Positions 1-64,000 of a stretch of DNA of 64,000 bases are shown in pieces (the first letter of the stretch is position 1; each line of letters starts with the position of its first letter). The position numbers and the translations under genes are program-made. The notes below the pieces were generated by a model. That model saw only the letters and a list, made by a program, of their open reading frames with translations, was not told the DNA's origin and did not search any database. This stretch comes from an uncultured Clostridia bacterium (lineage in GTDB: Bacteria > Bacillota > Clostridia > Christensenellales > CAG-314), in the NCBI GenBank assembly GCA_947570215.1, contig CANOTO010000007.1:31537-95536 (forward strand). Reading direction: 5' to 3'.

Positions 1-357
1 GTTTTGCGCGGTAATATGCGGAGTTACGGAGATAAAACCGCTTATGTTGTGGAAAGAATAGGAGTCAAAGTCGATACGCTATTCGAACGGAATAAGCGCG
101 GAATTACGGCAGATATTTTAATGTGTGAACACAAATTGGAGATTGGAATTTCCGAACGGGAAAAGACAGTTGAGAACGGTATTGCGCGGCTTACGTCTCT
201 GAACCCGATAAACGTTCTTAAACGCGGATACGCTTATTTATCGGGAGACAGCGGAATAATAAAATCGGTACGCGGTATATCGGTCGGAGACGATATCAAA
301 TTGACATTACAGGACGGCGAAATAACAGCGACCGTCAAAGAGAAGGTGACAAAATGA
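1..357 (+). CDS. xseA: Exodeoxyribonuclease VII large subunit, C-terminal fragment (5' end lies outside the window)
   Basis: The frame is open from base 1. The C-terminal sequence ...LTSLNPINVLKRGYAYL... is typical of XseA. It overlaps the xseB start (ATGA) as in the usual xseA-xseB operon. Confidence 0.75.
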   Translation, partial: VLRGNMRSYGDKTAYVVERIGVKVDTLFERNKRGITADILMCEHKLEIGISEREKTVENGIARLTSLNPINVLKRGYAYLSGDSGIIKSVRGISVGDDIKLTLQDGEITATVKEKVTK

Positions 358-551
358 ATCTCGAACAAAAAATTGCCAAGTTAGATGAATTGACTGCGCA
401 GATAGACGAGAGCGAGTCTTTGGAGAAGTCTTTGCAGATTTTTGAGCAAAGCGTAAATCTTGCGGACGAATGTATGCGTACGCTCAACGATTGCAAAGGC
501 AAACTGATTGTTCTGCAAGAAAAAGTAAGGAGATTGACGGATGAAAAATAA
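354..551 (+). CDS. xseB: Exodeoxyribonuclease VII small subunit
   Basis: A 65-aa helical protein (LEKSLQIFEQSVNLADEC...) immediately after xseA and overlapping the ispA start. This is the classical xseA-xseB-ispA order. Confidence 0.85.
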   Translation: MNLEQKIAKLDELTAQIDESESLEKSLQIFEQSVNLADECMRTLNDCKGKLIVLQEKVRRLTDEK

Positions 552-1350
552 CGTTAGCGTAGAAGCGATTGAAGAAATTTTACGTGATTATTTTCCCAAA
601 ACCTGCGACAAGGTTACGCAGGCTATGGAATACAGTTTGTTTAGCGGCGGCAAACGAATAAGGCCTATGCTTTTGTTGGAAACGGCGAAGGCCGTGTGCG
701 GACGAATAAACGAAGGCGCAAAAATTATGGCTGCTGCGTTGGAATACGTCCATACCTATTCGCTTATTCATGACGATCTTCCGTGTATGGACAACGACGA
801 CTTGCGCCGCGGTAAACGCTCTTGTCATATGCAATACGGGGAAGCTTCTGCCGTGCTTGCCGGCGACGCATTATTGAACCTTGCTACGGAAACGGTATTG
901 GAAGGTCCGATTGCCAATAAAAAGTATCTTGCCGCCTGTAAATATCTGTTTAATATGAGTGGTATTAACGGTATGGTGCGCGGTCAATCGTTGGATTTGT
1001 TTACGGAAACTAAGACCGTAGACGACGCTAACGCCGTTGCGCTGCATAAGACGGGAGACTTGATACGAGCTTCCATCGTATGCGGAGCGTTATGCGGCGG
1101 AGCAAGCGACGAAGAAGTGGAAATTTTCGACGGAATCGCGTCTAAGCTCGGGGTGTGCTATCAGGTAATCGACGATATGCTCGACTCGGAAAAATGTGAA
1201 AAGTCTTTTCTCGACGTTATGTCCGAACGCGCGCTTAGAGAGTACGCGTCTAAGCTGACTTGCGAAATAAAAGAATTGACGGCAAGGCTTCCGTACGATA
1301 CCTCGTATTTAGAAGAAATTGCCGATAAAAACCTTGTAAGAAACAAGTAG
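541..1350 (+). CDS. ispA: Polyprenyl (farnesyl/geranylgeranyl) diphosphate synthase
   Basis: Carries both aspartate-rich motifs of trans-prenyltransferases: LIHDDLPCMDNDDLRRGK and a second motif VIDDMLD. Confidence 0.85.
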   Translation: MKNNVSVEAIEEILRDYFPKTCDKVTQAMEYSLFSGGKRIRPMLLLETAKAVCGRINEGAKIMAAALEYVHTYSLIHDDLPCMDNDDLRRGKRSCHMQYGEASAVLAGDALLNLATETVLEGPIANKKYLAACKYLFNMSGINGMVRGQSLDLFTETKTVDDANAVALHKTGDLIRASIVCGALCGGASDEEVEIFDGIASKLGVCYQVIDDMLDSEKCEKSFLDVMSERALREYASKLTCEIKELTARLPYDTSYLEEIADKNLVRNK

Positions 1351-1394
1351 CATGGTAAAACTGTATAGCGCATGCGCCCGTAGATGCAAATTGA

Positions 1395-1423
1395 TTGTCA
1401 TTTTCGGAAAAACGTGATATACT
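1395..1423 (+). promoter_or_regulatory. Candidate sigma-A promoter for the downstream non-coding RNA
   Basis: TTGTCA (1395-1400), a 17-nt spacer, then TATACT (1418-1423). It lies about 20 nt upstream of the 5' arm of the long-range closing helix. Confidence 0.4.
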
Positions 1424-1429
1424 ATATAT

Positions 1430-2029
1430 ACTGGATGAAAAATATGGTGGTGCAGTATTCTAGTCAGTAATCGACGTATTGAAGGCGGGCCTAAAAGACC
1501 GTCGACGAGCATATCGATGAAGTTTCTTGTGCCGGCTTTCGTTGCCCAAACGGGGGTCGGTGCTGGAAGTTAAGAATAGTGGGTAAAGCGCAATGGCATG
1601 TGTCCTATCCCCAGTATTCGTGGAGACTCTACAGGGTGGCGGTAACTTAATGAGTGTCGCTACTCTCTGAGATTAAACCTGCTATGCGGTGAACAAAAAG
1701 CTGTGTACAGAGTAGCTTGTTTTGAGTGGAATTTTGGGAGTAATGAACGCTTCGCGTTTGTTGGCCGACAGCGCGCAACGATTGCTTTACAAAATGAATT
1801 CTGCAAAAGAAACTAAAATACGGTGTTACTGCAAAGGAAATCTTCTAGACTGTATTAGGCTTGTCAGAGATTATAGTACGGACTTAGTGGCGATTCAGTT
1901 ACAGTCGTGGCGACACCCTGTAAGCAAAATTAAAAGGAAACTGCTTCTGCGGCGACGGGAAGTTTTTGCTTGGGAAATCCTACTGAACCTATGCCGTAAG
2001 GTTTATTTGACGAGTCACCACCTTTTTTT
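1430..2029 (+). ncRNA. Large structured ncRNA, probable OLE (ornate, large, extremophilic) RNA; ends are approximate
   Basis: No credible coding sequence lies between the ispA stop (1350) and the oapA start (2097). A long-range helix pairs GGTGGTG (1446-1452) with CACCACC (2016-2022) and is followed by T7 (2023-2029). Local helices: 1471-1476/1500-1505, 1746-1750/1754-1758, 1899-1904/1918-1923. The ~580-600 nt span and the context ispA-[RNA]-[4-TM protein]-dxs match what is published for OLE. Confidence 0.7.
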
Positions 2030-2096
2030 ATTATCCTGCGTTATGTACTGCGACGAAAACGTTTCGTCCGCTTTATTAAAATTATTGTGGAGAACT

Positions 2097-2753
2097 ATGA
2101 AAAATTCCGACCCTGTTCCGTTACGAGAACAAAGCGATATTACCGAAACGCCGGAAAAAACTGCTTCCGATTCCGTAAAAAAGAAAGATAAAGAAAAAAA
2201 CGAAAAGAAAAAGAAGAAGACGCGTAATTTGTGGCCGTTGAAGGCTATGATTATTACGTTGTTTTTATCTTTTGCAGTTAATGCGGGCTCGGAGTTGGTG
2301 CTTACGGGCGCGCAATGGTGGTTGGCAACCCTGCTTACATTGGTTATTTTGGCTTTTGGCGTGCTGTTTGACATGATAGGCACTGCTTCGACGGCTTGCG
2401 ATGTGGAACCTTTTTTGGCAATGGCTTCACGAAAAGTTAAGGGGGCAAAAACCGCGGTAAAAATGGCTAAAAACAGTCATATTGTTTCGTCCGTTTGCTG
2501 CGATATAGTAGGAGATATATGCGGTATTGTTTCCGGCGTATGCTCTGCGGCGATTTTTATGAGTTTGGCTAACGGTTTTAGCGACAATTTGAGCGACATT
2601 GCCAATTTTTTTGTAAAGGTCGCTATATCGGCAATAGTATCTACCGCAACGATTACTCTTAAAGCCGTAGGCAAAAACTTTGCCGTTAATAACAGTAACA
2701 AAATTATTTTTGGTGTAGCCAAAATTCTCAGCTTTTTCCATAAGGACGCCTGA
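2097..2753 (+). CDS. oapA: OLE-associated membrane protein OapA-like (218 aa, lysine-rich N-terminus, 4 predicted TM helices)
   Basis: ATG at 2097 is preceded by GGAG (2089-2092). The N-terminus is very basic (KKKDKEKNEKKKKKTR). Four hydrophobic helices follow, with paired motifs FDMIGTA and CDIVGDICGIVSG. It sits between the RNA and dxs. The ORF-track start at 1722 lies inside the RNA. Confidence 0.65.
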   Translation: MKNSDPVPLREQSDITETPEKTASDSVKKKDKEKNEKKKKKTRNLWPLKAMIITLFLSFAVNAGSELVLTGAQWWLATLLTLVILAFGVLFDMIGTASTACDVEPFLAMASRKVKGAKTAVKMAKNSHIVSSVCCDIVGDICGIVSGVCSAAIFMSLANGFSDNLSDIANFFVKVAISAIVSTATITLKAVGKNFAVNNSNKIIFGVAKILSFFHKDA

Positions 2754-2755
2754 AA

Positions 2756-4561
2756 GTGCTTGAAACAGTAAAATCTATTTCCGATCTGAAAAAACTCGAC
2801 GTTAAACAGCTGCCGGAATTGTGCGCTGATATACGCGCTAAGCTTATTGCGGAAGTAACGGTAAGCGGCGGGCATCTTGCGAGCAATTTGGGCGCGGTAG
2901 AACTGACCGTGGCGCTGCATTACGTGTTCGACGAACGCGACAAAATAGTGTGGGATGTCGGTCATCAGAGTTACGTACACAAAATTCTTACCGGTCGCGG
3001 TGAGAATTTTTCTTCGTTACGTCAAAAAGACGGTTTGAGCGGCTTTCCCGATTGTGAAGAAAGCGAATCGGACAGCTTTAATACCGGTCACGCCGGAACG
3101 GCGATTTCCGTAGGCTTGGGTATGACCAAGGCGCGCGACGCTTTACATGATGATTATAACGTGATAAGCGTTGTCGGAGACGGTTCGATGACCTGCGGAT
3201 TGACGTACGAAGCGTTAAACAACGCTCAAGCTTCCAAAATGCTGATTATCCTAAACGATAACAATATGTCCATTAGCGATAACGTAGGCTCGGCTACGCT
3301 TAATATGTCTAAACTTCGCGTCGGAAAATACGACCGTAATAAGGAAAAACTGAAACGTAGTTTGCTGAGAATTCCGTTGTTGGGTAAACCAATTTACAGA
3401 TTATTGCGTTGGTGTAAGCGCAGAGCCAAGTTGAGATACGTGCGGAACAGTTATTTCGATATGTTCAATCTTAAATATATCGGAATTATCGACGGCAACG
3501 AGATTAAAGACTTAGTGTACTATTTGACGCGCATTAAAAACAACGTAACCAAACCGACGGTTTTGCATATAGTTACTAAAAAGGGCAAAGGTTATTTGCC
3601 TGCCGAAAACGATCCGGAAAGCTATCATTCAGTATCGGGGGCAGGCGTAAACTTGGATACTATGGACAGCTCCGTAGCTGTGGGCGATACTCTTGTAAAG
3701 TTAGCGTCGGAGTGTAAAGACGTTGTAGCGATAACCGCCGCTATGTCCAAGGGCACGGGTCTTGACGGATTTAAGTCGCTTTATGCGGACAGATTTTTCG
3801 ACGTGGGTATCGCCGAAGAACATGCGGTAACATTTGCAGGCGGACTTGCCAAGGGCGGTTTGCATCCGTTCGTAGCTATTTATTCCACATTTTTACAGCG
3901 AGCTTACGACGAAATATTGCACGACGTAGCGTTGCAGAGTTTGCCGGTAACTTTCCTGATAGATCGAGCGGGATTCGTCGGCGCGGACGGTAAAACGCAT
4001 CAGGGATTGTTCGACTTGTCTTACTTGTCGCAGATTCCGAATATTAAGGTTTGGACCCCGTCTACTTATTCCGAATTGTCGCAGATGATGCGCGCAAGTT
4101 TAAGCGAAAGCTGTCCCGTTGCGATAAGGTATTCCAAAACGCTTAGCGAAGTCAACCGCGGATTTGCGGCCGCGTGGAACGTTGTAAAAAAAACCGATAA
4201 AAGAAAATTGGCGATACTTGCCGTGGGAAGCAAAATGACGGAAACAGCGCAAGCCGTCGCTTTGGACATCGACGGAGTTGAAGTCGTGGACGTTACTACG
4301 GTTAAGCCGTTGGACGGGCATTACCTGGACAATATAGGCGACGACACGGGCGTTATAACGTTAGAAGAAAACGTCCTCAGCGGCGGTTTCGGACAAAGCG
4401 TAACGGCTTACCTTGCAGATAAGACAGCCGTAACCGTTAAAAATATGGGTGTGGCCGATGTTTTTGTAGCTCACGCAACGGTGGACGAACAGATACGCGC
4501 AAACGGCTTGGACGTAGAAAGTGTGAAAGTCGCCGTAAACGATATGTTGAAAAACCGTTGA
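2756..4561 (+). CDS. dxs: 1-deoxy-D-xylulose-5-phosphate synthase
   Basis: Full-length Dxs signature: N-terminal LPELCADIR, GGHLASNLG, the TPP motif GDGSMTCG, and IAEEHAVTFAGGLA. GTG start 3 nt after the oapA stop. Confidence 0.95.
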   Translation: MLETVKSISDLKKLDVKQLPELCADIRAKLIAEVTVSGGHLASNLGAVELTVALHYVFDERDKIVWDVGHQSYVHKILTGRGENFSSLRQKDGLSGFPDCEESESDSFNTGHAGTAISVGLGMTKARDALHDDYNVISVVGDGSMTCGLTYEALNNAQASKMLIILNDNNMSISDNVGSATLNMSKLRVGKYDRNKEKLKRSLLRIPLLGKPIYRLLRWCKRRAKLRYVRNSYFDMFNLKYIGIIDGNEIKDLVYYLTRIKNNVTKPTVLHIVTKKGKGYLPAENDPESYHSVSGAGVNLDTMDSSVAVGDTLVKLASECKDVVAITAAMSKGTGLDGFKSLYADRFFDVGIAEEHAVTFAGGLAKGGLHPFVAIYSTFLQRAYDEILHDVALQSLPVTFLIDRAGFVGADGKTHQGLFDLSYLSQIPNIKVWTPSTYSELSQMMRASLSESCPVAIRYSKTLSEVNRGFAAAWNVVKKTDKRKLAILAVGSKMTETAQAVALDIDGVEVVDVTTVKPLDGHYLDNIGDDTGVITLEENVLSGGFGQSVTAYLADKTAVTVKNMGVADVFVAHATVDEQIRANGLDVESVKVAVNDMLKNR

Positions 4562-4607
4562 ATTTTTATTCCGAGCAGTGTATAATTATTACATAAAGGA
4601 GTGAAAA

Positions 4608-5060
4608 ATGACGCGGGCATCACGGCAATCTAAAATAATAAATATTATAACGTCGCGCGATATCGAAACGCAGGACGAACTTGTGCAGGAGTTGAACTAC
4701 GCGGGATATAACGTTACGCAGGCTACCATTTCACGCGATATAAAGGAATTGGGACTTATTAAAACCCTTACTTCCGGCGGCAAGTATAAATACGTTACCA
4801 AGCAAAAGGCGGACGGAAGCTTGTCTGTAAAGCTGCTCAATATATTGCGTGAAGCCGTTATTTCCGTCGTGACGGCGAACAACTTGACGGTCATAAAAAC
4901 TATCGCAAACGCAGGTTCGACCGTATCGGCGGCGGTAGAGCAGCTGAACCTTGCGGAAGTTGTCGGTGTAGTAGCCGACCGCGGTACCGTGTTGGTGGTG
5001 TGTGCCGACAACCGCGAAGCCGAAGCGTTTGCGCAGGAAATCAATAAATTACTGTATTGA
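4608..5060 (+). CDS. argR: Arginine repressor ArgR/AhrC
   Basis: 150 aa with a winged-helix N-terminus (TQATISRDIKELGL) and a C-terminal oligomerisation domain. Lies upstream of recN as in Firmicutes. Confidence 0.9.
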   Translation: MTRASRQSKIINIITSRDIETQDELVQELNYAGYNVTQATISRDIKELGLIKTLTSGGKYKYVTKQKADGSLSVKLLNILREAVISVVTANNLTVIKTIANAGSTVSAAVEQLNLAEVVGVVADRGTVLVVCADNREAEAFAQEINKLLY

Positions 5061-5146
5061 ACATTATTTATGCGGTAACAAATACTTCGTCGGCGCAGAC
5101 GGTAGTATACAGTTATAATGCGTGAGTGCAAATACAAAAGTTAATT

Positions 5147-6856
5147 ATGCTTAAAAATCTTATTATTAACAACATAGCCCTAATCGACCGATTGGATATA
5201 GATTTTCAATCGGGGCTTACTGTATTGTCCGGTGAAACGGGCAGCGGCAAATCTATTATAATAGATTCGCTCGCCTTTGTTTTAGGCGAACGCGCCGATA
5301 AAACTCTTATAAAATACGGCGAAGAGTCCGCAGAAGTAACGGCATTGTTCGAAGCGGAAACGGATTGCCCCGTTTTAGCTAAACTTGCCGAATACGGTTA
5401 CGGCGCCGATACCGAGATACTGCTCAACCGTAAGATGTCCGTAAGCGGAAAAAACGAGATACGCATTAACGGCAAAACGGCAACGCTTTCTATGTTAAAA
5501 GAAATATGCTCGGAACTGTCGGACATTTTCGGTCAGGGACAGCACCTTTCGTTATTGGACGAAAAAAATCAATTGTCTGTCCTTGACGCTTTCTGCGACT
5601 TTCGCGGAGCGGATACAGAGCTGCGCTCGGTATGGTATAACAAATTATCGGACGTAAACAGACAATTAAAGTCTTTCGGCGGAAGCGACGCGGAAAGAGA
5701 ACGTCTGTCGGATATTCTGAAATTCCAAATAGACGAAATTAAGTCTGCGGAGTTGGATGAGCAGGAAGAAAACGAATTGCTTGCCGCGCACAAACGTATG
5801 GTTAACGCGGAAAAAATAGCTTCCGCAGTCAACGTTGCCGCGGACAGTCTAAGCGCGGAGCTCGGAGCAATAAACAGAATTTCCGACGCGGTATCGTCGC
5901 TGCGGCAAATAGCGGGCTTGGAAGACAGCGCCGCAGAGCTTGCCGACAGACTGCAGACCGCACGTATAGAGATAGAAGACGTGGCTGCGAGCTTAGACGA
6001 CTTGCTCGAAGCCGTTGACTTCAGCCCGTCCGAAGCGGACCGAATGGAAGCGCGTTTGGAAAAAATACGTCAGTTAAAGCGTAAATACGGCGGAAGCGTT
6101 GCCGAAGCGTTAGATTTTCTTAAAAACGCCGAAGCGCAGTACGATAACTTGCTCAACTGTTCGGAGCGCATAGAAAAACTTAATATTGAAAAGCGTGCAA
6201 TACTGTCGAAAATGTACGACTTGGCAACCGCCAAATCGCAAGAACGCAAGCGTACGGCGGAAGAATTAGCGAAGAAAATATTGCAGGAGCTGTCAGAGTT
6301 GGGTATGCGCGGAACGCATTTCGAAGTGGAGTTTTACGGAGAAAACGATTTCGACAGCTTTGCCGCAAGCCCGTCGGCGGACGGATTCGACAAGGTGCGT
6401 TTTTTGATGTCTGCAAATATCGGCGAACCGTTAAAGCCGTTATCCAAGGTTATTTCCGGCGGCGAAATGTCCCGTTTTATGTTGGCGGTTAAGAATATTA
6501 CCGCCTTGGCGGAGAAAATTCCCACAATGGTATTCGACGAAATAGATACGGGAATTTCGGGCAATATGGCGCAAATGGTGGCGAACAAGTTAGCACACGT
6601 GTCGCATAACAAGCAAAACGGATACCAGTGTATCGTAATTACGCATTTACCGCAAATCTGCGCTATGGCGGATTGTAATTTGTATATAAACAAGTACGAA
6701 AAAGACGGCAAAACATTTACGAGTGTTGACCGCTTGACAACGCTTGAGCAGCGTTCGGAGGAAGTGGCGCGGCTTATGGGAAGCGTAGGTCAGCATGCCT
6801 TAGTTAACGCGCGCGAGCTTATAGATTGGTCGGAGAATTACAAAAAGAGTATATAG
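5147..6856 (+). CDS. recN: DNA repair protein RecN
   Basis: Walker A motif GETGSGKS, a long coiled coil, and C-terminal SGGEMSR plus FDEIDTGISG. ATG 5147 (MLKNLIINN...) is preferred over the upstream GTG 5126. Confidence 0.9.
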   Translation: MLKNLIINNIALIDRLDIDFQSGLTVLSGETGSGKSIIIDSLAFVLGERADKTLIKYGEESAEVTALFEAETDCPVLAKLAEYGYGADTEILLNRKMSVSGKNEIRINGKTATLSMLKEICSELSDIFGQGQHLSLLDEKNQLSVLDAFCDFRGADTELRSVWYNKLSDVNRQLKSFGGSDAERERLSDILKFQIDEIKSAELDEQEENELLAAHKRMVNAEKIASAVNVAADSLSAELGAINRISDAVSSLRQIAGLEDSAAELADRLQTARIEIEDVAASLDDLLEAVDFSPSEADRMEARLEKIRQLKRKYGGSVAEALDFLKNAEAQYDNLLNCSERIEKLNIEKRAILSKMYDLATAKSQERKRTAEELAKKILQELSELGMRGTHFEVEFYGENDFDSFAASPSADGFDKVRFLMSANIGEPLKPLSKVISGGEMSRFMLAVKNITALAEKIPTMVFDEIDTGISGNMAQMVANKLAHVSHNKQNGYQCIVITHLPQICAMADCNLYINKYEKDGKTFTSVDRLTTLEQRSEEVARLMGSVGQHALVNARELIDWSENYKKSI

Positions 6857-7172
6857 AACACATTTTATAAATCGGGTTCGAGAGAACTATAAGAAAAATC
6901 GGTGCCTGTAAAAAAGACATGGTAAATGTACGCAGCCCAATAGAGATGAGTTAACGGGTTTATATTACTAAATTGATTGTCCTTAATATTTATAAAATAT
7001 AGCTCTTGCTATACTTTTGCAAAGACAGCAGGTCTATTCGTTTGTTGATAGACAATGGATTTTTGTTGTTGTCCTTTGTAACAAAAATAGCCGCGCGGTT
7101 GTGAAGCACGGCAATTTGTATTTTTGCGTATAATCGGTTGTTATATCCACAAACTATGCTTGATACTTTGAG

Positions 7173-8291
7173 GTGGATATGAAAAAAACGATATTTCTTC
7201 TGTTAATTTTTCTATTGTGCTTGCAGTGTGCTGTAATTCCATTGACGGCGAATACGGTAAAAGCCGTATGCGATAACAATTGCGCGGTTAGCGTAGCTAA
7301 CGCAGACGTTATAGACGACGTTTTGGATTTGTTTACCGGAGCGGCTAATACGAACACGTCTGCCACAATAGACGAGGAAGTTTATCTCGGCGGATATCCG
7401 ATTGGAATAACGATAGACGGCGAAGGCGTAACTGTAATAGGCTTAAACGAATTTGTAGGCGCGGACGGCAAACTGTGTTGTCCGGCAATGAACGCCGGCA
7501 TAACAATAAACGACGTTGTAGTAGAGCTGGACGGTAAAAGAATTTACAATTCCGCCAAGCTTGCGGAAATAGCAAGCCGTTCCGAAGGCAGAGAGCTTAC
7601 GCTGAAATACCTACGCGACGGCGCTGTTGCCGAGACCGTTATAAAACCGCAGAAGGATCTTACGACTAATCAATACCGTTTGGGGCTGTGGTCCAGAGAC
7701 GCGTCCAGCGGTATAGGCACGCTTACGTATGTGCGCAAAAATCTTAATTTCGGAAGTCTCGGTCATCCTATAACAGACCCCAAAGGCAATATTGTTAACT
7801 GCAAAAACGGCGGAGTATTTCACTGTACTATTGACGGCGTTGAGAAGGGACGCAAGGGCTCGGCAGGCGAATTGAAGGGAAGTTTTTCATTTGACAGACG
7901 TATAGGTAACATATATGCAAATAACAAGTTCGGAGCTTTCGGAACGTTTAATTCGATGCCTAACTTTTGTAAAGAGCCGATAAGAGTTGCCGACATAGGT
8001 GAAATTAAACCGGGTAAAGCGCGTATTTACTGTACTCTGTCCGACAACGTCCGCAAAAGCTATGAAATAGAGATTGTAAAAGCCGTAGCGCAGAGTTCGC
8101 GGGATGACAGGGGTATGGTTATTCACGTAACCGACAAAGAGCTGCTTGCGCAAACCGGCGGCATTGTGCAGGGGATGAGCGGTAGCCCGATTGTTCAAAA
8201 CGGAAAACTCGTAGGCGCAGTTACGCACGTTTTTGTTAACGATCCAACCCGCGGCTACGGTATGTACGCTAAGTGGATGCTTACTAATTAG
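7173..8291 (+). CDS. spoIVB: SpoIVB peptidase (S55), sporulation signalling protease
   Basis: Signal/TM N-terminus, a PDZ region, and the S55 catalytic region GGIVQGMSGSPIVQNGKLVGAVTHVF. Follows recN as in Bacilli and Clostridia. Confidence 0.9.
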   Translation: MDMKKTIFLLLIFLLCLQCAVIPLTANTVKAVCDNNCAVSVANADVIDDVLDLFTGAANTNTSATIDEEVYLGGYPIGITIDGEGVTVIGLNEFVGADGKLCCPAMNAGITINDVVVELDGKRIYNSAKLAEIASRSEGRELTLKYLRDGAVAETVIKPQKDLTTNQYRLGLWSRDASSGIGTLTYVRKNLNFGSLGHPITDPKGNIVNCKNGGVFHCTIDGVEKGRKGSAGELKGSFSFDRRIGNIYANNKFGAFGTFNSMPNFCKEPIRVADIGEIKPGKARIYCTLSDNVRKSYEIEIVKAVAQSSRDDRGMVIHVTDKELLAQTGGIVQGMSGSPIVQNGKLVGAVTHVFVNDPTRGYGMYAKWMLTN

Positions 8292-8297
8292 CATAAA

Positions 8298-8900
8298 ATG
8301 ATTAAAATGCTCATATCAATTGATATGGGCATTTTGTTGTATCTGCGCAATACCGCGGACGATATTCATCATAAGATTTGCGTATACAAATGGAAGTTTA
8401 TTATTAGTGTGCTTTCCTGTCTATTAGGCTTTGCATTAGGCATTGCGCTTTTTTACGCGTTTCGGTACGGTTGGTGGTATTTTAACAGAACGACGTTCGC
8501 TGACAAGATTATGCAGGCGGGCTTCGACGTAGTAATATACTTTGTAGTGACAAGCCTATTCGCCTATTTAGGTTTTGCTTTGTGCGGTTTGATTAAGGGA
8601 ACGCATTATCTAAGGTTGGTAGTGTCCTGTATTATATGCTTTTACTGCGGAGCTTGCGTAGTCGCGTTATTTACATTGTCTGTTATGTGGGGTATACTGT
8701 ACCTATTGTTTATAGCGCTTGCCGACTTGGCGTTCTGCTCGGTCGCGTGTTTTTGCTGTATTTGTGAAAAAGCGGTTTGCAAGACGTTTCGCGAATCGCT
8801 TTGCGATCAGACGCAAACGGCAGCTATAATAATTGCTTGGACAGTTTACAAGTTATTGGCTTTCTTTGTTGTAATAAAAATACTAACTTGCTTAATTTGA
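8298..8900 (+). CDS. Hypothetical cysteine-rich multi-pass membrane protein
   Basis: 200 aa with about 5 hydrophobic helices and about 16 Cys, including CFYCGAC and CSVACFCCIC. I recognise no family. The start codon is uncertain because no clear RBS is present. Confidence 0.45.
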   Translation: MIKMLISIDMGILLYLRNTADDIHHKICVYKWKFIISVLSCLLGFALGIALFYAFRYGWWYFNRTTFADKIMQAGFDVVIYFVVTSLFAYLGFALCGLIKGTHYLRLVVSCIICFYCGACVVALFTLSVMWGILYLLFIALADLAFCSVACFCCICEKAVCKTFRESLCDQTQTAAIIIAWTVYKLLAFFVVIKILTCLI

Positions 8901-8986
8901 TTGTGTATTTACGAAATGTTTGATATAATATACGAGTAGAAAAACGGTTAGAAACTATTATCGTTTTATACGTTAAGGAGCATGGT

Positions 8987-10138
8987 ATGAGAGCTTTCAT
9001 TCTCGTAATAGACGGCTTTGGTATCGGAGCTATGCCCGATTGCAAAAAGTTTAACGATTACGGCGCAAATACTTTGAAAAATATACGTCACGCTTACGAC
9101 CTTAATTTGCCTATTCTTGCGGAGATGGGGCTGTACAATATAGACGGCACTTATAATGACGACAGACAGCCGATAGGCGCATATGCAAGATTGGAAGAAT
9201 TGTCGAAGGGAAAGGATACGACGGTAGGACATTGGGAAATGGCCGGAGTTATAACCCGCGAACCGCTGCCTACTTTTCCCAACGGATTTCCGCAGAATTT
9301 CGTAGCCAAATTAGAAAAAGAATTAGGCGCGAAAATACTTTGCAACAAGCCGTACAGCGGTACGGAAGTAATCAAAGATTACGGCGAAGAACACTTGAAA
9401 ACGGGATATCCTATAGTTTATACTTCGGCGGACAGCGTGTTGCAGATAGCCGTTCATATGGATAAATACACGATAGACGAGCTGTACGAAATGTGCGAAA
9501 AAGCGCGTAGATTGTGTTCGGGAGCTTACGGAGTGGGGCGCATTATTGCAAGACCGTTTACAGGCTCGTATCCTTTTACGCGTACGTCCGAACGTAAAGA
9601 CTTTTCGTTGGATCCTACGGGCAAGACTTTGCTCGATTGCGTAAAAGAAGCGGGAATGGAAAGCGTTGCCGTAGGAAAAATAGAGTACATTTTTAACGGT
9701 AGGGGAATAACGCGCAGTATTCATACCGAAAGCAATTTGGACGGTTTGAATAAAACTATCGAAATAGCGAAGGAACGGTTTGACGGGTTGGTATTTGTCA
9801 ATCTGGTTGATACAGATATGAAATACGGGCACAGAAGGGACGTATTCGGATACGCCGAAGCGTTAGAAGAAATCGACGGGAAAGTAAGCGAGCTTATTAA
9901 ATTGCTGCATCACGACGATGTTTTGTACATAACGGGAGATCACGGCTGCGATCCGACGCATAAGCTTCATACGGACCATACGCGCGAGTATACTCCGTTA
10001 CTTATTTACGGCTGCGACGTAGTTCCCACCAACTTGGGAACGCTGAAGGGCTTCGACGTCATTAACGATACGATAAAGGAGCAATTGGGTATTGCCGATA
10101 CTACGTCTAAGTCGGTTTGGGAACGAGTGACAAGATAA
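8987..10138 (+). CDS. deoB: Phosphopentomutase
   Basis: MRAFILVIDGFGIG at the N-terminus, GHWEMAG, and a C-terminal GDHGCDPT metal-binding motif. Confidence 0.9.
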   Translation: MRAFILVIDGFGIGAMPDCKKFNDYGANTLKNIRHAYDLNLPILAEMGLYNIDGTYNDDRQPIGAYARLEELSKGKDTTVGHWEMAGVITREPLPTFPNGFPQNFVAKLEKELGAKILCNKPYSGTEVIKDYGEEHLKTGYPIVYTSADSVLQIAVHMDKYTIDELYEMCEKARRLCSGAYGVGRIIARPFTGSYPFTRTSERKDFSLDPTGKTLLDCVKEAGMESVAVGKIEYIFNGRGITRSIHTESNLDGLNKTIEIAKERFDGLVFVNLVDTDMKYGHRRDVFGYAEALEEIDGKVSELIKLLHHDDVLYITGDHGCDPTHKLHTDHTREYTPLLIYGCDVVPTNLGTLKGFDVINDTIKEQLGIADTTSKSVWERVTR

Positions 10139-10152
10139 CAATAAATAAACGG

Positions 10153-10184
10153 AAACCGTCGAACGCAAATCGACGGTTTTTTTT
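10153..10184 (+). terminator. Rho-independent terminator after deoB
   Basis: Stem AAACCGTCGA/TCGACGGTTT with a 7-nt loop, followed by a T8 run. Confidence 0.65.
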
Positions 10185-10265
10185 ATGCTGCAAACGCATA
10201 TTGCGGTTTTACATAATAATTACCGTATTGCAAATACTATTGTCAAAAAGTACAAGGAGATAGTT

Positions 10266-11411
10266 ATGAGAAAAATTGTAACTCTTGCGATATGTTTTGC
10301 AGTGTTAACCGCTATTCTTATACCGGTAACCGCTTGTGCGCGGCCTGCAACCGCGCTTGCGTCCCAGTCGCGAGAAGCGATTCTAATGTCGGAAGACGGA
10401 CAAATCATTTTCGAAAACAACGCGACGGAAAAACGTCCGATTGCCAGTATGACGAAGATTATGACTCTTCTGTGCGTGTACGACGCTATAGATTCTGGCA
10501 AAGCCGCTTTGGATGACGACGTAACCGCGAGTACTAACGCCGCGTCGATGGGTGGCTCGCAGGTGTTTTTGGACGCTAATGCAACGTATAAAATGGCCAA
10601 CCTTATAAAGTCGATTGTCGTTTGTTCTGCCAACGACAGCTGCGTTGCGGTTGCCGAGCATTTGGACGGCAGTGTGCAAGGCTTTGTAAAACGCATGAAC
10701 GCCAAAGCCAAAGAGCTTAATTTGGTGGCAACGAATTTCGAAAACTGCACGGGCTTGCCCGCCGTAAGTCAATATTCCTGCGCTAAGGACGTTGCGGTAA
10801 TGTTTGCGAATCTTATTAAGCACGAGCATTACTTTGCTTGTTCTCGCATATGGATGGAAGACTTTGTTCATCCGTCGGGACGTGTAACGGGCATGACCAA
10901 TACAAACCGTCTTATTCGATTTTACGACGGCTGCGACGGTGGCAAAACGGGTTATACAAGCGAAGCGCAACACTGTTTGTCGGCTACGGCAAAACGCGGG
11001 GATACGCGCGTTATAGCGGTAGTGGTAGGCGCGCCTGACAGTAAAACGCGTTTTAAGGAAGTAAGCGAAATGTTTAATTACGCGTTTGCCAATTACGAAA
11101 ATAAGGTTTATGTAAATAAAAACGGCGAAGTAGGCAGCATTGCAATAAGCGGCGGAAAAGAAAGCGCAGTAAACGTAATATCCGCGGACAAGCTTACCGC
11201 TTTCGGTAAAAAAGGCGAAGCGGACTACAACGTAGAGTATGAAATCGAAACGAGCGTTAAAGCTCCAGTTAAACGCGGAGACGTAGTTGGTAAGGCTAAG
11301 CTGTTGGACGTTAACGGAAACGTTGTAAAAGAAACCGCGCTGACCGTGCAAAAGGATATTGAAGCAAAATCTTATTGGGATTACGTTAAAGATATTGCAA
11401 CGAACAATTAA
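10266..11411 (+). CDS. D-alanyl-D-alanine carboxypeptidase (PBP5 family, DacB/DacF-like)
   Basis: Signal peptide, SxxK motif (ASMTKIMT), SAND (SxN) and KTGYT (KTG) motifs. ATG 10266 is preceded by AAGGAGA. Confidence 0.85.
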   Translation: MRKIVTLAICFAVLTAILIPVTACARPATALASQSREAILMSEDGQIIFENNATEKRPIASMTKIMTLLCVYDAIDSGKAALDDDVTASTNAASMGGSQVFLDANATYKMANLIKSIVVCSANDSCVAVAEHLDGSVQGFVKRMNAKAKELNLVATNFENCTGLPAVSQYSCAKDVAVMFANLIKHEHYFACSRIWMEDFVHPSGRVTGMTNTNRLIRFYDGCDGGKTGYTSEAQHCLSATAKRGDTRVIAVVVGAPDSKTRFKEVSEMFNYAFANYENKVYVNKNGEVGSIAISGGKESAVNVISADKLTAFGKKGEADYNVEYEIETSVKAPVKRGDVVGKAKLLDVNGNVVKETALTVQKDIEAKSYWDYVKDIATNN

Positions 11412-11449
11412 AGCTAAAACTAAGTTTGATACTTCTTTCAAACGTCGAG

Positions 11450-11479
11450 TTGACCCAAACTCGACGTTTGCTTTACTTC
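11450..11479 (+). terminator. Hairpin or terminator after the carboxypeptidase gene
   Basis: 11-bp stem AAACGTCGAGT/ACTCGACGTTT. The downstream T-tract is weak. Confidence 0.4.
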
Positions 11480-11622
11480 GGATGTTATTCTCGGTTTAGA
11501 TTGTTTGTGCGTACGTTAAATGCTTATAGCATAATAATCAATAGCCGCTTCCCAAAGAAGCGACGCCGTCAGCCGTATTGAAAGTATTTGACTTTATGCA
11601 AGCATTTTGCTACAATATATAA

Positions 11623-12336
11623 ATGATTATCGTACAGATGATAGAAGTAATACGCGAAAACGGGCGTTTGGGACTATTGTACGTTCTGGCGTTGCTTTTC
11701 GCCATAGTTTTTGCTTTGGTGCTGCACGAGATTGCGCACGGCTTGGTTGCGTTGTGGAACGGCGACCACACGGCAAAAATGTACGGTAGGCTCAGTCTTA
11801 ATCCGCTGAAACACTTTGATATTTTCGGCTTGCTGATGATGTTGGTGGTGGGCTTCGGTTGGGCAAAACCTGTGCCTATTGACCCACGCAACTTCAAAAA
11901 GTACAAAACCGGCTGCGTTACGGTATCGCTTGCGGGCATATTGATGAACGTTTTGCTTGCGTTTGTATTCGCAATGCCGACGGTGCTTTTGGGTAACATT
12001 GCGTTTACTTCTGCCGACAACGAAAGCGTATACTACTTGGTTGCTTTCTTTTACTATTTCAGTAGACTGATGGTGCAGCTTAACGTGAGTTTTGCGTTAT
12101 TCAACCTGCTGCCTTTGTTTCCGCTGGACGGGTATAGATTGCTGAGCTGCTTCGTTAACGAAAACAACGGATATATGAGATTTGTACGCAGATACAGCTT
12201 GTATATTATGTTGGGACTGATAGTGCTGGACAGCATACCTTATATATCTGCTTTTACGCCACTAAACCTTTATATCGGCACGGTGGGCGGCTGGATACAG
12301 AAAGGCTTTATTGCGTTTTGGGGGTTAATATTCTGA
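11623..12336 (+). CDS. Site-2 protease family (M50) membrane metalloprotease
   Basis: HEIAHG zinc motif in TM1, several TM helices, and a second LLPLFPLDG motif. Confidence 0.75.
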   Translation: MIIVQMIEVIRENGRLGLLYVLALLFAIVFALVLHEIAHGLVALWNGDHTAKMYGRLSLNPLKHFDIFGLLMMLVVGFGWAKPVPIDPRNFKKYKTGCVTVSLAGILMNVLLAFVFAMPTVLLGNIAFTSADNESVYYLVAFFYYFSRLMVQLNVSFALFNLLPLFPLDGYRLLSCFVNENNGYMRFVRRYSLYIMLGLIVLDSIPYISAFTPLNLYIGTVGGWIQKGFIAFWGLIF

Positions 12337-13148
12337 TGAGCGAAGAATATCAACAGCAGTATATCTTCGACGAAGCGGAAAGCTCGGAGTTGGAGCTGAA
12401 GCTGACCAATTTTTCCGGACCGTTGGATCTACTGCTGGCATTGGTTAAAGAAAACAAAATAGAGATTAAGGATATTTTCGTTTCGCAGGTAACCGAGCAG
12501 TTTTTGCAATATATGTCGCAACTTTCGGAATTGGACTTCGACAAAGCAAGCGAATATATGAATATGTCTGCCACGCTATTGGAAATTAAATCGCGTGCGC
12601 TGTTGCCTGTGCTGCCGGGTTTGGAAGACGACGAAGAATCGCCTGAAAAGGTGCTTATACGTCAGTTGGAAGAATACAAACTGTTCAAAGAAATTGTTAC
12701 CGAGCTTAAAGAACAGGAAAACGTTAATCGATTTTACCGTGAGCCGGACAAAAATGTAGGCAAAGAAATTTCCGTCATAAAAGAAAACTTGAGCGTTGAC
12801 GGCTTCGTGCAGGCGTTTCAGAAATTCCTTATGAAAATGCAGGTTAAGGCGCAGGCGGAAAACGTTTCCCGCGCTATAACCAAAGAGAGTTTTTCCGTTC
12901 CGCAAAAAATGGCGTATATACGCGAAGTGCTTTTGGTGGAAGACAAATTTCGCTTTATAGAGTTGTTTGACGAAAATGCCAGCCGCAACGAAATTGTAAC
13001 GACATTTTTGGCAGTGCTGGAATTACTCAAGCTGCAAATCGTAAAGGTCAGTCAAGCTAATTTGTTCGAAGATATATTTATAGAAAAACGTCCCGACGCC
13101 GACAGCGTCGAAGTGGTTATGGAGGATGAGTATGAGTCTTTTGAGTAA
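12336..13148 (+). CDS. scpA: Segregation and condensation protein A
   Basis: N-terminal FSGPLDLLLALVKENKIEIKDI is typical of ScpA. ATG 12336 overlaps the stop of the preceding gene. scpB follows. Confidence 0.9.
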   Translation: MSEEYQQQYIFDEAESSELELKLTNFSGPLDLLLALVKENKIEIKDIFVSQVTEQFLQYMSQLSELDFDKASEYMNMSATLLEIKSRALLPVLPGLEDDEESPEKVLIRQLEEYKLFKEIVTELKEQENVNRFYREPDKNVGKEISVIKENLSVDGFVQAFQKFLMKMQVKAQAENVSRAITKESFSVPQKMAYIREVLLVEDKFRFIELFDENASRNEIVTTFLAVLELLKLQIVKVSQANLFEDIFIEKRPDADSVEVVMEDEYESFE

Positions 13149-13758
13149 TAAGATAGAAGCAGTGCTTTTTGTTTCCGGTAAGGAAATAGAAGAAGCTTTT
13201 ATAAAAGAAAAGCTCAACGCCGATACTAAGGATTTCAACAAGGCTGTTGCGGAACTGCAAAGTAAATACAGCGGAGACAGCGGAATTCACTTATTGCGGT
13301 TTAACAAAAAATTGCAATTTTCCACTAACCCTCAGTACTCCGCAGAAGTAGAAGCCGTTCTTAATCCTATTAAAGAAAAAGAGCTTACCAATGCTATGTT
13401 GGAAACATTGGCAATTATAGCCTATAAGCAGCCCGTAACGCGATTGGACGTGGAGGAAATAAGATCCGTCGACTGCTCGTACTCCGTCCAAAATTTAGTG
13501 CGCTTAGGACTTGTAGAAGTGGTAGGACGCAAGGAAACAATTGGAAAACCGCTGCTTTTTGCTACGACTGACGACTTTTTGAAGCGTTTTTCCATAAGCG
13601 ACGTTTCGGACTTGCCCGATTACGAAACATTACTTGCAAAGCTGCAGGAGATTTCCGCAAGCGACCTGTCCGTTAAAACCGTTGAGAAGCCGATGTTTGA
13701 TAAGGTAGAAGAGGTACCGGAATTTTTAGCGGGCGAGCAGGTTGAGAAGGTCGAGTAA
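13126..13758 (+). CDS. scpB: Segregation and condensation protein B
   Basis: IEAVLFVSG..., LETLAIIAYKQPVTR and GRKETIGKPLLFATTDDFL are characteristic of ScpB. Confidence 0.9.
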   Translation: MSMSLLSNKIEAVLFVSGKEIEEAFIKEKLNADTKDFNKAVAELQSKYSGDSGIHLLRFNKKLQFSTNPQYSAEVEAVLNPIKEKELTNAMLETLAIIAYKQPVTRLDVEEIRSVDCSYSVQNLVRLGLVEVVGRKETIGKPLLFATTDDFLKRFSISDVSDLPDYETLLAKLQEISASDLSVKTVEKPMFDKVEEVPEFLAGEQVEKVE

Positions 13759-14137
13759 ATATAAACAACAGTAAGTTAATGAGCGACGTTTGGATATCCT
13801 TCAAGCGTCGTTTTAATATTTTTCTGATTTGCATTACCGATTAAAGTTTTTAAGCTATATTACTATAAATTTTGTAATTTTGTAAAATACTATGTCTATA
13901 ATAAGTTATTGTTTTAAGGATAAAAATTTCGGTTTAACAAAATACGGTCGGAAAGAATACATTCGGATATTTTTGTCAAAAATATTTTTATGAAATTACC
14001 CAAAAGCAGGAAGTACGGCTCGAATATAGACGAAAGAGAGACGTATTTGCCTAAGCAATACGACAAAGAAGATAGTCTCTGCGAAATAAGCAGAAAATAA
14101 TATTTAGTATTCCTTTATTTAGGGGGTATATTTTGTA

Positions 14138-14587
14138 ATGGAAAAAACTTACGAAATCACCAAAGACAATTATAAATCGTATGTATTCGAAAAGATGCCC
14201 AAAAGCTCGCACTGGAAGAATATGATATGGGCGTTCATAGTAGGCGGCGTAATATGTACGATAGGTCAAGCATTCATCGAGTTGTATAAACTGTGGTTTT
14301 CCGTAGAGGACGCTTCGGTATTGGCTTCCGGAACAATGGTTCTTATCGCCGCTATATTTACAGGATTGGGGATTTACGACAATATCGGTCGTTTCGCCGG
14401 CGCAGGTTCAACCATTCCCATAACAGGCTTTTCCAATGCGGTTGTATCTCCTGCTTTAGAATTCCGTTCGGAGGGGTATATTTACGGCGTCGGCGCGAAA
14501 ATGTTTTTAGTGGCAGGACCCGTTATAGTTAACGGCGTAACGATTTCCGTTATTATAGCGTTGCTTACGCTGCTTTTCGGGGGTTGA
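14138..14587 (+). CDS. spoVAC: Stage V sporulation protein AC
   Basis: 149-aa 4-TM protein with GAGSTIPITGFSNAV. It is the first gene of the spoVAC-AD-AEB triplet. Confidence 0.9.
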   Translation: MEKTYEITKDNYKSYVFEKMPKSSHWKNMIWAFIVGGVICTIGQAFIELYKLWFSVEDASVLASGTMVLIAAIFTGLGIYDNIGRFAGAGSTIPITGFSNAVVSPALEFRSEGYIYGVGAKMFLVAGPVIVNGVTISVIIALLTLLFGG

Positions 14588-14588
14588 T

Positions 14589-15590
14589 ATGGGCTACTAC
14601 AAGAATCGAACGCTTACGTTTGACAATTCATATATCATCGAAGGCTATACTGTCGCCGGACCTAAAGAAAACGACGGCCGATATAAGGGGTTCTTCGATT
14701 TGGCGTTAAACGACGATATGTTCGGACAGAACACGTTCGAGCGCGCCGAGAGAAAAATGTTCGAGCATGCGATAGACGGCGTTATAGGCAAAGCAAATCT
14801 TGAAAACGGTGACGTAGACGCGGTTTTGGGCGGTGATTTGCTCAACCAGAACGTTTCTATGTCTTTTTCCGCGCGTAATCAGCACGCGGGCTTTTTGGGG
14901 CTGTACAACGCCTGCGCGACGTATGCAGAAAGCTTGATAGTCGGTTCGTGTCTTGTGTCTAACGGTTATGAAAACGTTGTGTGCGTTGCCGGAAGTCACT
15001 TTTCTACGGCGGAGCGTCAATATAGATATCCGCTGGAATTGGGTGTACTGCGTTCGCCCGTAACGCAATGGACGGCTACCGGCGTTGGCGCGACGGTTTT
15101 ATCTAATCAAAGCGCGGTCAGCGTTCCAAAAATTACCCGCGCAACAATAGGCAGAGTGGTGGACTACGGAATAATGGACGTTAATAATATGGGGGCTGCC
15201 ATGGCGCCGTCCGCCTGCGACACTCTGGTAACGTTTTTCCGCGATACGAACGCCTGTCCCGAAGATTACGACGTGATATATACGGGCGACTTGGGAAAAT
15301 TAGGCTCGGATATACTTTTGGATCTTGCTCGGCAGGAAGGCTGTGACATTTCGTCCAAACAGCACGACTGCGGCGCTTCGCTTTACTGGGACGAGCAACA
15401 AACTTATCAGGGAGGCAGCGGCGCAGCTTGTTCCGCCTTGGTGTTCAATAGCGTTTTGCTCGGTCGTCTGCGTAGGGGTGAATACAAAAAAATACTTCTA
15501 TTAGGCACGGGCGCGCTTATGAGTCCGACCACGTCCTTCCAAGGGGACAGTATACCCGCAATTACGCACTTAGTGGAGGTTTGCATTTAG
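14589..15590 (+). CDS. spoVAD: Stage V sporulation protein AD
   Basis: 333-aa thiolase/KAS-like fold protein located between spoVAC and spoVAEB. Confidence 0.9.
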   Translation: MGYYKNRTLTFDNSYIIEGYTVAGPKENDGRYKGFFDLALNDDMFGQNTFERAERKMFEHAIDGVIGKANLENGDVDAVLGGDLLNQNVSMSFSARNQHAGFLGLYNACATYAESLIVGSCLVSNGYENVVCVAGSHFSTAERQYRYPLELGVLRSPVTQWTATGVGATVLSNQSAVSVPKITRATIGRVVDYGIMDVNNMGAAMAPSACDTLVTFFRDTNACPEDYDVIYTGDLGKLGSDILLDLARQEGCDISSKQHDCGASLYWDEQQTYQGGSGAACSALVFNSVLLGRLRRGEYKKILLLGTGALMSPTTSFQGDSIPAITHLVEVCI

Positions 15591-15591
15591 T

Positions 15592-15963
15592 ATGGAAACA
15601 TTTTGGATGTTTGTCAAAGCCTTTTTAATAGGCGGAGGCATATGCCTGATAGGTCAAATAATAATTAATTTTACGCACTTGACTAACGGTAAAATTCTTG
15701 TACTGTTCCTAATTGCGGGAGCGGTATTGGAAGGTTTCGGCTTATACAGCAAGCTGATTGAATTTGCGGGAGCGGGAGCAAGTATTCCCATTTCCGGCTT
15801 CGGCTGCGCATTGGTTAAGGGCGCGGTTAAGTCTGCGCATCAAGAAGGGGTTTACGGAGCTCTTAAAGGCGGTTTGGCGGCTTGTGCAACAGGTATATCC
15901 GTCGCAATTGTAGCAGGTTATCTGGTCGCCGTTCTGTTCCGTCCGCGTACCAAAAAGAAATAA
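15592..15963 (+). CDS. spoVAEB: Stage V sporulation protein AEB
   Basis: 123-aa membrane paralogue of SpoVAC (GAGASIPISGFG). Confidence 0.85.
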   Translation: METFWMFVKAFLIGGGICLIGQIIINFTHLTNGKILVLFLIAGAVLEGFGLYSKLIEFAGAGASIPISGFGCALVKGAVKSAHQEGVYGALKGGLAACATGISVAIVAGYLVAVLFRPRTKKK

Positions 15964-16012
15964 TTGTAACCAAACCGAGCGGTTGCGAATATACTATGGC
16001 GTAAGGTGAAGT

Positions 16013-16696
16013 ATGTATAATTACACTGTGGTAAATAAGGACGCCAAGCGTAAAAAACGTAAAAGTTTGTGGCGCAAAATCGCATTTACTATTGCCGTTA
16101 TAGTTACCATAAGCGTGTTGCTCGCGCTATGGATTTACTGGAAATCAATGACGCCGACAATTTTGGACGTGGCGGTAACACGCTTGAAATCGGAAACGGC
16201 GCGCGTTATAAACGAAGCCGTATGTTTAGCTATTACCAACGAATGCAATTACGCCGACTTTGTGACTATAGAGAAAAATTCCAATAACGATATTACTATG
16301 ATTACCGCCAACAGCAGTCTTGTTAACTCTCTCGCGCGCAATACAGCGCTGCTGTCGCAAAGTAAAATCAACGATTTGACCTCATTTGACGTGAACGTTC
16401 CGTTCGGTACACTGTCCGGTATACCGCTGTTATCCGAAAAAGGACCTAAAATAAATATCGTAGTTACGCCCGTAGGCACGGTAAATTGCACATTTACTTC
16501 GACGTTCGAAACCGCAGGGATAAATCAAACGTTACACCGTATTTATCTTAATGTGGAAAGCGTGGTGGATCTGATTATTCCTACCGCGCATACCGAAGTG
16601 GCAACCTCGACGCCAGTACTGCTTTGCGAAAGCGTAATTATAGGAAAAGTCCCCGATACATTTTTGCAGGGCGGACTGCTTCTCGGTTCTTCTTGA
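16013..16696 (+). CDS. yunB: Sporulation protein YunB
   Basis: N-terminal TM anchor. The C-terminal block IPLLSEKGPKINIVVTPVGTV...AGINQTLHRIYLNVE resembles B. subtilis YunB (LGPKIPVRF...GINNALIDI...). Confidence 0.7.
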   Translation: MYNYTVVNKDAKRKKRKSLWRKIAFTIAVIVTISVLLALWIYWKSMTPTILDVAVTRLKSETARVINEAVCLAITNECNYADFVTIEKNSNNDITMITANSSLVNSLARNTALLSQSKINDLTSFDVNVPFGTLSGIPLLSEKGPKINIVVTPVGTVNCTFTSTFETAGINQTLHRIYLNVESVVDLIIPTAHTEVATSTPVLLCESVIIGKVPDTFLQGGLLLGSS

Positions 16697-16736
16697 CGGT
16701 GTGCGATTGCGTTTTGAAAATTTTGTTGTAATTTTG

Positions 16737-16765
16737 TTGTCAAGAAACGTTTTTTTTGTTATACT
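16737..16765 (+). promoter_or_regulatory. Candidate sigma-A promoter of the pheST leader
   Basis: TTGTCA (16737-16742), a 17-nt spacer, then an extended -10 TGtTATACT (16757-16765). Confidence 0.45.
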
Positions 16766-16799
16766 GAATTTGTATTTAACGTAATAGAAAAAAACGTCG

Positions 16800-17032
16800 A
16801 CGAAGCGCAAGAGTTTACGAGCAACAACGTTTAGCGAGCAGGGGGCGGTGCAAGCCCTGCCGTTGCGTAAAAAGATATTCCCTTCCGAGTTCGAGCGGTG
16901 AAATCAGTAGCCGTTTGCGGGTAGTTTCCGTTATAAAACTCAAAGGGAAGATTATTGTTTTAATCTTTCGAAGTTAGGTGGTACCGCGCTCTATGATCGC
17001 CCTAAGTCGTATTTTGCGACTTGGGGCTTTTT
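16800..17032 (+). promoter_or_regulatory. T-box riboswitch leader (Phe) with terminator
   Basis: Conserved T-box sequence AGTTAGGTGGTACCGCG (16972-16988). GGTGCAA distal-loop-like motif. UUC codons at 16878-16892 are specifier candidates. Terminator stem 16999-17009/17017-17027 plus T5. Lies directly upstream of pheS. Confidence 0.85.
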
Positions 17033-17102
17033 GTATTTGCCTATCTAAGCATTGAAATTAAACTATTATTGTTTTAGCGCAATATCGAATAAAGGAGTTA
17101 GT

Positions 17103-18119
17103 ATGATTACTATTGGAGAAATCAAGAATAAGTTCGACGCTGAAGTCTGCGACTGTCAAACGACCGAGCAGGCGCAGGACATCAAAGTACGGTATTTGGG
17201 TAAATCCGGCGAGTTGACCGCTTTGCTTAAAGGCATAAAAGACTTATCGCCCGAAGAACGTCCTTCATTCGGAGCAAAGGTAAACGAGCTGCGAAATTAT
17301 ATTGAAAGCGCGCTGCAATCTAAGCTCGCCGAGATGAAGGAGTTGGAAATGCAACGTCGTTTACAGCAGGAAAAAGTGGACGTAAGCTTAACCGACGTTC
17401 GTCCTTGGGGCGCGCTGCACCCCGTAACGCTTGTTGAAAACGAAATTTGCCGACTTATGACGGCGATGGGCTTCGAAGTTCTGTCCGGTCCGGAAATCGA
17501 AACGGATTATTACAACTTTCAAGCTTTGAACATTCCTTACGATCATCCTGCGCGGGATATGCAGGATACCTTTTATATCACGGACGGCATATTGCTGCGT
17601 ACGCACACGTCGCCTATGCAGGCTCGCTTGATGGAAAAGAAGAAGCCGCCTATCAAAATGCTGTGCCCCGGCAAGGTGTTCCGTTCGGACAGCGACGCGT
17701 CGCATTCGCCTGTATTTCATCAAATCGAAGCTCTTGTGGTTGACGAAAACGTAACCTTGTGCGACTTGAAGGGTACTTTGGAGTATTTGGCTTCAAAGCT
17801 GTTCGGTAAAAGCACAAAAGTACGCTTTCGCCCGTCCTTTTTCCCGTTTACCGAACCGAGCGTAGAAGTGGATCTTTCTTGCAGTAATTGCGGCGGCAAT
17901 GGATGTTCGTTATGTAAAGGTACGGGTTGGATAGAAGTACTGGGGGCCGGAATGGTAAATCCGTTCGTTTTGGAAAATTGCGGGATAGACAGTTCTAAAT
18001 ACAACGGCTACGCTTTTGGCATGGGATTGGAACGCATAGCGATGATAAAGTACGGCATTCCCGATATACGCTTGTTTTACGAAAACGACGCGCGCTTTAT
18101 TAAACAATTCGGCAAATAA
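17103..18119 (+). CDS. pheS: Phenylalanine--tRNA ligase alpha subunit
   Basis: Class II aaRS motifs ([21 protein letters not shown]). ATG 17103 follows AAAGGAG. The ORF-track start at 17052 lies in the leader. Confidence 0.95.
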
Positions 18120-18131
18120 GGAGACAGCATA

Positions 18132-20504
18132 ATGAAATTACCGCTTTCTTGGATACGTGATTACGTTGATATAACTGAAGATATAGAAACTTTGTGTAAA
18201 AAAATGGTGGATATCGGACTCGAGATAGAAGAAGTAGTATATCTCGGCGAACACGTTACCAACGTCAAAGTATGTCAGATAAAAGAAATATCTCAGCATC
18301 CCAATGCAGAGCGCTTGCTTTGCTGCAAAGTAGATATCGGCACAGAGATTTTGCCGATAGTAACTAACGACCATAACGTAAAAGTCGGAGATAAGGTTCC
18401 CGTAGCTTTGCATAACGCCGACCTTGCAAACGGCTTGCATATCACAAAAGGAAAAATGCGCGGAGAAGAATCCTATGGCATGTTTTGCGGTGCGGAAGAA
18501 TTGGGCATCAACTCCGATATGTATCCCAATGCCGACAAGGACGGCGTGCTGATATTAAACGCCGACGCGCAAGTAGGTCAAGATATACGGCAAGAAGTAG
18601 GAATTGACGATTACGTATTGGACGTAAACGTTACCGCCAACCGCCAGGACTGCAACAGCGTTTTGGGGCTTGCGCGCGAAGTTGCCGTTGCGCTTGGCAA
18701 AGATTGCAAGCAACCCGACATTTCGTATTCCGAAACGGGAAATGCTACCAACGACTTGGTAACGGTTAACGTTGAGGCGTCGGATATATGCAAGGGATAC
18801 TTTATGCAAGGGCTAACCGACGTTAAAATAGGCCAGTCGCCGTTGTGGCTCACAAGCCGACTGGCAAAGGTAGGACTGCGCGGAATAAACAATTTAGTGG
18901 ATATAACTAATTACGTTTTGTTCGAAATAGGACAGCCTATGCACGCGTTTGATTGCGACGATATAGCCGATAAAACGATAGTTGTGCGCAGAGCCTGCAA
19001 CGGAGAAAAAATCGTCCCGCTTGACGGCAAAGAGTACGTATTGAATTCCGACGATTTGGTAATAGCGGATAAGCTACGGGCGGTTGGCTTGGCGGGTATT
19101 ATGGGCGGAGCAAATTCGGAAATAAAAGAAAGCACCGCTTGCGTTCTGTTCGAATCCGCTTCCTTCGCACGAATGAATGTACGCCGTACAAGCAGAAGAT
19201 TGGGCTTGCGTTCCGATTCGTCCGCGCGTTTCGAAAAAGGCATAGAAACCTACACAAATAACTTAGGACTGTCCAGAGCGCTGCATTTGGCGGAACAGCT
19301 CGGCTGCGGCAAGGTTACTCGCGGAAGAATATCTGTAGGAGAAGTAGCGGGAGACAGAACAATCACGCTTCCGACAGAACGGATAAAAAGTCTGCTCGGC
19401 ATAGTTATACCCGACGACAGAATTGTTGCTATATTAAAATCGCTGAACATAGGCGCGACTATTGCAGACGGAACGCTTAGCTGCACAGTTCCGCCGTATC
19501 GCGACGATATAACGCGCGATTGCGATATTGTTGAAGAACTGATTCGCGTCTATGGCTACGATAACATTAAGGGAACATTGCTGGAAGGTTCGCATGTTAC
19601 CTGCGGCGGGAAAACGACTGAAAGCGACAATTGCGACAAAATACGAGAAATGCTGTGCGGACTGCGCTACAACGAATGCATATTATATCCTTTCGGCGGA
19701 AAGGAATTATTTGCAAAGGCAAGCAGCGCACCGATAGATGAAAGCCAATATATACGCTTGCTTAATCCTATCGGCGAAGAAGTGTCGCTGATGAACAGAG
19801 AATTAGCCCCCGCTATGCTTCAATGCGCGGCGCTTAATATGTCTCGCAACAACGGCGATATAAGAATGTTCGAAATAGGCAAAGCGTATTTAGCGGACAG
19901 CTTGCCGTTGACGGCACTGCCCCGCGAGCAACTGCGCTTATCTATGTGCGCTACGGGAACCGACTTCGACGCTTTCCGTCAAGACGTATTACAAGTAACG
20001 CGTTATTTTATACGCGACAAATTGAAGCTGATCCGTTCCGCGTCCCCCATATTACACCCGGGAATTTCCGCGGAAATATTGTCGGGAGAAGAAAATTTGG
20101 GATATTTCGGAAGAATCCACCCGAAGGTTGCGTCCAACTTCGATATCGGCACGGACTGTATGTACGCAGAACTGTATTTAGACAAGCTAATGCGCGATCG
20201 CTCGGAAATAAAATTCCGTCCGTTTGCGAAATATCCGTCTATATCGCGCGACTTTGCCTTCCTTTGCGACGAAGACGTTGCTGCGCAGGACATACTGAAC
20301 GAATTTGACGCGTTAAGCTTAGCGGAAAATTGCTGTCTGTTCGACGTATATCGCGGCGAGCAATTGGGCGAGAATAAAAAAAGCTTGGCGGTATCAGTAG
20401 TATTCCGCGATAAAAACAGGACTTTGCAGGATTCCGACGTGGAAAAGCAAATAAGCAAGGCTCTTAAAAATATTCAGGCAAAATACGGCGCAACATTGCG
20501 TTAG
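18132..20504 (+). CDS. pheT: Phenylalanine--tRNA ligase beta subunit
   Basis: 790 aa. N-terminal MKLPLSWIRDYV, with tRNA-binding, B3/4, B5 and FDX-ACB domain order. Confidence 0.95.
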   Translation: MKLPLSWIRDYVDITEDIETLCKKMVDIGLEIEEVVYLGEHVTNVKVCQIKEISQHPNAERLLCCKVDIGTEILPIVTNDHNVKVGDKVPVALHNADLANGLHITKGKMRGEESYGMFCGAEELGINSDMYPNADKDGVLILNADAQVGQDIRQEVGIDDYVLDVNVTANRQDCNSVLGLAREVAVALGKDCKQPDISYSETGNATNDLVTVNVEASDICKGYFMQGLTDVKIGQSPLWLTSRLAKVGLRGINNLVDITNYVLFEIGQPMHAFDCDDIADKTIVVRRACNGEKIVPLDGKEYVLNSDDLVIADKLRAVGLAGIMGGANSEIKESTACVLFESASFARMNVRRTSRRLGLRSDSSARFEKGIETYTNNLGLSRALHLAEQLGCGKVTRGRISVGEVAGDRTITLPTERIKSLLGIVIPDDRIVAILKSLNIGATIADGTLSCTVPPYRDDITRDCDIVEELIRVYGYDNIKGTLLEGSHVTCGGKTTESDNCDKIREMLCGLRYNECILYPFGGKELFAKASSAPIDESQYIRLLNPIGEEVSLMNRELAPAMLQCAALNMSRNNGDIRMFEIGKAYLADSLPLTALPREQLRLSMCATGTDFDAFRQDVLQVTRYFIRDKLKLIRSASPILHPGISAEILSGEENLGYFGRIHPKVASNFDIGTDCMYAELYLDKLMRDRSEIKFRPFAKYPSISRDFAFLCDEDVAAQDILNEFDALSLAENCCLFDVYRGEQLGENKKSLAVSVVFRDKNRTLQDSDVEKQISKALKNIQAKYGATLR

Positions 20505-20518
20505 ATAAAGGAGTAATT

Positions 20519-22756
20519 TTGGATAAGCAAGCGCGAAAGCTTGAAATATTGGCACCGGCAGGCAGTACGGAACAGCTGATATCAGCTGTTAATAACGGCT
20601 GCGACGCGGTATATTTGGGCTTGGACAGCTTTAATGCGCGTATGAAAGCTCCCAATTTTACATTGGAAAATCTTCGCGCGCACGTGCGTTATTGCCATCT
20701 ATTCGGCGTAAAGGTTTTTGTGGCAATCAATACTTCCGTTAAAAATACCGAATTTGCGCAAGCGGCGCAATTGCTGCTTGACGCATACAAGCTTAATGTA
20801 GACGGCGTGATAATAACCGACCTTGCGCTAATGAAATTGGCAGCAACTCTTCCTAAGCCCTTCGAAGTTGTTGCAAGCACACAGCTTAACGTTCACGATA
20901 GAAGCGGAGCGCAATTTGTAAAAAACGCGGGAGCGACAACTGTCGTATGCGCAAGAGAATGCGATTTGGACAATATTCGCGACATAGCGTCAGTGGGGAT
21001 AAAGGTAGAATGCTTTTTGCACGGGGCGTTGTGCGTTTGTCAATCGGGACAGTGTCTTTTCTCGTCTATGGTCGGCGGCAACAGCGGAAACCGCGGACTG
21101 TGCGCTCAGCCATGCCGCAAGAAGTATACGTCAAACGCCGACGGTTACGGCGGCTATTTGCTGTCCGCGCGAGATATATGCGGAATTACTACGGCAAAGC
21201 TGCTTGCCGATGCCGGAGCTACAACTTTCAAAATAGAAGGACGCAACCGCCGCGCAGAATACGCCGGTATTACATCGCGCGCATACCGAAAAGCATTTGA
21301 TAAAGACTTTGAATTTGACGTTAAAGACGTGCACAATCTCAAAGAAATGTACAATCGTGGTATGTCGGACAATAACTACCTTTTAGGCAAAAACGATGAT
21401 ATAATATACGATAAGCTGCAAAATCATTCGGGGGTTTTCGTCGGAACCGTCAAAGGCGGCGGCGTAAATTCTACTGTCTGCTTAAATAAAGGCGACGGGC
21501 TAAAAATTTTATACGACGGAGTAGAAGTGTGCGGCGGAGTTGCGCTGGAAACAGGCAATGGATACATAAGAGCCGCGTTTGACGGTAAAATTGCGGACGG
21601 CATGGAAGCTTATAGGACGACTTCGGTTACATTGCTGAACGATATATCTTCTGTTAAAAGAAAACTTAACGTTCGCTTGCTTTTTAGCGCTACGGCGGGG
21701 CAAAAAGCTGTTATTACCGCAAAATTTCAAAATATAAAAGTAACAGCAGAAAGCAGCTTTGTAGTTGAATCTGCTGTAAATAAGCCTACCAACGAAGAAG
21801 AAATAGCTCAACAATTACGAAAAACAGGCGAAACTCACTATACTATTTCTGACATAGATATTGTTTTGGGCAAGATATTCATCGCTAAATCGCAAGTAAA
21901 TGCGTTACGCAGAGAAGTTCTCGATTGTCTGACGGAGTCGATCATTGCTAATTATGAAAAAACGTTTGCAGACAGAATCTCGGTTGATTTACCGCTGCCG
22001 AACATAAGCGCAGTTTCAAAGGAACACGCATGTGCGGTTGTGTGCTATTCGGAAAGGGAATTAAAAGACAGCGCGAAAGATGCGGAGTATTTAATATATA
22101 AACCCGAAATTATAGACGCTGCCGCAATGAAAATCGCTTGCGCGCACGGCGCGTATTTGGATATTCCTCCGTCGGCAAGCGATGCGTATTTAATGCGTTT
22201 ACTCGACAGCGGCAAGGTCGGCTTGGTTTGTCACAACGTTTCGCACGCGCAGCTTGCGAAAAAATTTGCATTGAACTACATTGCGGGAAGCGGACTTAAT
22301 ATATTCAACGATTATATTGCAAGCTTTTTTGACGACGCGGACACGTTCGTATACTCTATGGAGCTGTCGTTAAAAGAAATATCCGCTTTTCGAAACCAAA
22401 CAGGATTGATCTTTGTTGATGGCGGAATTACGCTAATGAAGATGTTGCATTGTCCGTACAAATCAATTTACCGCTGCGACTGCGCAGACTGCAAAGCAAA
22501 TAACGAATTGATTTACCGCGACGAATTGGGGAACGAATTTAATATACGGCGGCGGCGCGACGGCAAATGCAGTTTCGAACTGATAAACGGAAAGAAGCTT
22601 TCCGCCGCAGCAAAAATTTTCCACGCGGGAAGATATTTATTCGATTATGACAAATCCGTGCTTGCGCATTATGCCGCATTGAATAACGGCGTTTGCGACG
22701 GCTACACGGAAAAGTCTCCGTACACCAAGGGGCGACTGTTTAGTAAGATACGTTGA
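20519..22756 (+). CDS. Peptidase U32 family protein, long form
   Basis: N-terminal U32 signature (LAPAGS..., GCDAVYLGLDSFNARM, E.F.HGALC...C.S). 745 aa with a long C-terminal extension. Confidence 0.8.
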   Translation: MDKQARKLEILAPAGSTEQLISAVNNGCDAVYLGLDSFNARMKAPNFTLENLRAHVRYCHLFGVKVFVAINTSVKNTEFAQAAQLLLDAYKLNVDGVIITDLALMKLAATLPKPFEVVASTQLNVHDRSGAQFVKNAGATTVVCARECDLDNIRDIASVGIKVECFLHGALCVCQSGQCLFSSMVGGNSGNRGLCAQPCRKKYTSNADGYGGYLLSARDICGITTAKLLADAGATTFKIEGRNRRAEYAGITSRAYRKAFDKDFEFDVKDVHNLKEMYNRGMSDNNYLLGKNDDIIYDKLQNHSGVFVGTVKGGGVNSTVCLNKGDGLKILYDGVEVCGGVALETGNGYIRAAFDGKIADGMEAYRTTSVTLLNDISSVKRKLNVRLLFSATAGQKAVITAKFQNIKVTAESSFVVESAVNKPTNEEEIAQQLRKTGETHYTISDIDIVLGKIFIAKSQVNALRREVLDCLTESIIANYEKTFADRISVDLPLPNISAVSKEHACAVVCYSERELKDSAKDAEYLIYKPEIIDAAAMKIACAHGAYLDIPPSASDAYLMRLLDSGKVGLVCHNVSHAQLAKKFALNYIAGSGLNIFNDYIASFFDDADTFVYSMELSLKEISAFRNQTGLIFVDGGITLMKMLHCPYKSIYRCDCADCKANNELIYRDELGNEFNIRRRRDGKCSFELINGKKLSAAAKIFHAGRYLFDYDKSVLAHYAALNNGVCDGYTEKSPYTKGRLFSKIR

Positions 22757-22786
22757 CGCGTAAAGGCGTTTGCCAAATGAAATATT

Positions 22787-25171
22787 ATGATAAACTCTAA
22801 AACGTTAATAAAACTCCAATATAAGGATATTTTGCAGGCGGTAAGCGCTTTTGCAGTAAGCTCGGTTGCCAAAAATAAGGTTTTGAACCTTGCTCCCGCG
22901 GAAACAGCGGAGCAGGCGCACGCTTTACTTGACGAGACGCGCCAAGCCTACGATTTGTTTCAATACGAAACGTCATACGATTTGGCCGTGGACGACGCAA
23001 GCGAAATATGCTCGCTTGCACGAGTCGGGTCGTGCTTGTCGATGGGGCAGCTGCTTCAAATAATGCGCATACTGAGAACTTCACGAAGCTTGCAGTCCGC
23101 TCTTATGATAGATTACGGTATTGACACGTCGTTGCTTAGAGCCAAAGCTTACGCGCTGTATACCGATAAGGAATTGGAAGACGACATAGACTTTGCGATA
23201 CTTTCCGAAGAAGAAATGAACGATAAAGCTTCTACGGAGTTGTACAACATTCGCAAGAAAATAAAATCGATAAACGCGGACATTAAACAAAAGCTTCAGA
23301 GCTACACAAAAAGCGGCGAAATGTCCAAGTATTTGCAGGATTCTATCGTTACATTGCGCGGGGACAGATATGTTATTCCAGTAAAGCAGGAGTATAAATC
23401 CTTTGTGAGCGGGATTGTGCACGATCAATCTGCGACGGGCGCTACGTTATTTGTCGAGCCAATGGCGATAGTTCAACTTAACAACGCATTACGCGAAGCG
23501 ACCTTGGAAGAAAAAGCCGAAATTCAACGCATATTGCAGGCCTTTACGGACAGAATTTCGCCTAACGCCGCAAAAATCGTGGTTTCTCAGAATACTGTGA
23601 GCGATATAGACGTTATTTTCAGTAAGGTAAAATACGCGTTGGAAAATAAGTGTACGCTGCCTGTTATGAACGATAACGGCGTTATTAATCTAAAAAAAGC
23701 GCGCCACCCACTGTTAAATAAGGACAAAGTCGTGCCTATATCCATAAAGTTGGGCGACGAATACGATATAATTGTTATTACCGGTCCGAATACGGGCGGA
23801 AAAACCGTTACGCTAAAAACCGTCGGCTTATTATGCGCTATGGCGATGACGGGGCTGTTTATTCCGTGTATAGAAGAAAGCGAAGTATCGTTCTATAAAG
23901 ATATTTTGTGCGATATCGGCGACGAACAGAGCATAGAGCAGAATTTATCCACATTTTCGGGGCATATAACCAATTTGCGGGATATTCTGAACGTCGCCGC
24001 AGGGGGTAATTTGGTTCTAATAGACGAAGTGGGCGCGGGAACCGAGCCTAACGAAGGAACCGCGCTTGCGCTTGCAGTTACTGAATTTTTACGGAAAAGC
24101 GGCGCCAAATGCATTATAACAACGCACTACGGCAAATTGAAGGAGTATTCGTTGACAACCGACAGGGTAGAAAACGCGTCGATGGAGTTCGATCTTCAAA
24201 CGCTTGCCCCCACATACAGACTGATAATGGGCGTGCCTGGCAGCTCAAACGCAATAGCGATAGCTTCCAAGTTGGGCTTACGTCAAGACGTAATAGACTT
24301 TGCGCGCAGTAACGTTTCCGACGAAAAGCTCGCCTTCGAAAGAGTTATTCAAAACGCCGACGAAATACGTAAGGATTACGAAAGAAAGTTAGCAGAATTA
24401 GCCGAAGAAAAACGCTTGCTGCTTGCGGAAAAGGCTCGCGCCGAGAAGCTGAACAGCAGTTTGTTGAACGAAAGAAACAAGTTGTTGGAAGGCTCGCGCG
24501 AAGAAGCCCGTAAAATAGTTGCCAAAGCAAAGGCGGACGCAGGAGAGCTTATAGGAGAAATCAAAGAAATTCTCCGTCGCGACGTAGTGTCGGACAAGGA
24601 CTTGTTCGCAGCCCGCACAACAGCGAAGAAAATCGACGACATTGACATATCCGACGATAAAGACCAAGAAGAAGTGGTTATATTTACCGGAGATAAGGTG
24701 GATTTCGACAAGTTGAAGGTAGGCGATACGGCGTACTCTAAGAAGCTGAACGTACAGGTGCGCATAACAGAAATACGCTCGAAATCACGTATTAAAGTTA
24801 AATGCGGAAATATGGCGACAGAAGTGTCGGCGGACGATCTGTATTACGCAAAGGCTGAAATAAATAAAAAAGCAGCGCGTTTTCGGCAAGGGAAGTCGGA
24901 GCCCAAAACGAAAATAAATACGCGCAGCATAAATAATGAGCTGAATGTTATAGGACAAACTGTTGACGAAGCGATAGCCAACGTAGACGCTTTCATCGAT
25001 TCGGCAGTACTTACCGGCTTGTCGCAATTGTGGATAATTCACGGAATGGGTACGGGAAAGCTGCGCGCAGGACTGCACGAGCATTTCCGAAAACATCCCA
25101 ATGTTGCAGAATTTAGGCTGGGCGCGTACGGAGAAGGCGAAAGCGGCGTCACCGTAATAACACTGAAATAA
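22787..25171 (+). CDS. mutS2: Endonuclease MutS2
   Basis: Walker A motif ITGPNTGGKT, a coiled-coil linker, and a C-terminal Smr domain (IIHGMGTGKLR). Confidence 0.9.
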   Translation: MINSKTLIKLQYKDILQAVSAFAVSSVAKNKVLNLAPAETAEQAHALLDETRQAYDLFQYETSYDLAVDDASEICSLARVGSCLSMGQLLQIMRILRTSRSLQSALMIDYGIDTSLLRAKAYALYTDKELEDDIDFAILSEEEMNDKASTELYNIRKKIKSINADIKQKLQSYTKSGEMSKYLQDSIVTLRGDRYVIPVKQEYKSFVSGIVHDQSATGATLFVEPMAIVQLNNALREATLEEKAEIQRILQAFTDRISPNAAKIVVSQNTVSDIDVIFSKVKYALENKCTLPVMNDNGVINLKKARHPLLNKDKVVPISIKLGDEYDIIVITGPNTGGKTVTLKTVGLLCAMAMTGLFIPCIEESEVSFYKDILCDIGDEQSIEQNLSTFSGHITNLRDILNVAAGGNLVLIDEVGAGTEPNEGTALALAVTEFLRKSGAKCIITTHYGKLKEYSLTTDRVENASMEFDLQTLAPTYRLIMGVPGSSNAIAIASKLGLRQDVIDFARSNVSDEKLAFERVIQNADEIRKDYERKLAELAEEKRLLLAEKARAEKLNSSLLNERNKLLEGSREEARKIVAKAKADAGELIGEIKEILRRDVVSDKDLFAARTTAKKIDDIDISDDKDQEEVVIFTGDKVDFDKLKVGDTAYSKKLNVQVRITEIRSKSRIKVKCGNMATEVSADDLYYAKAEINKKAARFRQGKSEPKTKINTRSINNELNVIGQTVDEAIANVDAFIDSAVLTGLSQLWIIHGMGTGKLRAGLHEHFRKHPNVAEFRLGAYGEGESGVTVITLK

Positions 25172-25260
25172 GCAGAATTTGACCGAAATATTCCGTCGAA
25201 CTACGAAAAATAGGAAAATGCAGAATATTATGTCAAACATAATATTACTTTGGAGCGACA

Positions 25261-26397
25261 ATGATACATTATTTTGATAATTGCGCGACGACGCGCGTGG
25301 ACGATGAAGTGCAGAAGATATTGTCACGTTACGCCGCGGAAATATATTTCAATCCGTCTGCAAGAAGCACTTACAGCTTAAACGTCGCCAACGATATTAC
25401 CGCGGCAAGACGGAACATCGCCCGTATGTTGGGCGTAAGCGACGCGGAAATATACTTTACTTCCGGCGGTACGGAATCGGACAACATTGCCATACTGGGA
25501 AGCCTACGCGCAAAGCGCGGCAACGTTGTAATAAGCCTTATAGAGCATTCTGCCGCTTACAATACCGTAGCCGAGCTGTCTAATCGCGGATACGAAGTGC
25601 GCGTCGCCAAGACCCTTTCCGACGGGCATATCGACGCAGACGACTTTGCAAGTAAGGTTGACGAACAAACCGTACTGGCTTGCTTTATGCACGTCAGCAA
25701 CGAGACGGGAGCGATAAACGACGTGCGAGCTATTAACGCAATGGTCAAGGCAAAAAACGCCGATACGGTCACCTTTTCCGACGGAGTGCAGGCTTTAGGT
25801 AAAATTCCCGTTAATTTACGTTACTTCGGAGTAGATTTGTACTCGTTCGCTTCGCACAAAATTCACGGAAGCAAGGGCGTGGGCGGACTGTACGTTAAAA
25901 ACAATTTGAAAATTTCTCCGTTGCTGCACGGCGGCGGACAGGAGAAAGGACTGCGCTCCGGCACCGAATTTGTAGGCGGAATTGCAGGATTTGCCAAAGC
26001 AATAGAACTTGCCTGTGACAATTTGGCGGCAAACGCGCATAATTTTACGGAATACAAGCAAATAATACGCGACGCGCTTTCTTCTGTTTCGGATTGGAAA
26101 GAAAATTGTACGGAAAACGTTTCTCCCGCAATTATGTCGTTGGCCTTTGCTGACATTAAAGGAGAAGTACTCGTGCATATGTTAGAAAAGTATGATATAA
26201 TAATCGGAACGGGCTCGGCTTGCAGCTCTAAAAACAAACAAAGCAGATTTGCAAAGGCGATAGGACTCGAAGCGAAATATACCGAAGGAGTAATACGCAT
26301 AAGCTTTTCCAAGTACAACACTCGGGAAGAAGCCGAGCTGCTTGCGGAAAAGCTTAGATTGTGCATTACGGAACTTCGCAAAACAATGTTAGGATAG
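25261..26397 (+). CDS. iscS: Cysteine desulfurase (NifS/IscS family)
   Basis: PLP-lysine motif SHKIHGSKGVGGLY, a C-terminal active-site GSACSS, and pairing with thiI. Confidence 0.85.
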   Translation: MIHYFDNCATTRVDDEVQKILSRYAAEIYFNPSARSTYSLNVANDITAARRNIARMLGVSDAEIYFTSGGTESDNIAILGSLRAKRGNVVISLIEHSAAYNTVAELSNRGYEVRVAKTLSDGHIDADDFASKVDEQTVLACFMHVSNETGAINDVRAINAMVKAKNADTVTFSDGVQALGKIPVNLRYFGVDLYSFASHKIHGSKGVGGLYVKNNLKISPLLHGGGQEKGLRSGTEFVGGIAGFAKAIELACDNLAANAHNFTEYKQIIRDALSSVSDWKENCTENVSPAIMSLAFADIKGEVLVHMLEKYDIIIGTGSACSSKNKQSRFAKAIGLEAKYTEGVIRISFSKYNTREEAELLAEKLRLCITELRKTMLG

Positions 26398-26403
26398 GTG
26401 CAT

Positions 26404-27555
26404 ATGAAAGTAATTATTATCAGATATTCAGAAATTCACTTAAAGGGTAATAACCGCGAATTTTTCGAAAGCGCGCTGATATCAAATATCAAAGCAGCGC
26501 TTAAAGGTTTCGAATACGATTTCTCACGCACGAACGGACGTTACGTAATTAGAAATTTCGACGAAACGCGGCTGGATGATATAACGGATATAGTAAAAAA
26601 CGTCTTCGGAGTGCATTCGTTAAGCGTTGCAGAAGAAGTAACTTCCGATTACGACGAAATCAAGCGCGCCGCATTACTTTTTGCGCCCGCGGCGGGATCG
26701 TTCAAGGTGTCGACCAACCGCGCCGACAAGCGTTTTCCTATGCCGTCGATGAAGGTATCGTCGGAGATAGGCGGAGAAATACTGGAAAAGCACCCCAACC
26801 TTACGGTAGATTTGTTCAATCCGCAGAACGTCGTCAATATAGACATTCGCGAAAACGGCAAAACGTTTGTTTTCAGTCAAATAATAAAAGCGGTTAACGG
26901 TATGCCCGTAGGCACAGGCGGCAAAGGAATTGTGATGCTTTCCGGCGGAATAGACAGCCCCGTAGCGGCCTATATGATGGCTAAACGCGGAATGACGCTG
27001 CGAGCGCTGCATTTTCACAGTTTTCCGTATACAAGTATGCAAGCCAAGCAAAAGGTATTGGATTTAGCGAAAATAATAAAGAAATACACACTGCATTTGA
27101 CTGTCGACGTGGTAAGTTTTACCGAAATTCAAACTGCCATTCACGAAAAATGTCCCGAAGAATATATGATTACAATCATGCGTCGTTTTATGATGCGTAT
27201 TGCCGAACGCATTGCAAAAAACAACAATGCGGGAGCAATTATTACAGGTGAAAGCTTAGGACAGGTTGCGAGCCAAACCTTGGAAAGTTTGACAAGCACA
27301 AACTCCGTTGCTACGCTTCCGATATTCCGTCCTTTGATAGGCTTCGATAAAGACGAAATAATAGAAATATCTCAAAAAATCGGAGCGTTTGAAACGTCGA
27401 TACTTCCGTATGAAGACTGCTGTACCATATTTTTGCCGAAACGTCCCGTAACCAAACCCCGACTTTCGGCTGTTGAGAAGGTAGAAAGCGTTTTGGACGC
27501 GGACGCTTTGGTAGACAACGCTCTTGACAACATAGAAACCGTTGTAATCGATTGA
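26404..27555 (+). CDS. thiI: tRNA 4-thiouridine synthase ThiI
   Basis: THUMP N-terminus (RYSEIHLKGNNR) and the PP-loop LSGGIDSPVAAY. Confidence 0.9.
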   Translation: MKVIIIRYSEIHLKGNNREFFESALISNIKAALKGFEYDFSRTNGRYVIRNFDETRLDDITDIVKNVFGVHSLSVAEEVTSDYDEIKRAALLFAPAAGSFKVSTNRADKRFPMPSMKVSSEIGGEILEKHPNLTVDLFNPQNVVNIDIRENGKTFVFSQIIKAVNGMPVGTGGKGIVMLSGGIDSPVAAYMMAKRGMTLRALHFHSFPYTSMQAKQKVLDLAKIIKKYTLHLTVDVVSFTEIQTAIHEKCPEEYMITIMRRFMMRIAERIAKNNNAGAIITGESLGQVASQTLESLTSTNSVATLPIFRPLIGFDKDEIIEISQKIGAFETSILPYEDCCTIFLPKRPVTKPRLSAVEKVESVLDADALVDNALDNIETVVID

Positions 27556-27607
27556 TGAGATATAATTATGCATACGGCTTGTCGGCCTGACGCAGTCTGA
27601 CAGCGTT

Positions 27608-28321
27608 ATGCGCGCGCAGAACAACGTACGCTTTAATGCTCTGTTATGCAACAATTTTTTTGTAATAAAGCATAAACAAATCGTTACAGATAAGCTGATT
27701 CCTTTCGGGTTCGAGCAAAGCGATCAGGGATTTGCTTTTTCCAAATATATATTAGACGGACAATTCGACTTAAAACTGTTCGTTAAGAACGGAGAGCTTT
27801 TCTCCTGCCTTACCGAACGAGAGTTTGGCAACGAATACGTATTACATCTCATTGCAGACGCGCAAGGCGAATTTGTAGGCAAAGTTAAAGCCGAATACAA
27901 CTGCGTATTAGATAAATTCATCGAAAGCTGCTGCGAAACTAACGTGTTCCGAAGCGAGCAAGCATGCGCAGTAATAGAGTACGTACGCAAATCATACGGC
28001 GACGAATTACAGTATTTGTGGGAAAAGTTTCCCGAAAACGCAGTTTTCAAAAGAAAAGACACGCAAACCCGGTACGCGGTTTTGCTTGTCGTTTCTCGCA
28101 GAAAAATCGGCTTTGATTCGGACGAAAAAAACGATATTATCTACCTGCGTATGCGTCCCGACAACGCCGAAAAGCTGATAGACGGTAAAGTATATCTTCC
28201 CGGCTATCATATGAATAAAAAGAATTGGTTTGCCGTTGTGTTAGACGGAAGCGCGCCTACGGAAGAAATTTTCCGCAGAATAGACGATAGCTATAGTTTG
28301 GCAAACAAAAAGTGCAAATAA
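27608..28321 (+). CDS. MmcQ/YjbR-family protein with an N-terminal extension
   Basis: The C-terminal half (YLWEKFPENAVFKRKD...YLPGYHMNKKNWFAVVLDG) resembles YjbR/MmcQ domains. The only in-frame canonical start is ATG 27608. Confidence 0.55.
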   Translation: MRAQNNVRFNALLCNNFFVIKHKQIVTDKLIPFGFEQSDQGFAFSKYILDGQFDLKLFVKNGELFSCLTEREFGNEYVLHLIADAQGEFVGKVKAEYNCVLDKFIESCCETNVFRSEQACAVIEYVRKSYGDELQYLWEKFPENAVFKRKDTQTRYAVLLVVSRRKIGFDSDEKNDIIYLRMRPDNAEKLIDGKVYLPGYHMNKKNWFAVVLDGSAPTEEIFRRIDDSYSLANKKCK

Positions 28322-28367
28322 TCTGCGCGTTATTTGCACTTTTGTTTATTTTGTTATTTTTTCGATT

Positions 28368-30599
28368 TTATTTCCAATACCAAAAATCTATTATAGACGG
28401 AAATTCGTTTTTATCCTGCGGCTTTGCGCGGCAAACTGTTAAGACGGGTGTAGTATATACCGTTTTGCCGTTTACGATAAGCTCGGCGAAGTATTCGGCG
28501 CGGTCGACTTTTAACGTTTCGGTGTAGCGTCCGTCCCGAGCGTTACATTCTGTTTTGCCGCCGTCTGACTTTTTATATAATACCCATCTGCCTTTGTCCG
28601 TTTGCGGCAGTTCGACGGTTACGCTGTCGTCAACGGCCTTGCCTGTCAATTCGTACGTATACGTAGGACTTTCGGCGCGCTCTTGCGGCGCGTTACAAGC
28701 GTCGAACAGGAATTTTTCGCCGCCGTCGGCAATTAACACCTTTTGATCATCGTATAGACTTTCCGCGTCTAACTCGACTTCGATTATATTCGACGGTCGA
28801 ACGAATTTGGCAGGCTTGACTTTCTCGTACATTTTGTCTAACAGTTTGCCTGCAAGGATGCTTGGAGCGGTTGAGCCGCTTACGTCGTTAGCCAAATCAC
28901 CGCTGAACCATACGGCGAATACGTCCGAAGTAGTGTATCCCGCTATAATAGCGTCGCTGTTGCCCAGACTGTTCCCTACTGTTCCCGTTTTTGCCGCTAT
29001 TTGGTAGCCGTCACGTTTCAGTCTTTTCGCTGTTCCGCTTTGTACGGTATTGACAAGCATATCCGTCATAAGATAATTTGCGCTCGGTTGAAAAACTCTC
29101 ACGTTTTCCGTCCGTCTGCTGTAAATCGTGCCGTTTTCGTTGCAAATGCTTTTTATAAAGCAAACGTCGTTGCAAACGCCGTCGTTTGCAAGGGTAGAGT
29201 ATCCCTTTGCCAATGTAAACAAATCCACGCCGCCGTTGACGTTACCGAGAGCCATCGACAGGTTTTGTTCACCTTGTATTCCCAACTTTTCCAGATACCT
29301 TTGCGCCTTGTCTAACCCCAAAGCGTTGAGCGTTTTTACCGCGGGAACGTTTAGGCTCTTAGCCACTGAATTTTTAATAGTAGTCCAACCGCTGTATCCG
29401 CCCGCATTGGACGGTTTGTAACCGTTGAAGTCCGTTAGTTCGTCTAAAACGGGCGACGCTTCGGTAATTATCCGTTCGTTGAGCGCCGGAGCATATACGG
29501 CAATAGGCTTGAATGCGCTGCCCACCTGACGTCTGTCGCCTGCCGTTGCTCCGCGAAAATAACAGGCTTCGACCCCGCCGCAAATGTCCGTTACTATTGC
29601 GGAAATATCGGCGAGCGCGCCCGATTTCGTTACGGTTTTATCACTCTTTACAAGGTTAGACAGAGCCCTTTGTTTAGACTGATTGCAATAGGTTTCTATA
29701 ATGAAATTGGACTGCGCAAGCTGCATGGGAGTCATATTAAGCAGTCTGCACGCTTCTTTCATTACGTGATAGGTGTAGGATTTCTCCGCTTTGACTTTTT
29801 GCGGAACGTATTCTATTTCCGCTTCCAACGCCCGATTGTATTGTTCGCCGTCGATTATTTGCTGCTCGAGCATGAGTTTTAATACGCTGTCGCGCCGTAT
29901 TTTGCACTTGTCGGCGTTTTTGTCCGGAGCATAGGTGTTGGGGGCTTTAATCATTCCGGCCAGCACGGCACTCTCGGATACGGTCAAATCCTGCGCGCTT
30001 TTGTTGAAATACACGTTGGAAGCCGTTTCTATCCCGTAGGCATTCCGTCCGAAATAGATGGTGTTTAGATACATCTCCAATATTTCTTTTTTTGTGTAAT
30101 TTTTTTCCAACTCGCGCGCCAACAGCATTTCGTTAGCTTTACGCTTCATCGTTTTGTAATTATCCAAATGCGTGTTTTTTATTAGTTGCTGGCTTATCGT
30201 AGACGCGCCTTCCTTGTATCCGCCGCTTTTTAAGTTGTGAAGCATTGCGCCGAACACACGCTTGTAATCTATTCCCTTATGAGAAAAGAAGCGTTTGTCT
30301 TCTACGGCTACAAACGCTTTGTAAGTGTAGTCGTGCAACGCGTCCAACGGTATTTGCTTGTATTCGTATAAATACATAGGTTCGGCTATTTTTGCGCCGT
30401 CGTTATCCAGTATGGTAAGGGAAGTGTATACTTCGTTCAGTCTGTTTCTGTCAAACTTGACGAAGTCGTCACTTTTCTTCCAAACGGATATGCCTATTAC
30501 GCCTGCCGTAACGCTTATAATCACAACAGATGCCAATACTATGGAGAATATTTTCAAAAAACGTTTTTTCATATCACTATTATTGTTTGTGATTTGCAT
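28368..30599 (-). CDS. Class A penicillin-binding protein (transglycosylase/transpeptidase, PBP1A family)
   Basis: GT51 motifs (EDKRFFSHKGID, GASTISQQL, RKANEM) and transpeptidase motifs SAFKP, SxN and KTGT. The start is uncertain: M at 30599, 30572 or 30632. Confidence 0.85.
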   Translation of the reverse strand: MQITNNNSDMKKRFLKIFSIVLASVVIISVTAGVIGISVWKKSDDFVKFDRNRLNEVYTSLTILDNDGAKIAEPMYLYEYKQIPLDALHDYTYKAFVAVEDKRFFSHKGIDYKRVFGAMLHNLKSGGYKEGASTISQQLIKNTHLDNYKTMKRKANEMLLARELEKNYTKKEILEMYLNTIYFGRNAYGIETASNVYFNKSAQDLTVSESAVLAGMIKAPNTYAPDKNADKCKIRRDSVLKLMLEQQIIDGEQYNRALEAEIEYVPQKVKAEKSYTYHVMKEACRLLNMTPMQLAQSNFIIETYCNQSKQRALSNLVKSDKTVTKSGALADISAIVTDICGGVEACYFRGATAGDRRQVGSAFKPIAVYAPALNERIITEASPVLDELTDFNGYKPSNAGGYSGWTTIKNSVAKSLNVPAVKTLNALGLDKAQRYLEKLGIQGEQNLSMALGNVNGGVDLFTLAKGYSTLANDGVCNDVCFIKSICNENGTIYSRRTENVRVFQPSANYLMTDMLVNTVQSGTAKRLKRDGYQIAAKTGTVGNSLGNSDAIIAGYTTSDVFAVWFSGDLANDVSGSTAPSILAGKLLDKMYEKVKPAKFVRPSNIIEVELDAESLYDDQKVLIADGGEKFLFDACNAPQERAESPTYTYELTGKAVDDSVTVELPQTDKGRWVLYKKSDGGKTECNARDGRYTETLKVDRAEYFAELIVNGKTVYTTPVLTVCRAKPQDKNEFPSIIDFWYWK

Positions 30600-30697
30600 T
30601 TTTATATTTATTTTCCTTGAAAAATATTGCAAGAAATAGTAAAATGTATTTATAAGTATTATTATGCCACTTTGTGTCTAAAAAAGGAGAGTGCCGC

Positions 30698-32017
30698 TTG
30701 AAATATTTTATTCATACCTACGGCTGTCAAATGAACGTTCACGATTCGGAAAAAATCGCCGGCATTATGGAAGGACTGGGATACGAGTCCTGTTCGTCGG
30801 CGCATAACGCCGACGCGGTTATCTTCAATACCTGTTGCATACGCGAAACGGCGGAGCAGAAAATTTACGGACATATCGGGGAGCTGAAAAAAGTCAAACG
30901 CGCAAAACCGAATATGATTGTGGCGGTGTGCGGCTGTATGTCGCAGCAAACGGGCGTAGCGGACAAAATAAAGGAGAGTTATCCTTTTGTAGATATCGTA
31001 CTCGGAACGTCTAATCTCAATCTTTTGCGTGAAGCGGTATTATCCGCTCAAAACAAAAAACGCAGTTTTAACGTGGATTTTAGGCAATACAACGAAGAAG
31101 ACTTTGCGCAATCGCGCACAAGCTTTCCAAATGCGTGGGTCAATATCAATTACGGCTGCAACAATTTCTGCACGTATTGCATAGTTCCGTACGTTCGCGG
31201 ACGGGAACGCAGTCGCAGGACGTCGGACATAATGGCGGAAGTTAAAAGCCTGCTTGCGCAGGGCTACAAAGAAATTACTCTTCTCGGGCAAAATGTAAAT
31301 TCCTACGGGCACGACTTGCCATACGGAGAAAGCTTTGCGTCGCTGCTGAAAGAAATCGGCGAATTGGACGGCAAGTTTCGTTTGCGCTTTATGACTTCGC
31401 ACCCCAAAGATTTGTCCGACGAAGTAATAGACGCGGTAGCGGCGTACCCAAATATTTGTAATAATATTCATCTGCCCGTCCAAAGCGGCAGTACGGAAAT
31501 TTTACGACGTATGAACCGCAGATACACCCGTGACGATTATTTGTCGTTGGTGCAGCGCATACGCGCAAAATTGCCCGACGTAGGCATTACGACAGACATA
31601 ATGGTGGGCTTCCCGGGGGAAACGGAAAAGGACTTCGAAGATACGCTGGACCTTGTAAAGCAGGCGCGATACAGCTCCGCATTTTGCTTTATTTATTCGC
31701 GCAGAAAAGGAACGCCCGCGTATTCGATGGATAATCAGATACCCTATGCTGTCAAGCGCGACCGTATAACGCGTTTGCTGGCATGTCAAAACGAAGTTAC
31801 GAAAGAAATAAGCCGAAATATGTTGGGTAAACGCTACGAAGTGTTGGTAGAAGGCGCGAATACGCATTACGCCGATACAATGTGCGGGCGGACGGAAAGC
31901 GGAAGACTTGTTAACTTCAAATGCGACGATTCGTATATTGGAAAGTTTGTTATTGTGGAAATAGAACAAGCGAAATCTGCCACCTTGTGGGGATCGATTG
32001 TTAAGGAGCGACAATGA
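30698..32017 (+). CDS. miaB: tRNA-2-methylthio-N6-dimethylallyladenosine synthase
   Basis: UPF0004 N-terminal domain (TYGCQMN), a radical-SAM CNNFCTYC motif, and a TRAM C-terminus. TTG 30698 lies 7 nt after AAGGAGA. Confidence 0.9.
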   Translation: MKYFIHTYGCQMNVHDSEKIAGIMEGLGYESCSSAHNADAVIFNTCCIRETAEQKIYGHIGELKKVKRAKPNMIVAVCGCMSQQTGVADKIKESYPFVDIVLGTSNLNLLREAVLSAQNKKRSFNVDFRQYNEEDFAQSRTSFPNAWVNINYGCNNFCTYCIVPYVRGRERSRRTSDIMAEVKSLLAQGYKEITLLGQNVNSYGHDLPYGESFASLLKEIGELDGKFRLRFMTSHPKDLSDEVIDAVAAYPNICNNIHLPVQSGSTEILRRMNRRYTRDDYLSLVQRIRAKLPDVGITTDIMVGFPGETEKDFEDTLDLVKQARYSSAFCFIYSRRKGTPAYSMDNQIPYAVKRDRITRLLACQNEVTKEISRNMLGKRYEVLVEGANTHYADTMCGRTESGRLVNFKCDDSYIGKFVIVEIEQAKSATLWGSIVKERQ

Positions 32018-34620
32018 GTAATGCTAATTTATCTCCGATGATGAAAAACTATCTGCAAACAAAGGAGCAATATCATGATTGCATTCTTTTGTACCGTCTC
32101 GGAGACTTTTACGAGATGTTTTTCGAAGACGCAGAAAGGGCGAGCAAAATATTGGATCTCACTCTGACGGGTAAAAACTGCGGACTTGCCGAGCGCGCGC
32201 CTATGTGCGGCGTTCCTTATCATGCGGTAGACGCTTACATTGCTAAGCTTATTTCCGCCGGCGAAAAGGTAGCGATTTGCGAGCAATTATCCGAACCCAA
32301 CGGCAGGGGACTTGTCGAACGCGACGTGGTGCGCGTTATAACCGCCGGCACGGTTATGGACAGCGATATATTGGACGACAGCCGAAGCAACTACATTTGC
32401 TCCGTTTACGGAGAATCGAAATTAGGCGTTGCCATTTGCGACCTTACTACCGGCGACACGTTCGTTACCGAATTCGACGCGACGGGCGCAAAGGACTTTC
32501 AGGAGTTTATCGTAAGCTACAAGCCGTCGGAAGTTATCAGTAACGATACCGCAAAACAAATGTCCGCAAATCTCGATTGCGTTAAAGCGGGATACGTTCC
32601 GTCTTTTTATCCGTACGACGAAAGCTATTTCGAACAACGGCGAGCGAAAGAAAAAATCTCTTCCTGCTATAAGGTGTCGACGTTGGACGGATTCGGTTTA
32701 CAGGGCAAGAGCTATGCGATAAAAGCGTTTGGTGCTTTACTTCAATACTTGACGGACACGCAAAAACGCGATTTGCCGCACTTAAAGATTCCGAAATTCG
32801 TGGACAAAAGTAAATATATGTCCATAGACGTTAAAACGCGCAAAAACTTGGAACTGACCGTTTCCTACCGTGAGAGCAAGCGAAAGGGTAGCCTACTGTG
32901 GCTGTTGGATAAAACTGACACCAGTATGGGCGCGAGACTGCTTGCCGATTGGATAGATCGCCCCTTACAAAAAGCGACGCAAATTAACGCGCGCTTGGAC
33001 GGCGTGGAAGAACTATACAAGAGCTATATGCTTCGCGCAAATCTACACGAAACGCTTAGAAACGTTTACGATATAGAACGATTGGTAGGAAAGATAGCCT
33101 ATAATAACGTCACGCCAAAAGATTGCATAGCCCTAAAAAGATCGCTTGCGTTGCTGCCTAAAATCAAGTCGCTGCTTGGCGACAACGTTAAAAGCAAAAT
33201 ACTGCGCGCGATAAACGAAGCGATTTCGCCGCTTTACGAAGTTACGGATTTATTAGAGCGCGCAATAGAAGATGACGCTCCGCAGACTGTCAAAGACAGC
33301 GATTACATAAAACACGGCTTCGACAAAGAGTTGGACGAGTTGTTTGACCTTGCCGAACACGGAAGCGCGCGTATATCCGCATTGGAAGAATACGAAAAAA
33401 CGCGCACAGGCATTAAAAACCTTAAATTGGGTTATAACAAAGTATTCGGGTACTATTTCGAAATAACCAATTCGATGCTTCATCTTGCGCCCGAAAACTT
33501 TATACGCAAACAGACGACGACTAACGGAGAACGATTCGTAAGCCCGGAGCTTAAAGAATTGGAAGAGAAAATGCTTACTGCATTCGAAAAAAAGGTGAAA
33601 TTGCAGAAAGCTTTGTTCGAATCCGTGCGTAATGCATTATTGCAATATATTCCGTCTATGCAGTCTACGGCGCAAGCGGTGGCTTCGCTTGATTGTTTGC
33701 TGTCTCTTGCCAACGTAGCCGAAGCAAACGATTACTGCAAACCTAAAATAAACGCAGCGGATAATACTTTGGTAATTAAAGACGGCAGACACCCGATTGT
33801 GGAAGCGTATATCAAACGAGACAACTTTATTACAAACGATGTTAATTTGGACACGGAAGAAAACCGTACGATGATAATAACCGGACCGAATATGGCGGGA
33901 AAAAGCACGTATATGCGCCAAGTAGCATTGATTACGCTTATGGCGCATATCGGTTCATTTGTTCCGGCGCAATACGCCGAAATACCTATTGTAGACAAAA
34001 TTTTTACCCGCGTGGGAGCAAACGATGACTTGGCGTTTAATCAAAGCACGTTTATGGTGGAAATGGTAGAAGTAGCCAATATTTTGAATAACGCCACGAA
34101 AAAAAGTCTCATTATTCTTGACGAAGTAGGGCGCGGAACGTCTACCTTCGACGGATTGTCCATCGCGTGGGCGGTTATGGAATACGTTTCGCAAAATATT
34201 TGCGCCAAAACGCTGTTTTCTACGCATTATCACGAGCTGACCGATCTCGAAGGACGCGTCGACGGAGTAAAAAATTACCGTATTACAGTAAAAGAATTTA
34301 ACGGGTCGGTAGTTTTTCTTCACAAAATTGCCCGCGGCGGCGCAAACAAAAGCTTCGGTATCGAAGTTGCTTCGCTTGCAGGTGTACCGAAGGCCGTATG
34401 CGCACGTGCAAAGGAAATTGTCGCGCTATTGGAAAGCAGCAACGTAAACGTCAACTTGGACGAGATAACGAACGGCGGCGCTCAGCACGAGCGGCAATTT
34501 AATAAAACTGCGCAGGAGGTATCGGCTATATTACGCGACGTGGATATAAACAAAACTTCACCGATAGAAGCGTTCGACATATTGAACACATTGGTAAAAA
34601 GGGTAAAAGAGAATGGCTAA
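32014..34620 (+). CDS. mutS: DNA mismatch repair protein MutS
   Basis: N-terminal PMMKNYL..., YRLGDFYEMFFEDA, Walker A motif GPNMAGKSTYMRQ, and STHYHEL. Confidence 0.95.
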   Translation: MSNANLSPMMKNYLQTKEQYHDCILLYRLGDFYEMFFEDAERASKILDLTLTGKNCGLAERAPMCGVPYHAVDAYIAKLISAGEKVAICEQLSEPNGRGLVERDVVRVITAGTVMDSDILDDSRSNYICSVYGESKLGVAICDLTTGDTFVTEFDATGAKDFQEFIVSYKPSEVISNDTAKQMSANLDCVKAGYVPSFYPYDESYFEQRRAKEKISSCYKVSTLDGFGLQGKSYAIKAFGALLQYLTDTQKRDLPHLKIPKFVDKSKYMSIDVKTRKNLELTVSYRESKRKGSLLWLLDKTDTSMGARLLADWIDRPLQKATQINARLDGVEELYKSYMLRANLHETLRNVYDIERLVGKIAYNNVTPKDCIALKRSLALLPKIKSLLGDNVKSKILRAINEAISPLYEVTDLLERAIEDDAPQTVKDSDYIKHGFDKELDELFDLAEHGSARISALEEYEKTRTGIKNLKLGYNKVFGYYFEITNSMLHLAPENFIRKQTTTNGERFVSPELKELEEKMLTAFEKKVKLQKALFESVRNALLQYIPSMQSTAQAVASLDCLLSLANVAEANDYCKPKINAADNTLVIKDGRHPIVEAYIKRDNFITNDVNLDTEENRTMIITGPNMAGKSTYMRQVALITLMAHIGSFVPAQYAEIPIVDKIFTRVGANDDLAFNQSTFMVEMVEVANILNNATKKSLIILDEVGRGTSTFDGLSIAWAVMEYVSQNICAKTLFSTHYHELTDLEGRVDGVKNYRITVKEFNGSVVFLHKIARGGANKSFGIEVASLAGVPKAVCARAKEIVALLESSNVNVNLDEITNGGAQHERQFNKTAQEVSAILRDVDINKTSPIEAFDILNTLVKRVKENG

Positions 34621-36553
34621 AATAAAGGTTTTAACATCGGAATTATATAACCTGATTTCGGCGGGCGAAGTAATAGAAAATCCGGTAGGAGCTATAAAAG
34701 AGCTTGTGGAAAACAGCATTGACGCAGGCGCAACGCGTATATCAATAGAAGTTAACGGCGGCGGATTCGAGCTTATAGCCGTCGGCGACAATGGTGGCGG
34801 AATGACGGAAGACGACGTAAACGTCGCATTCTTGAAGCACGCGACAAGCAAGCTTGCAAGCAAAGACGACTTGTACGCCGTGCAGACGTTAGGTTTTAGA
34901 GGCGAAGCTCTGCCGAGTATTGCCGCGGTAGCGCGCGTTAAGCTTACAACCAAACACAATTCTTCCGATGCAGCAGTATCGGTAGACGTTGAAAACGGCG
35001 CCATAGTAAACAAAAGCTACGTTTCCGCCAACGTAGGAACAAGAGTAGAAGTGCGCGACCTATTTTACAACACTCCCGCCCGCAGAAAATTTTTGAAATC
35101 TCCCGAGCGCGAAATAATTCAAGCCAATAAATTCGTCGCTAAATTGATACTGACCAATCCTAATCTCGAAATTTCCTATTTCGTTGACGGCAAAAAAGTA
35201 TACCAAACCAACGGCGGCGGTCTTGCCGAAGCGATTTTTGCGGTGTACGACGCCGAATGCCTGAAAAATTGTCTACCGATATCTTACGCAAAGAACAACT
35301 GTCGAGTAAGCGGTTATATAGGATCTCCCGATTACGTGAAAGCTAATACTACTTATCAGACATTGTCCGTCAACGGCAGACTTATAACTGACAAAAACAT
35401 AACCGGTGCGGTTACCCAAGCATTTAGACCGTATTTGATGACGCGAAAATACCCCTTTTTCGTGTTGGATCTTGAAATTCCATTCGACTGCATAGACGTA
35501 AACGTGCATCCCAAAAAATTCGAAGTACGCTTTGCTAATCTGCACGAAGTAACTTCCGCCTGTTATCGAGCTGTGAGCGACGCTTTGCGGCAGTATTCCG
35601 ACGAACGTGTAGACAAAATGCTTGCGACGGAACGGAATTACAAAACGTCAGATAATGACGACTATGCGAAGAAACAAATCCGACGCGAACAGGCAATGGC
35701 TAAAATGGAAGAATTATTTGAAGCGCACCGTTTCGAAATTATGAATCCGGATCAGACAGCGGATGTACGAGAGATAGAAGATGCTACGCGCAAAGCTGAT
35801 CTCGACAGAGAATTTGAAGAATTCGCCATCCAAATGGAAAAGGAACTAACTGTTGCAAACGCACGCGCAAAAATGGGGCTTGCACCGTTAGACCAAGTAA
35901 AATCGCCGCAAAGAAAAACGTTGAATCGCGACGAAGTTCAGCCGATATTGAATTCCGTAATAGAAAAAGACGACGTTGGCGACGACCTATATTCGCGGAC
36001 GCGGATATTGGGAGCAGCATTTAAGACGTATTTGATTTTGGAAATAGAAGACAAAATTATATTAATAGACCAGCACGCCGCGCACGAGCGAATTTTATTC
36101 GACAAATTTATGTCGTCCAAGACGAAAGATATGCAGCCGCTTATATTCCCGTACGTGTTCAAAGTGAAGGATGACGAAGAAGAATTTATACAAGACAATA
36201 AAGATAATATTGCCGCTGCCGGTATAGAAATAGAAGATTTCGGACGGAATACATACAGAATAATTGCGGTTTCGCCCATTCTTGCCGACGCTAAAATGGA
36301 CGAATTTGTGCAGTACCTTTTGTCCGGCGTGGACGAGTATAAGCTGGACGACAGCGCGCTTGTCGTAGAAAAAATAGCTCGTAAAGCGTGCAAGGCCGCA
36401 GTAAAAGGTGGATATTGTCTTAACGAATACGAAATAAAATACATTTTGAAAGAAGTGTACGAGAATAAGGTTGCGCAATGCCCCCACGGCAGACCCGTAT
36501 CGGTTGTTTTTACTAAGCGGCAGATAGAAAAAATGTTCAAAAGGATAGTATAA
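34613..36553 (+). CDS. mutL: DNA mismatch repair protein MutL
   Basis: GHKL ATPase motifs (AGEVIENPVGAIKELVENSIDAG, GFRGEAL) and the C-terminal endonuclease motif DQHAAHERILF. Confidence 0.95.
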   Translation: MAKIKVLTSELYNLISAGEVIENPVGAIKELVENSIDAGATRISIEVNGGGFELIAVGDNGGGMTEDDVNVAFLKHATSKLASKDDLYAVQTLGFRGEALPSIAAVARVKLTTKHNSSDAAVSVDVENGAIVNKSYVSANVGTRVEVRDLFYNTPARRKFLKSPEREIIQANKFVAKLILTNPNLEISYFVDGKKVYQTNGGGLAEAIFAVYDAECLKNCLPISYAKNNCRVSGYIGSPDYVKANTTYQTLSVNGRLITDKNITGAVTQAFRPYLMTRKYPFFVLDLEIPFDCIDVNVHPKKFEVRFANLHEVTSACYRAVSDALRQYSDERVDKMLATERNYKTSDNDDYAKKQIRREQAMAKMEELFEAHRFEIMNPDQTADVREIEDATRKADLDREFEEFAIQMEKELTVANARAKMGLAPLDQVKSPQRKTLNRDEVQPILNSVIEKDDVGDDLYSRTRILGAAFKTYLILEIEDKIILIDQHAAHERILFDKFMSSKTKDMQPLIFPYVFKVKDDEEEFIQDNKDNIAAAGIEIEDFGRNTYRIIAVSPILADAKMDEFVQYLLSGVDEYKLDDSALVVEKIARKACKAAVKGGYCLNEYEIKYILKEVYENKVAQCPHGRPVSVVFTKRQIEKMFKRIV

Positions 36554-36554
36554 T

Positions 36555-37463
36555 ATGAAAACCGTGATAGGTATTACGGGAACTACGTCCGTAGGTAAAT
36601 CCGCCGTTGCTGTAAATCTGGCGCAAATGCTGAATACCGAAGTAATATCCGCCGATTCGATGCAGATTTACAAAGGAATGAATATCGGCACGGCGAAAAT
36701 AATGCCTGAAGAAATGCGCGGTATACGGCATTATATGCTGGACATTGCGGAGCCTTGCGAAAACTATTCGTCTTATCTTTACCAGGAAAGCGCTTCGCGA
36801 ATAATTGAAAGTATACCGAGCGTTCCGATTGTTGTTGGCGGATCGGGTTTTTACTTCGACAGCCTTGTATATCCGCCGGAATTCGGCAACTGTGACCATG
36901 TAACCGCAGCGAATCTTAGAAAAACGCTATCGGAAAACGGAATAGAAGCATTATGCGAAATGCTGCGCGATTTAGATAAAGATACCTACAATTCCATTGA
37001 TTTGAATAATCCCAAACGCGTACTGCGCGCTGTTGAGATAGCAATGAGCGGTAGGATTAAATCTCAAGGCAAAGGTAAAACGACCGCGCCCAGGTACGAC
37101 TTGAAACTGTTTGTTTTACAAAGAAACCGAGCAGAATTATACAAGCATATAGACGAGCGTGTTGATAAAATGATGGCAAACGGACTTGTGGACGAAGTTA
37201 GTGCATTGGTCGAGAAATACGGAATATGCGACACGTCGGCTTTTTCGGCTATCGGATACAAGGAAGTAATAGAGTACCTTCAAGGCAGATTGTCTTTGCA
37301 CGAGTGCGTAGAAAAAATCAAATTAAATACGCGCCACTATGCTAAAAGGCAAATTACGTATTATAAGAAAATGAACGTATACGAGTACGTTGACGTAGAC
37401 GAACGTAGCACGGACGAAATAGCCGAATACGTTTACGATAAATGCAAGGAATTTGTCAAATAA
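36555..37463 (+). CDS. miaA: tRNA dimethylallyltransferase
   Basis: P-loop GTTSVGKS, ISADSMQIYKGMNIGTAK, and GGSGFYF. Confidence 0.95.
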   Translation: MKTVIGITGTTSVGKSAVAVNLAQMLNTEVISADSMQIYKGMNIGTAKIMPEEMRGIRHYMLDIAEPCENYSSYLYQESASRIIESIPSVPIVVGGSGFYFDSLVYPPEFGNCDHVTAANLRKTLSENGIEALCEMLRDLDKDTYNSIDLNNPKRVLRAVEIAMSGRIKSQGKGKTTAPRYDLKLFVLQRNRAELYKHIDERVDKMMANGLVDEVSALVEKYGICDTSAFSAIGYKEVIEYLQGRLSLHECVEKIKLNTRHYAKRQITYYKKMNVYEYVDVDERSTDEIAEYVYDKCKEFVK

Positions 37464-37632
37464 ATATCCGTTAGCAACGCGCAATTGTTTGCGTTGTAAA
37501 TCGTTATTTTGTCCGCAAATAAATTAAAAAAGATAATACAACAGTTAAAGCTAACGCAAAACGGATTGATTATAACAATAATGGCAGTTTTGCAGAATAC
37601 TATTACATACATAATATTGTTTTAGGAAAGAA

Positions 37633-38844
37633 ATGAAAGAAGAAATAAAACAAGCATTAGAGCAGAGCAAGAAGAAGTTCGAAGAATTGGACGAGATATC
37701 ATTATATAATCAGAACAAAGTCTTACAAGCGTTTAAGGATAACGGCGTTGCGTTAAGACACTTTAACGCGACAAGCGGATACGGCGCGGACGACGTGGGT
37801 CGCGATACGCTGGGGAAAGTGACCGCGCAAATATTCGGAGCGCAGGACTGCATAGTAAGTCCGCTAATCGTATCCGGAACGCATGCTATCACGTTAGCAT
37901 TATTCGGAGTGTTGCGCCCGGGCGACACCGTGTTATCAGTAACGGGAGAGCCGTACGATACGCTGCAAGACGTTATATACAAAAAAGGTATAGGCAGTCT
38001 TGCAGACTTCGGGATTAGATTCGATACAGTTCCGCTTGCTGACGGCAAAGCAGATTTCGACGGCATAGCGCGATATATTGCGGATAACAATGTAAAAATG
38101 TTTTATATTCAGCGGTCGCGCGGATACTCGTGGCGATTGGCGCTAAGCATAGACGAAATCGTGGAAATATGCCGTTTTATTAAGTGTTTGTCGCCGAACA
38201 GCATAATTATGTGCGATAACTGTTACGGCGAATTCGTAGAAAAACGCGAACCCACGGAAGCAGGCGCAGACCTATGCGCAGGCTCCTTCATCAAAAATAT
38301 CGGTGGCGGAATTGCTCCTACGGGCGGGTACGTCGTCGGACGAAAAGACCTTATCGAGTTAGTATCAGGGCGGCTTACTTCGCCTTCAATCGGCAGCGAA
38401 GTAGGCTCGTACGCTTACGGGTATAGATTGTTTTACCAAGGCTTGTTTTTAGCCCCGCATACGGTTAATCAGGCGCTTAAAACCTGCGTTCTGTTTTCAA
38501 CCGCCCTTACTAACCGCGGATACGACGTTATGCCAAAGCCGAACGATAAATTGGGCGACATAGTTTGCTCGGTGCGCATAGGAGAGCCTAACAAAATGAT
38601 AAAATTCTGCCAAGCAGTACAGTCAGCGTCGCCAGTAGACGGATTCGTAACGCCCGAACCGTGGAAACAGCCCGGCTACAACGACAAGGTGATTATGGCT
38701 GCCGGCTGTTTTGTGCAGGGGTCGTCTATCGAGCTGAGCTGCGACGGTCCGATTAGAGAGCCTTATATAGCGTATTTGCAGGGCGGATTGGCGTTAGAAC
38801 ATGGAATTTTGGCATTAGAAAAGGTATTGGAAAATTTGCAATGA
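37633..38844 (+). CDS. Aluminium-resistance/YnbB-like PLP-dependent (Cys/Met metabolism fold) protein
   Basis: 403 aa. The block YIQRSRGYSWR...CDNCYGEF is typical of the aluminium-resistance family commonly found after miaA(-hfq) in Firmicutes. Confidence 0.7.
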   Translation: MKEEIKQALEQSKKKFEELDEISLYNQNKVLQAFKDNGVALRHFNATSGYGADDVGRDTLGKVTAQIFGAQDCIVSPLIVSGTHAITLALFGVLRPGDTVLSVTGEPYDTLQDVIYKKGIGSLADFGIRFDTVPLADGKADFDGIARYIADNNVKMFYIQRSRGYSWRLALSIDEIVEICRFIKCLSPNSIIMCDNCYGEFVEKREPTEAGADLCAGSFIKNIGGGIAPTGGYVVGRKDLIELVSGRLTSPSIGSEVGSYAYGYRLFYQGLFLAPHTVNQALKTCVLFSTALTNRGYDVMPKPNDKLGDIVCSVRIGEPNKMIKFCQAVQSASPVDGFVTPEPWKQPGYNDKVIMAAGCFVQGSSIELSCDGPIREPYIAYLQGGLALEHGILALEKVLENLQ

Positions 38845-38960
38845 CGTTTAAGAAGGTAGGGTTATATAATGCGAAGTTTTAATCTCGGCAATTAAAGTTT
38901 TTATTCGAGCGCAATTGGATCGAGCTTCCGTTATTTTACAATAATGCGGATGACGAGGTT

Positions 38961-39320
38961 ATGCGTTTCGACTTCGAATCTAAGCCCGAGACGTATTGCG
39001 CAAATACAATACGGGAAGTTGTCGACGATGTATCTTTCGAAGACAGCGAAATGCTTGTCATTTTGTACGGAAATAACGACTTTAATGCTGCTTACAGCAA
39101 GAGAAGGTATTTTAGACGTATGCGCAGAATATTCAAACAGTATTATAAATCAAGAGACGAATATAATTTCGACGAGTCTGAGCCGTATATTGTCGCGTAT
39201 CGCACGAACAGAAAGCATTTTAATCTCAACAAGTATTTGGCGGATTATTTTTGCGACGACCAACGCGTAGATGCAGTATTCGCTTCTTTTTATAAAAATT
39301 CCGAAGAAGAAATACGCTGA
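38961..39320 (+). CDS. Hypothetical protein (119 aa)
   Basis: ATG is preceded by GAGG. Its composition looks more protein-like than the overlapping ORF 38944-39270. I recognise no family. Confidence 0.4.
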   Translation: MRFDFESKPETYCANTIREVVDDVSFEDSEMLVILYGNNDFNAAYSKRRYFRRMRRIFKQYYKSRDEYNFDESEPYIVAYRTNRKHFNLNKYLADYFCDDQRVDAVFASFYKNSEEEIR

Positions 39321-39833
39321 ATTTTTGATGGAAAAACCGAATTAAATTTTCTTATACAAAGCTTGATGTTATAGAAAGTATGATTTTTTAAGCGGTTAGC
39401 AAAATAACGATTTAGCAGTCAAGGTCATTGACGGTATCGGTTAGGCTCGAAGCGACAAAATCATAATAAAGATGCGCAACGTCGAAATCAGTATAAATTT
39501 TTTAGATTCGAAGCGTTCAAAAGATAATTATATTTTAATCTAATTACTTTTAATTAATTGCATAAAGTTTAATTTTGATTTGAATTTGCGATTATAGCGC
39601 ACTGAATTATATTTGACGTAAAAGCCGAACAAACCGCAGACGGCGTTTCGATAAAGATTTTTAACAAATTTAATACCGAGCATATTTTAGAAGCGCATTG
39701 CAAAAAAAGGCGTTAATTTTCGATAATGATAACAACGCTTAAACATTATTTCTATAAAAGCCCACTTAATATACAATATTAAAAAACTTTTTATAATTGA
39801 ACTCGTTTTTGAGCTTTACCACTCTCGTTTTGG

Positions 39834-39873
39834 CATATCTATTCGCAAAAGCTGTGTTTTGCGAATAGATATG
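39834..39873. repeat. Perfect 17-bp inverted repeat with a 6-bp spacer (candidate recombinase or regulator binding site)
   Basis: CATATCTATTCGCAAAA (39834-39850), GCTGTG, TTTTGCGAATAGATATG (39857-39873). An extra half-site core TATTCGCAAAA lies at 39937-39947. No T-tract follows the repeat. Confidence 0.9.
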
Positions 39874-39960
39874 TATTGGGCAATGGGTGGGGAATAAAAA
39901 CAAAAAGCATGAATTTGTGATAAATTAAGATAAAATTATTCGCAAAATATCACGTTTTTG

Positions 39961-39989
39961 TTGATTTGCTTTTACAATTAGGGTACAAT
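39961..39989 (+). promoter_or_regulatory. Candidate sigma-A promoter of the recombinase gene (leaderless geometry)
   Basis: TTGATT (39961-39966), a 17-nt spacer, then TACAAT (39984-39989). ATG 39996 begins 7 nt after the -10, and no SD sequence is present. Confidence 0.5.
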
Positions 39990-39995
39990 ATAAGT

Positions 39996-41084
39996 ATGAG
40001 TTCAACTTATTTTGACAAAAGAGATATGGAAAACGTTGCAAAAATAGAACGTATTCTGGACGACGATCTGCCCGACTTCTGCCGTGAGTATTTTGTCGGC
40101 ATATCTACCGGTACCACGACATTGACACGGCTTAATTATGCATACGATATACGCACGTTTTTTAACTATCTGACAAAAAAGGTTTACCGCTTAAAAGGAA
40201 AAAGTACAAAAGAGATTACGCCTGCCGATATCGAGGCGTTGTCCGCATACGAAATCGAAGCGTATCTCAACTATGTTGAGATATATAAGGACGAAAACGG
40301 AAACCTGATACGGAACGGCGCGCGCGGAAAGAGCCGTAAGCTTGCCGCCATACGTTCGTTAACGCGCTACTTCGAAAAGAAGCAGTTAATTCGCCACAAC
40401 CCCACGTCCACGGTAGACACTCCAAAACTGCGAGAAAAGGAGATTATCCGCTTGGAATCGGATGAAATGAGCGCGCTGTTAGACGTTGTCGATACAGGCG
40501 ACGGACTTTCAAGCAGGCAGCAAAAATATCAGGAAAATACGCGCGTACGCGACCTTGCTATCGTAAGTCTGCTGTTGGGAACGGGTATCCGCGTGAGCGA
40601 ACTTGTAGGAATCGACCTTGACGACGTCAATTTTAAGGATATGAGCTTTGTGGTTACGCGCAAGGGCGGCGCGCGCGTGATACTTTATTTTTCCGAAGAA
40701 GTCGCAGGCTATTTGTACGACTATTACGGTATACGAATTGCCGATAAAACGCTCAAAAACGAACCTGCCCTATTCCTATCGCTGCAAAAACGCCGCATAA
40801 CTACGCGCGCAGTGGAAAATATCGTAAAAAAATACAGTCTTGTAGCCACTCCGCTAAAACACATTACGCCGCACAAGCTGCGCTCCACCTTCGGTACGCA
40901 ATTATACCGTAACACCGGGGATATTTACGTTGTTGCCGACGTTCTCGGACACAAGGACGTCAACACTACCAAGCGCCACTACGCTGCAATTACCGAAGAT
41001 ATCCGCAGAAGCGCGTCTACCAAGGTGCGCTTATATGCCGATAAAACGACAGAGACCGACTCCACAATACCCGAAAAGGAGTAA
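39996..41084 (+). CDS. Tyrosine recombinase, long XerS-like Xer-family protein (362 aa)
   Basis: Catalytic region RDLAIVSLLLGTGIRVSEL...VTRKGGARV...ITPHKLRSTFGTQLY...LGHKDVNTTKRHY. It is about 60 aa longer than XerC/D. The TRKGG block and the N-terminal LPDFCREYF region resemble streptococcal XerS as I remember it. Confidence 0.8.
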   Translation: MSSTYFDKRDMENVAKIERILDDDLPDFCREYFVGISTGTTTLTRLNYAYDIRTFFNYLTKKVYRLKGKSTKEITPADIEALSAYEIEAYLNYVEIYKDENGNLIRNGARGKSRKLAAIRSLTRYFEKKQLIRHNPTSTVDTPKLREKEIIRLESDEMSALLDVVDTGDGLSSRQQKYQENTRVRDLAIVSLLLGTGIRVSELVGIDLDDVNFKDMSFVVTRKGGARVILYFSEEVAGYLYDYYGIRIADKTLKNEPALFLSLQKRRITTRAVENIVKKYSLVATPLKHITPHKLRSTFGTQLYRNTGDIYVVADVLGHKDVNTTKRHYAAITEDIRRSASTKVRLYADKTTETDSTIPEKE

Positions 41085-41086
41085 GA

Positions 41087-42337
41087 ATGAACAAAATCGC
41101 AGTAGAAAACGTTGCTCTTGTTTACGTAGAGCTGCCGACTTCGCGCCCCGAACAGGATTTGTACGAGCTCGGCGAACTTATCGACACGGCGCAAGGCGAC
41201 TTGAAACTGACCGTTACGCAAAAACGCAACGTTGCCGACCCCAAAACCGTGGTAGGCAGGGGCAAATTGGAAGAAATCAAACGTTCTATAGAGCTTGCAA
41301 ACGACAAAATTGACGTCGTTATTTTTTCGTGCCCGTTAAACGCCACGCAACGCGCAACTCTTGGCAAGGAGTTGGAATGCGACGTAATAGACAAAATAGA
41401 CCTTATTTTGGATATATTCGCGCTGCGCGCCACCTCCGCCGAAGGCAAAAAACAGGTTGAGCTTGCGCAGCTATCGTACAACTTGGCGACAAAGCCGGAA
41501 GGCGACTTTTCGCGGCAGGGAGCGGGAATAGGCACGCGCGGACCGGGCGAAACCAAATTAGAAACAAACAAACGCGCCGCGCGTAACAAAATGTACCGCT
41601 TGCGGCAAGAGCTTGCGGAAATAGAAAAGCACCGCGATTTAACGCGTAAAAAGCGCGAAACAAACGACGCTTTTACCGTGGCGTTAGTCGGATACACCAA
41701 TGCAGGAAAATCTACGTTGTTTAACAGATTGACGCAATCGGAAATTTATGCAGACGACAAGTTATTTGCCACACTCGATACTACGGTCAGAAAGCTGACG
41801 TTAGATAACGGCGTTAGCGTTTTGCTGTGCGATACCGTAGGCTTTATCAACGAATTGCCTCACGCGCTGTTGAACGCATTTAAGTCAACTCTCGAAGAAG
41901 CTACGCGCGCAGATTTGATTATAAACGTGTGCGACGCGTCGGATGAAAACGTGGTCAACCATATACGTGTTACGGAACAGACTTTAGACGAATTGGGCGT
42001 AAACGCTCCTATACTACGAGTATACAACAAATGCGATCGGCTTAGCGGTGACGAGAATCTGTCTGATACTTTGACCTCCGACACGTCTACGCTTTTCGTA
42101 TCGGCGCTTACGGGTAAAAATTTGGATTTGCTACTATACAAAATAAAAGAATATGTCCGCATGCAATACACTACAATCAAATTACAAGTAAATCTCGGCG
42201 AAGCTGCGAAACTTTTGGCTCGTCTAAATAAATTTTCAGCCAAATGCAAAACGAAATACGACGATAAGAACGCGACTATAACAGCAACCGTCGATAAGAA
42301 ATATGTTAATTTGTTCATAGACTATATTATAATATAA
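41087..42337 (+). CDS. hflX: GTPase HflX
   Basis: HflX N-domain (DLILDIFALRA, QVELAQL, GPGETKLE) and G-domain motifs GYTNAGKST, DTVGF and NKCD. Confidence 0.9.
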   Translation: MNKIAVENVALVYVELPTSRPEQDLYELGELIDTAQGDLKLTVTQKRNVADPKTVVGRGKLEEIKRSIELANDKIDVVIFSCPLNATQRATLGKELECDVIDKIDLILDIFALRATSAEGKKQVELAQLSYNLATKPEGDFSRQGAGIGTRGPGETKLETNKRAARNKMYRLRQELAEIEKHRDLTRKKRETNDAFTVALVGYTNAGKSTLFNRLTQSEIYADDKLFATLDTTVRKLTLDNGVSVLLCDTVGFINELPHALLNAFKSTLEEATRADLIINVCDASDENVVNHIRVTEQTLDELGVNAPILRVYNKCDRLSGDENLSDTLTSDTSTLFVSALTGKNLDLLLYKIKEYVRMQYTTIKLQVNLGEAAKLLARLNKFSAKCKTKYDDKNATITATVDKKYVNLFIDYIII

Positions 42338-42454
42338 AATAAATTTTACTGTATTATAATTACTATTAGTGTAATAGTATGCTACAAAACGGCAAATTTA
42401 GAAATAATAAACGCATGAATGCCCGCTATTTTAGAACAAAATTTTGATTACCTG

Positions 42455-42483
42455 TTGCAATTTGCGAACAAACGTGCTATAAT
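42455..42483 (+). promoter_or_regulatory. Candidate lexA promoter with an embedded LexA (Cheo-type) box
   Basis: TTGCAA (42455-42460), a 17-nt spacer, then TATAAT (42478-42483). The spacer contains CGAACAAACGTGC (42465-42477), compared with the consensus CGAACnnnnGTTCG. ATG 42490 lies 7 nt after the -10. Confidence 0.5.
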
Positions 42484-42489
42484 AACGGT

Positions 42490-43092
42490 ATGAAAAAGGG
42501 CGACAAAAGACTGGAAGAAATGTACGAATATATTCAAAGGTTTATCGACGAAAACAGCTATTCTCCGTCGGTAAGAGAGATAGGCGAAAGGTTCGACATC
42601 AAGTCAACCTCCACCGTACACTACTATCTCGAAAAAATGCGCGCTTCGGGGCTGATAAGCCAAGACGCCAACAAAAAACGCGCCGTGACGCTTAACAAGC
42701 CGAGAGCAAAAAGCAATTACATTCCGTTAATAGGCAACGTAAGCGCAGGTACCGGCATACTGGCAGTAGAGAATATCGAAGGCGAATTTCCTATTCCGCA
42801 GGAGATGTTTGCGGGCGATGACCTGTTTATGCTGCGCGTAGAAGGCTCCAGCATGATAAATGCGGGCATCGCCAACGGAGATACGGTTATAGTTCACTCG
42901 CAAAGCTCCGCCGAAATCGGGGAGATAGTCGTCGTTTTTTGGCAAGATAAAGCGACGATAAAACGTCTGCACTCTACCACGCCGTCGCTTGTACTGCATC
43001 CCGAAAACGACGAAATGGACGACATTGTTATACCTTATCAAGACGATCCCGTAATATTGGGCAAAGTAATAGGCTGCATCAAAAAATTTTAA
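42490..43092 (+). CDS. lexA: SOS repressor LexA
   Basis: wHTH N-terminus (SVREIGERFDIKSTSTVHYYL), cleavage-site region VSAG, and the S24 peptidase motifs GSSM and K (ATIKRL). Confidence 0.95.
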   Translation: MKKGDKRLEEMYEYIQRFIDENSYSPSVREIGERFDIKSTSTVHYYLEKMRASGLISQDANKKRAVTLNKPRAKSNYIPLIGNVSAGTGILAVENIEGEFPIPQEMFAGDDLFMLRVEGSSMINAGIANGDTVIVHSQSSAEIGEIVVVFWQDKATIKRLHSTTPSLVLHPENDEMDDIVIPYQDDPVILGKVIGCIKKF

Positions 43093-43190
43093 CAGCCGCC
43101 CTACTCATTTATTTTATTGTCTTGATTTTATAAACCATTACTATAAAAAATCTATATCGCAACTCGGACATTTCGTTCATGGAGGGTACA

Positions 43191-43915
43191 GTGAAGAAGT
43201 TTTATTCTTGCGGTATTTTATTGATACTTTTGCTAACTGCAGCGCTTACGATTTTTGCGGGATGCGATAGCTACGAATACGAACGCGCCGACGGATTCAA
43301 GATATATACTGCGAGAAGAAAAGGACCGCCGTACTTGCAGAATACGAATGGGACGGCGATTTGAGCCATCTTGACGTTAATATTCCCGACACTTACAAAG
43401 GCTGTGCCGTTACCGCCTTGAGCGGATACGTCTCTCCTACGGGTCCCGGCCGCTTGTTTAAGATTATGCTGTACAAAGGCTTCGATAATGGAACGTTAGA
43501 CGGCGGGCTGGCGACCTTCGACATGGCGGTAAATACTCAAAGTGAGTTCGAAACGGCAATAAAACACGAGTTAGGAGAAAACATTATAATTAAAGACGAT
43601 TTAGTGTTTAATCTGCATATCGGGGCGAATTTGCAGGAATTAGGCGAACCATTGGAGCAGCTATTAGAATACGACGCGCAATCGGATTATTTTCGGCTGT
43701 ACATAGTATCGCCCGACAACACGCAAACATACGCAATAAGCTTTTTTGTTACGGTCGACGAACGCAATAAAAGCTTTTACTCCGACAAATTGGGAAGAAT
43801 GTATTACAGAGACACCGATAATCTCGTCAGATTGTTTTTCTATCACAACCGAGAGAGCTTCCCCGAACACAGCATACCGAATGCAACAAAACCGTCTCCG
43901 CCCGACGTTGCTTAA
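43191..43915 (+). pseudogene. Lipoprotein gene interrupted by a frameshift (or an assembly indel)
   Basis: GGAGG, 5 nt, then GTG 43191 gives MKKFYSCGILLILLLTAALTIFAGC, which contains a lipobox. That frame stops at 43362-43364. The -1 frame is open from 43271 and continues to 43915. Restoring 1 nt, for example in the A4 run at 43319-43322, joins them. Confidence 0.55.
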
Positions 43916-43938
43916 AATCTAATTAACAAAATAAAAAC

Positions 43939-43975
43939 GTAAGTTGAACGGCAACGGCACAACTTACTTTTTTTT
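43939..43975 (+). terminator. Rho-independent terminator
   Basis: Stem GTAAGTTG/CAACTTAC with a 13-nt loop, followed by T8. Confidence 0.65.
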
Positions 43976-44081
43976 AGCACAGCAACCATTAAGAACAGAC
44001 AAACTACATAAGTCAAGATTGCTCATACATAGTATACGCTGCCAAAAGCGCCCCCCCCCATAGCCGTTCCGCAAAATAGCT

Positions 44082-44834
44082 CTAAATATCCTTCAAAAAG
44101 TCGTACTCGTCAAGCTGTTTGCGGTAATCTTCGTAACGCGGCAAAAGATTGGAAATATAATTCCAAAAGTTTTCGTCGTGAGTGGGAATATAAAAATGCG
44201 CGAATGCGTGCGCTATCAAATAAGTGCGCAGATTTAACGGCAGCTGCGTAATTCTATAATCCACGCAGAGAATCCGCTGCGTAGCAAGCGAACACTTAAC
44301 CCAACCGTCGGAAACGTCCTTGAACTCGATTTTCGACGGACACAGCGACGCGCTCGACCCGAAGGAGGATACTTCGCATGCAACGTATAAGCCCGCCATT
44401 TTGCGCAGAAACGCTTTAATTGCTTTGACGCGCGATTCCCTGTCGGCAAAGGACTTTTCACTTATATACAGCGACGAACCTTCCAAATAGGTTTTGTTGG
44501 ACATACTTTTTACTACGTTCACAACGTCCCCCATTATTACGGTTTTTTTACCCGCAAAAATTTCTTTAATAACTTGGCTGTCTATTTCTCTTTCCGTCCG
44601 ACGCGCCAAGTTATGCGCTTTATTTAACGGTTCACAAGGCGCTTGCGTTTGAATCTTTTCCGCTTGCTTGGAATCGTCTTTTTCTTTCTTGGCATTTATC
44701 CAGGCGGAGTTTTCTTCTATAATTTTGCGCAAGCGCTTGCGCGTTACAAAACAATTCGCTACGACATTGAGCATTCCGTTATCGTATTTAATTTTTACTA
44801 CGTTTTTCAACGTACGCGTGACCACAACCTTCAT
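44082..44834 (-). CDS. YgjP/DUF45-like (M48-related) protein with a degenerate zinc motif
   Basis: The C-terminal block YLIAHAFAHFYIPTHDENFWNYISNLLPRYEDYRKQL aligns with the DUF45 pattern HELaHl..nHs..FW......Pdy. However, HExxH is replaced by HAFAH (44196-44210). Confidence 0.65.
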   Translation of the reverse strand: MKVVVTRTLKNVVKIKYDNGMLNVVANCFVTRKRLRKIIEENSAWINAKKEKDDSKQAEKIQTQAPCEPLNKAHNLARRTEREIDSQVIKEIFAGKKTVIMGDVVNVVKSMSNKTYLEGSSLYISEKSFADRESRVKAIKAFLRKMAGLYVACEVSSFGSSASLCPSKIEFKDVSDGWVKCSLATQRILCVDYRITQLPLNLRTYLIAHAFAHFYIPTHDENFWNYISNLLPRYEDYRKQLDEYDFLKDI

Positions 44835-44952
44835 AAAGACAATTATAAACCAAAGAGGATTGCAAATAACTGTCTATATATGCTAATATAACCGATATAC
44901 TGTCGATTAAAACCTTTATTGTCTACTATGTCAGTAATAGTATTATAAATTA

Positions 44953-44981
44953 TTGACAAAACTGCGCCAATATTCTACAAT
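44953..44981 (+). promoter_or_regulatory. Candidate sigma-A promoter of the PadR-like gene
   Basis: TTGACA (44953-44958), a 17-nt spacer, then TACAAT (44976-44981). AAAGGAGG lies downstream. Confidence 0.45.
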
Positions 44982-45008
44982 TATCGCAAAGGAGGCAAGC
45001 TATTTGCT

Positions 45009-46376
45009 ATGAGCGGAGATTTCACCTTTTTGAAAGGAAACATCGAAACGATTATACTGTGTTCGCTGTACAACAATGACAAATACGGCTACGAAATAGC
45101 GAAAGAAATAAAAGAACGCACTTCTAATAAGTACGAAATTAAGCAGCCCACGCTCTACTCCTACTTGAAACGATTAGAAGAAGACGATCTCATCGTATCC
45201 TATTGGGGCGAAAACTCCAATGGCGGGCGCAGACGGTATTACAAGCTTACAAAAACGGGCAAATCCAATTGCGAGCAGTTTATTTCCGAATGGCAATATC
45301 AGCGCTCGGTTTTGAGCGACTTGGTTGACGGCACTGCCGAAGGCACGGAAATAAAACAGGAGGAAGCCACTCCGCTGTTCGGTCGGAGATCTCCCAAAAA
45401 AGAACGCAAAAGCGCGTTCAAGTCCGCAATAGACGAGCAGGACGAAATAGCGAGACGTTTGAGCGAGCTTATGGAACAGCAAAACGAAGACGCGGCTTCC
45501 AACGAAGAACAACTACAGTCCGAACAACAAAAGCAGGATTCCACAGTTTCAACTCAAAGCGAAGAAATCGAGACAACCGCCACCGCTTTCACCGCCGCGG
45601 AAGCTGAACACAATGCCGCCGCAGAAACGCGTCAGATATCATTGGAAGAATATGAACAAGCGCGCGCCAGATTCGAAGTAAATCAGGATAACGCCGACGT
45701 ATTTTTACAAAATTTCGAAGAACGCGCAAAAGAAGTATCCGAACGCGAACCGTCAGAACAACAGGAAGGCGAAAACTACCAGCACGTTTTAATGGGCGTA
45801 TTAGGCGACCAGTTAGAAGAAATGCGGGAAACATCGCAAAATGACGCGCACCGCTCCGCCTACTACAACGAACAGCCGTTGGGTTTGGAAGATGTTGCCG
45901 ACAGCCTTGCAAAAGAAGGAATACGCATACGCATTTACAATCACGCGACGGCGGTTTACAAGTCCAAAATGCTCATACCGCTGTCAAAAGTGTTGTGCCA
46001 AACAGCTTGGATTGCATACGCCGTGGCTTTTATTTATTACGGAATATTAGCGTTAACGTCTATTTCCGTTAAAAATTGGTCTCCGTTTATAATAACCGCG
46101 GGAGCATTGATTATTATACCAATCGGCTTCTCTATAAACGCCATTATCGACCCTACAAGACGAGATAAGCCCGCGTTTAACTTCAAGGTCGCAATTATAA
46201 CTGCCGCCGTTATAGGCGCGATTATAGTGCTTGCGGCCGTCGGTTTCAGCGCCATAGCAAATACGGAATTTTCCAACTTTGTAGCCGTAGCTCAACAAAT
46301 ACTGATACCTCTGGGAATAGCGCTGCTGCTACCGATTTCAATATTGGTTTACAATTTGTTTTATAAAAGATATTAA
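45009..46376 (+). CDS. PadR-family winged-helix regulator fused to an acidic linker and a C-terminal multi-TM domain
   Basis: N-terminal GNIETIILCSLYNNDKYGYEIAKEIK...KQPTLYSYLKRLEEDDLI...RRRYYKLT is PadR-like. Residues ~110-300 are E/Q/A-rich and low complexity. The last ~130 aa contain about 4 hydrophobic helices. Confidence 0.7.
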   Translation: MSGDFTFLKGNIETIILCSLYNNDKYGYEIAKEIKERTSNKYEIKQPTLYSYLKRLEEDDLIVSYWGENSNGGRRRYYKLTKTGKSNCEQFISEWQYQRSVLSDLVDGTAEGTEIKQEEATPLFGRRSPKKERKSAFKSAIDEQDEIARRLSELMEQQNEDAASNEEQLQSEQQKQDSTVSTQSEEIETTATAFTAAEAEHNAAAETRQISLEEYEQARARFEVNQDNADVFLQNFEERAKEVSEREPSEQQEGENYQHVLMGVLGDQLEEMRETSQNDAHRSAYYNEQPLGLEDVADSLAKEGIRIRIYNHATAVYKSKMLIPLSKVLCQTAWIAYAVAFIYYGILALTSISVKNWSPFIITAGALIIIPIGFSINAIIDPTRRDKPAFNFKVAIITAAVIGAIIVLAAVGFSAIANTEFSNFVAVAQQILIPLGIALLLPISILVYNLFYKRY

Positions 46377-46436
46377 AAAATCTTGATGCATAACAGAGTG
46401 TTAAGTTAAGTGTTTTCTATAACAAATATTATAAAA

Positions 46437-46473
46437 AAGCGGCTTAAAATTACCGAATTTTAAGCCGCTTTTT
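46437..46473. terminator. Bidirectional rho-independent terminator
   Basis: 14-bp stem AAGCGGCTTAAAAT/ATTTTAAGCCGCTT, flanked by an A-run upstream and a T-run downstream. Confidence 0.7.
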
Positions 46474-46654
46474 GCATAATTAATAAATTTTGGGTATTTA
46501 TAAGCTTAATGCGATTGCACCGTTTCTTTTCAATTATATCGCACACGAATAAAGCTTACATAAAATAAAAACTTTTATGCGTGATACGACGCAATTAAAG
46601 CCGAGAACACTCGGTTAATTACTTAATTATATCGAAAACAATGAATTTGCAATA

Positions 46655-47587
46655 CTATCTTTGCAAAAGCCTAACGGCTTGGTCCACAACCGATTTAACA
46701 TTATCGTACGTGCACTCACGCAAAAAACTATCGATAGACATGTAGCTTACCTTTTCAATTCGTTCTTCACTCGGACAAACCGCGCGGAGATCAGGTATTT
46801 GAAATATAACCGGCGTTATCGTTTTACAAATCTTCCTTCCCTTATGGTCCATAAAACGCGTTTCGAAAGGAGTAGCCGCGGAAATAGCCTCGCATTCCGA
46901 TACGGTTACGCCGGTTTCTTCACGACATTCACGAACAGCCGCCTGCGCTGGCGTTTCGCCCGGCTCTATATGCCCTTTGGGCAGAGACAACACGCTGTTG
47001 CCGTATATATTCTCTACCGTAGCAAGAAGGAGATTATCGCCGCAGAATACTGCCGCCATCGCGCTGTATTCGCGTAAAACATCCGCGTTAGTGTCAAACC
47101 AAAACAGTTTTTTATCCGCAATATCGCGCTCGTATACACCGCCGTTCTTGGAAATAACCCGCTGCGAAGCATAATTGTCCAAATCGGTAGTCAACAGCAC
47201 CTTGTCCATTCCCATATGCCAAGCTTTTAATAAGCACAGCCGCAAACCTTCGGTTGCGTATCCCTTTCCGCGCTCCCACGGCGCAATGCCGTAACCTATA
47301 TGCCCCGCGCAGGTTAAAATCGCGTCGTTGTCCTTATAACGCAAATTTATTGCGCCGACAATTCGCTCATTATCAATAATCAAAAAATACTTAGCCGGCA
47401 CGAAACCTTGCGGACACGTCTCCTGCCTGCCCATTGCGTTGACTTCCCGCCAAAATTCCGCGAACGTCAAATTGCGGCTGTTAAGTCCGGAAGGAATTTT
47501 CTCGCTTCCGCATTCAGCCTTGTAACGACGCTCGAACGCAGTAAACGCCTGTTCGTCTGTCGATTCCAATTCTTTTAGTCGCACCAT
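46655..47587 (-). CDS. GNAT N-acetyltransferase / NUDIX hydrolase fusion protein
   Basis: The N-terminal half is acetyltransferase-like (IGYGIAPWERGKGYATEGL). The C-terminal half carries a Nudix box GHIEPGETPAQAAVRECREETG. ATG 47587 is preceded by AAAGGAGAAA. Confidence 0.75.
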   Translation of the reverse strand: MVRLKELESTDEQAFTAFERRYKAECGSEKIPSGLNSRNLTFAEFWREVNAMGRQETCPQGFVPAKYFLIIDNERIVGAINLRYKDNDAILTCAGHIGYGIAPWERGKGYATEGLRLCLLKAWHMGMDKVLLTTDLDNYASQRVISKNGGVYERDIADKKLFWFDTNADVLREYSAMAAVFCGDNLLLATVENIYGNSVLSLPKGHIEPGETPAQAAVRECREETGVTVSECEAISAATPFETRFMDHKGRKICKTITPVIFQIPDLRAVCPSEERIEKVSYMSIDSFLRECTYDNVKSVVDQAVRLLQR

Positions 47588-47616
47588 ATATACTATTTCT
47601 CCTTTGAAATGCAATG

Positions 47617-48084
47617 TTAGCCGTTTTCGGTATTATTCCGCATAATTTTTTGATACCGCTCAACTTCGCCGCGCGCCAGTTCGTCGCAGCGTTCGTTCAA
47701 TTCTACGTCGGCATGCCCCTTTACTTTTATAAAGGTTACGCTGTGCTTGTTTACTTCGTACATCAGCGCGCGCCACAAATCGACGTTTTTAACTTCGCGC
47801 TTAGATGATGTTTTCCAATTATTGCTTTGCCAAGAGGTCAGCCAATCTTTATTGAAAGCGTCGACTATATACTGCGAATCACTGTATATCTCGCATTTGC
47901 AACGTTGATTAAGACATCTTAACGCCTGAATAACGGCAAATAATTCCATACGGTTATTCGTCGTTGCCTTGTCGTATCCGCTTATCTCCTTTTTTACGCC
48001 GTTGTATAAAAGCACGGCTCCCCAACCGCCTATGCCCGGGTTGCCCGAACACGCGCCGTCGGTATAAATAATCACTTTTTTCAC
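47617..48084 (-). CDS. rnhA: Ribonuclease HI
   Basis: IYTDGACSGNPGIGGWGAVL, NNRMEL, SDSQY and WKTS... are type 1 RNase H motifs. GTG start is preceded by GGTGA. Confidence 0.9.
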   Translation of the reverse strand: MKKVIIYTDGACSGNPGIGGWGAVLLYNGVKKEISGYDKATTNNRMELFAVIQALRCLNQRCKCEIYSDSQYIVDAFNKDWLTSWQSNNWKTSSKREVKNVDLWRALMYEVNKHSVTFIKVKGHADVELNERCDELARGEVERYQKIMRNNTENG

Positions 48085-48171
48085 AAATCACCTAACTTTG
48101 TTAACATTTTCGATAATACTACGCTGTATTCAGAGGCATAAGTAGTTAAAATATGCTATCAATTCAGCAAA

Positions 48172-48221
48172 AGCAAATAAAAACAGGGCAAAAAACGTAG
48201 TTTAGGTCGTTTTTGCCCTGT
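48172..48221 (-). terminator. Terminator downstream of tRNA-Trp
   Basis: Hairpin 48183-48197/48208-48221 (ACAGGGCAAAAA.../...TTTTTGCCCTGT), followed on the minus strand by GTTTTTATTT. Confidence 0.6.
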
Positions 48222-48296
48222 TGGCAGGGGAGACGCGATTCGAACACGCAACCGGCGGTTTTGGAGACCGCTGCTCTACCGTTGAGCCACTCCCCT
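48222..48296 (-). tRNA. trnW: tRNA-Trp (anticodon CCA), with encoded CCA end
   Basis: The reverse complement is AGGGGAGTGGCTCAACGGTAGAGCAGCGGTCTCCAAAACCGCCGGTTGCGTGTTCGAATCGCGTCTCCCCTGCCA. It folds as a cloverleaf: 7-bp acceptor, D-arm GCTC/GAGC, anticodon stem GCGGT/ACCGC with loop CTCCAAA, and T-loop TTCGAAT. Confidence 0.9.
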
Positions 48297-48449
48297 AAAT
48301 ATACAATATTACGTTGTACGCTTGCAAAACCATTGCCTTAATATTATAATGTAAGCGGCTTATAATGTCAATTACTTGCAACGATTTGCATAAGAAAAAT
48401 TATATAATCTACAACATTTATTACTTGCATTATGCAAAGGAGATCTCCG

Positions 48450-48596
48450 GTGTATAAAAGAGCTCATTATAACGAAATATGGTTTTGCGATCGGTATTTT
48501 ATAGGCGGAACAGATATACTTAGCGACGGCAACCGCAAATTTATAAAAGAAATAAATATAAATTTATATGATTATTCAAAAAAACTTTCCGTATAA
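48450..48596 (+). CDS. Possible small ORF (48 aa)
   Basis: AAAGGAG, a 7-nt spacer, then GTG 48450. Product is VYKRAHYNEIWFCDRYFIGGTDILSDGNRKFIKEININLYDYSKKLSV. It is below the ORF-track length cutoff. I recognise no family. Confidence 0.3.
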   Translation: MYKRAHYNEIWFCDRYFIGGTDILSDGNRKFIKEININLYDYSKKLSV

Positions 48597-49050
48597 ATAC
48601 ATTAAAGGAGCCAAGCTTTACTCATTGTCTGTTAACCGCAAGAAATTCAAAGTTGTTATTGCGGAAATAGCAAAAAATATTTATATAATCGCATATCTTA
48701 CTTTTGTCAGTTTTGCAAAATCCGTAAAAGCAGACGACGACATAAGCAGACAAAAAAACAGCAAGCTTTTATTCAACTTTGCCGTTAAGCACGCGCGTGA
48801 AACGTCGAAATACGACGACGTAGAATACGTATACAATCAAAACAATGCCGTAAGATACCGAATAAAAAGCGAAAACGGATGCGTCATAACACAAAAACAA
48901 GTATATTGCATGAATCCCGACGCAACAATAGCTATTCCGAACGATTTGGAAAACAACCCCTACGAATATTTAGGTTGGTACGAAAACGAAGACGGAGTGT
49001 CGGTTTATCAAAATAAGGAAGAAGCATTAAAAAATATCTCTATGCCGTGA
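48568..49050 (+). CDS. Hypothetical protein (160 aa), possibly secreted
   Basis: Open frame with a hydrophobic segment NIYIIAYLTFVSFAKSVKA. No clear RBS. AT-rich. I recognise no family. Confidence 0.35.
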   Translation: MIIQKNFPYKYIKGAKLYSLSVNRKKFKVVIAEIAKNIYIIAYLTFVSFAKSVKADDDISRQKNSKLLFNFAVKHARETSKYDDVEYVYNQNNAVRYRIKSENGCVITQKQVYCMNPDATIAIPNDLENNPYEYLGWYENEDGVSVYQNKEEALKNISMP

Positions 49051-49084
49051 TGCAAAGAGATATTTCTGTTTTAATAAAAATTTA

Positions 49085-50695
49085 CTATTTTGCAAAATCT
49101 ACGCTGCGCGTTTCACGTATTACGTTAACCTTTATTTGTCCCGGATATTCTAATTCGCTTTCGATCTTGCGCGCAATATCGTTAGCAAGCAATACGGTAG
49201 TTTCGTCGTTGACTTCTTCCGGTTTGACTATGATACGGATTTCGCGTCCCGCCTGCACGGCGTAAGACTTTTGCACGCCCGCAAAGGAATTGGCAATCTC
49301 TTCGAGCTTTTCCAAACGCTTTACGTAATTTTCCAAAGATTCACGTCTGGCGCCCGGTCTTGCGCCGCTTACGGCATCCGCCGCGGCTACTATTACCGCT
49401 TCCACCGTCATCGGCTCCACGTCGCCGTGATGGGACGCAATGCAGTTTACGACTTCCTTGCTTTCCTTATATTTCTTGGCAAGGTCCGCGCCTATCTGCA
49501 TATGCGTGCCTTCGATTTCTTGGTCTACCGCCTTGCCGATGTCATGAAGCAGCGCTCCGCGCTTGGCAAGAGCTACGTCAAGCCCCAATTCCGAAGCCAT
49601 AATACCAGCAATATAGCTCACTTCGACCGAATGCTTGAGAACGTTCTGCCCGTAGCTTGTACGGAACTTCAAACGTCCCAAAAGCTTGATAAGCTCGGGA
49701 TGCAAGCCGAATACTCCCGTATCGAAGGACGCGCCTTCGCCTTCGTCCTTGATTGTAACGTCCATATCGCGCTTGACCTTTTCCACCATTTCCTCTATGC
49801 GGGCAGGGTGAATACGTCCGTCGGCGAGAAGCTTTTCGATGGTAATACGGGCGATTTGACGTCTTACGGGGTCGAACCCGGATAAGATTACGACTTCGGG
49901 AGTATCGTCTATTATAAGCTCTACGCCCGTTGCGTTCTCGAGCGCGCGGATATTGCGGCCTTCGCGTCCGATAAGGCGACCCTTCATTTCGTCGTTGGGA
50001 AGCGGTACGGTGGTAACAGTCGTTTCGCTTACTTGATCGCTTGCGCAGCGCTGTATCGCCGTGGAAATGATTTCGCGAGCTTTCTGTTCTCCGCTTGCCT
50101 TGGCTTCGTTTTCGATTTTGCGTACTAACGACGCCGCTTCCTTGCGCGCGTCCGCCACCATTTCGTCAACAAGCGTCTGTTTTGCTTCTTCACGTGAAAG
50201 TCCGGCTACGCGCTCTAATTCGGCTTGAATCTTCTGTTCCGACTTGTCTAACTCCTGCTTACGCTTGGTTAACTCGTTTTGCTGACCGATAAGTTCCTTT
50301 TGCTGAACGTCTATTCGATCTAACTTGTGCAGCAGCAATTCTTCCTTTTTGTCGAGCGCTTCTTCCTTTTGATTCATGCGGTTTTCCTGCTTGGAAAGCT
50401 CGCCGTTGCGTTCGCGGAATTGCCTTTCTTGTTCGTTTTTGATTTTTTGAGCTTCTTCTCTTGCTTCTTGTATCGCTTCTTTTTTAAGAGTTTTCGCTTC
50501 GTCCTTGGCAAAATCTATAATGGAATTTGCCTGTTCCTGCGCTGAGCCAACTTTTTTATTTCTGTTATGTCTATAAACTAAAACGCCTATCGCGCCGCCG
50601 CCTGCAAGGCAGAGAACTCCTACGATAATCGGAATTAGAATATGAACCCAAGAAGGGGTACTATCGGCAAGGAAGAACAATAATGCGTTAAGCAT
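49085..50695 (-). CDS. rny: Ribonuclease Y
   Basis: N-terminal TM helix, a coiled coil, a KH domain ([15 protein letters not shown]) and an HD domain (LLHDIGKA...HH). Confidence 0.95.
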
Positions 50696-50849
50696 TTAAT
50701 TATCCCCCTTAAAAAGTTTATATGAAATAAAATTTCACTGACTTATATTTTACTAACTTTTTACCGATATGTCAATATAAAAAAAAGAAATTATCTAAAT
50801 ATAAATATTTTATATATACCATAACAGTACTTACAATTGCCGCGGATAA

Positions 50850-50891
50850 CTTAGAAATACAAACGCGCCAGACGTTATTATCAGGCGCGTT
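50850..50891 (-). terminator. Terminator after recA
   Basis: Stem AACGCGCC/GGCGCGTT (50862-50891), followed on the minus strand by TTGTATTTC. Confidence 0.5.
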
Positions 50892-50906
50892 GATATAGAA
50901 TCGGAA

Positions 50907-51953
50907 TTATTCTTCCGCTTGTTCTTCTTCGGCGGGTTTCAGCTTTTCCTTTATCTTGTCGGACAACATATCCATAAGCTCGGTATGGTTTTCCAAGTAC
51001 ATTTTGGCGTTTTCACGCCCTTGACCGATTTTTTCACCGTTATAACTGAACCAAGAACCGCTCTTTTCGATATATCCGTAGCTCACTGCCATATCGAGAA
51101 TACAGCCGGAATTTGATATTCCCTTTCCGAAAATAATCTCGAATTCCGCCGTTTTGAACGGAGGAGCCATCTTATTCTTTACAACCTTGACGCGCGTTTT
51201 ACTACCGATTATTTCCGAACCGTCCTTGATTTGATCTACCTTCCTTACATCCAAACGCACGCTGGAATAGAATTTGAGAGCTTTACCGCCTGTGGTAGTT
51301 TCGGGATTGCCGAACATAACGCCGATTTTGTCGCGCAGTTGATTGATAAATATAATACAAGTGTTGGATTTGTTTCCTACGGCAATTATCTTGCGTAAGC
51401 ATTGCGACATAAGCCGAGCTTGAACGCCCATATGGCTATCGCCCATATCGCCTTCCAATTCGGAACGCGGAGTCAACGCCGCTACGGAGTCCACTACTAT
51501 AAGATCGACCGCATTGCTGCGTACCAAGTAATCCAAAATATCCAACGCCTGCTCGCCGCTATCCGGCTGTGAAATATACAGCTCGTCCAAATTGATACCG
51601 AGATTCTTTGCATACACGGGATCGAGAGCCTGTTCCGCATCGATAAACGCAGCCGTTCCGCCCATTTTCTGCACCTGCGCTATAACGTGCAACGTGACCG
51701 TGGTTTTACCCGAAGCTTCCGGTCCGTAAATTTCTATAATACGTCCGCGCGGCAAGCCGCCGATTCCCAAAGCCATATCCAATGGCAAGCAGCCCGTCGG
51801 GATTGCTTCTATATTCCTTGCCGCGGCATAGCTGCCTAACTTCATTATCGAGCCCTTGCCGAATTCCTTCTCGATTTGCAAAATCGTTTGCTCTAATGCG
51901 CGTTTTTTGTCGTCTGTCATTGTTGTTTTCTCCTTATTGTTATCTTTGGACAA
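50907..51953 (-). CDS. recA: Recombinase RecA
   Basis: [19 protein letters not shown] and Walker A motif GPEASGKTT. The L1/L2 loop regions are conserved throughout. Confidence 0.97.
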
Positions 51954-51954
51954 A

Positions 51955-53121
51955 TTATTTCGTTAAAGTTTTACACGCCAAATACAGCGCGGTACTTGCA
52001 GCTTGAGAACGAATGGAATTGCGGTCGCCGGCAAACACGTTTTTGTAGACGGTTACCGACTTTTCCGTAGCGACTCCGATAAAACACAAACCTATAGGAA
52101 GTCCGTCTTCCGACGCGGGTCCCGCTATACCCGTTACAGAAACGGCAACGTCGCTGCCGTTTCTTCTAAGTCCCGTGGCCATAGCCTGGGCGACCTGTCG
52201 AGACACAACCCCGTATTCGTCGATAAAGTGAGGGTTTATTCCCAATCGGCTGCATTTGCTCGCAATTGTATAAACGACTACGCCTTCGTACAAAACCGAA
52301 GACGCGCCGGCCACGTCCACTATAGACGAAGATATCAGCCCGCCAGTAACCGATTCCGCAACGGACAGCGTTTTGCCCATACTGCGAAACAGATCGACTG
52401 CCGTTTGCGCCAACGTCTGATCTGCCGTAGCATAAAGATATTCGCCGAAAGCTTCTCTTAATTTGGCAACTGCGTCTTTGATATAAACTTTACTGCATTT
52501 CGGCTGGAAAGTCAATATTATTTTACTGTCGAGATTTAATGTTTCACACTTGCGTGAAACAGTTCGCGGTAATGCGGACAAACGGGAATTAACGTCTTTT
52601 GCGGACAGACCGAAAACCTTGAATACGTACTTGGCAAGTCCTAAGTTCTCGCGAAATAAACTTTTATATATATAATTGTCGTAAACCAATGCACATTCGT
52701 TGTAATCGTCCGGCACAAAAAAAACCTGACACTTGTTGTACTCGCCATAACAGGCGCATTGACAGCCGTATGCCGAAGCGTAATGATTAAAGGTCTCAGG
52801 AGCCAAACACAGCTTGTCCATAACATGCTGCGGCGGCACGTCGGCTTTCGCCAACTTGCAATATTGAAGTATATTGCGTTCGGCAAACTTGTCGTAAAAC
52901 ATCGACAAGTTAAAAGTTTCGGCAAAAACAGAGCTGCTTTCGCCCACGTTTCCCACCATAATTACCGACCGACTGCCGCTTGATACCGCGTCGCGCAAAA
53001 ACTTGCCGACGGTATGTTTGTTATTAGTTACAGTCAAGTCGTATTTTACAAGCTCCGAATCGAACTTTTCGCGTAAATACGCGACAGCTTGACTGTAATC
53101 CTGCGCCAAAATTTTAATCAT
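51955..53121 (-). CDS. cinA: CinA-family protein (PncC-type C-terminal domain, divergent N-terminal domain)
   Basis: C-terminal [34 protein letters not shown]...VSVTGIAGP is the CinA/PncC deamidase domain. It sits immediately upstream of recA as in Bacillus. The N-terminal ~230 aa lack the usual MoCF-type motifs. Confidence 0.75.
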
Positions 53122-53801
53122 TTGTCTTCGAAAACCTTTTTATTTTGTACCAAATAAATTACGCCGGAAATAATCGTCATAACGACCGCTACGGCGAAAA
53201 TCGTAACGCCGATAAGCCATATTACATCGAAAAACTTCATACGAGCTACAATCGACGGTTCGGGGACAGCTTGTATTAAAGCGTTTTGGGATACATTCGA
53301 GTACGACTGCGAATTGGCGTTTAGCAATATCAGCAGCGGCAGACAGATATCCTGCGTTACGGTTTTGATTTTTCCGAATATATTCGCCTGTACCACCACG
53401 CCCTTGCTTGCGGCAATCATGCGTACTGCGCTAATAAGCAATTCACGGGCCAAAATCAGTATCGAACCAACCGTCAGCAAAATCATTCCGAACATAGCCG
53501 TGAAGTTTTCGGGCATTACGAACAAGCTGTTTGCAAAGTATTGCAGCGGATTGGTAGCAACAACGCAAAACAATGCCGCGCACACTAATATTTTGTCCGC
53601 AATCGGGTCGAGCAACTTGCCCAAATCGGTAACCATTTTGTATTTCCGAGCTATGTACCCGTCCAAAAAATCGGTAAAACAACATAGGACGAATATACCT
53701 ATAGCAACGTACGCGCCCCACTCGAACGGAAGAAAATACGCCACAATAAACAGCGGAATCATACATATTCGGGATAAAGACAGTCTATTGGGAATATTCA
53801 T
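53118..53801 (-). CDS. pgsA: CDP-diacylglycerol--glycerol-3-phosphate 3-phosphatidyltransferase
   Basis: CDP-alcohol phosphotransferase motif DFLDGYIARKYKMVTDLGKLLDPIADK, plus several TM helices. Confidence 0.9.
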   Translation of the reverse strand: MNIPNRLSLSRICMIPLFIVAYFLPFEWGAYVAIGIFVLCCFTDFLDGYIARKYKMVTDLGKLLDPIADKILVCAALFCVVATNPLQYFANSLFVMPENFTAMFGMILLTVGSILILARELLISAVRMIAASKGVVVQANIFGKIKTVTQDICLPLLILLNANSQSYSNVSQNALIQAVPEPSIVARMKFFDVIWLIGVTIFAVAVVMTIISGVIYLVQNKKVFEDK

Positions 53802-55126
53802 CTTACAACTTCTCCAATTAAATCGTAATCGGCATAATCAGTAATTTTTACGTCGTAAAAATGTCCTACGGTCAATTCGTCCGACGTAACGATATAAACC
53901 TTTCCGTCGATATCGGGCGACATAAAATACGTTCTGCCCACATAGTAATATTTGCCCGCACCAAAATCGGGCTGCTCGTCCACAATACACCTATAAACTT
54001 TACCCACGTCCGACTTGTTAATTTCGGTAGCAATTTTGTATTGAGTCTTGTACAGTTTATTTACATAGCTTTGCTTCGTGCGCTCGGGAACTTGACGTTC
54101 GAACTTTGCCGCTGCGGTTCCGTCTTCGCGCGAGTATGCGAAAAAGCCTACGTTACGCAACCTGTATTTAATCAAAAATTCTTGAAGCTGTTTTACCGTT
54201 TCCTTGGTTTCGTAAGGAAAACCGCATATAAACGTAGAGCGAACGGCGATGCCGAGATTAGACAGCTTATCGAACAACGTTATTATCGACTGACTGTCAG
54301 AGCGGCGATTCATTTTACGCAATATTTCGTCGTTGACGTGCTGTAACGGGATGTCGACGTATTTGACTATTTTGGGATTGTTGGCGATTTCCGCCTGCAA
54401 CTCGTCCGACAATAATTCCGGATAGCAATATAGCAATCTCAGCCATTCTATACCGTCAATCTCAGACAAACTCCGCAGCAACTGGACTATTTTATATTCG
54501 CCGTATAAGTCCTTGCCGTAACGCGTTGTATCTTGGGCTACCAATATCAGTTCCTTAACGCCTTGCGCCGCCAACTCTGCCGCCTGCGCGGCTACCTTTT
54601 CCATCGGTACGGAACGATAGCGTCCGCGAATAAAGGGTATAAGACAATAAGTACAGTAATTATCGCAGCCGTCGGCTATTTTGAGATAAGCAACATGCGA
54701 AGCCGTTGTAAGAATACGCGAACCGAAAGTTATAGCGTCGGAACATTTATTTACAAGCTTACGTTCGCCGTTTAATGTATCGGCAACAATATCGCATATT
54801 TCATCGTACCTGTCGGTACCTACGACGGCATCGACTTCTTTAAGCTCATTGAAAACTTCTTCGCCGAATTTCTGCCCGAGACAGCCCGTTATTATAACCT
54901 TTCGGCATTTGCCGCGCTTTTTGTACCCCGCCATTTCGAGCGACGTTTCTATCGCTTCCTTGCGGGCGGATTCCAAAAAAGCGCACGTATTTACTATTAT
55001 TACGTCGGCATCCTGCGGAGAAGAAGTGATTTCGTAACCGCCCGCCGCCAAATTTGCCAGCATTACTTCCGTATCGACACGGTTTTTATCGCAACCGAGA
55101 GATACGACTCCAACTTTTGTTTTCAT
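53798..55126 (-). CDS. rimO: Ribosomal protein S12 methylthiotransferase RimO
   Basis: N-terminal VSLGCDKNRVDTE, a radical-SAM CDNYCTYC motif, and a TRAM C-terminus. Confidence 0.9.
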   Translation of the reverse strand: MKTKVGVVSLGCDKNRVDTEVMLANLAAGGYEITSSPQDADVIIVNTCAFLESARKEAIETSLEMAGYKKRGKCRKVIITGCLGQKFGEEVFNELKEVDAVVGTDRYDEICDIVADTLNGERKLVNKCSDAITFGSRILTTASHVAYLKIADGCDNYCTYCLIPFIRGRYRSVPMEKVAAQAAELAAQGVKELILVAQDTTRYGKDLYGEYKIVQLLRSLSEIDGIEWLRLLYCYPELLSDELQAEIANNPKIVKYVDIPLQHVNDEILRKMNRRSDSQSIITLFDKLSNLGIAVRSTFICGFPYETKETVKQLQEFLIKYRLRNVGFFAYSREDGTAAAKFERQVPERTKQSYVNKLYKTQYKIATEINKSDVGKVYRCIVDEQPDFGAGKYYYVGRTYFMSPDIDGKVYIVTSDELTVGHFYDVKITDYADYDLIGEVVR

Positions 55127-55133
55127 AATTTAA

Positions 55134-58010
55134 CTAATCCTGCATATCGGGGAACAATTCGTCTAAATCGTCCAACGATACCAACACTCTTAAAGGCTTA
55201 GAGCTTGGATCGCTCGGAGACAGTTCTTCTACATATTTAAGCTTTTGCATCGAATCCATAATTCTACCCGCGCGATTGAAACCTATGCCCAAGTTACGCT
55301 GAATTGAAGCGATGGACGCTCTGCCGCCCTGTTTTTCCAGCCAAAAACGCAACGCCTTTTTGCAGTACGGGTCAAGCTGAGCTTCCTTACTTGCCGGCTC
55401 GGCGGTTTCGTGAGTTTCTTCCGAATCTTCCGGTTTATTGGATACGAAAATAGCATCGGTGACTTTTTGATCGTAAAAAATTTCGTTAGACGCAATCGTA
55501 TAATCCTTCAACGCGCGAATTTCATCGTTGGAAATATACGCGCCCTGAACGCGCAAAGTATCCGAAGCTCCCGACCCCAAGAACAGCATATCGCCCTTGC
55601 CAAGCAGTTTTTCAGCGCCGCCGCCGTTAAGTATTGTAGAGCTGTCCGCTTGAGAAGCGACCTTTAACGCCATACGGCAGGGCAAATTGGCCTTGATTGT
55701 GCCGGTAATTACATCGACGCTCGGACGTTGAGTAGCAAGTACGATATGAATACCGGCTGCTCTCGACTTCTGCGCCAAACGCATAAGCTTTTGTTCGAAA
55801 GCCTTTTTACTGACGGACATAAGGTCTGCCAATTCGTCTACTACGAACACCAAGTAAGGTAATTTTTGCGTTATTTTGGGGTTTATACGGCTATTGTATT
55901 CCGAAATATTACCCACTGCCGACTGACGGAACAACTGATAACGAGATTCCATCTCGGCGATTAGGTAATCCATACCGGCAAGCGCGTCCTGAACGTTGGT
56001 TATTGCTTCGGCGGTCAGCATATGCGGAATTCCGTTATAGCGCGACAGCTCGACGAATTTGGGGTCAACCATCAAGAAACGAACGTACTCGGGACCGTAC
56101 TTATATATGAAACTGACAATTAAGCAGTTCAAACATACGCTCTTTCCCGAGCCTGTTGTTCCCGCTATAAGCAGGTGCGGCATATCAGCAAGGTCCGCAA
56201 CGATTACTTTACCGGTTATTTCGCGACCGATGGCAAATACCAAATTTCCCTTGCCTTTTGCAAATTCATCACTGTCCAACAGTCCGCGGAGAACTACGGG
56301 CGTTTTCTTTTTATTTGCTACTTCTATACCGACTAACCCCGTTCCGTGAATAGGCGCTTCGATACGGATATCTTCCTGTGCTTCTACGCACGCCTTGATA
56401 TCGTCGGCATACTGGCGGAAATCGCCCATACGCGTTTTTTGCGAAAGTACCCTAAAAGTATATCTTGTAACTGACGGACCTACGATAATATCTACGTTTT
56501 CCACCTTTATACCGAATACCGACAATTTGTTTACGATTGCGTCGGCTGTGTGTTTACGATCGCCCGACTCGTAGTCTTCCGTAATAGTAACGTCGTTCAA
56601 CAGCTCGAATGGCGGCTTGTTATAAGGCAAATACTTGTGGACTTTTTCCATTTCTTCCTTAGTAGTAAAGTCCAGACCCAATTGCATACCGCCGTCTACG
56701 GGATCTTCGCGCATAACGGCTATTAGTTCGTCGTCCTGCTTTTTAGAATCACGCGCAGAAGGCGTAGGTGTCGGAGACGTTTTTACAATGGGCGGAGCGA
56801 TAGGTTCTTCGTCGCGAACAGGCTCCCGAGAAACTTCTTCAACCGCGGATTCCACAAAAACTTCTTCGATTTTAGGCGTTGCTTCATACTCGGACCGACG
56901 TTTGACAGGTTGAGGTTCGTCTTCGACAATAACGTCTGTAACGTCGACATCGACGCTTTTAGAAGACCGAGAAACCACGGGCGGTTCGGCAACTATGCGC
57001 GAAAGGTCATCCTTTATAACAGGCGGCTTTGGCTCGGACCTTTGCGGCTCGGTTTGTTTTGGCGTTACTATCTTCCAATCGGATGAAACGTCGTCCTGAG
57101 CCGATTTAGACGACTCCATATCGACGCTCGATTGATAATATCCGCGTACTATAAATTCGTCGTCCTGTTTTTCGGGAGCGAAAAACGAGTTTTCGCCGCG
57201 GTTTGTTTTACGCGGCTCGCCTTCGCCGAACAATATGTTTTCCGCTTCGGCGCGATCGACTGTTTTTGCCGAGTCCGACGTTATCCGAGATTGCTCCGCT
57301 ACGTCGAAGTGTTCTTCCGTACGGTTGGAAACCACCGATTCGGGATATATGGATTTTTCCTGTTGCTCGAAAAGAATCTGATAAGCCTTTTGACGGGCGT
57401 CGTAGGATGTATCGGACGGCGTTTCGGCAATTTCGGTAGTCTTGACGGACGGCTCAATATCCTGTTCGACCGACTTCGCGGTTAAACTGAGCTTACCGGT
57501 GAAATACTTATAGAAAAAGTCCGCACACACATAAACGGTCCATCCGAGAAGTCCCACGATAAGAACCATTGCGCCGTAAATAGTTATTGCGCGCTTTAAC
57601 GCGTAAGCGATAATTCCGAATACTACGCCGCCGAAAGTGGGCACGCCCATCTGTCCGTCGTAGTAATGATAAATCAAACCGATATGCCGAGAAAAATCCT
57701 GCGGTAAATACGTTGTGGTAAGAGTATGAACGAACAACACTATAGCAACAAACATTAACGCGAAGTGAACAGCGTATTTTACGGGGATTTTTACGCTTTT
57801 GCCCGCTAAAACAAATGAACAGGTAACTATTACGGCAGCCATCAAGCCGTAAAAGGACATTCCGAAACTTCCGAGGAAGAAATTGGCGAAGTCCTTAAAC
57901 CCGGAATTGAAATATCTTCCGCTAAACGCAACGACAATGAGAATAGCGGATAAGCTTATACCTATTATGCAAGCAATTTTTTTGCCTAAGCCGACTTTTT
58001 CGGATTTCAA
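55134..58010 (-). CDS. ftsK: DNA translocase FtsK/SpoIIIE
   Basis: N-terminal TM helices, a long low-complexity linker, the motor domain (LLIAGTTGSGKSV, VVDELADLM), and a C-terminal gamma wHTH (ASIQRNLGIGFNRAGRIMD). TTG 58010 follows GGGAGG and a 6-nt spacer. The ORF-track ATG 58145 lies upstream of the candidate -10. Confidence 0.9.
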   Translation of the reverse strand: MKSEKVGLGKKIACIIGISLSAILIVVAFSGRYFNSGFKDFANFFLGSFGMSFYGLMAAVIVTCSFVLAGKSVKIPVKYAVHFALMFVAIVLFVHTLTTTYLPQDFSRHIGLIYHYYDGQMGVPTFGGVVFGIIAYALKRAITIYGAMVLIVGLLGWTVYVCADFFYKYFTGKLSLTAKSVEQDIEPSVKTTEIAETPSDTSYDARQKAYQILFEQQEKSIYPESVVSNRTEEHFDVAEQSRITSDSAKTVDRAEAENILFGEGEPRKTNRGENSFFAPEKQDDEFIVRGYYQSSVDMESSKSAQDDVSSDWKIVTPKQTEPQRSEPKPPVIKDDLSRIVAEPPVVSRSSKSVDVDVTDVIVEDEPQPVKRRSEYEATPKIEEVFVESAVEEVSREPVRDEEPIAPPIVKTSPTPTPSARDSKKQDDELIAVMREDPVDGGMQLGLDFTTKEEMEKVHKYLPYNKPPFELLNDVTITEDYESGDRKHTADAIVNKLSVFGIKVENVDIIVGPSVTRYTFRVLSQKTRMGDFRQYADDIKACVEAQEDIRIEAPIHGTGLVGIEVANKKKTPVVLRGLLDSDEFAKGKGNLVFAIGREITGKVIVADLADMPHLLIAGTTGSGKSVCLNCLIVSFIYKYGPEYVRFLMVDPKFVELSRYNGIPHMLTAEAITNVQDALAGMDYLIAEMESRYQLFRQSAVGNISEYNSRINPKITQKLPYLVFVVDELADLMSVSKKAFEQKLMRLAQKSRAAGIHIVLATQRPSVDVITGTIKANLPCRMALKVASQADSSTILNGGGAEKLLGKGDMLFLGSGASDTLRVQGAYISNDEIRALKDYTIASNEIFYDQKVTDAIFVSNKPEDSEETHETAEPASKEAQLDPYCKKALRFWLEKQGGRASIASIQRNLGIGFNRAGRIMDSMQKLKYVEELSPSDPSSKPLRVLVSLDDLDELFPDMQD

Positions 58011-58136
58011 AACTAACCTCCCGTATAACGCAACGAAGTATATCAAAAAAAACACTGCGACGCGTTGTTTCGGCGCGAACTGCGCACAGCCGCGCGTAAC
58101 TTTTATCAAGGTGCGGGCGTAAAAACCCGTACAAGT

Positions 58137-58165
58137 ATTATACAATATGACGGTAAAATAATCAA
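58137..58165 (-). promoter_or_regulatory. Candidate sigma-A promoter of ftsK
   Basis: On the minus strand: TTGATT (58165-58160), a 17-nt spacer, then TATAAT (58142-58137). Confidence 0.4.
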
Positions 58166-58362
58166 CAATTCAAAATCAAAGAATTAAAGAAAAATTTTAT
58201 ATTTTATTTATTATTAAAAACGTTATTATATGAATGCAGCCGCACGAAAATGCTGTCACCGAACAACTCGTACTGCCATACGAACTAACAGCAATGCAGC
58301 CAAACTAACATAACAATTACAATTTGATCTTAAATATTTACATTAGGAAAAATGCTATAAAC

Positions 58363-58396
58363 ATATTCGGGCGAGTATACGCTACCGCCCGAATAT
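58363..58396 (-). terminator. Hairpin or terminator after the M16 peptidase gene
   Basis: 11-bp stem ATATTCGGGCG/CGCCCGAATAT. The trailing sequence on the minus strand is only moderately T-rich. Confidence 0.45.
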
Positions 58397-58408
58397 ACAC
58401 TGATTATC

Positions 58409-59671
58409 TTACCCGATTTTGATTTTAGAAACCGATTTGTACGCATCGGTTTCAGCACCTACATATGACGAAGCGTGCGCGGCGGAAAAAACTTGACGGG
58501 CAACGGCATTTACGTCATCGACCGATACCGACTTGTACGCTTGTATCTCTTTGTCGATATTGAAAACTTCGTTAAACTTCAAAACGGATCTGCCGTATAA
58601 GCGCATTAAAGTCATAGAACTCTCAACGTTCATGTACAGTGAATTGACTGCCTGAACGGACGCACGCGCCAATTCTTTGTCGGTAATTCCGTCCTGCAGC
58701 AATTCGTTCAACTCGTCCGACACAATTCCGCAAGTTTTGTCAATGTTTTCGGCGCTTAGTCCTGCGTAAATTTCAAACGTGCCGCCCTGCGAATAATAGG
58801 AAGGGTATGCGTATACCGTATATGCCAATCCATGCTGCTCGCGAATTTTTTGATACAGTCTGCTGGTCATTCCGCCGCCTACAACCGATGCCAAGATATT
58901 GTTTGCGTAACGTTTGTCCGAACCGAAGCCGAACCCGCCCCATGCCATTTGCAAATGCGATTGTTCTATTTGCTTAAACGAATGGTAAAACTCGGAGCAG
59001 TATCGAACGGGCGGCTCAGTTTCTGTCGGAGCGGCGTCCTTGCGGCAGTTACATTCGAAATAACGCTCGATAAGCTTGTCCAACTTGTCAAAATCGAATT
59101 TACCGCAGACGGAAATAACGGTTGAAGACGGGACATAATGTTTTTCTTTGAATTCTAATATACTATGCCTGTCAGAGTATTTGATATTATGTGGAGTTCC
59201 GAGAATAGTTTGTCCCAAAGTCTGCTTGTGGAACAGCGCTTTCGCGGCCAAATCCTGACAGACGTCGTCGGGAGTATCTTCGCACATTTTTATCTCTTCC
59301 AGCACTACGCCTTTTTCACGTTCGAATTCCTGTTCGGGAAAGACGGCATTGAAGTACATATCGGACAACACGTCCAAACACTTTTCCATATCGTCCGCCG
59401 CGCTTTTAGTATAAAAGCAAGTATTATCCTTAGCAGTGTAAGCGTTAATATTAGCTCCTATATCGTCTATTTCCTCCGATATGCCGAGCGCCGTACGCTT
59501 CTTAGTACCTTTGAATAATAAATGCTCGATAAAGTGCGAATATCCGTTGTTTTCGGCGTTTTCTTTGACGCACCCCACGTCCACGAAAACGCCTACGCAA
59601 ACGGTATAAAAGCCATCTAAATTCTTGGCAACCAATCTCAATCCGCTTGGGTATTGTTTGTAGAAGTCCAT
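58409..59671 (-). CDS. M16-family (pitrilysin/insulinase-like) zinc peptidase, MlpA/YmxG-like
   Basis: Inverted zinc motif HFIEHLLFKGT. 420 aa. Its position after pnp and ylxY matches the B. subtilis pnpA-ylxY-mlpA order. Confidence 0.85.
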   Translation of the reverse strand: MDFYKQYPSGLRLVAKNLDGFYTVCVGVFVDVGCVKENAENNGYSHFIEHLLFKGTKKRTALGISEEIDDIGANINAYTAKDNTCFYTKSAADDMEKCLDVLSDMYFNAVFPEQEFEREKGVVLEEIKMCEDTPDDVCQDLAAKALFHKQTLGQTILGTPHNIKYSDRHSILEFKEKHYVPSSTVISVCGKFDFDKLDKLIERYFECNCRKDAAPTETEPPVRYCSEFYHSFKQIEQSHLQMAWGGFGFGSDKRYANNILASVVGGGMTSRLYQKIREQHGLAYTVYAYPSYYSQGGTFEIYAGLSAENIDKTCGIVSDELNELLQDGITDKELARASVQAVNSLYMNVESSMTLMRLYGRSVLKFNEVFNIDKEIQAYKSVSVDDVNAVARQVFSAAHASSYVGAETDAYKSVSKIKIG

Positions 59672-60375
59672 ATTTCACCTATATTAGTACTTACGGGAAC
59701 GATGGTAAAACCATTATCGAGATAATACTTGACTATGTCTTCCATCGCTTCGGAAGTATGTTTTGTCGGATGCATAAGTATAAGTTCGCCGCTCGAAGTA
59801 TCCTTCGTCGCGCGCCTATATACGGTGCCCCTGTCTTTGTCGCGCCAATCGATTGTATCGCGCGACCACATTATTGTTTTATAGCCGTTATTCCGCGCCG
59901 CATTAAGCGTGTCAATCGAGAAATCCCCGCTCGGCGGGGCAAACAGCGTCATATTAACGCCAATACACTCGAATACCAATTTGCCGCACGCGTTAATTTC
60001 CAACTCATTATCTGCGTACGATAGCTTAGAATGCTCCTTATGATTGTAGCCGTGATTGCCAATCTCATGACCGCTCGAAGCAATTTTGCCCAAAATGTCG
60101 GGATACTGCGCAACCCAGTATCCGCCGACAAAGAATGTTGTTTTAACCGAGTACTTGTCAAATATTGCCAAAATTTCGTCAATGTATTCAGTGCCCCAAT
60201 AAACGTTTATCATAAGAGAAACCTTCTTTTCTCCTATTCCACGGTAGATAGGAGAGTTATCGTTGCTCTTGTAAACGTTTGTAGTAGCTCCCACAAAGCC
60301 CACCGAAGCTACAACCACTATTAATACCAATAAAACGATATTAGCTACTACGTGCGTAAATACCTTATTATTCAT
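59638..60375 (-). CDS. Polysaccharide deacetylase (NodB family), YlxY-like sporulation protein
   Basis: N-terminal TM helix and NodB motifs (TFFVGGYW, GHEIGNHGYNH, LFAPPSG, LMHP). Start ATG 60375, or possibly TTG 60387. Confidence 0.85.
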   Translation of the reverse strand: MNNKVFTHVVANIVLLVLIVVVASVGFVGATTNVYKSNDNSPIYRGIGEKKVSLMINVYWGTEYIDEILAIFDKYSVKTTFFVGGYWVAQYPDILGKIASSGHEIGNHGYNHKEHSKLSYADNELEINACGKLVFECIGVNMTLFAPPSGDFSIDTLNAARNNGYKTIMWSRDTIDWRDKDRGTVYRRATKDTSSGELILMHPTKHTSEAMEDIVKYYLDNGFTIVPVSTNIGEIWTSTNNTQAD

Positions 60376-60438
60376 ACCATCACCCAATCTATTATATTTT
60401 GAAAATCAGGCAAATTGTACAAATTCGGCAATATTATG

Positions 60439-60882
60439 TTACTTAATATTTTTCTTCATAGCGTTTAGCGCATTAGCAACGTCGTTGACAGAATAAGCTC
60501 TATCGCCCGCGCGCATCAGCTCGCGCCTGACGACAATAGGGTCGGAAAACGGATCGAACCCCAAGTCCAATATCCTTTCCGTCAAATACCGCACCCCGCA
60601 TCGCCTATGAATACACGATAACGCCACGTTGTACGCAATTTGAATTAACATTTCGCCGATAAGCAATCCACGGCAAACACTTAAATACTTTTCGGCATCA
60701 ACTATCGACAATGCGCCTATAATTATGCAGAATATTGCGCCGATTGCAGCCATAAGGGCAACCTGATACTTGAACGGAAACCGTCTGATATCTTCGTAAA
60801 CTCCGCGCAAAGACCAACGCAAGCCTAACGTTGTAAACAAACACAATATTACGCCAGATATTAAACAACCGTATTTTTCCAT
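60439..60882 (-). CDS. Hypothetical membrane protein (147 aa)
   Basis: ATG 60882 is preceded by AAGGTG. Three to four hydrophobic helices. I recognise no family. The longer ORF-track start overlaps the pnp terminator hairpin. Confidence 0.45.
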   Translation of the reverse strand: MEKYGCLISGVILCLFTTLGLRWSLRGVYEDIRRFPFKYQVALMAAIGAIFCIIIGALSIVDAEKYLSVCRGLLIGEMLIQIAYNVALSCIHRRCGVRYLTERILDLGFDPFSDPIVVRRELMRAGDRAYSVNDVANALNAMKKNIK

Positions 60883-60935
60883 TGCACACCTTAAAGATAA
60901 AACCCGCAGCCGAAAATAAAGCAACCTATTAGTCA

Positions 60936-60969
60936 AATTACCCTACTCGCCTAAACAAGTAGGGTAATT
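60936..60969 (-). terminator. Hairpin downstream of pnp
   Basis: 12-bp stem AATTACCCTACT/AGTAGGGTAATT. No strong T-tract follows, so it could be a processing or stability element instead. Confidence 0.4.
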
Positions 60970-60993
60970 GCACTCTTAAAACTTTACTTAATA

Positions 60994-63117
60994 TTACAGC
61001 TTTTTAACGAGCTTGAGATCGATTCTTCCCTTTTCGTCGATTTTGATTACTTTGACCACTACAGTATCGTCTATATTTACTACGTCGGTAACCTTTTCGA
61101 CGCGTTCCTTAGCAAGCTTGGAAATGTGAATCATTCCATCCTTACCGGGAGCAAGCTCTACAAATGCGCCGAAATCGAGAATTCTGACAACCTTGCCCGT
61201 AAATTCTTCGCCCACTTCGGGATCCTTGGCAATAGCAAGAACCATTCGCTTGGCTTTATCCGACATCTCCTGATCCGCGGTAGCAATGAACACTACGCCG
61301 TCGTCGGTAATATCGATTTTTACGCCGGTTTCGTCGATAATCTTATTGATGACCTTTCCGCCGCTTCCGATGACTTCTCTTATCTTATCGGGGTCGATGT
61401 TGAAAGAAATAATCTTAGGCGCGTATTTGGAAAGCTCTTGACGGGGAGCAGGCAACACTTTAAGCATCTGCTCCAATATAAACAATCTGCCTTGACGCGC
61501 TTGTTCCAAAGCCGTGCGAAGAATATTCTCGTCGATACCCTTAATCTTGATATCCATTTGAATAGCCGTAATCCCTTTACTCGTACCCGCTACCTTGAAG
61601 TCCATATCGCCAAGGAAGTCTTCCAACCCTTGAATATCGGACAAAATAGCCACCTTAGAACCGTCTTCGGACTTCATAAGCCCCATTGCTATACCGGCCA
61701 CAGGAGCCTTGATTGGAACGCCTGCGTCCATAAGCGCCAAAGTAGATCCACAGATACTTGCTTGCGACGTACTGCCGTTACTGCTCACAACTTCCGAAAC
61801 GGTACGTATAGCGTAGGGGAATTCCGATTCGTCGGGAATTACCGGATCGAGCGCTCTTTCCGCCAATGCGCCATGCCCTATTTCGCGGCGTCCCGGACTG
61901 CGCAACGGCTTGGCTTCGCCCGTGGAATACCCCGGCATATTGTAATGATGCATATAACGCTTGAAAGTGTCCGTGTCGTCCAAATTTTCCAATTTTTGAA
62001 CTTCACTGACAGTGCCCAGTGTAGCAGTGGTAATTACCTGCGTCATACCGCGGGTAAATACTCCGCTGCCGTGAACGCGAGGCAAAATTCCCGCTTCGCA
62101 CCAAATGGGACGAATTTCCGTAAGCTTTCTTCCGTCGGGACGAACGCCTTCGTTAAGAATACGGGCGCGAACCTTTTCTTTGGTCATTTTGTAAAGCACG
62201 TCGCCTATTTCCGCAACCACTTCGGGATTAGTCTGCTCAAAGTGCTCGGTAACCTTGCGTTCTACTTCGTCTTGATTAGCTTGACGCTCATACCTGTCAA
62301 ATGTTTTCAACGCGTCGTTAAGCATTCCGTCGGCATATTCGCGGATAATGGCTTCATGTTCCGCCATCGGAAGATGAAGCTCCACTTGCTTCTTGGTTTT
62401 GCCGACTTCCTTACAAATAAATTCGATGAACTCGCACTGCTCCTTGATAGCTTCGTGGCCAAACAAAATAGCGTCAAGCATTTCTTTTTCGGATATTTCG
62501 TTCGCTCCGGCTTCCACCATCATAATGGCGTCCTTTGTTCCTGCAAGATTCAAGCTGAGCCGACTGCGCTCCTTTTGCTCTGCGTTGGGATTGATAACGT
62601 ATTTGCCGTCGACATACCCAACAACTACGCTTCCCGTAGGTCCCGCAAAAGGAATGTCAGAAATCGATAAAGCAATAGAACTACCCATCATAGCGTACAC
62701 TTCAGGCTGAATATCCGGTTCTACCGACATTGCGGTAGCAACAACGGATACGTCGTTCAAAAATCCCTTGGGGAAAAGCGGTCTAATCGGTCTGTCGATT
62801 AAACGCGACGTTAAAATCGCTTTGTCGCTTGCCCTGCCTTCTCTTTTCTTAAAACCGCCGGGAATCTTACCGACGGAGTACATTTTTTCTTCAAAGTCTA
62901 CTCCCAAAGGGAAGAAATCTATTCCGTCTCTGGGTTTGGCTGCCAGTGTAACGTTCGTCATAACTACCGTTTCTCCGCAAGATACCATGCAAGAGCCGTT
63001 AGCTTGTTCGGCATATTTGCCGATTTCTACCGAAACGGTTCTGCCGCCGATTTCGGTTTCGAAAACATGATATTCTCTATTTCCGATTTTACCGACCTTT
63101 TTTCTGAATTTTTCCAT
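60994..63117 (-). CDS. pnp: Polyribonucleotide nucleotidyltransferase (PNPase)
   Basis: Two RNase PH domains, then a KH domain (GSGGKVINKI) and an S1 domain (FGAFVEL...DGMIHISKL). ATG 63117 is preceded by AGGAGAAGG. Confidence 0.95.
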   Translation of the reverse strand: MEKFRKKVGKIGNREYHVFETEIGGRTVSVEIGKYAEQANGSCMVSCGETVVMTNVTLAAKPRDGIDFFPLGVDFEEKMYSVGKIPGGFKKREGRASDKAILTSRLIDRPIRPLFPKGFLNDVSVVATAMSVEPDIQPEVYAMMGSSIALSISDIPFAGPTGSVVVGYVDGKYVINPNAEQKERSRLSLNLAGTKDAIMMVEAGANEISEKEMLDAILFGHEAIKEQCEFIEFICKEVGKTKKQVELHLPMAEHEAIIREYADGMLNDALKTFDRYERQANQDEVERKVTEHFEQTNPEVVAEIGDVLYKMTKEKVRARILNEGVRPDGRKLTEIRPIWCEAGILPRVHGSGVFTRGMTQVITTATLGTVSEVQKLENLDDTDTFKRYMHHYNMPGYSTGEAKPLRSPGRREIGHGALAERALDPVIPDESEFPYAIRTVSEVVSSNGSTSQASICGSTLALMDAGVPIKAPVAGIAMGLMKSEDGSKVAILSDIQGLEDFLGDMDFKVAGTSKGITAIQMDIKIKGIDENILRTALEQARQGRLFILEQMLKVLPAPRQELSKYAPKIISFNIDPDKIREVIGSGGKVINKIIDETGVKIDITDDGVVFIATADQEMSDKAKRMVLAIAKDPEVGEEFTGKVVRILDFGAFVELAPGKDGMIHISKLAKERVEKVTDVVNIDDTVVVKVIKIDEKGRIDLKLVKKL

Positions 63118-63189
63118 TTTCTTTTTCCTTCTCCTTACAACTATATTTCCCAAGAAAAACCGCTTTATACGGCCTTTCGGTTAAAGACA

Positions 63190-63244
63190 AAACAAAGAAA
63201 AAAGGAGAATGACCGAAGTAATAGCCCCGTCTCCCCTTATTCTC
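63190..63244 (-). terminator. Probable rpsO terminator/attenuator ahead of pnp
   Basis: On the minus strand GAGAAT...ATTCTC (63244-63239/63210-63205) closes a hairpin that is followed by CTTTTTTCTTTGTTTT. Confidence 0.45.
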
Positions 63245-63247
63245 GTA

Positions 63248-63502
63248 TTATTTTCTGAGCCCTAAGTCGGCGATAATCTGACGATATTTTTCAATATCGG
63301 TCTGCTTGAGATAGTCCAACAATCCCTTTCTGCGTCCTACCATTTGAAGCAATCCGCGTCTGGAATGGTGATCCTTTTGATGCGTTCTCAAATGCTCGGT
63401 AAGGTGATTGATGCGTTCCGTGAGTAACGCGATTTGAACTTCGGGAGAACCGGTATCTCCTTCCTTTCTGCCAAACTTAGCGATAATTTCCTGCTTATTC
63501 AT
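63248..63502 (-). CDS. rpsO: 30S ribosomal protein S15
   Basis: [38 protein letters not shown] is near-invariant S15 sequence. ATG 63502 is preceded by AAAGGAGAAAG. Confidence 0.95.
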
Positions 63503-63590
63503 TGTTATCTTTCTCCTTTTATATATTTGCCGCAAACCAAGAACAAAGTCGGAGTCGTCTGAATTCTTAGTAAACGGTATTAAACTTTAA

Positions 63591-64000
63591 TTATTCCGCA
63601 TCTGAACGAACGGATTCGGGACGCGGGAGCAAGGCTTTTCTGGAAAGGGTTATACGCTTGTTTTCCGCGTCGAATTCCATAATTTGCACTTCGATATCGT
63701 CGCCGATCTTCAACGCCTTGTTGATGTCGTCCAACCATTCCCAAGAAACGTTGGAAACGTGAAGCAATCCGTCGATATTTTTATCCAATTCGACAAATGC
63801 GCCGAAAGGCATTATACGCGCTACTTTGCCCGTAACAATTGCTCCTATGGGGAATTTTTCTTCCGCCAGCTGCCAAGGCTCCGGCTGAAGCTGCTTATAG
63901 CCCAAAGACACTCTGTTCTTTTCTCTGTCGAGCGCAAGCACTACAAACTCGTATGTATTGCCAATTTCCAAAACGTCCTGAGGTCCCTTTACGTGTTCCC
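63591..64000 (-). CDS. S1 RNA-binding-domain protein (ribosomal protein S1-like), C-terminal part; 5' end lies outside the window
   Basis: S1 repeats are present (GKVARIMPFGAFVELDKNIDGLLHVSNVS). The frame is open to the window edge. Confidence 0.7.
   Translation of the reverse strand, partial: EHVKGPQDVLEIGNTYEFVVLALDREKNRVSLGYKQLQPEPWQLAEEKFPIGAIVTGKVARIMPFGAFVELDKNIDGLLHVSNVSWEWLDDINKALKIGDDIEVQIMEFDAENKRITLSRKALLPRPESVRSDAE

Follow-up and report, generated by a model that had tools for sequence, protein, structure and literature searches.

A full-length OLE RNA gene upstream of oapA in an uncultured Clostridia bacterium

Positions 1431..2037 (forward strand) of the window (i.e. the whole 64,000-nt stretch of DNA that was analysed, from an uncultured Clostridia bacterium) were assigned as the gene for an OLE RNA, and positions 2097..2753 as the gene of its membrane-protein partner, oapA. 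We give this reading a probability of about 97%. OLE (i.e. ornate, large, extremophilic) RNA has been known since 2006. Approximately 2,800 representatives have been catalogued across Bacillota (PMC11332333), and the window OLE is an ordinary full-length member of this already known family, with nothing new at the locus. A preliminary description of the DNA had called the region a probable OLE RNA. The check it had proposed, a search with the Rfam OLE covariance model, bore this out: when the entire window was compared with Rfam 15, a full-length match to RF01071 was obtained at 1431..2037 (+), scoring 452.5 bits (E = 1.3e-129) as compared to a gathering score of 50 bits. The match covered model positions 1-616 of 616 without truncation and was the single strong Rfam match in the region. 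Among the highly conserved (i.e. upper-case) positions of the RF01071 consensus, 214 of 249 (86%) were identical in the window OLE; 14 model positions were deleted and 5 nt were inserted. The core from P1 to P1 spans 1446..2022 (577 nt). The minimum free energy of the window OLE had a z-score of -2.94 relative to 20 shuffles, and the terminal helix also closed the minimum free energy fold. Nothing was found that speaks against the OLE assignment. The discovery value of the locus is small, as a routine Rfam scan finds this OLE.

The genes of the window occur in the order xseA, xseB, ispA, ole, oapA, dxs, argR, recN and spoIVB; in the source contigs, folD is found farther upstream. The stop of the ispA-like ORF (polyprenyl synthase) is at 1350. 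The distance from this stop to the oapA start at 2097 had been put at 745 bp; both end points are correct and the gap (1351..2096) measures 746 nt. The neighbourhood expected for OLE (i.e. xseA-xseB-ispA-OLE-oapA-dxs-argR-recN) had been recognised beforehand, and this order is indeed present. Known OLE loci likewise have oapA immediately downstream and ispA, dxs, argR, recN, xseA/B, folD and sporulation genes as neighbours. As a difference from these loci, argR directly follows dxs in the window, so that no tlyA-like or nadK gene lies between them, an absence that had also been pointed out earlier. A family profile search yielded 589 oapA-related genes in GTDB species genomes, and 40 loci among the best 80 of these were scanned with Rfam. 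An OLE match was located immediately upstream of the OapA homologue, on the same strand, in 39 of the 40 scanned loci; 38 of these matches were full length and one was cut by a contig end. The remaining locus (L036) encodes an OapA homologue and gave no OLE match when re-scanned at E values of up to 0.01. Scores of the OLEs in relatives ranged from 388 to 518 bits, a range that includes the score of the window OLE. The coordinates of the features are collected in Table 1.

Table 1. Positions of the OLE RNA gene, its structural elements and adjoining features in the window
Feature	Position	Strand	Basis or remark
Sigma-70-type ole promoter, TTGTCA-17-TATACT, TG-extended (predicted)	1395..1423	+	Recurring extended -10 upstream of OLE
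OLE RNA gene, full length, 607 nt	1431..2037	+	RF01071 match, conserved positions, pairing, covariation in 39 homologues
P1 5' strand, terminal helix	1446..1451	+	Pairs with 2017..2022; absent from Rfam consensus structure
P2 5' strand, proposed	1453..1463	+	Pairs with 1845..1852
P3/P3.1 5' strand, proposed	1465..1480	+	Pairs with 1817..1831
P4 hairpin, A-rich loop CCUAAAAG at 1490-1497	1484..1503	+	Rfam model; 86% paired
P5/P5.1 hairpin, 20 pairs, loop GCCCA at 1544-1548	1523..1569	+	95.9% paired
P6/P6.1, loop AUGGCA at 1593-1598	1574..1619	+	Model pairs and pair counts in 39 OLEs
P7 hairpin, 17 pairs	1627-1671	+	Full Rfam-model length
P8 hairpin, 13 pairs	1679-1710	+	Full Rfam-model length
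P9 long hairpin, 35 pairs, palindromic GGCC loop at 1763-1766	1719..1813	+	Full Rfam-model length
Spurious 125-codon 5' extension of the oapA frame over OLE	1722..2096	+	Non-coding
3' domain, P11-P15 region	1858..2016	+	Helices 92-100% paired, strong covariation
3' domain, nested long-range helices	1858-1868/2006-2016, 1877-1881/1994-1998, 1894-1899/1982-1987	+	
P13, GCGA loop at 1910-1913, C1906 bulge	1901-1921	+	
P14	1922-1929/1964-1971	+	
P14.1, GCGA loop at 1952-1955	1943-1963	+	
P1 3' strand	2017..2022	+	Continues directly from 3' strand of helix 1858-1868/2006-2016
Run of seven T directly after P1	2023..2029	+	Likely OLE 3' end or partial termination site
oapA, 218-aa membrane protein	2097..2753	+	ATG 2097, GGAG 2089-2092, conserved start and ribosome-binding site

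Mechanical ORF calling places a 343-aa ORF across much of this RNA, with a TTG start at 1722 and an uninterrupted frame to the stop at 2753. Taken at face value, this open frame would encode a protein with a 125-residue N-terminal part, and the RNA-like features would be incidental. The codon positions of substitutions argue otherwise. As compared to five relatives, substitutions over 1722..2036 were evenly spread across codon positions (e.g. 9/11/12), whereas those over 2097..2750 were biased towards the third position (29/17/108). Each of the 14 relatives examined has a stop codon in frame, 12-99 nt upstream of a conserved ATG preceded by a GGAG-type ribosome-binding site. Scans of the extension (1722..2096) against Pfam and NCBIfam returned no family match, and the homologues, at 208-243 aa, cover the 218-aa protein end to end. 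Public assemblies with an identical protein have a 218-aa gene called from the ATG at 2097, leaving a gap of about 747 nt after ispA, and no gene is called over the extension in these assemblies. A 343-aa product is therefore regarded as having almost no chance of being real. The ORF is an accident of absent stop codons and the true gene is the 218-aa oapA, in agreement with the earlier view that a false ORF overlies an RNA gene. For annotation, the ORF should be trimmed to the 218-aa oapA and the gap labelled ole.

The secondary structure was examined in a MAFFT alignment of 39 OLEs, which are mutually related and imperfectly aligned in the variable P3 region. The pairs counted were those of the Rfam structure together with three long-range helices that are missing from the Rfam line and were derived from the sequence and the published description of P1-P3. 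Over these 39 related OLEs, 88.5% of cells were paired as compared to 41-45% when the partners were slid by 1-3 columns. Changes on both sides were observed at 133 of 183 pairs, and the observed values were reached in none of 500 shuffles. This comparison demonstrated a conserved and covarying structure.

The P numbers were mapped by inference from the text of PMC12265935, and on the same basis the terminal helix 1446-1451/2017-2022 is equated with the published stem P1. The six P1 pairs were paired in 98.3% of cases among the 39 OLEs, and four of the six exhibited changes on both sides (e.g. UA to CG five times). A closing helix between GGTGGTG (1446-1452) and CACCACC (2016-2022), followed by seven T, had been described previously; six of its pairs are those of P1, with their compensatory changes, and the seventh complementary pair (1452/2016) is an alternative to pair 1858/2016 of the Rfam model. 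P2 was paired in 100% of the 39 OLEs with near-invariant nucleotides; as there is almost no variation, these data are compatible with pairing but do not prove it. For P3, 14 of 15 pairs exhibited changes on both sides and 75.7% of cells were paired in the 39 OLEs, in the part of the MAFFT alignment that is imperfect. The 39 related loci hence add covariation support for P1 and P3, neither of which is in the Rfam structure line. The P3/P3.1 stem has been proposed to span the membrane (PMC12265935).

Local helices suggested by the preliminary description fared less well: the complementarity is present, but three of the four are not conserved in relatives. The helix 1471-1476/1500-1505 conflicts with P3 and P4 and was paired in 59.8% of cases; the helix 1746-1750/1754-1758 conflicts with the long hairpin of P9 and was paired in 48.6%. 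Pairing of GTCG with CGAC (1904-1907/1911-1914) was found at 31.6%, the family structure at this site being GUG/CAC closed by the GCGA loop. From the helix 1899-1904/1918-1923, only the inner part (1901-1903/1919-1921) coincides with the covarying P13.

Standard pairs are present at 141 of the 154 RF01071 base pairs that have a counterpart in the window. The other 13 pairs, departures from the Rfam consensus at 35 of the 249 highly conserved positions and the loss of the small optional hairpin at model positions 424-435, which is reduced to AUUA, might be read as signs of a decaying, non-functional relic. The departures occur, however, throughout the clade of relatives and in many cases are compensated inside helices, the function-linked loop motifs are all intact, the adjoining oapA is intact and under purifying selection, and the score of 452.5 bits falls inside the 388-518 bits of the relatives. 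Decay of this OLE is accordingly very unlikely. Besides lacking the 424-435 hairpin, the window OLE differs from the RF01071 model by 4-nt deletions in P9. It resembles the OLEs of Halalkalibacterium halodurans, Clostridium acetobutylicum and C. botulinum in its length of approximately 600 nt and in its conserved nucleotides, helices and loop motifs.

Reduced OLE variants 1 and 2 have been described from the TANB77 and RF39 clades (Fernando and Breaker 2024, PMC11332333). In these variants, P7, P8 and P9 are shortened or missing and the OapB site is missing (PMC11332333). Their hosts are, like the host of the window OLE, gut-associated, uncultured and known only from metagenome assemblies. Unlike the reduced variants, the window OLE keeps P7, P8 and P9 at full model length together with the GNRA loop and bulge of P13 that form the OapB site, and therefore belongs to the full-length type.

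Loop motifs linked to dimerisation (i.e. CCUAAAAG in P4, GCCCA in P5.1, AUGGCA in P6.1 and GGCC in P9; Table 1) are present by sequence. The P4 loop corresponds to the published dimerisation centre 1 and the palindromic P9 loop to centre 4 (PMC12265935). For the P5.1 and P6.1 loops, intermolecular kissing has been reported, as have roles for the k-turns (PMC9723947, PMC12286853, PMC12265935); in the window OLE, the GGC of the P6.1 loop could form pairs with a second OLE molecule, at the GCC in its P5.1 loop. Sites of protein binding were compared with the consensus at the level of sequence. The OapB site consists of a GNRA loop and a one-nucleotide bulge (PMC7936274), and its features in P13 (i.e. 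the GCGA loop and bulged C1906) match the consensus, as do the k-turn nucleotides GAUGAAG at 1516-1522, just before P5, and CGUGGAGAC at 1620-1628. These k-turn nucleotides bind OapC in the published systems (PMC9723947, PMC12286853, PMC12265935). Neither OapB (KOW/YbzG) nor OapC (L7Ae/YbxF) was found among ten ORFs of 61-184 aa scanned in the 64-kb window; these ORFs encode SpoVAC/SpoVAEB, S15, an S1-domain protein, RNase H and unknowns.

A promoter-like site, TTGTCA-17-TATACT at 1395-1423, had been reported upstream of the RNA and is present in the window. Seven nt separate its -10 box from model position 1, at which transcription is predicted to start (near 1430). Four promoter-like sites were found as compared to 2.9 expected in shuffles, and a single match is not above chance. 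An extended -10 motif (TGnTAnnnT) was, however, detected in the 75 nt that precede P1 in 29 of the 39 OLE loci versus 7.4% of random 70-nt windows. This recurrence shows a dedicated extended -10 promoter, as predicted from these motifs, to be a conserved feature of ole in gut Clostridia. The H. halodurans ole gene also has its own promoter within a larger operon (PMC9723947), an arrangement that the window shares with known OLEs. There is no terminator after ispA in the window, and read-through from upstream is therefore also possible.

At the 3' end, the 8 nt that directly follow P1 contain at least five T in 30 of the 39 homologues, and the RF01071 consensus likewise finishes with a U run. 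The OLE match and the oapA start codon are separated by 59 nt in the window and by only 10-25 nt in several relatives. As a spacer of 10-25 nt leaves no room for a promoter after OLE, oapA would have to be co-transcribed with ole in those relatives, from which it follows that OLE would be released by partial termination or processing. Two other elements in this region were rejected. A TTGACG-16-TATTAT site at 2007-2034 was considered as a separate oapA promoter, but its -35 part sits in a covarying OLE helix and varies in relatives (i.e. TTTGAC, TCTGAC, TCCGAC and TCCGAT). A hairpin at 2052-2068 was ruled out as a conserved terminator by the spacer of just 10-25 nt in several relatives.

The co-orientation of OLE with oapA directly downstream in 39 of 40 loci, the short spacers that point to co-transcription and the U run directly after P1 in 30 of 39 loci are all features that might be expected if OLE worked chiefly in cis, as a long structured leader governing read-through into oapA-dxs, and not as a stand-alone RNA. 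This reading is judged improbable in the light of studies of H. halodurans, in which OLE is an abundant, discrete RNA of approximately 630 nt that binds OapA, OapB and OapC in trans and whose deletion gives stress phenotypes (PMC9723947, PMC12265935). Moreover, purified OLE forms ordered dimers (PMC12286853), and P1 is kept without the U run in about a quarter of the relatives. A cis role of OLE could coexist with a trans role. More specifically, P1 stacked on the 11-bp helix 1858-1868/2006-2016 and followed by the U run may constitute, in this clade, a long-range intrinsic terminator that depends on correct folding of the entire OLE and sets read-through into oapA-dxs. Such a terminator is permitted by two observations, the U run found behind P1 in 30 of 39 loci and the lack of room for an oapA promoter in several relatives, and is put forward as an unlikely, speculative possibility. 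If this holds, OapA supply, and perhaps also isoprenoid synthesis, would be tied to how much OLE is folded.

The 218-aa protein encoded by oapA gave a weak match to CNNM/DUF21 (E = 1.1e-4), under the Pfam threshold. An NCBIfam scan of this protein returned no family match and no OapA model, and PDB sequences searched with a profile of the OapA alignment yielded only a chance match (E = 0.39). An AlphaFold2 model built with 42 homologues had a mean pLDDT of 69.5 and four long helices, predicted at residues 46-71, 74-100, 127-161 and 167-198. A lysine-rich N-terminal segment occupies residues 32-45, and K39, K41, K49 and R112 are invariant. The top six PDB fold matches of the model were transmembrane domains of CNNM/CorB/CorC proteins (E = 0.008-0.01), the best of which (7m1t_A) was modest, with a TM-score of 0.49 and an rmsd of 3.5 over 151 columns. 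OapA has been reported as DUF21/CNNM-like (PMC11332333), and the window protein is like OapA in being small, with four long helices, a basic cluster and a gene directly after ole. It is also like the CNNM/DUF21 domain of the MpfA/CorB/CorC Mg2+ transporters in its weak Pfam match and in having MtCorB/CorC as best folds, but lacks the pair of CBS domains and the CorC_HlyC domain of true MpfA/CorB; this similarity is sub-threshold, with moderate model confidence. The sub-threshold Pfam match and the fold comparison are the sole links between the 218-aa protein and CNNM/CorB. On position, size and this weak CNNM/DUF21 likeness, the protein is identified as OapA, a match of moderate strength only.

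A mechanism for the window OLE can be proposed by analogy with published work on the OLEs of Halalkalibacterium halodurans and Clostridium (PMC12265935, PMC12286853, PMC9723947, PMC7936274, PMC10898510), the genetic and structural anatomy being what was read here. The RNA of approximately 600 nt would be transcribed from its own promoter, and probably also as part of an upstream xseA-xseB-ispA transcript, and would be freed from the oapA co-transcript at the U run that follows P1, either by processing or by partial termination. It would then fold and dimerise through its loop contacts, and OapA would hold it at, or possibly across, the cell membrane. Together with OapB, OapC and bS21, OLE may form a particle that aids tolerance of alcohols, cold, excess Mg2+ and poor carbon sources. 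From the same analogy, we infer the transcript ends, abundance and membrane location of the window OLE. The OLE class is still of interest, as its biochemical activity is not yet known and a membrane-spanning RNA has been proposed; since its host is uncultured, the window OLE does not make that activity any easier to test.

Among species representatives, the nearest relatives are MAGs of uncultured Clostridia recovered from animal guts, whose OapA proteins are 80-82% identical to that of the window. The NCBI labels of the relatives disagree with one another, Ca. Fimimonas being placed in Myxococcota. Sporulation genes in the window include spoIVB, spoVAC/AD/AEB and yunB. The host is an uncultured, spore-forming, gut-type Clostridia organism that presumably grows anaerobically, and this lineage sets the window OLE apart from described OLEs. 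A gut-type anaerobe, as opposed to an extremophile, is within the known range of the OLE family.

The sequence preceding the terminal closing helix (P1) of the OLE RNA was examined in loci from related genomes that encode OapA homologues (L numbers). Within the 50 nt upstream of OLE, many relatives (L009, L013, L014, L020-L023, L025, L027, L029 and L033) contained a small perfect hairpin, placed after the extended -10 box and before P1, as exemplified by TTCGGACG-TTTA-CGTCCGAA in L009. The -10 box and P1 were separated by 37-46 nt where this hairpin was present and by 21-22 nt in the window and L007, both of which are without it. The hairpin may act as a stabiliser of the 5' end. On the opposite flank, a hairpin located between OLE and oapA in the window was considered as a conserved element. 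This candidate was ruled out because only 10-25 nt separate the end of the OLE match from the oapA start in several relatives.

Variation was also observed within the RNA. OLEs of the Oscillospiraceae type (L039, L046, L059 and L085) contained an additional insertion of ~21 nt between hairpins P5 and P6 (columns 141-161 of A2, the alignment of OLE sequences from related loci) and longer P7 and P8 loops, together resulting in RNAs of 659-672 nt.

In three relatives (L009, L023 and L026), OLE was directly upstream of and co-oriented with oapA, as in the window. Candidatus Fimimonas is placed under Myxococcota in the NCBI taxonomy, and the record of one relative is titled 'Corallococcus sp.'. These labels look like taxonomy artefacts, and such mislabelling could be the source of some reported OLE matches outside Bacillota. 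According to the literature, OLE and OapA almost never occur separately. A Bacilli MAG (L036, 1..3200) encoded an OapA homologue with 41% identity, and no OLE match was detected in the 2.5 kb upstream of this gene at E values of up to 0.01.

Several sporulation genes were located close to OLE in the window, with spoIVB immediately following recN and spoVAC, spoVAD, spoVAEB and yunB further on. This proximity agrees with the published correlation between the occurrence of OLE and that of sporulation genes. An NCBIfam search with the hydrophobic ORF that directly follows spoIVB matched no family. In Bacillus subtilis, the position after spoIVB is occupied by spo0A. Other features of the window included a T-box leader directly upstream of pheS and pheT.

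Additional features of the window
Feature	Position	Strand	Remark
Hairpin GACGAAA-ACG-TTTCGTC with weak T run	2052..2068		between OLE and oapA
Sporulation genes (spoIVB, spoVAC, spoVAD, spoVAEB, yunB)	7173..8291, 14138..15963, 16013..16696		near OLE block
200-aa hydrophobic ORF	8298..8900	+	directly after spoIVB
T-box leader	16788..17007	+	97.9 bits, barely over the gathering score of 93
pheS and pheT	17052..20504		
719-aa ORF	60994..63153		adjoins S15 and S1-domain protein genes
Ribosomal protein S15 and S1-domain protein	63248..63971	-	at edge of window
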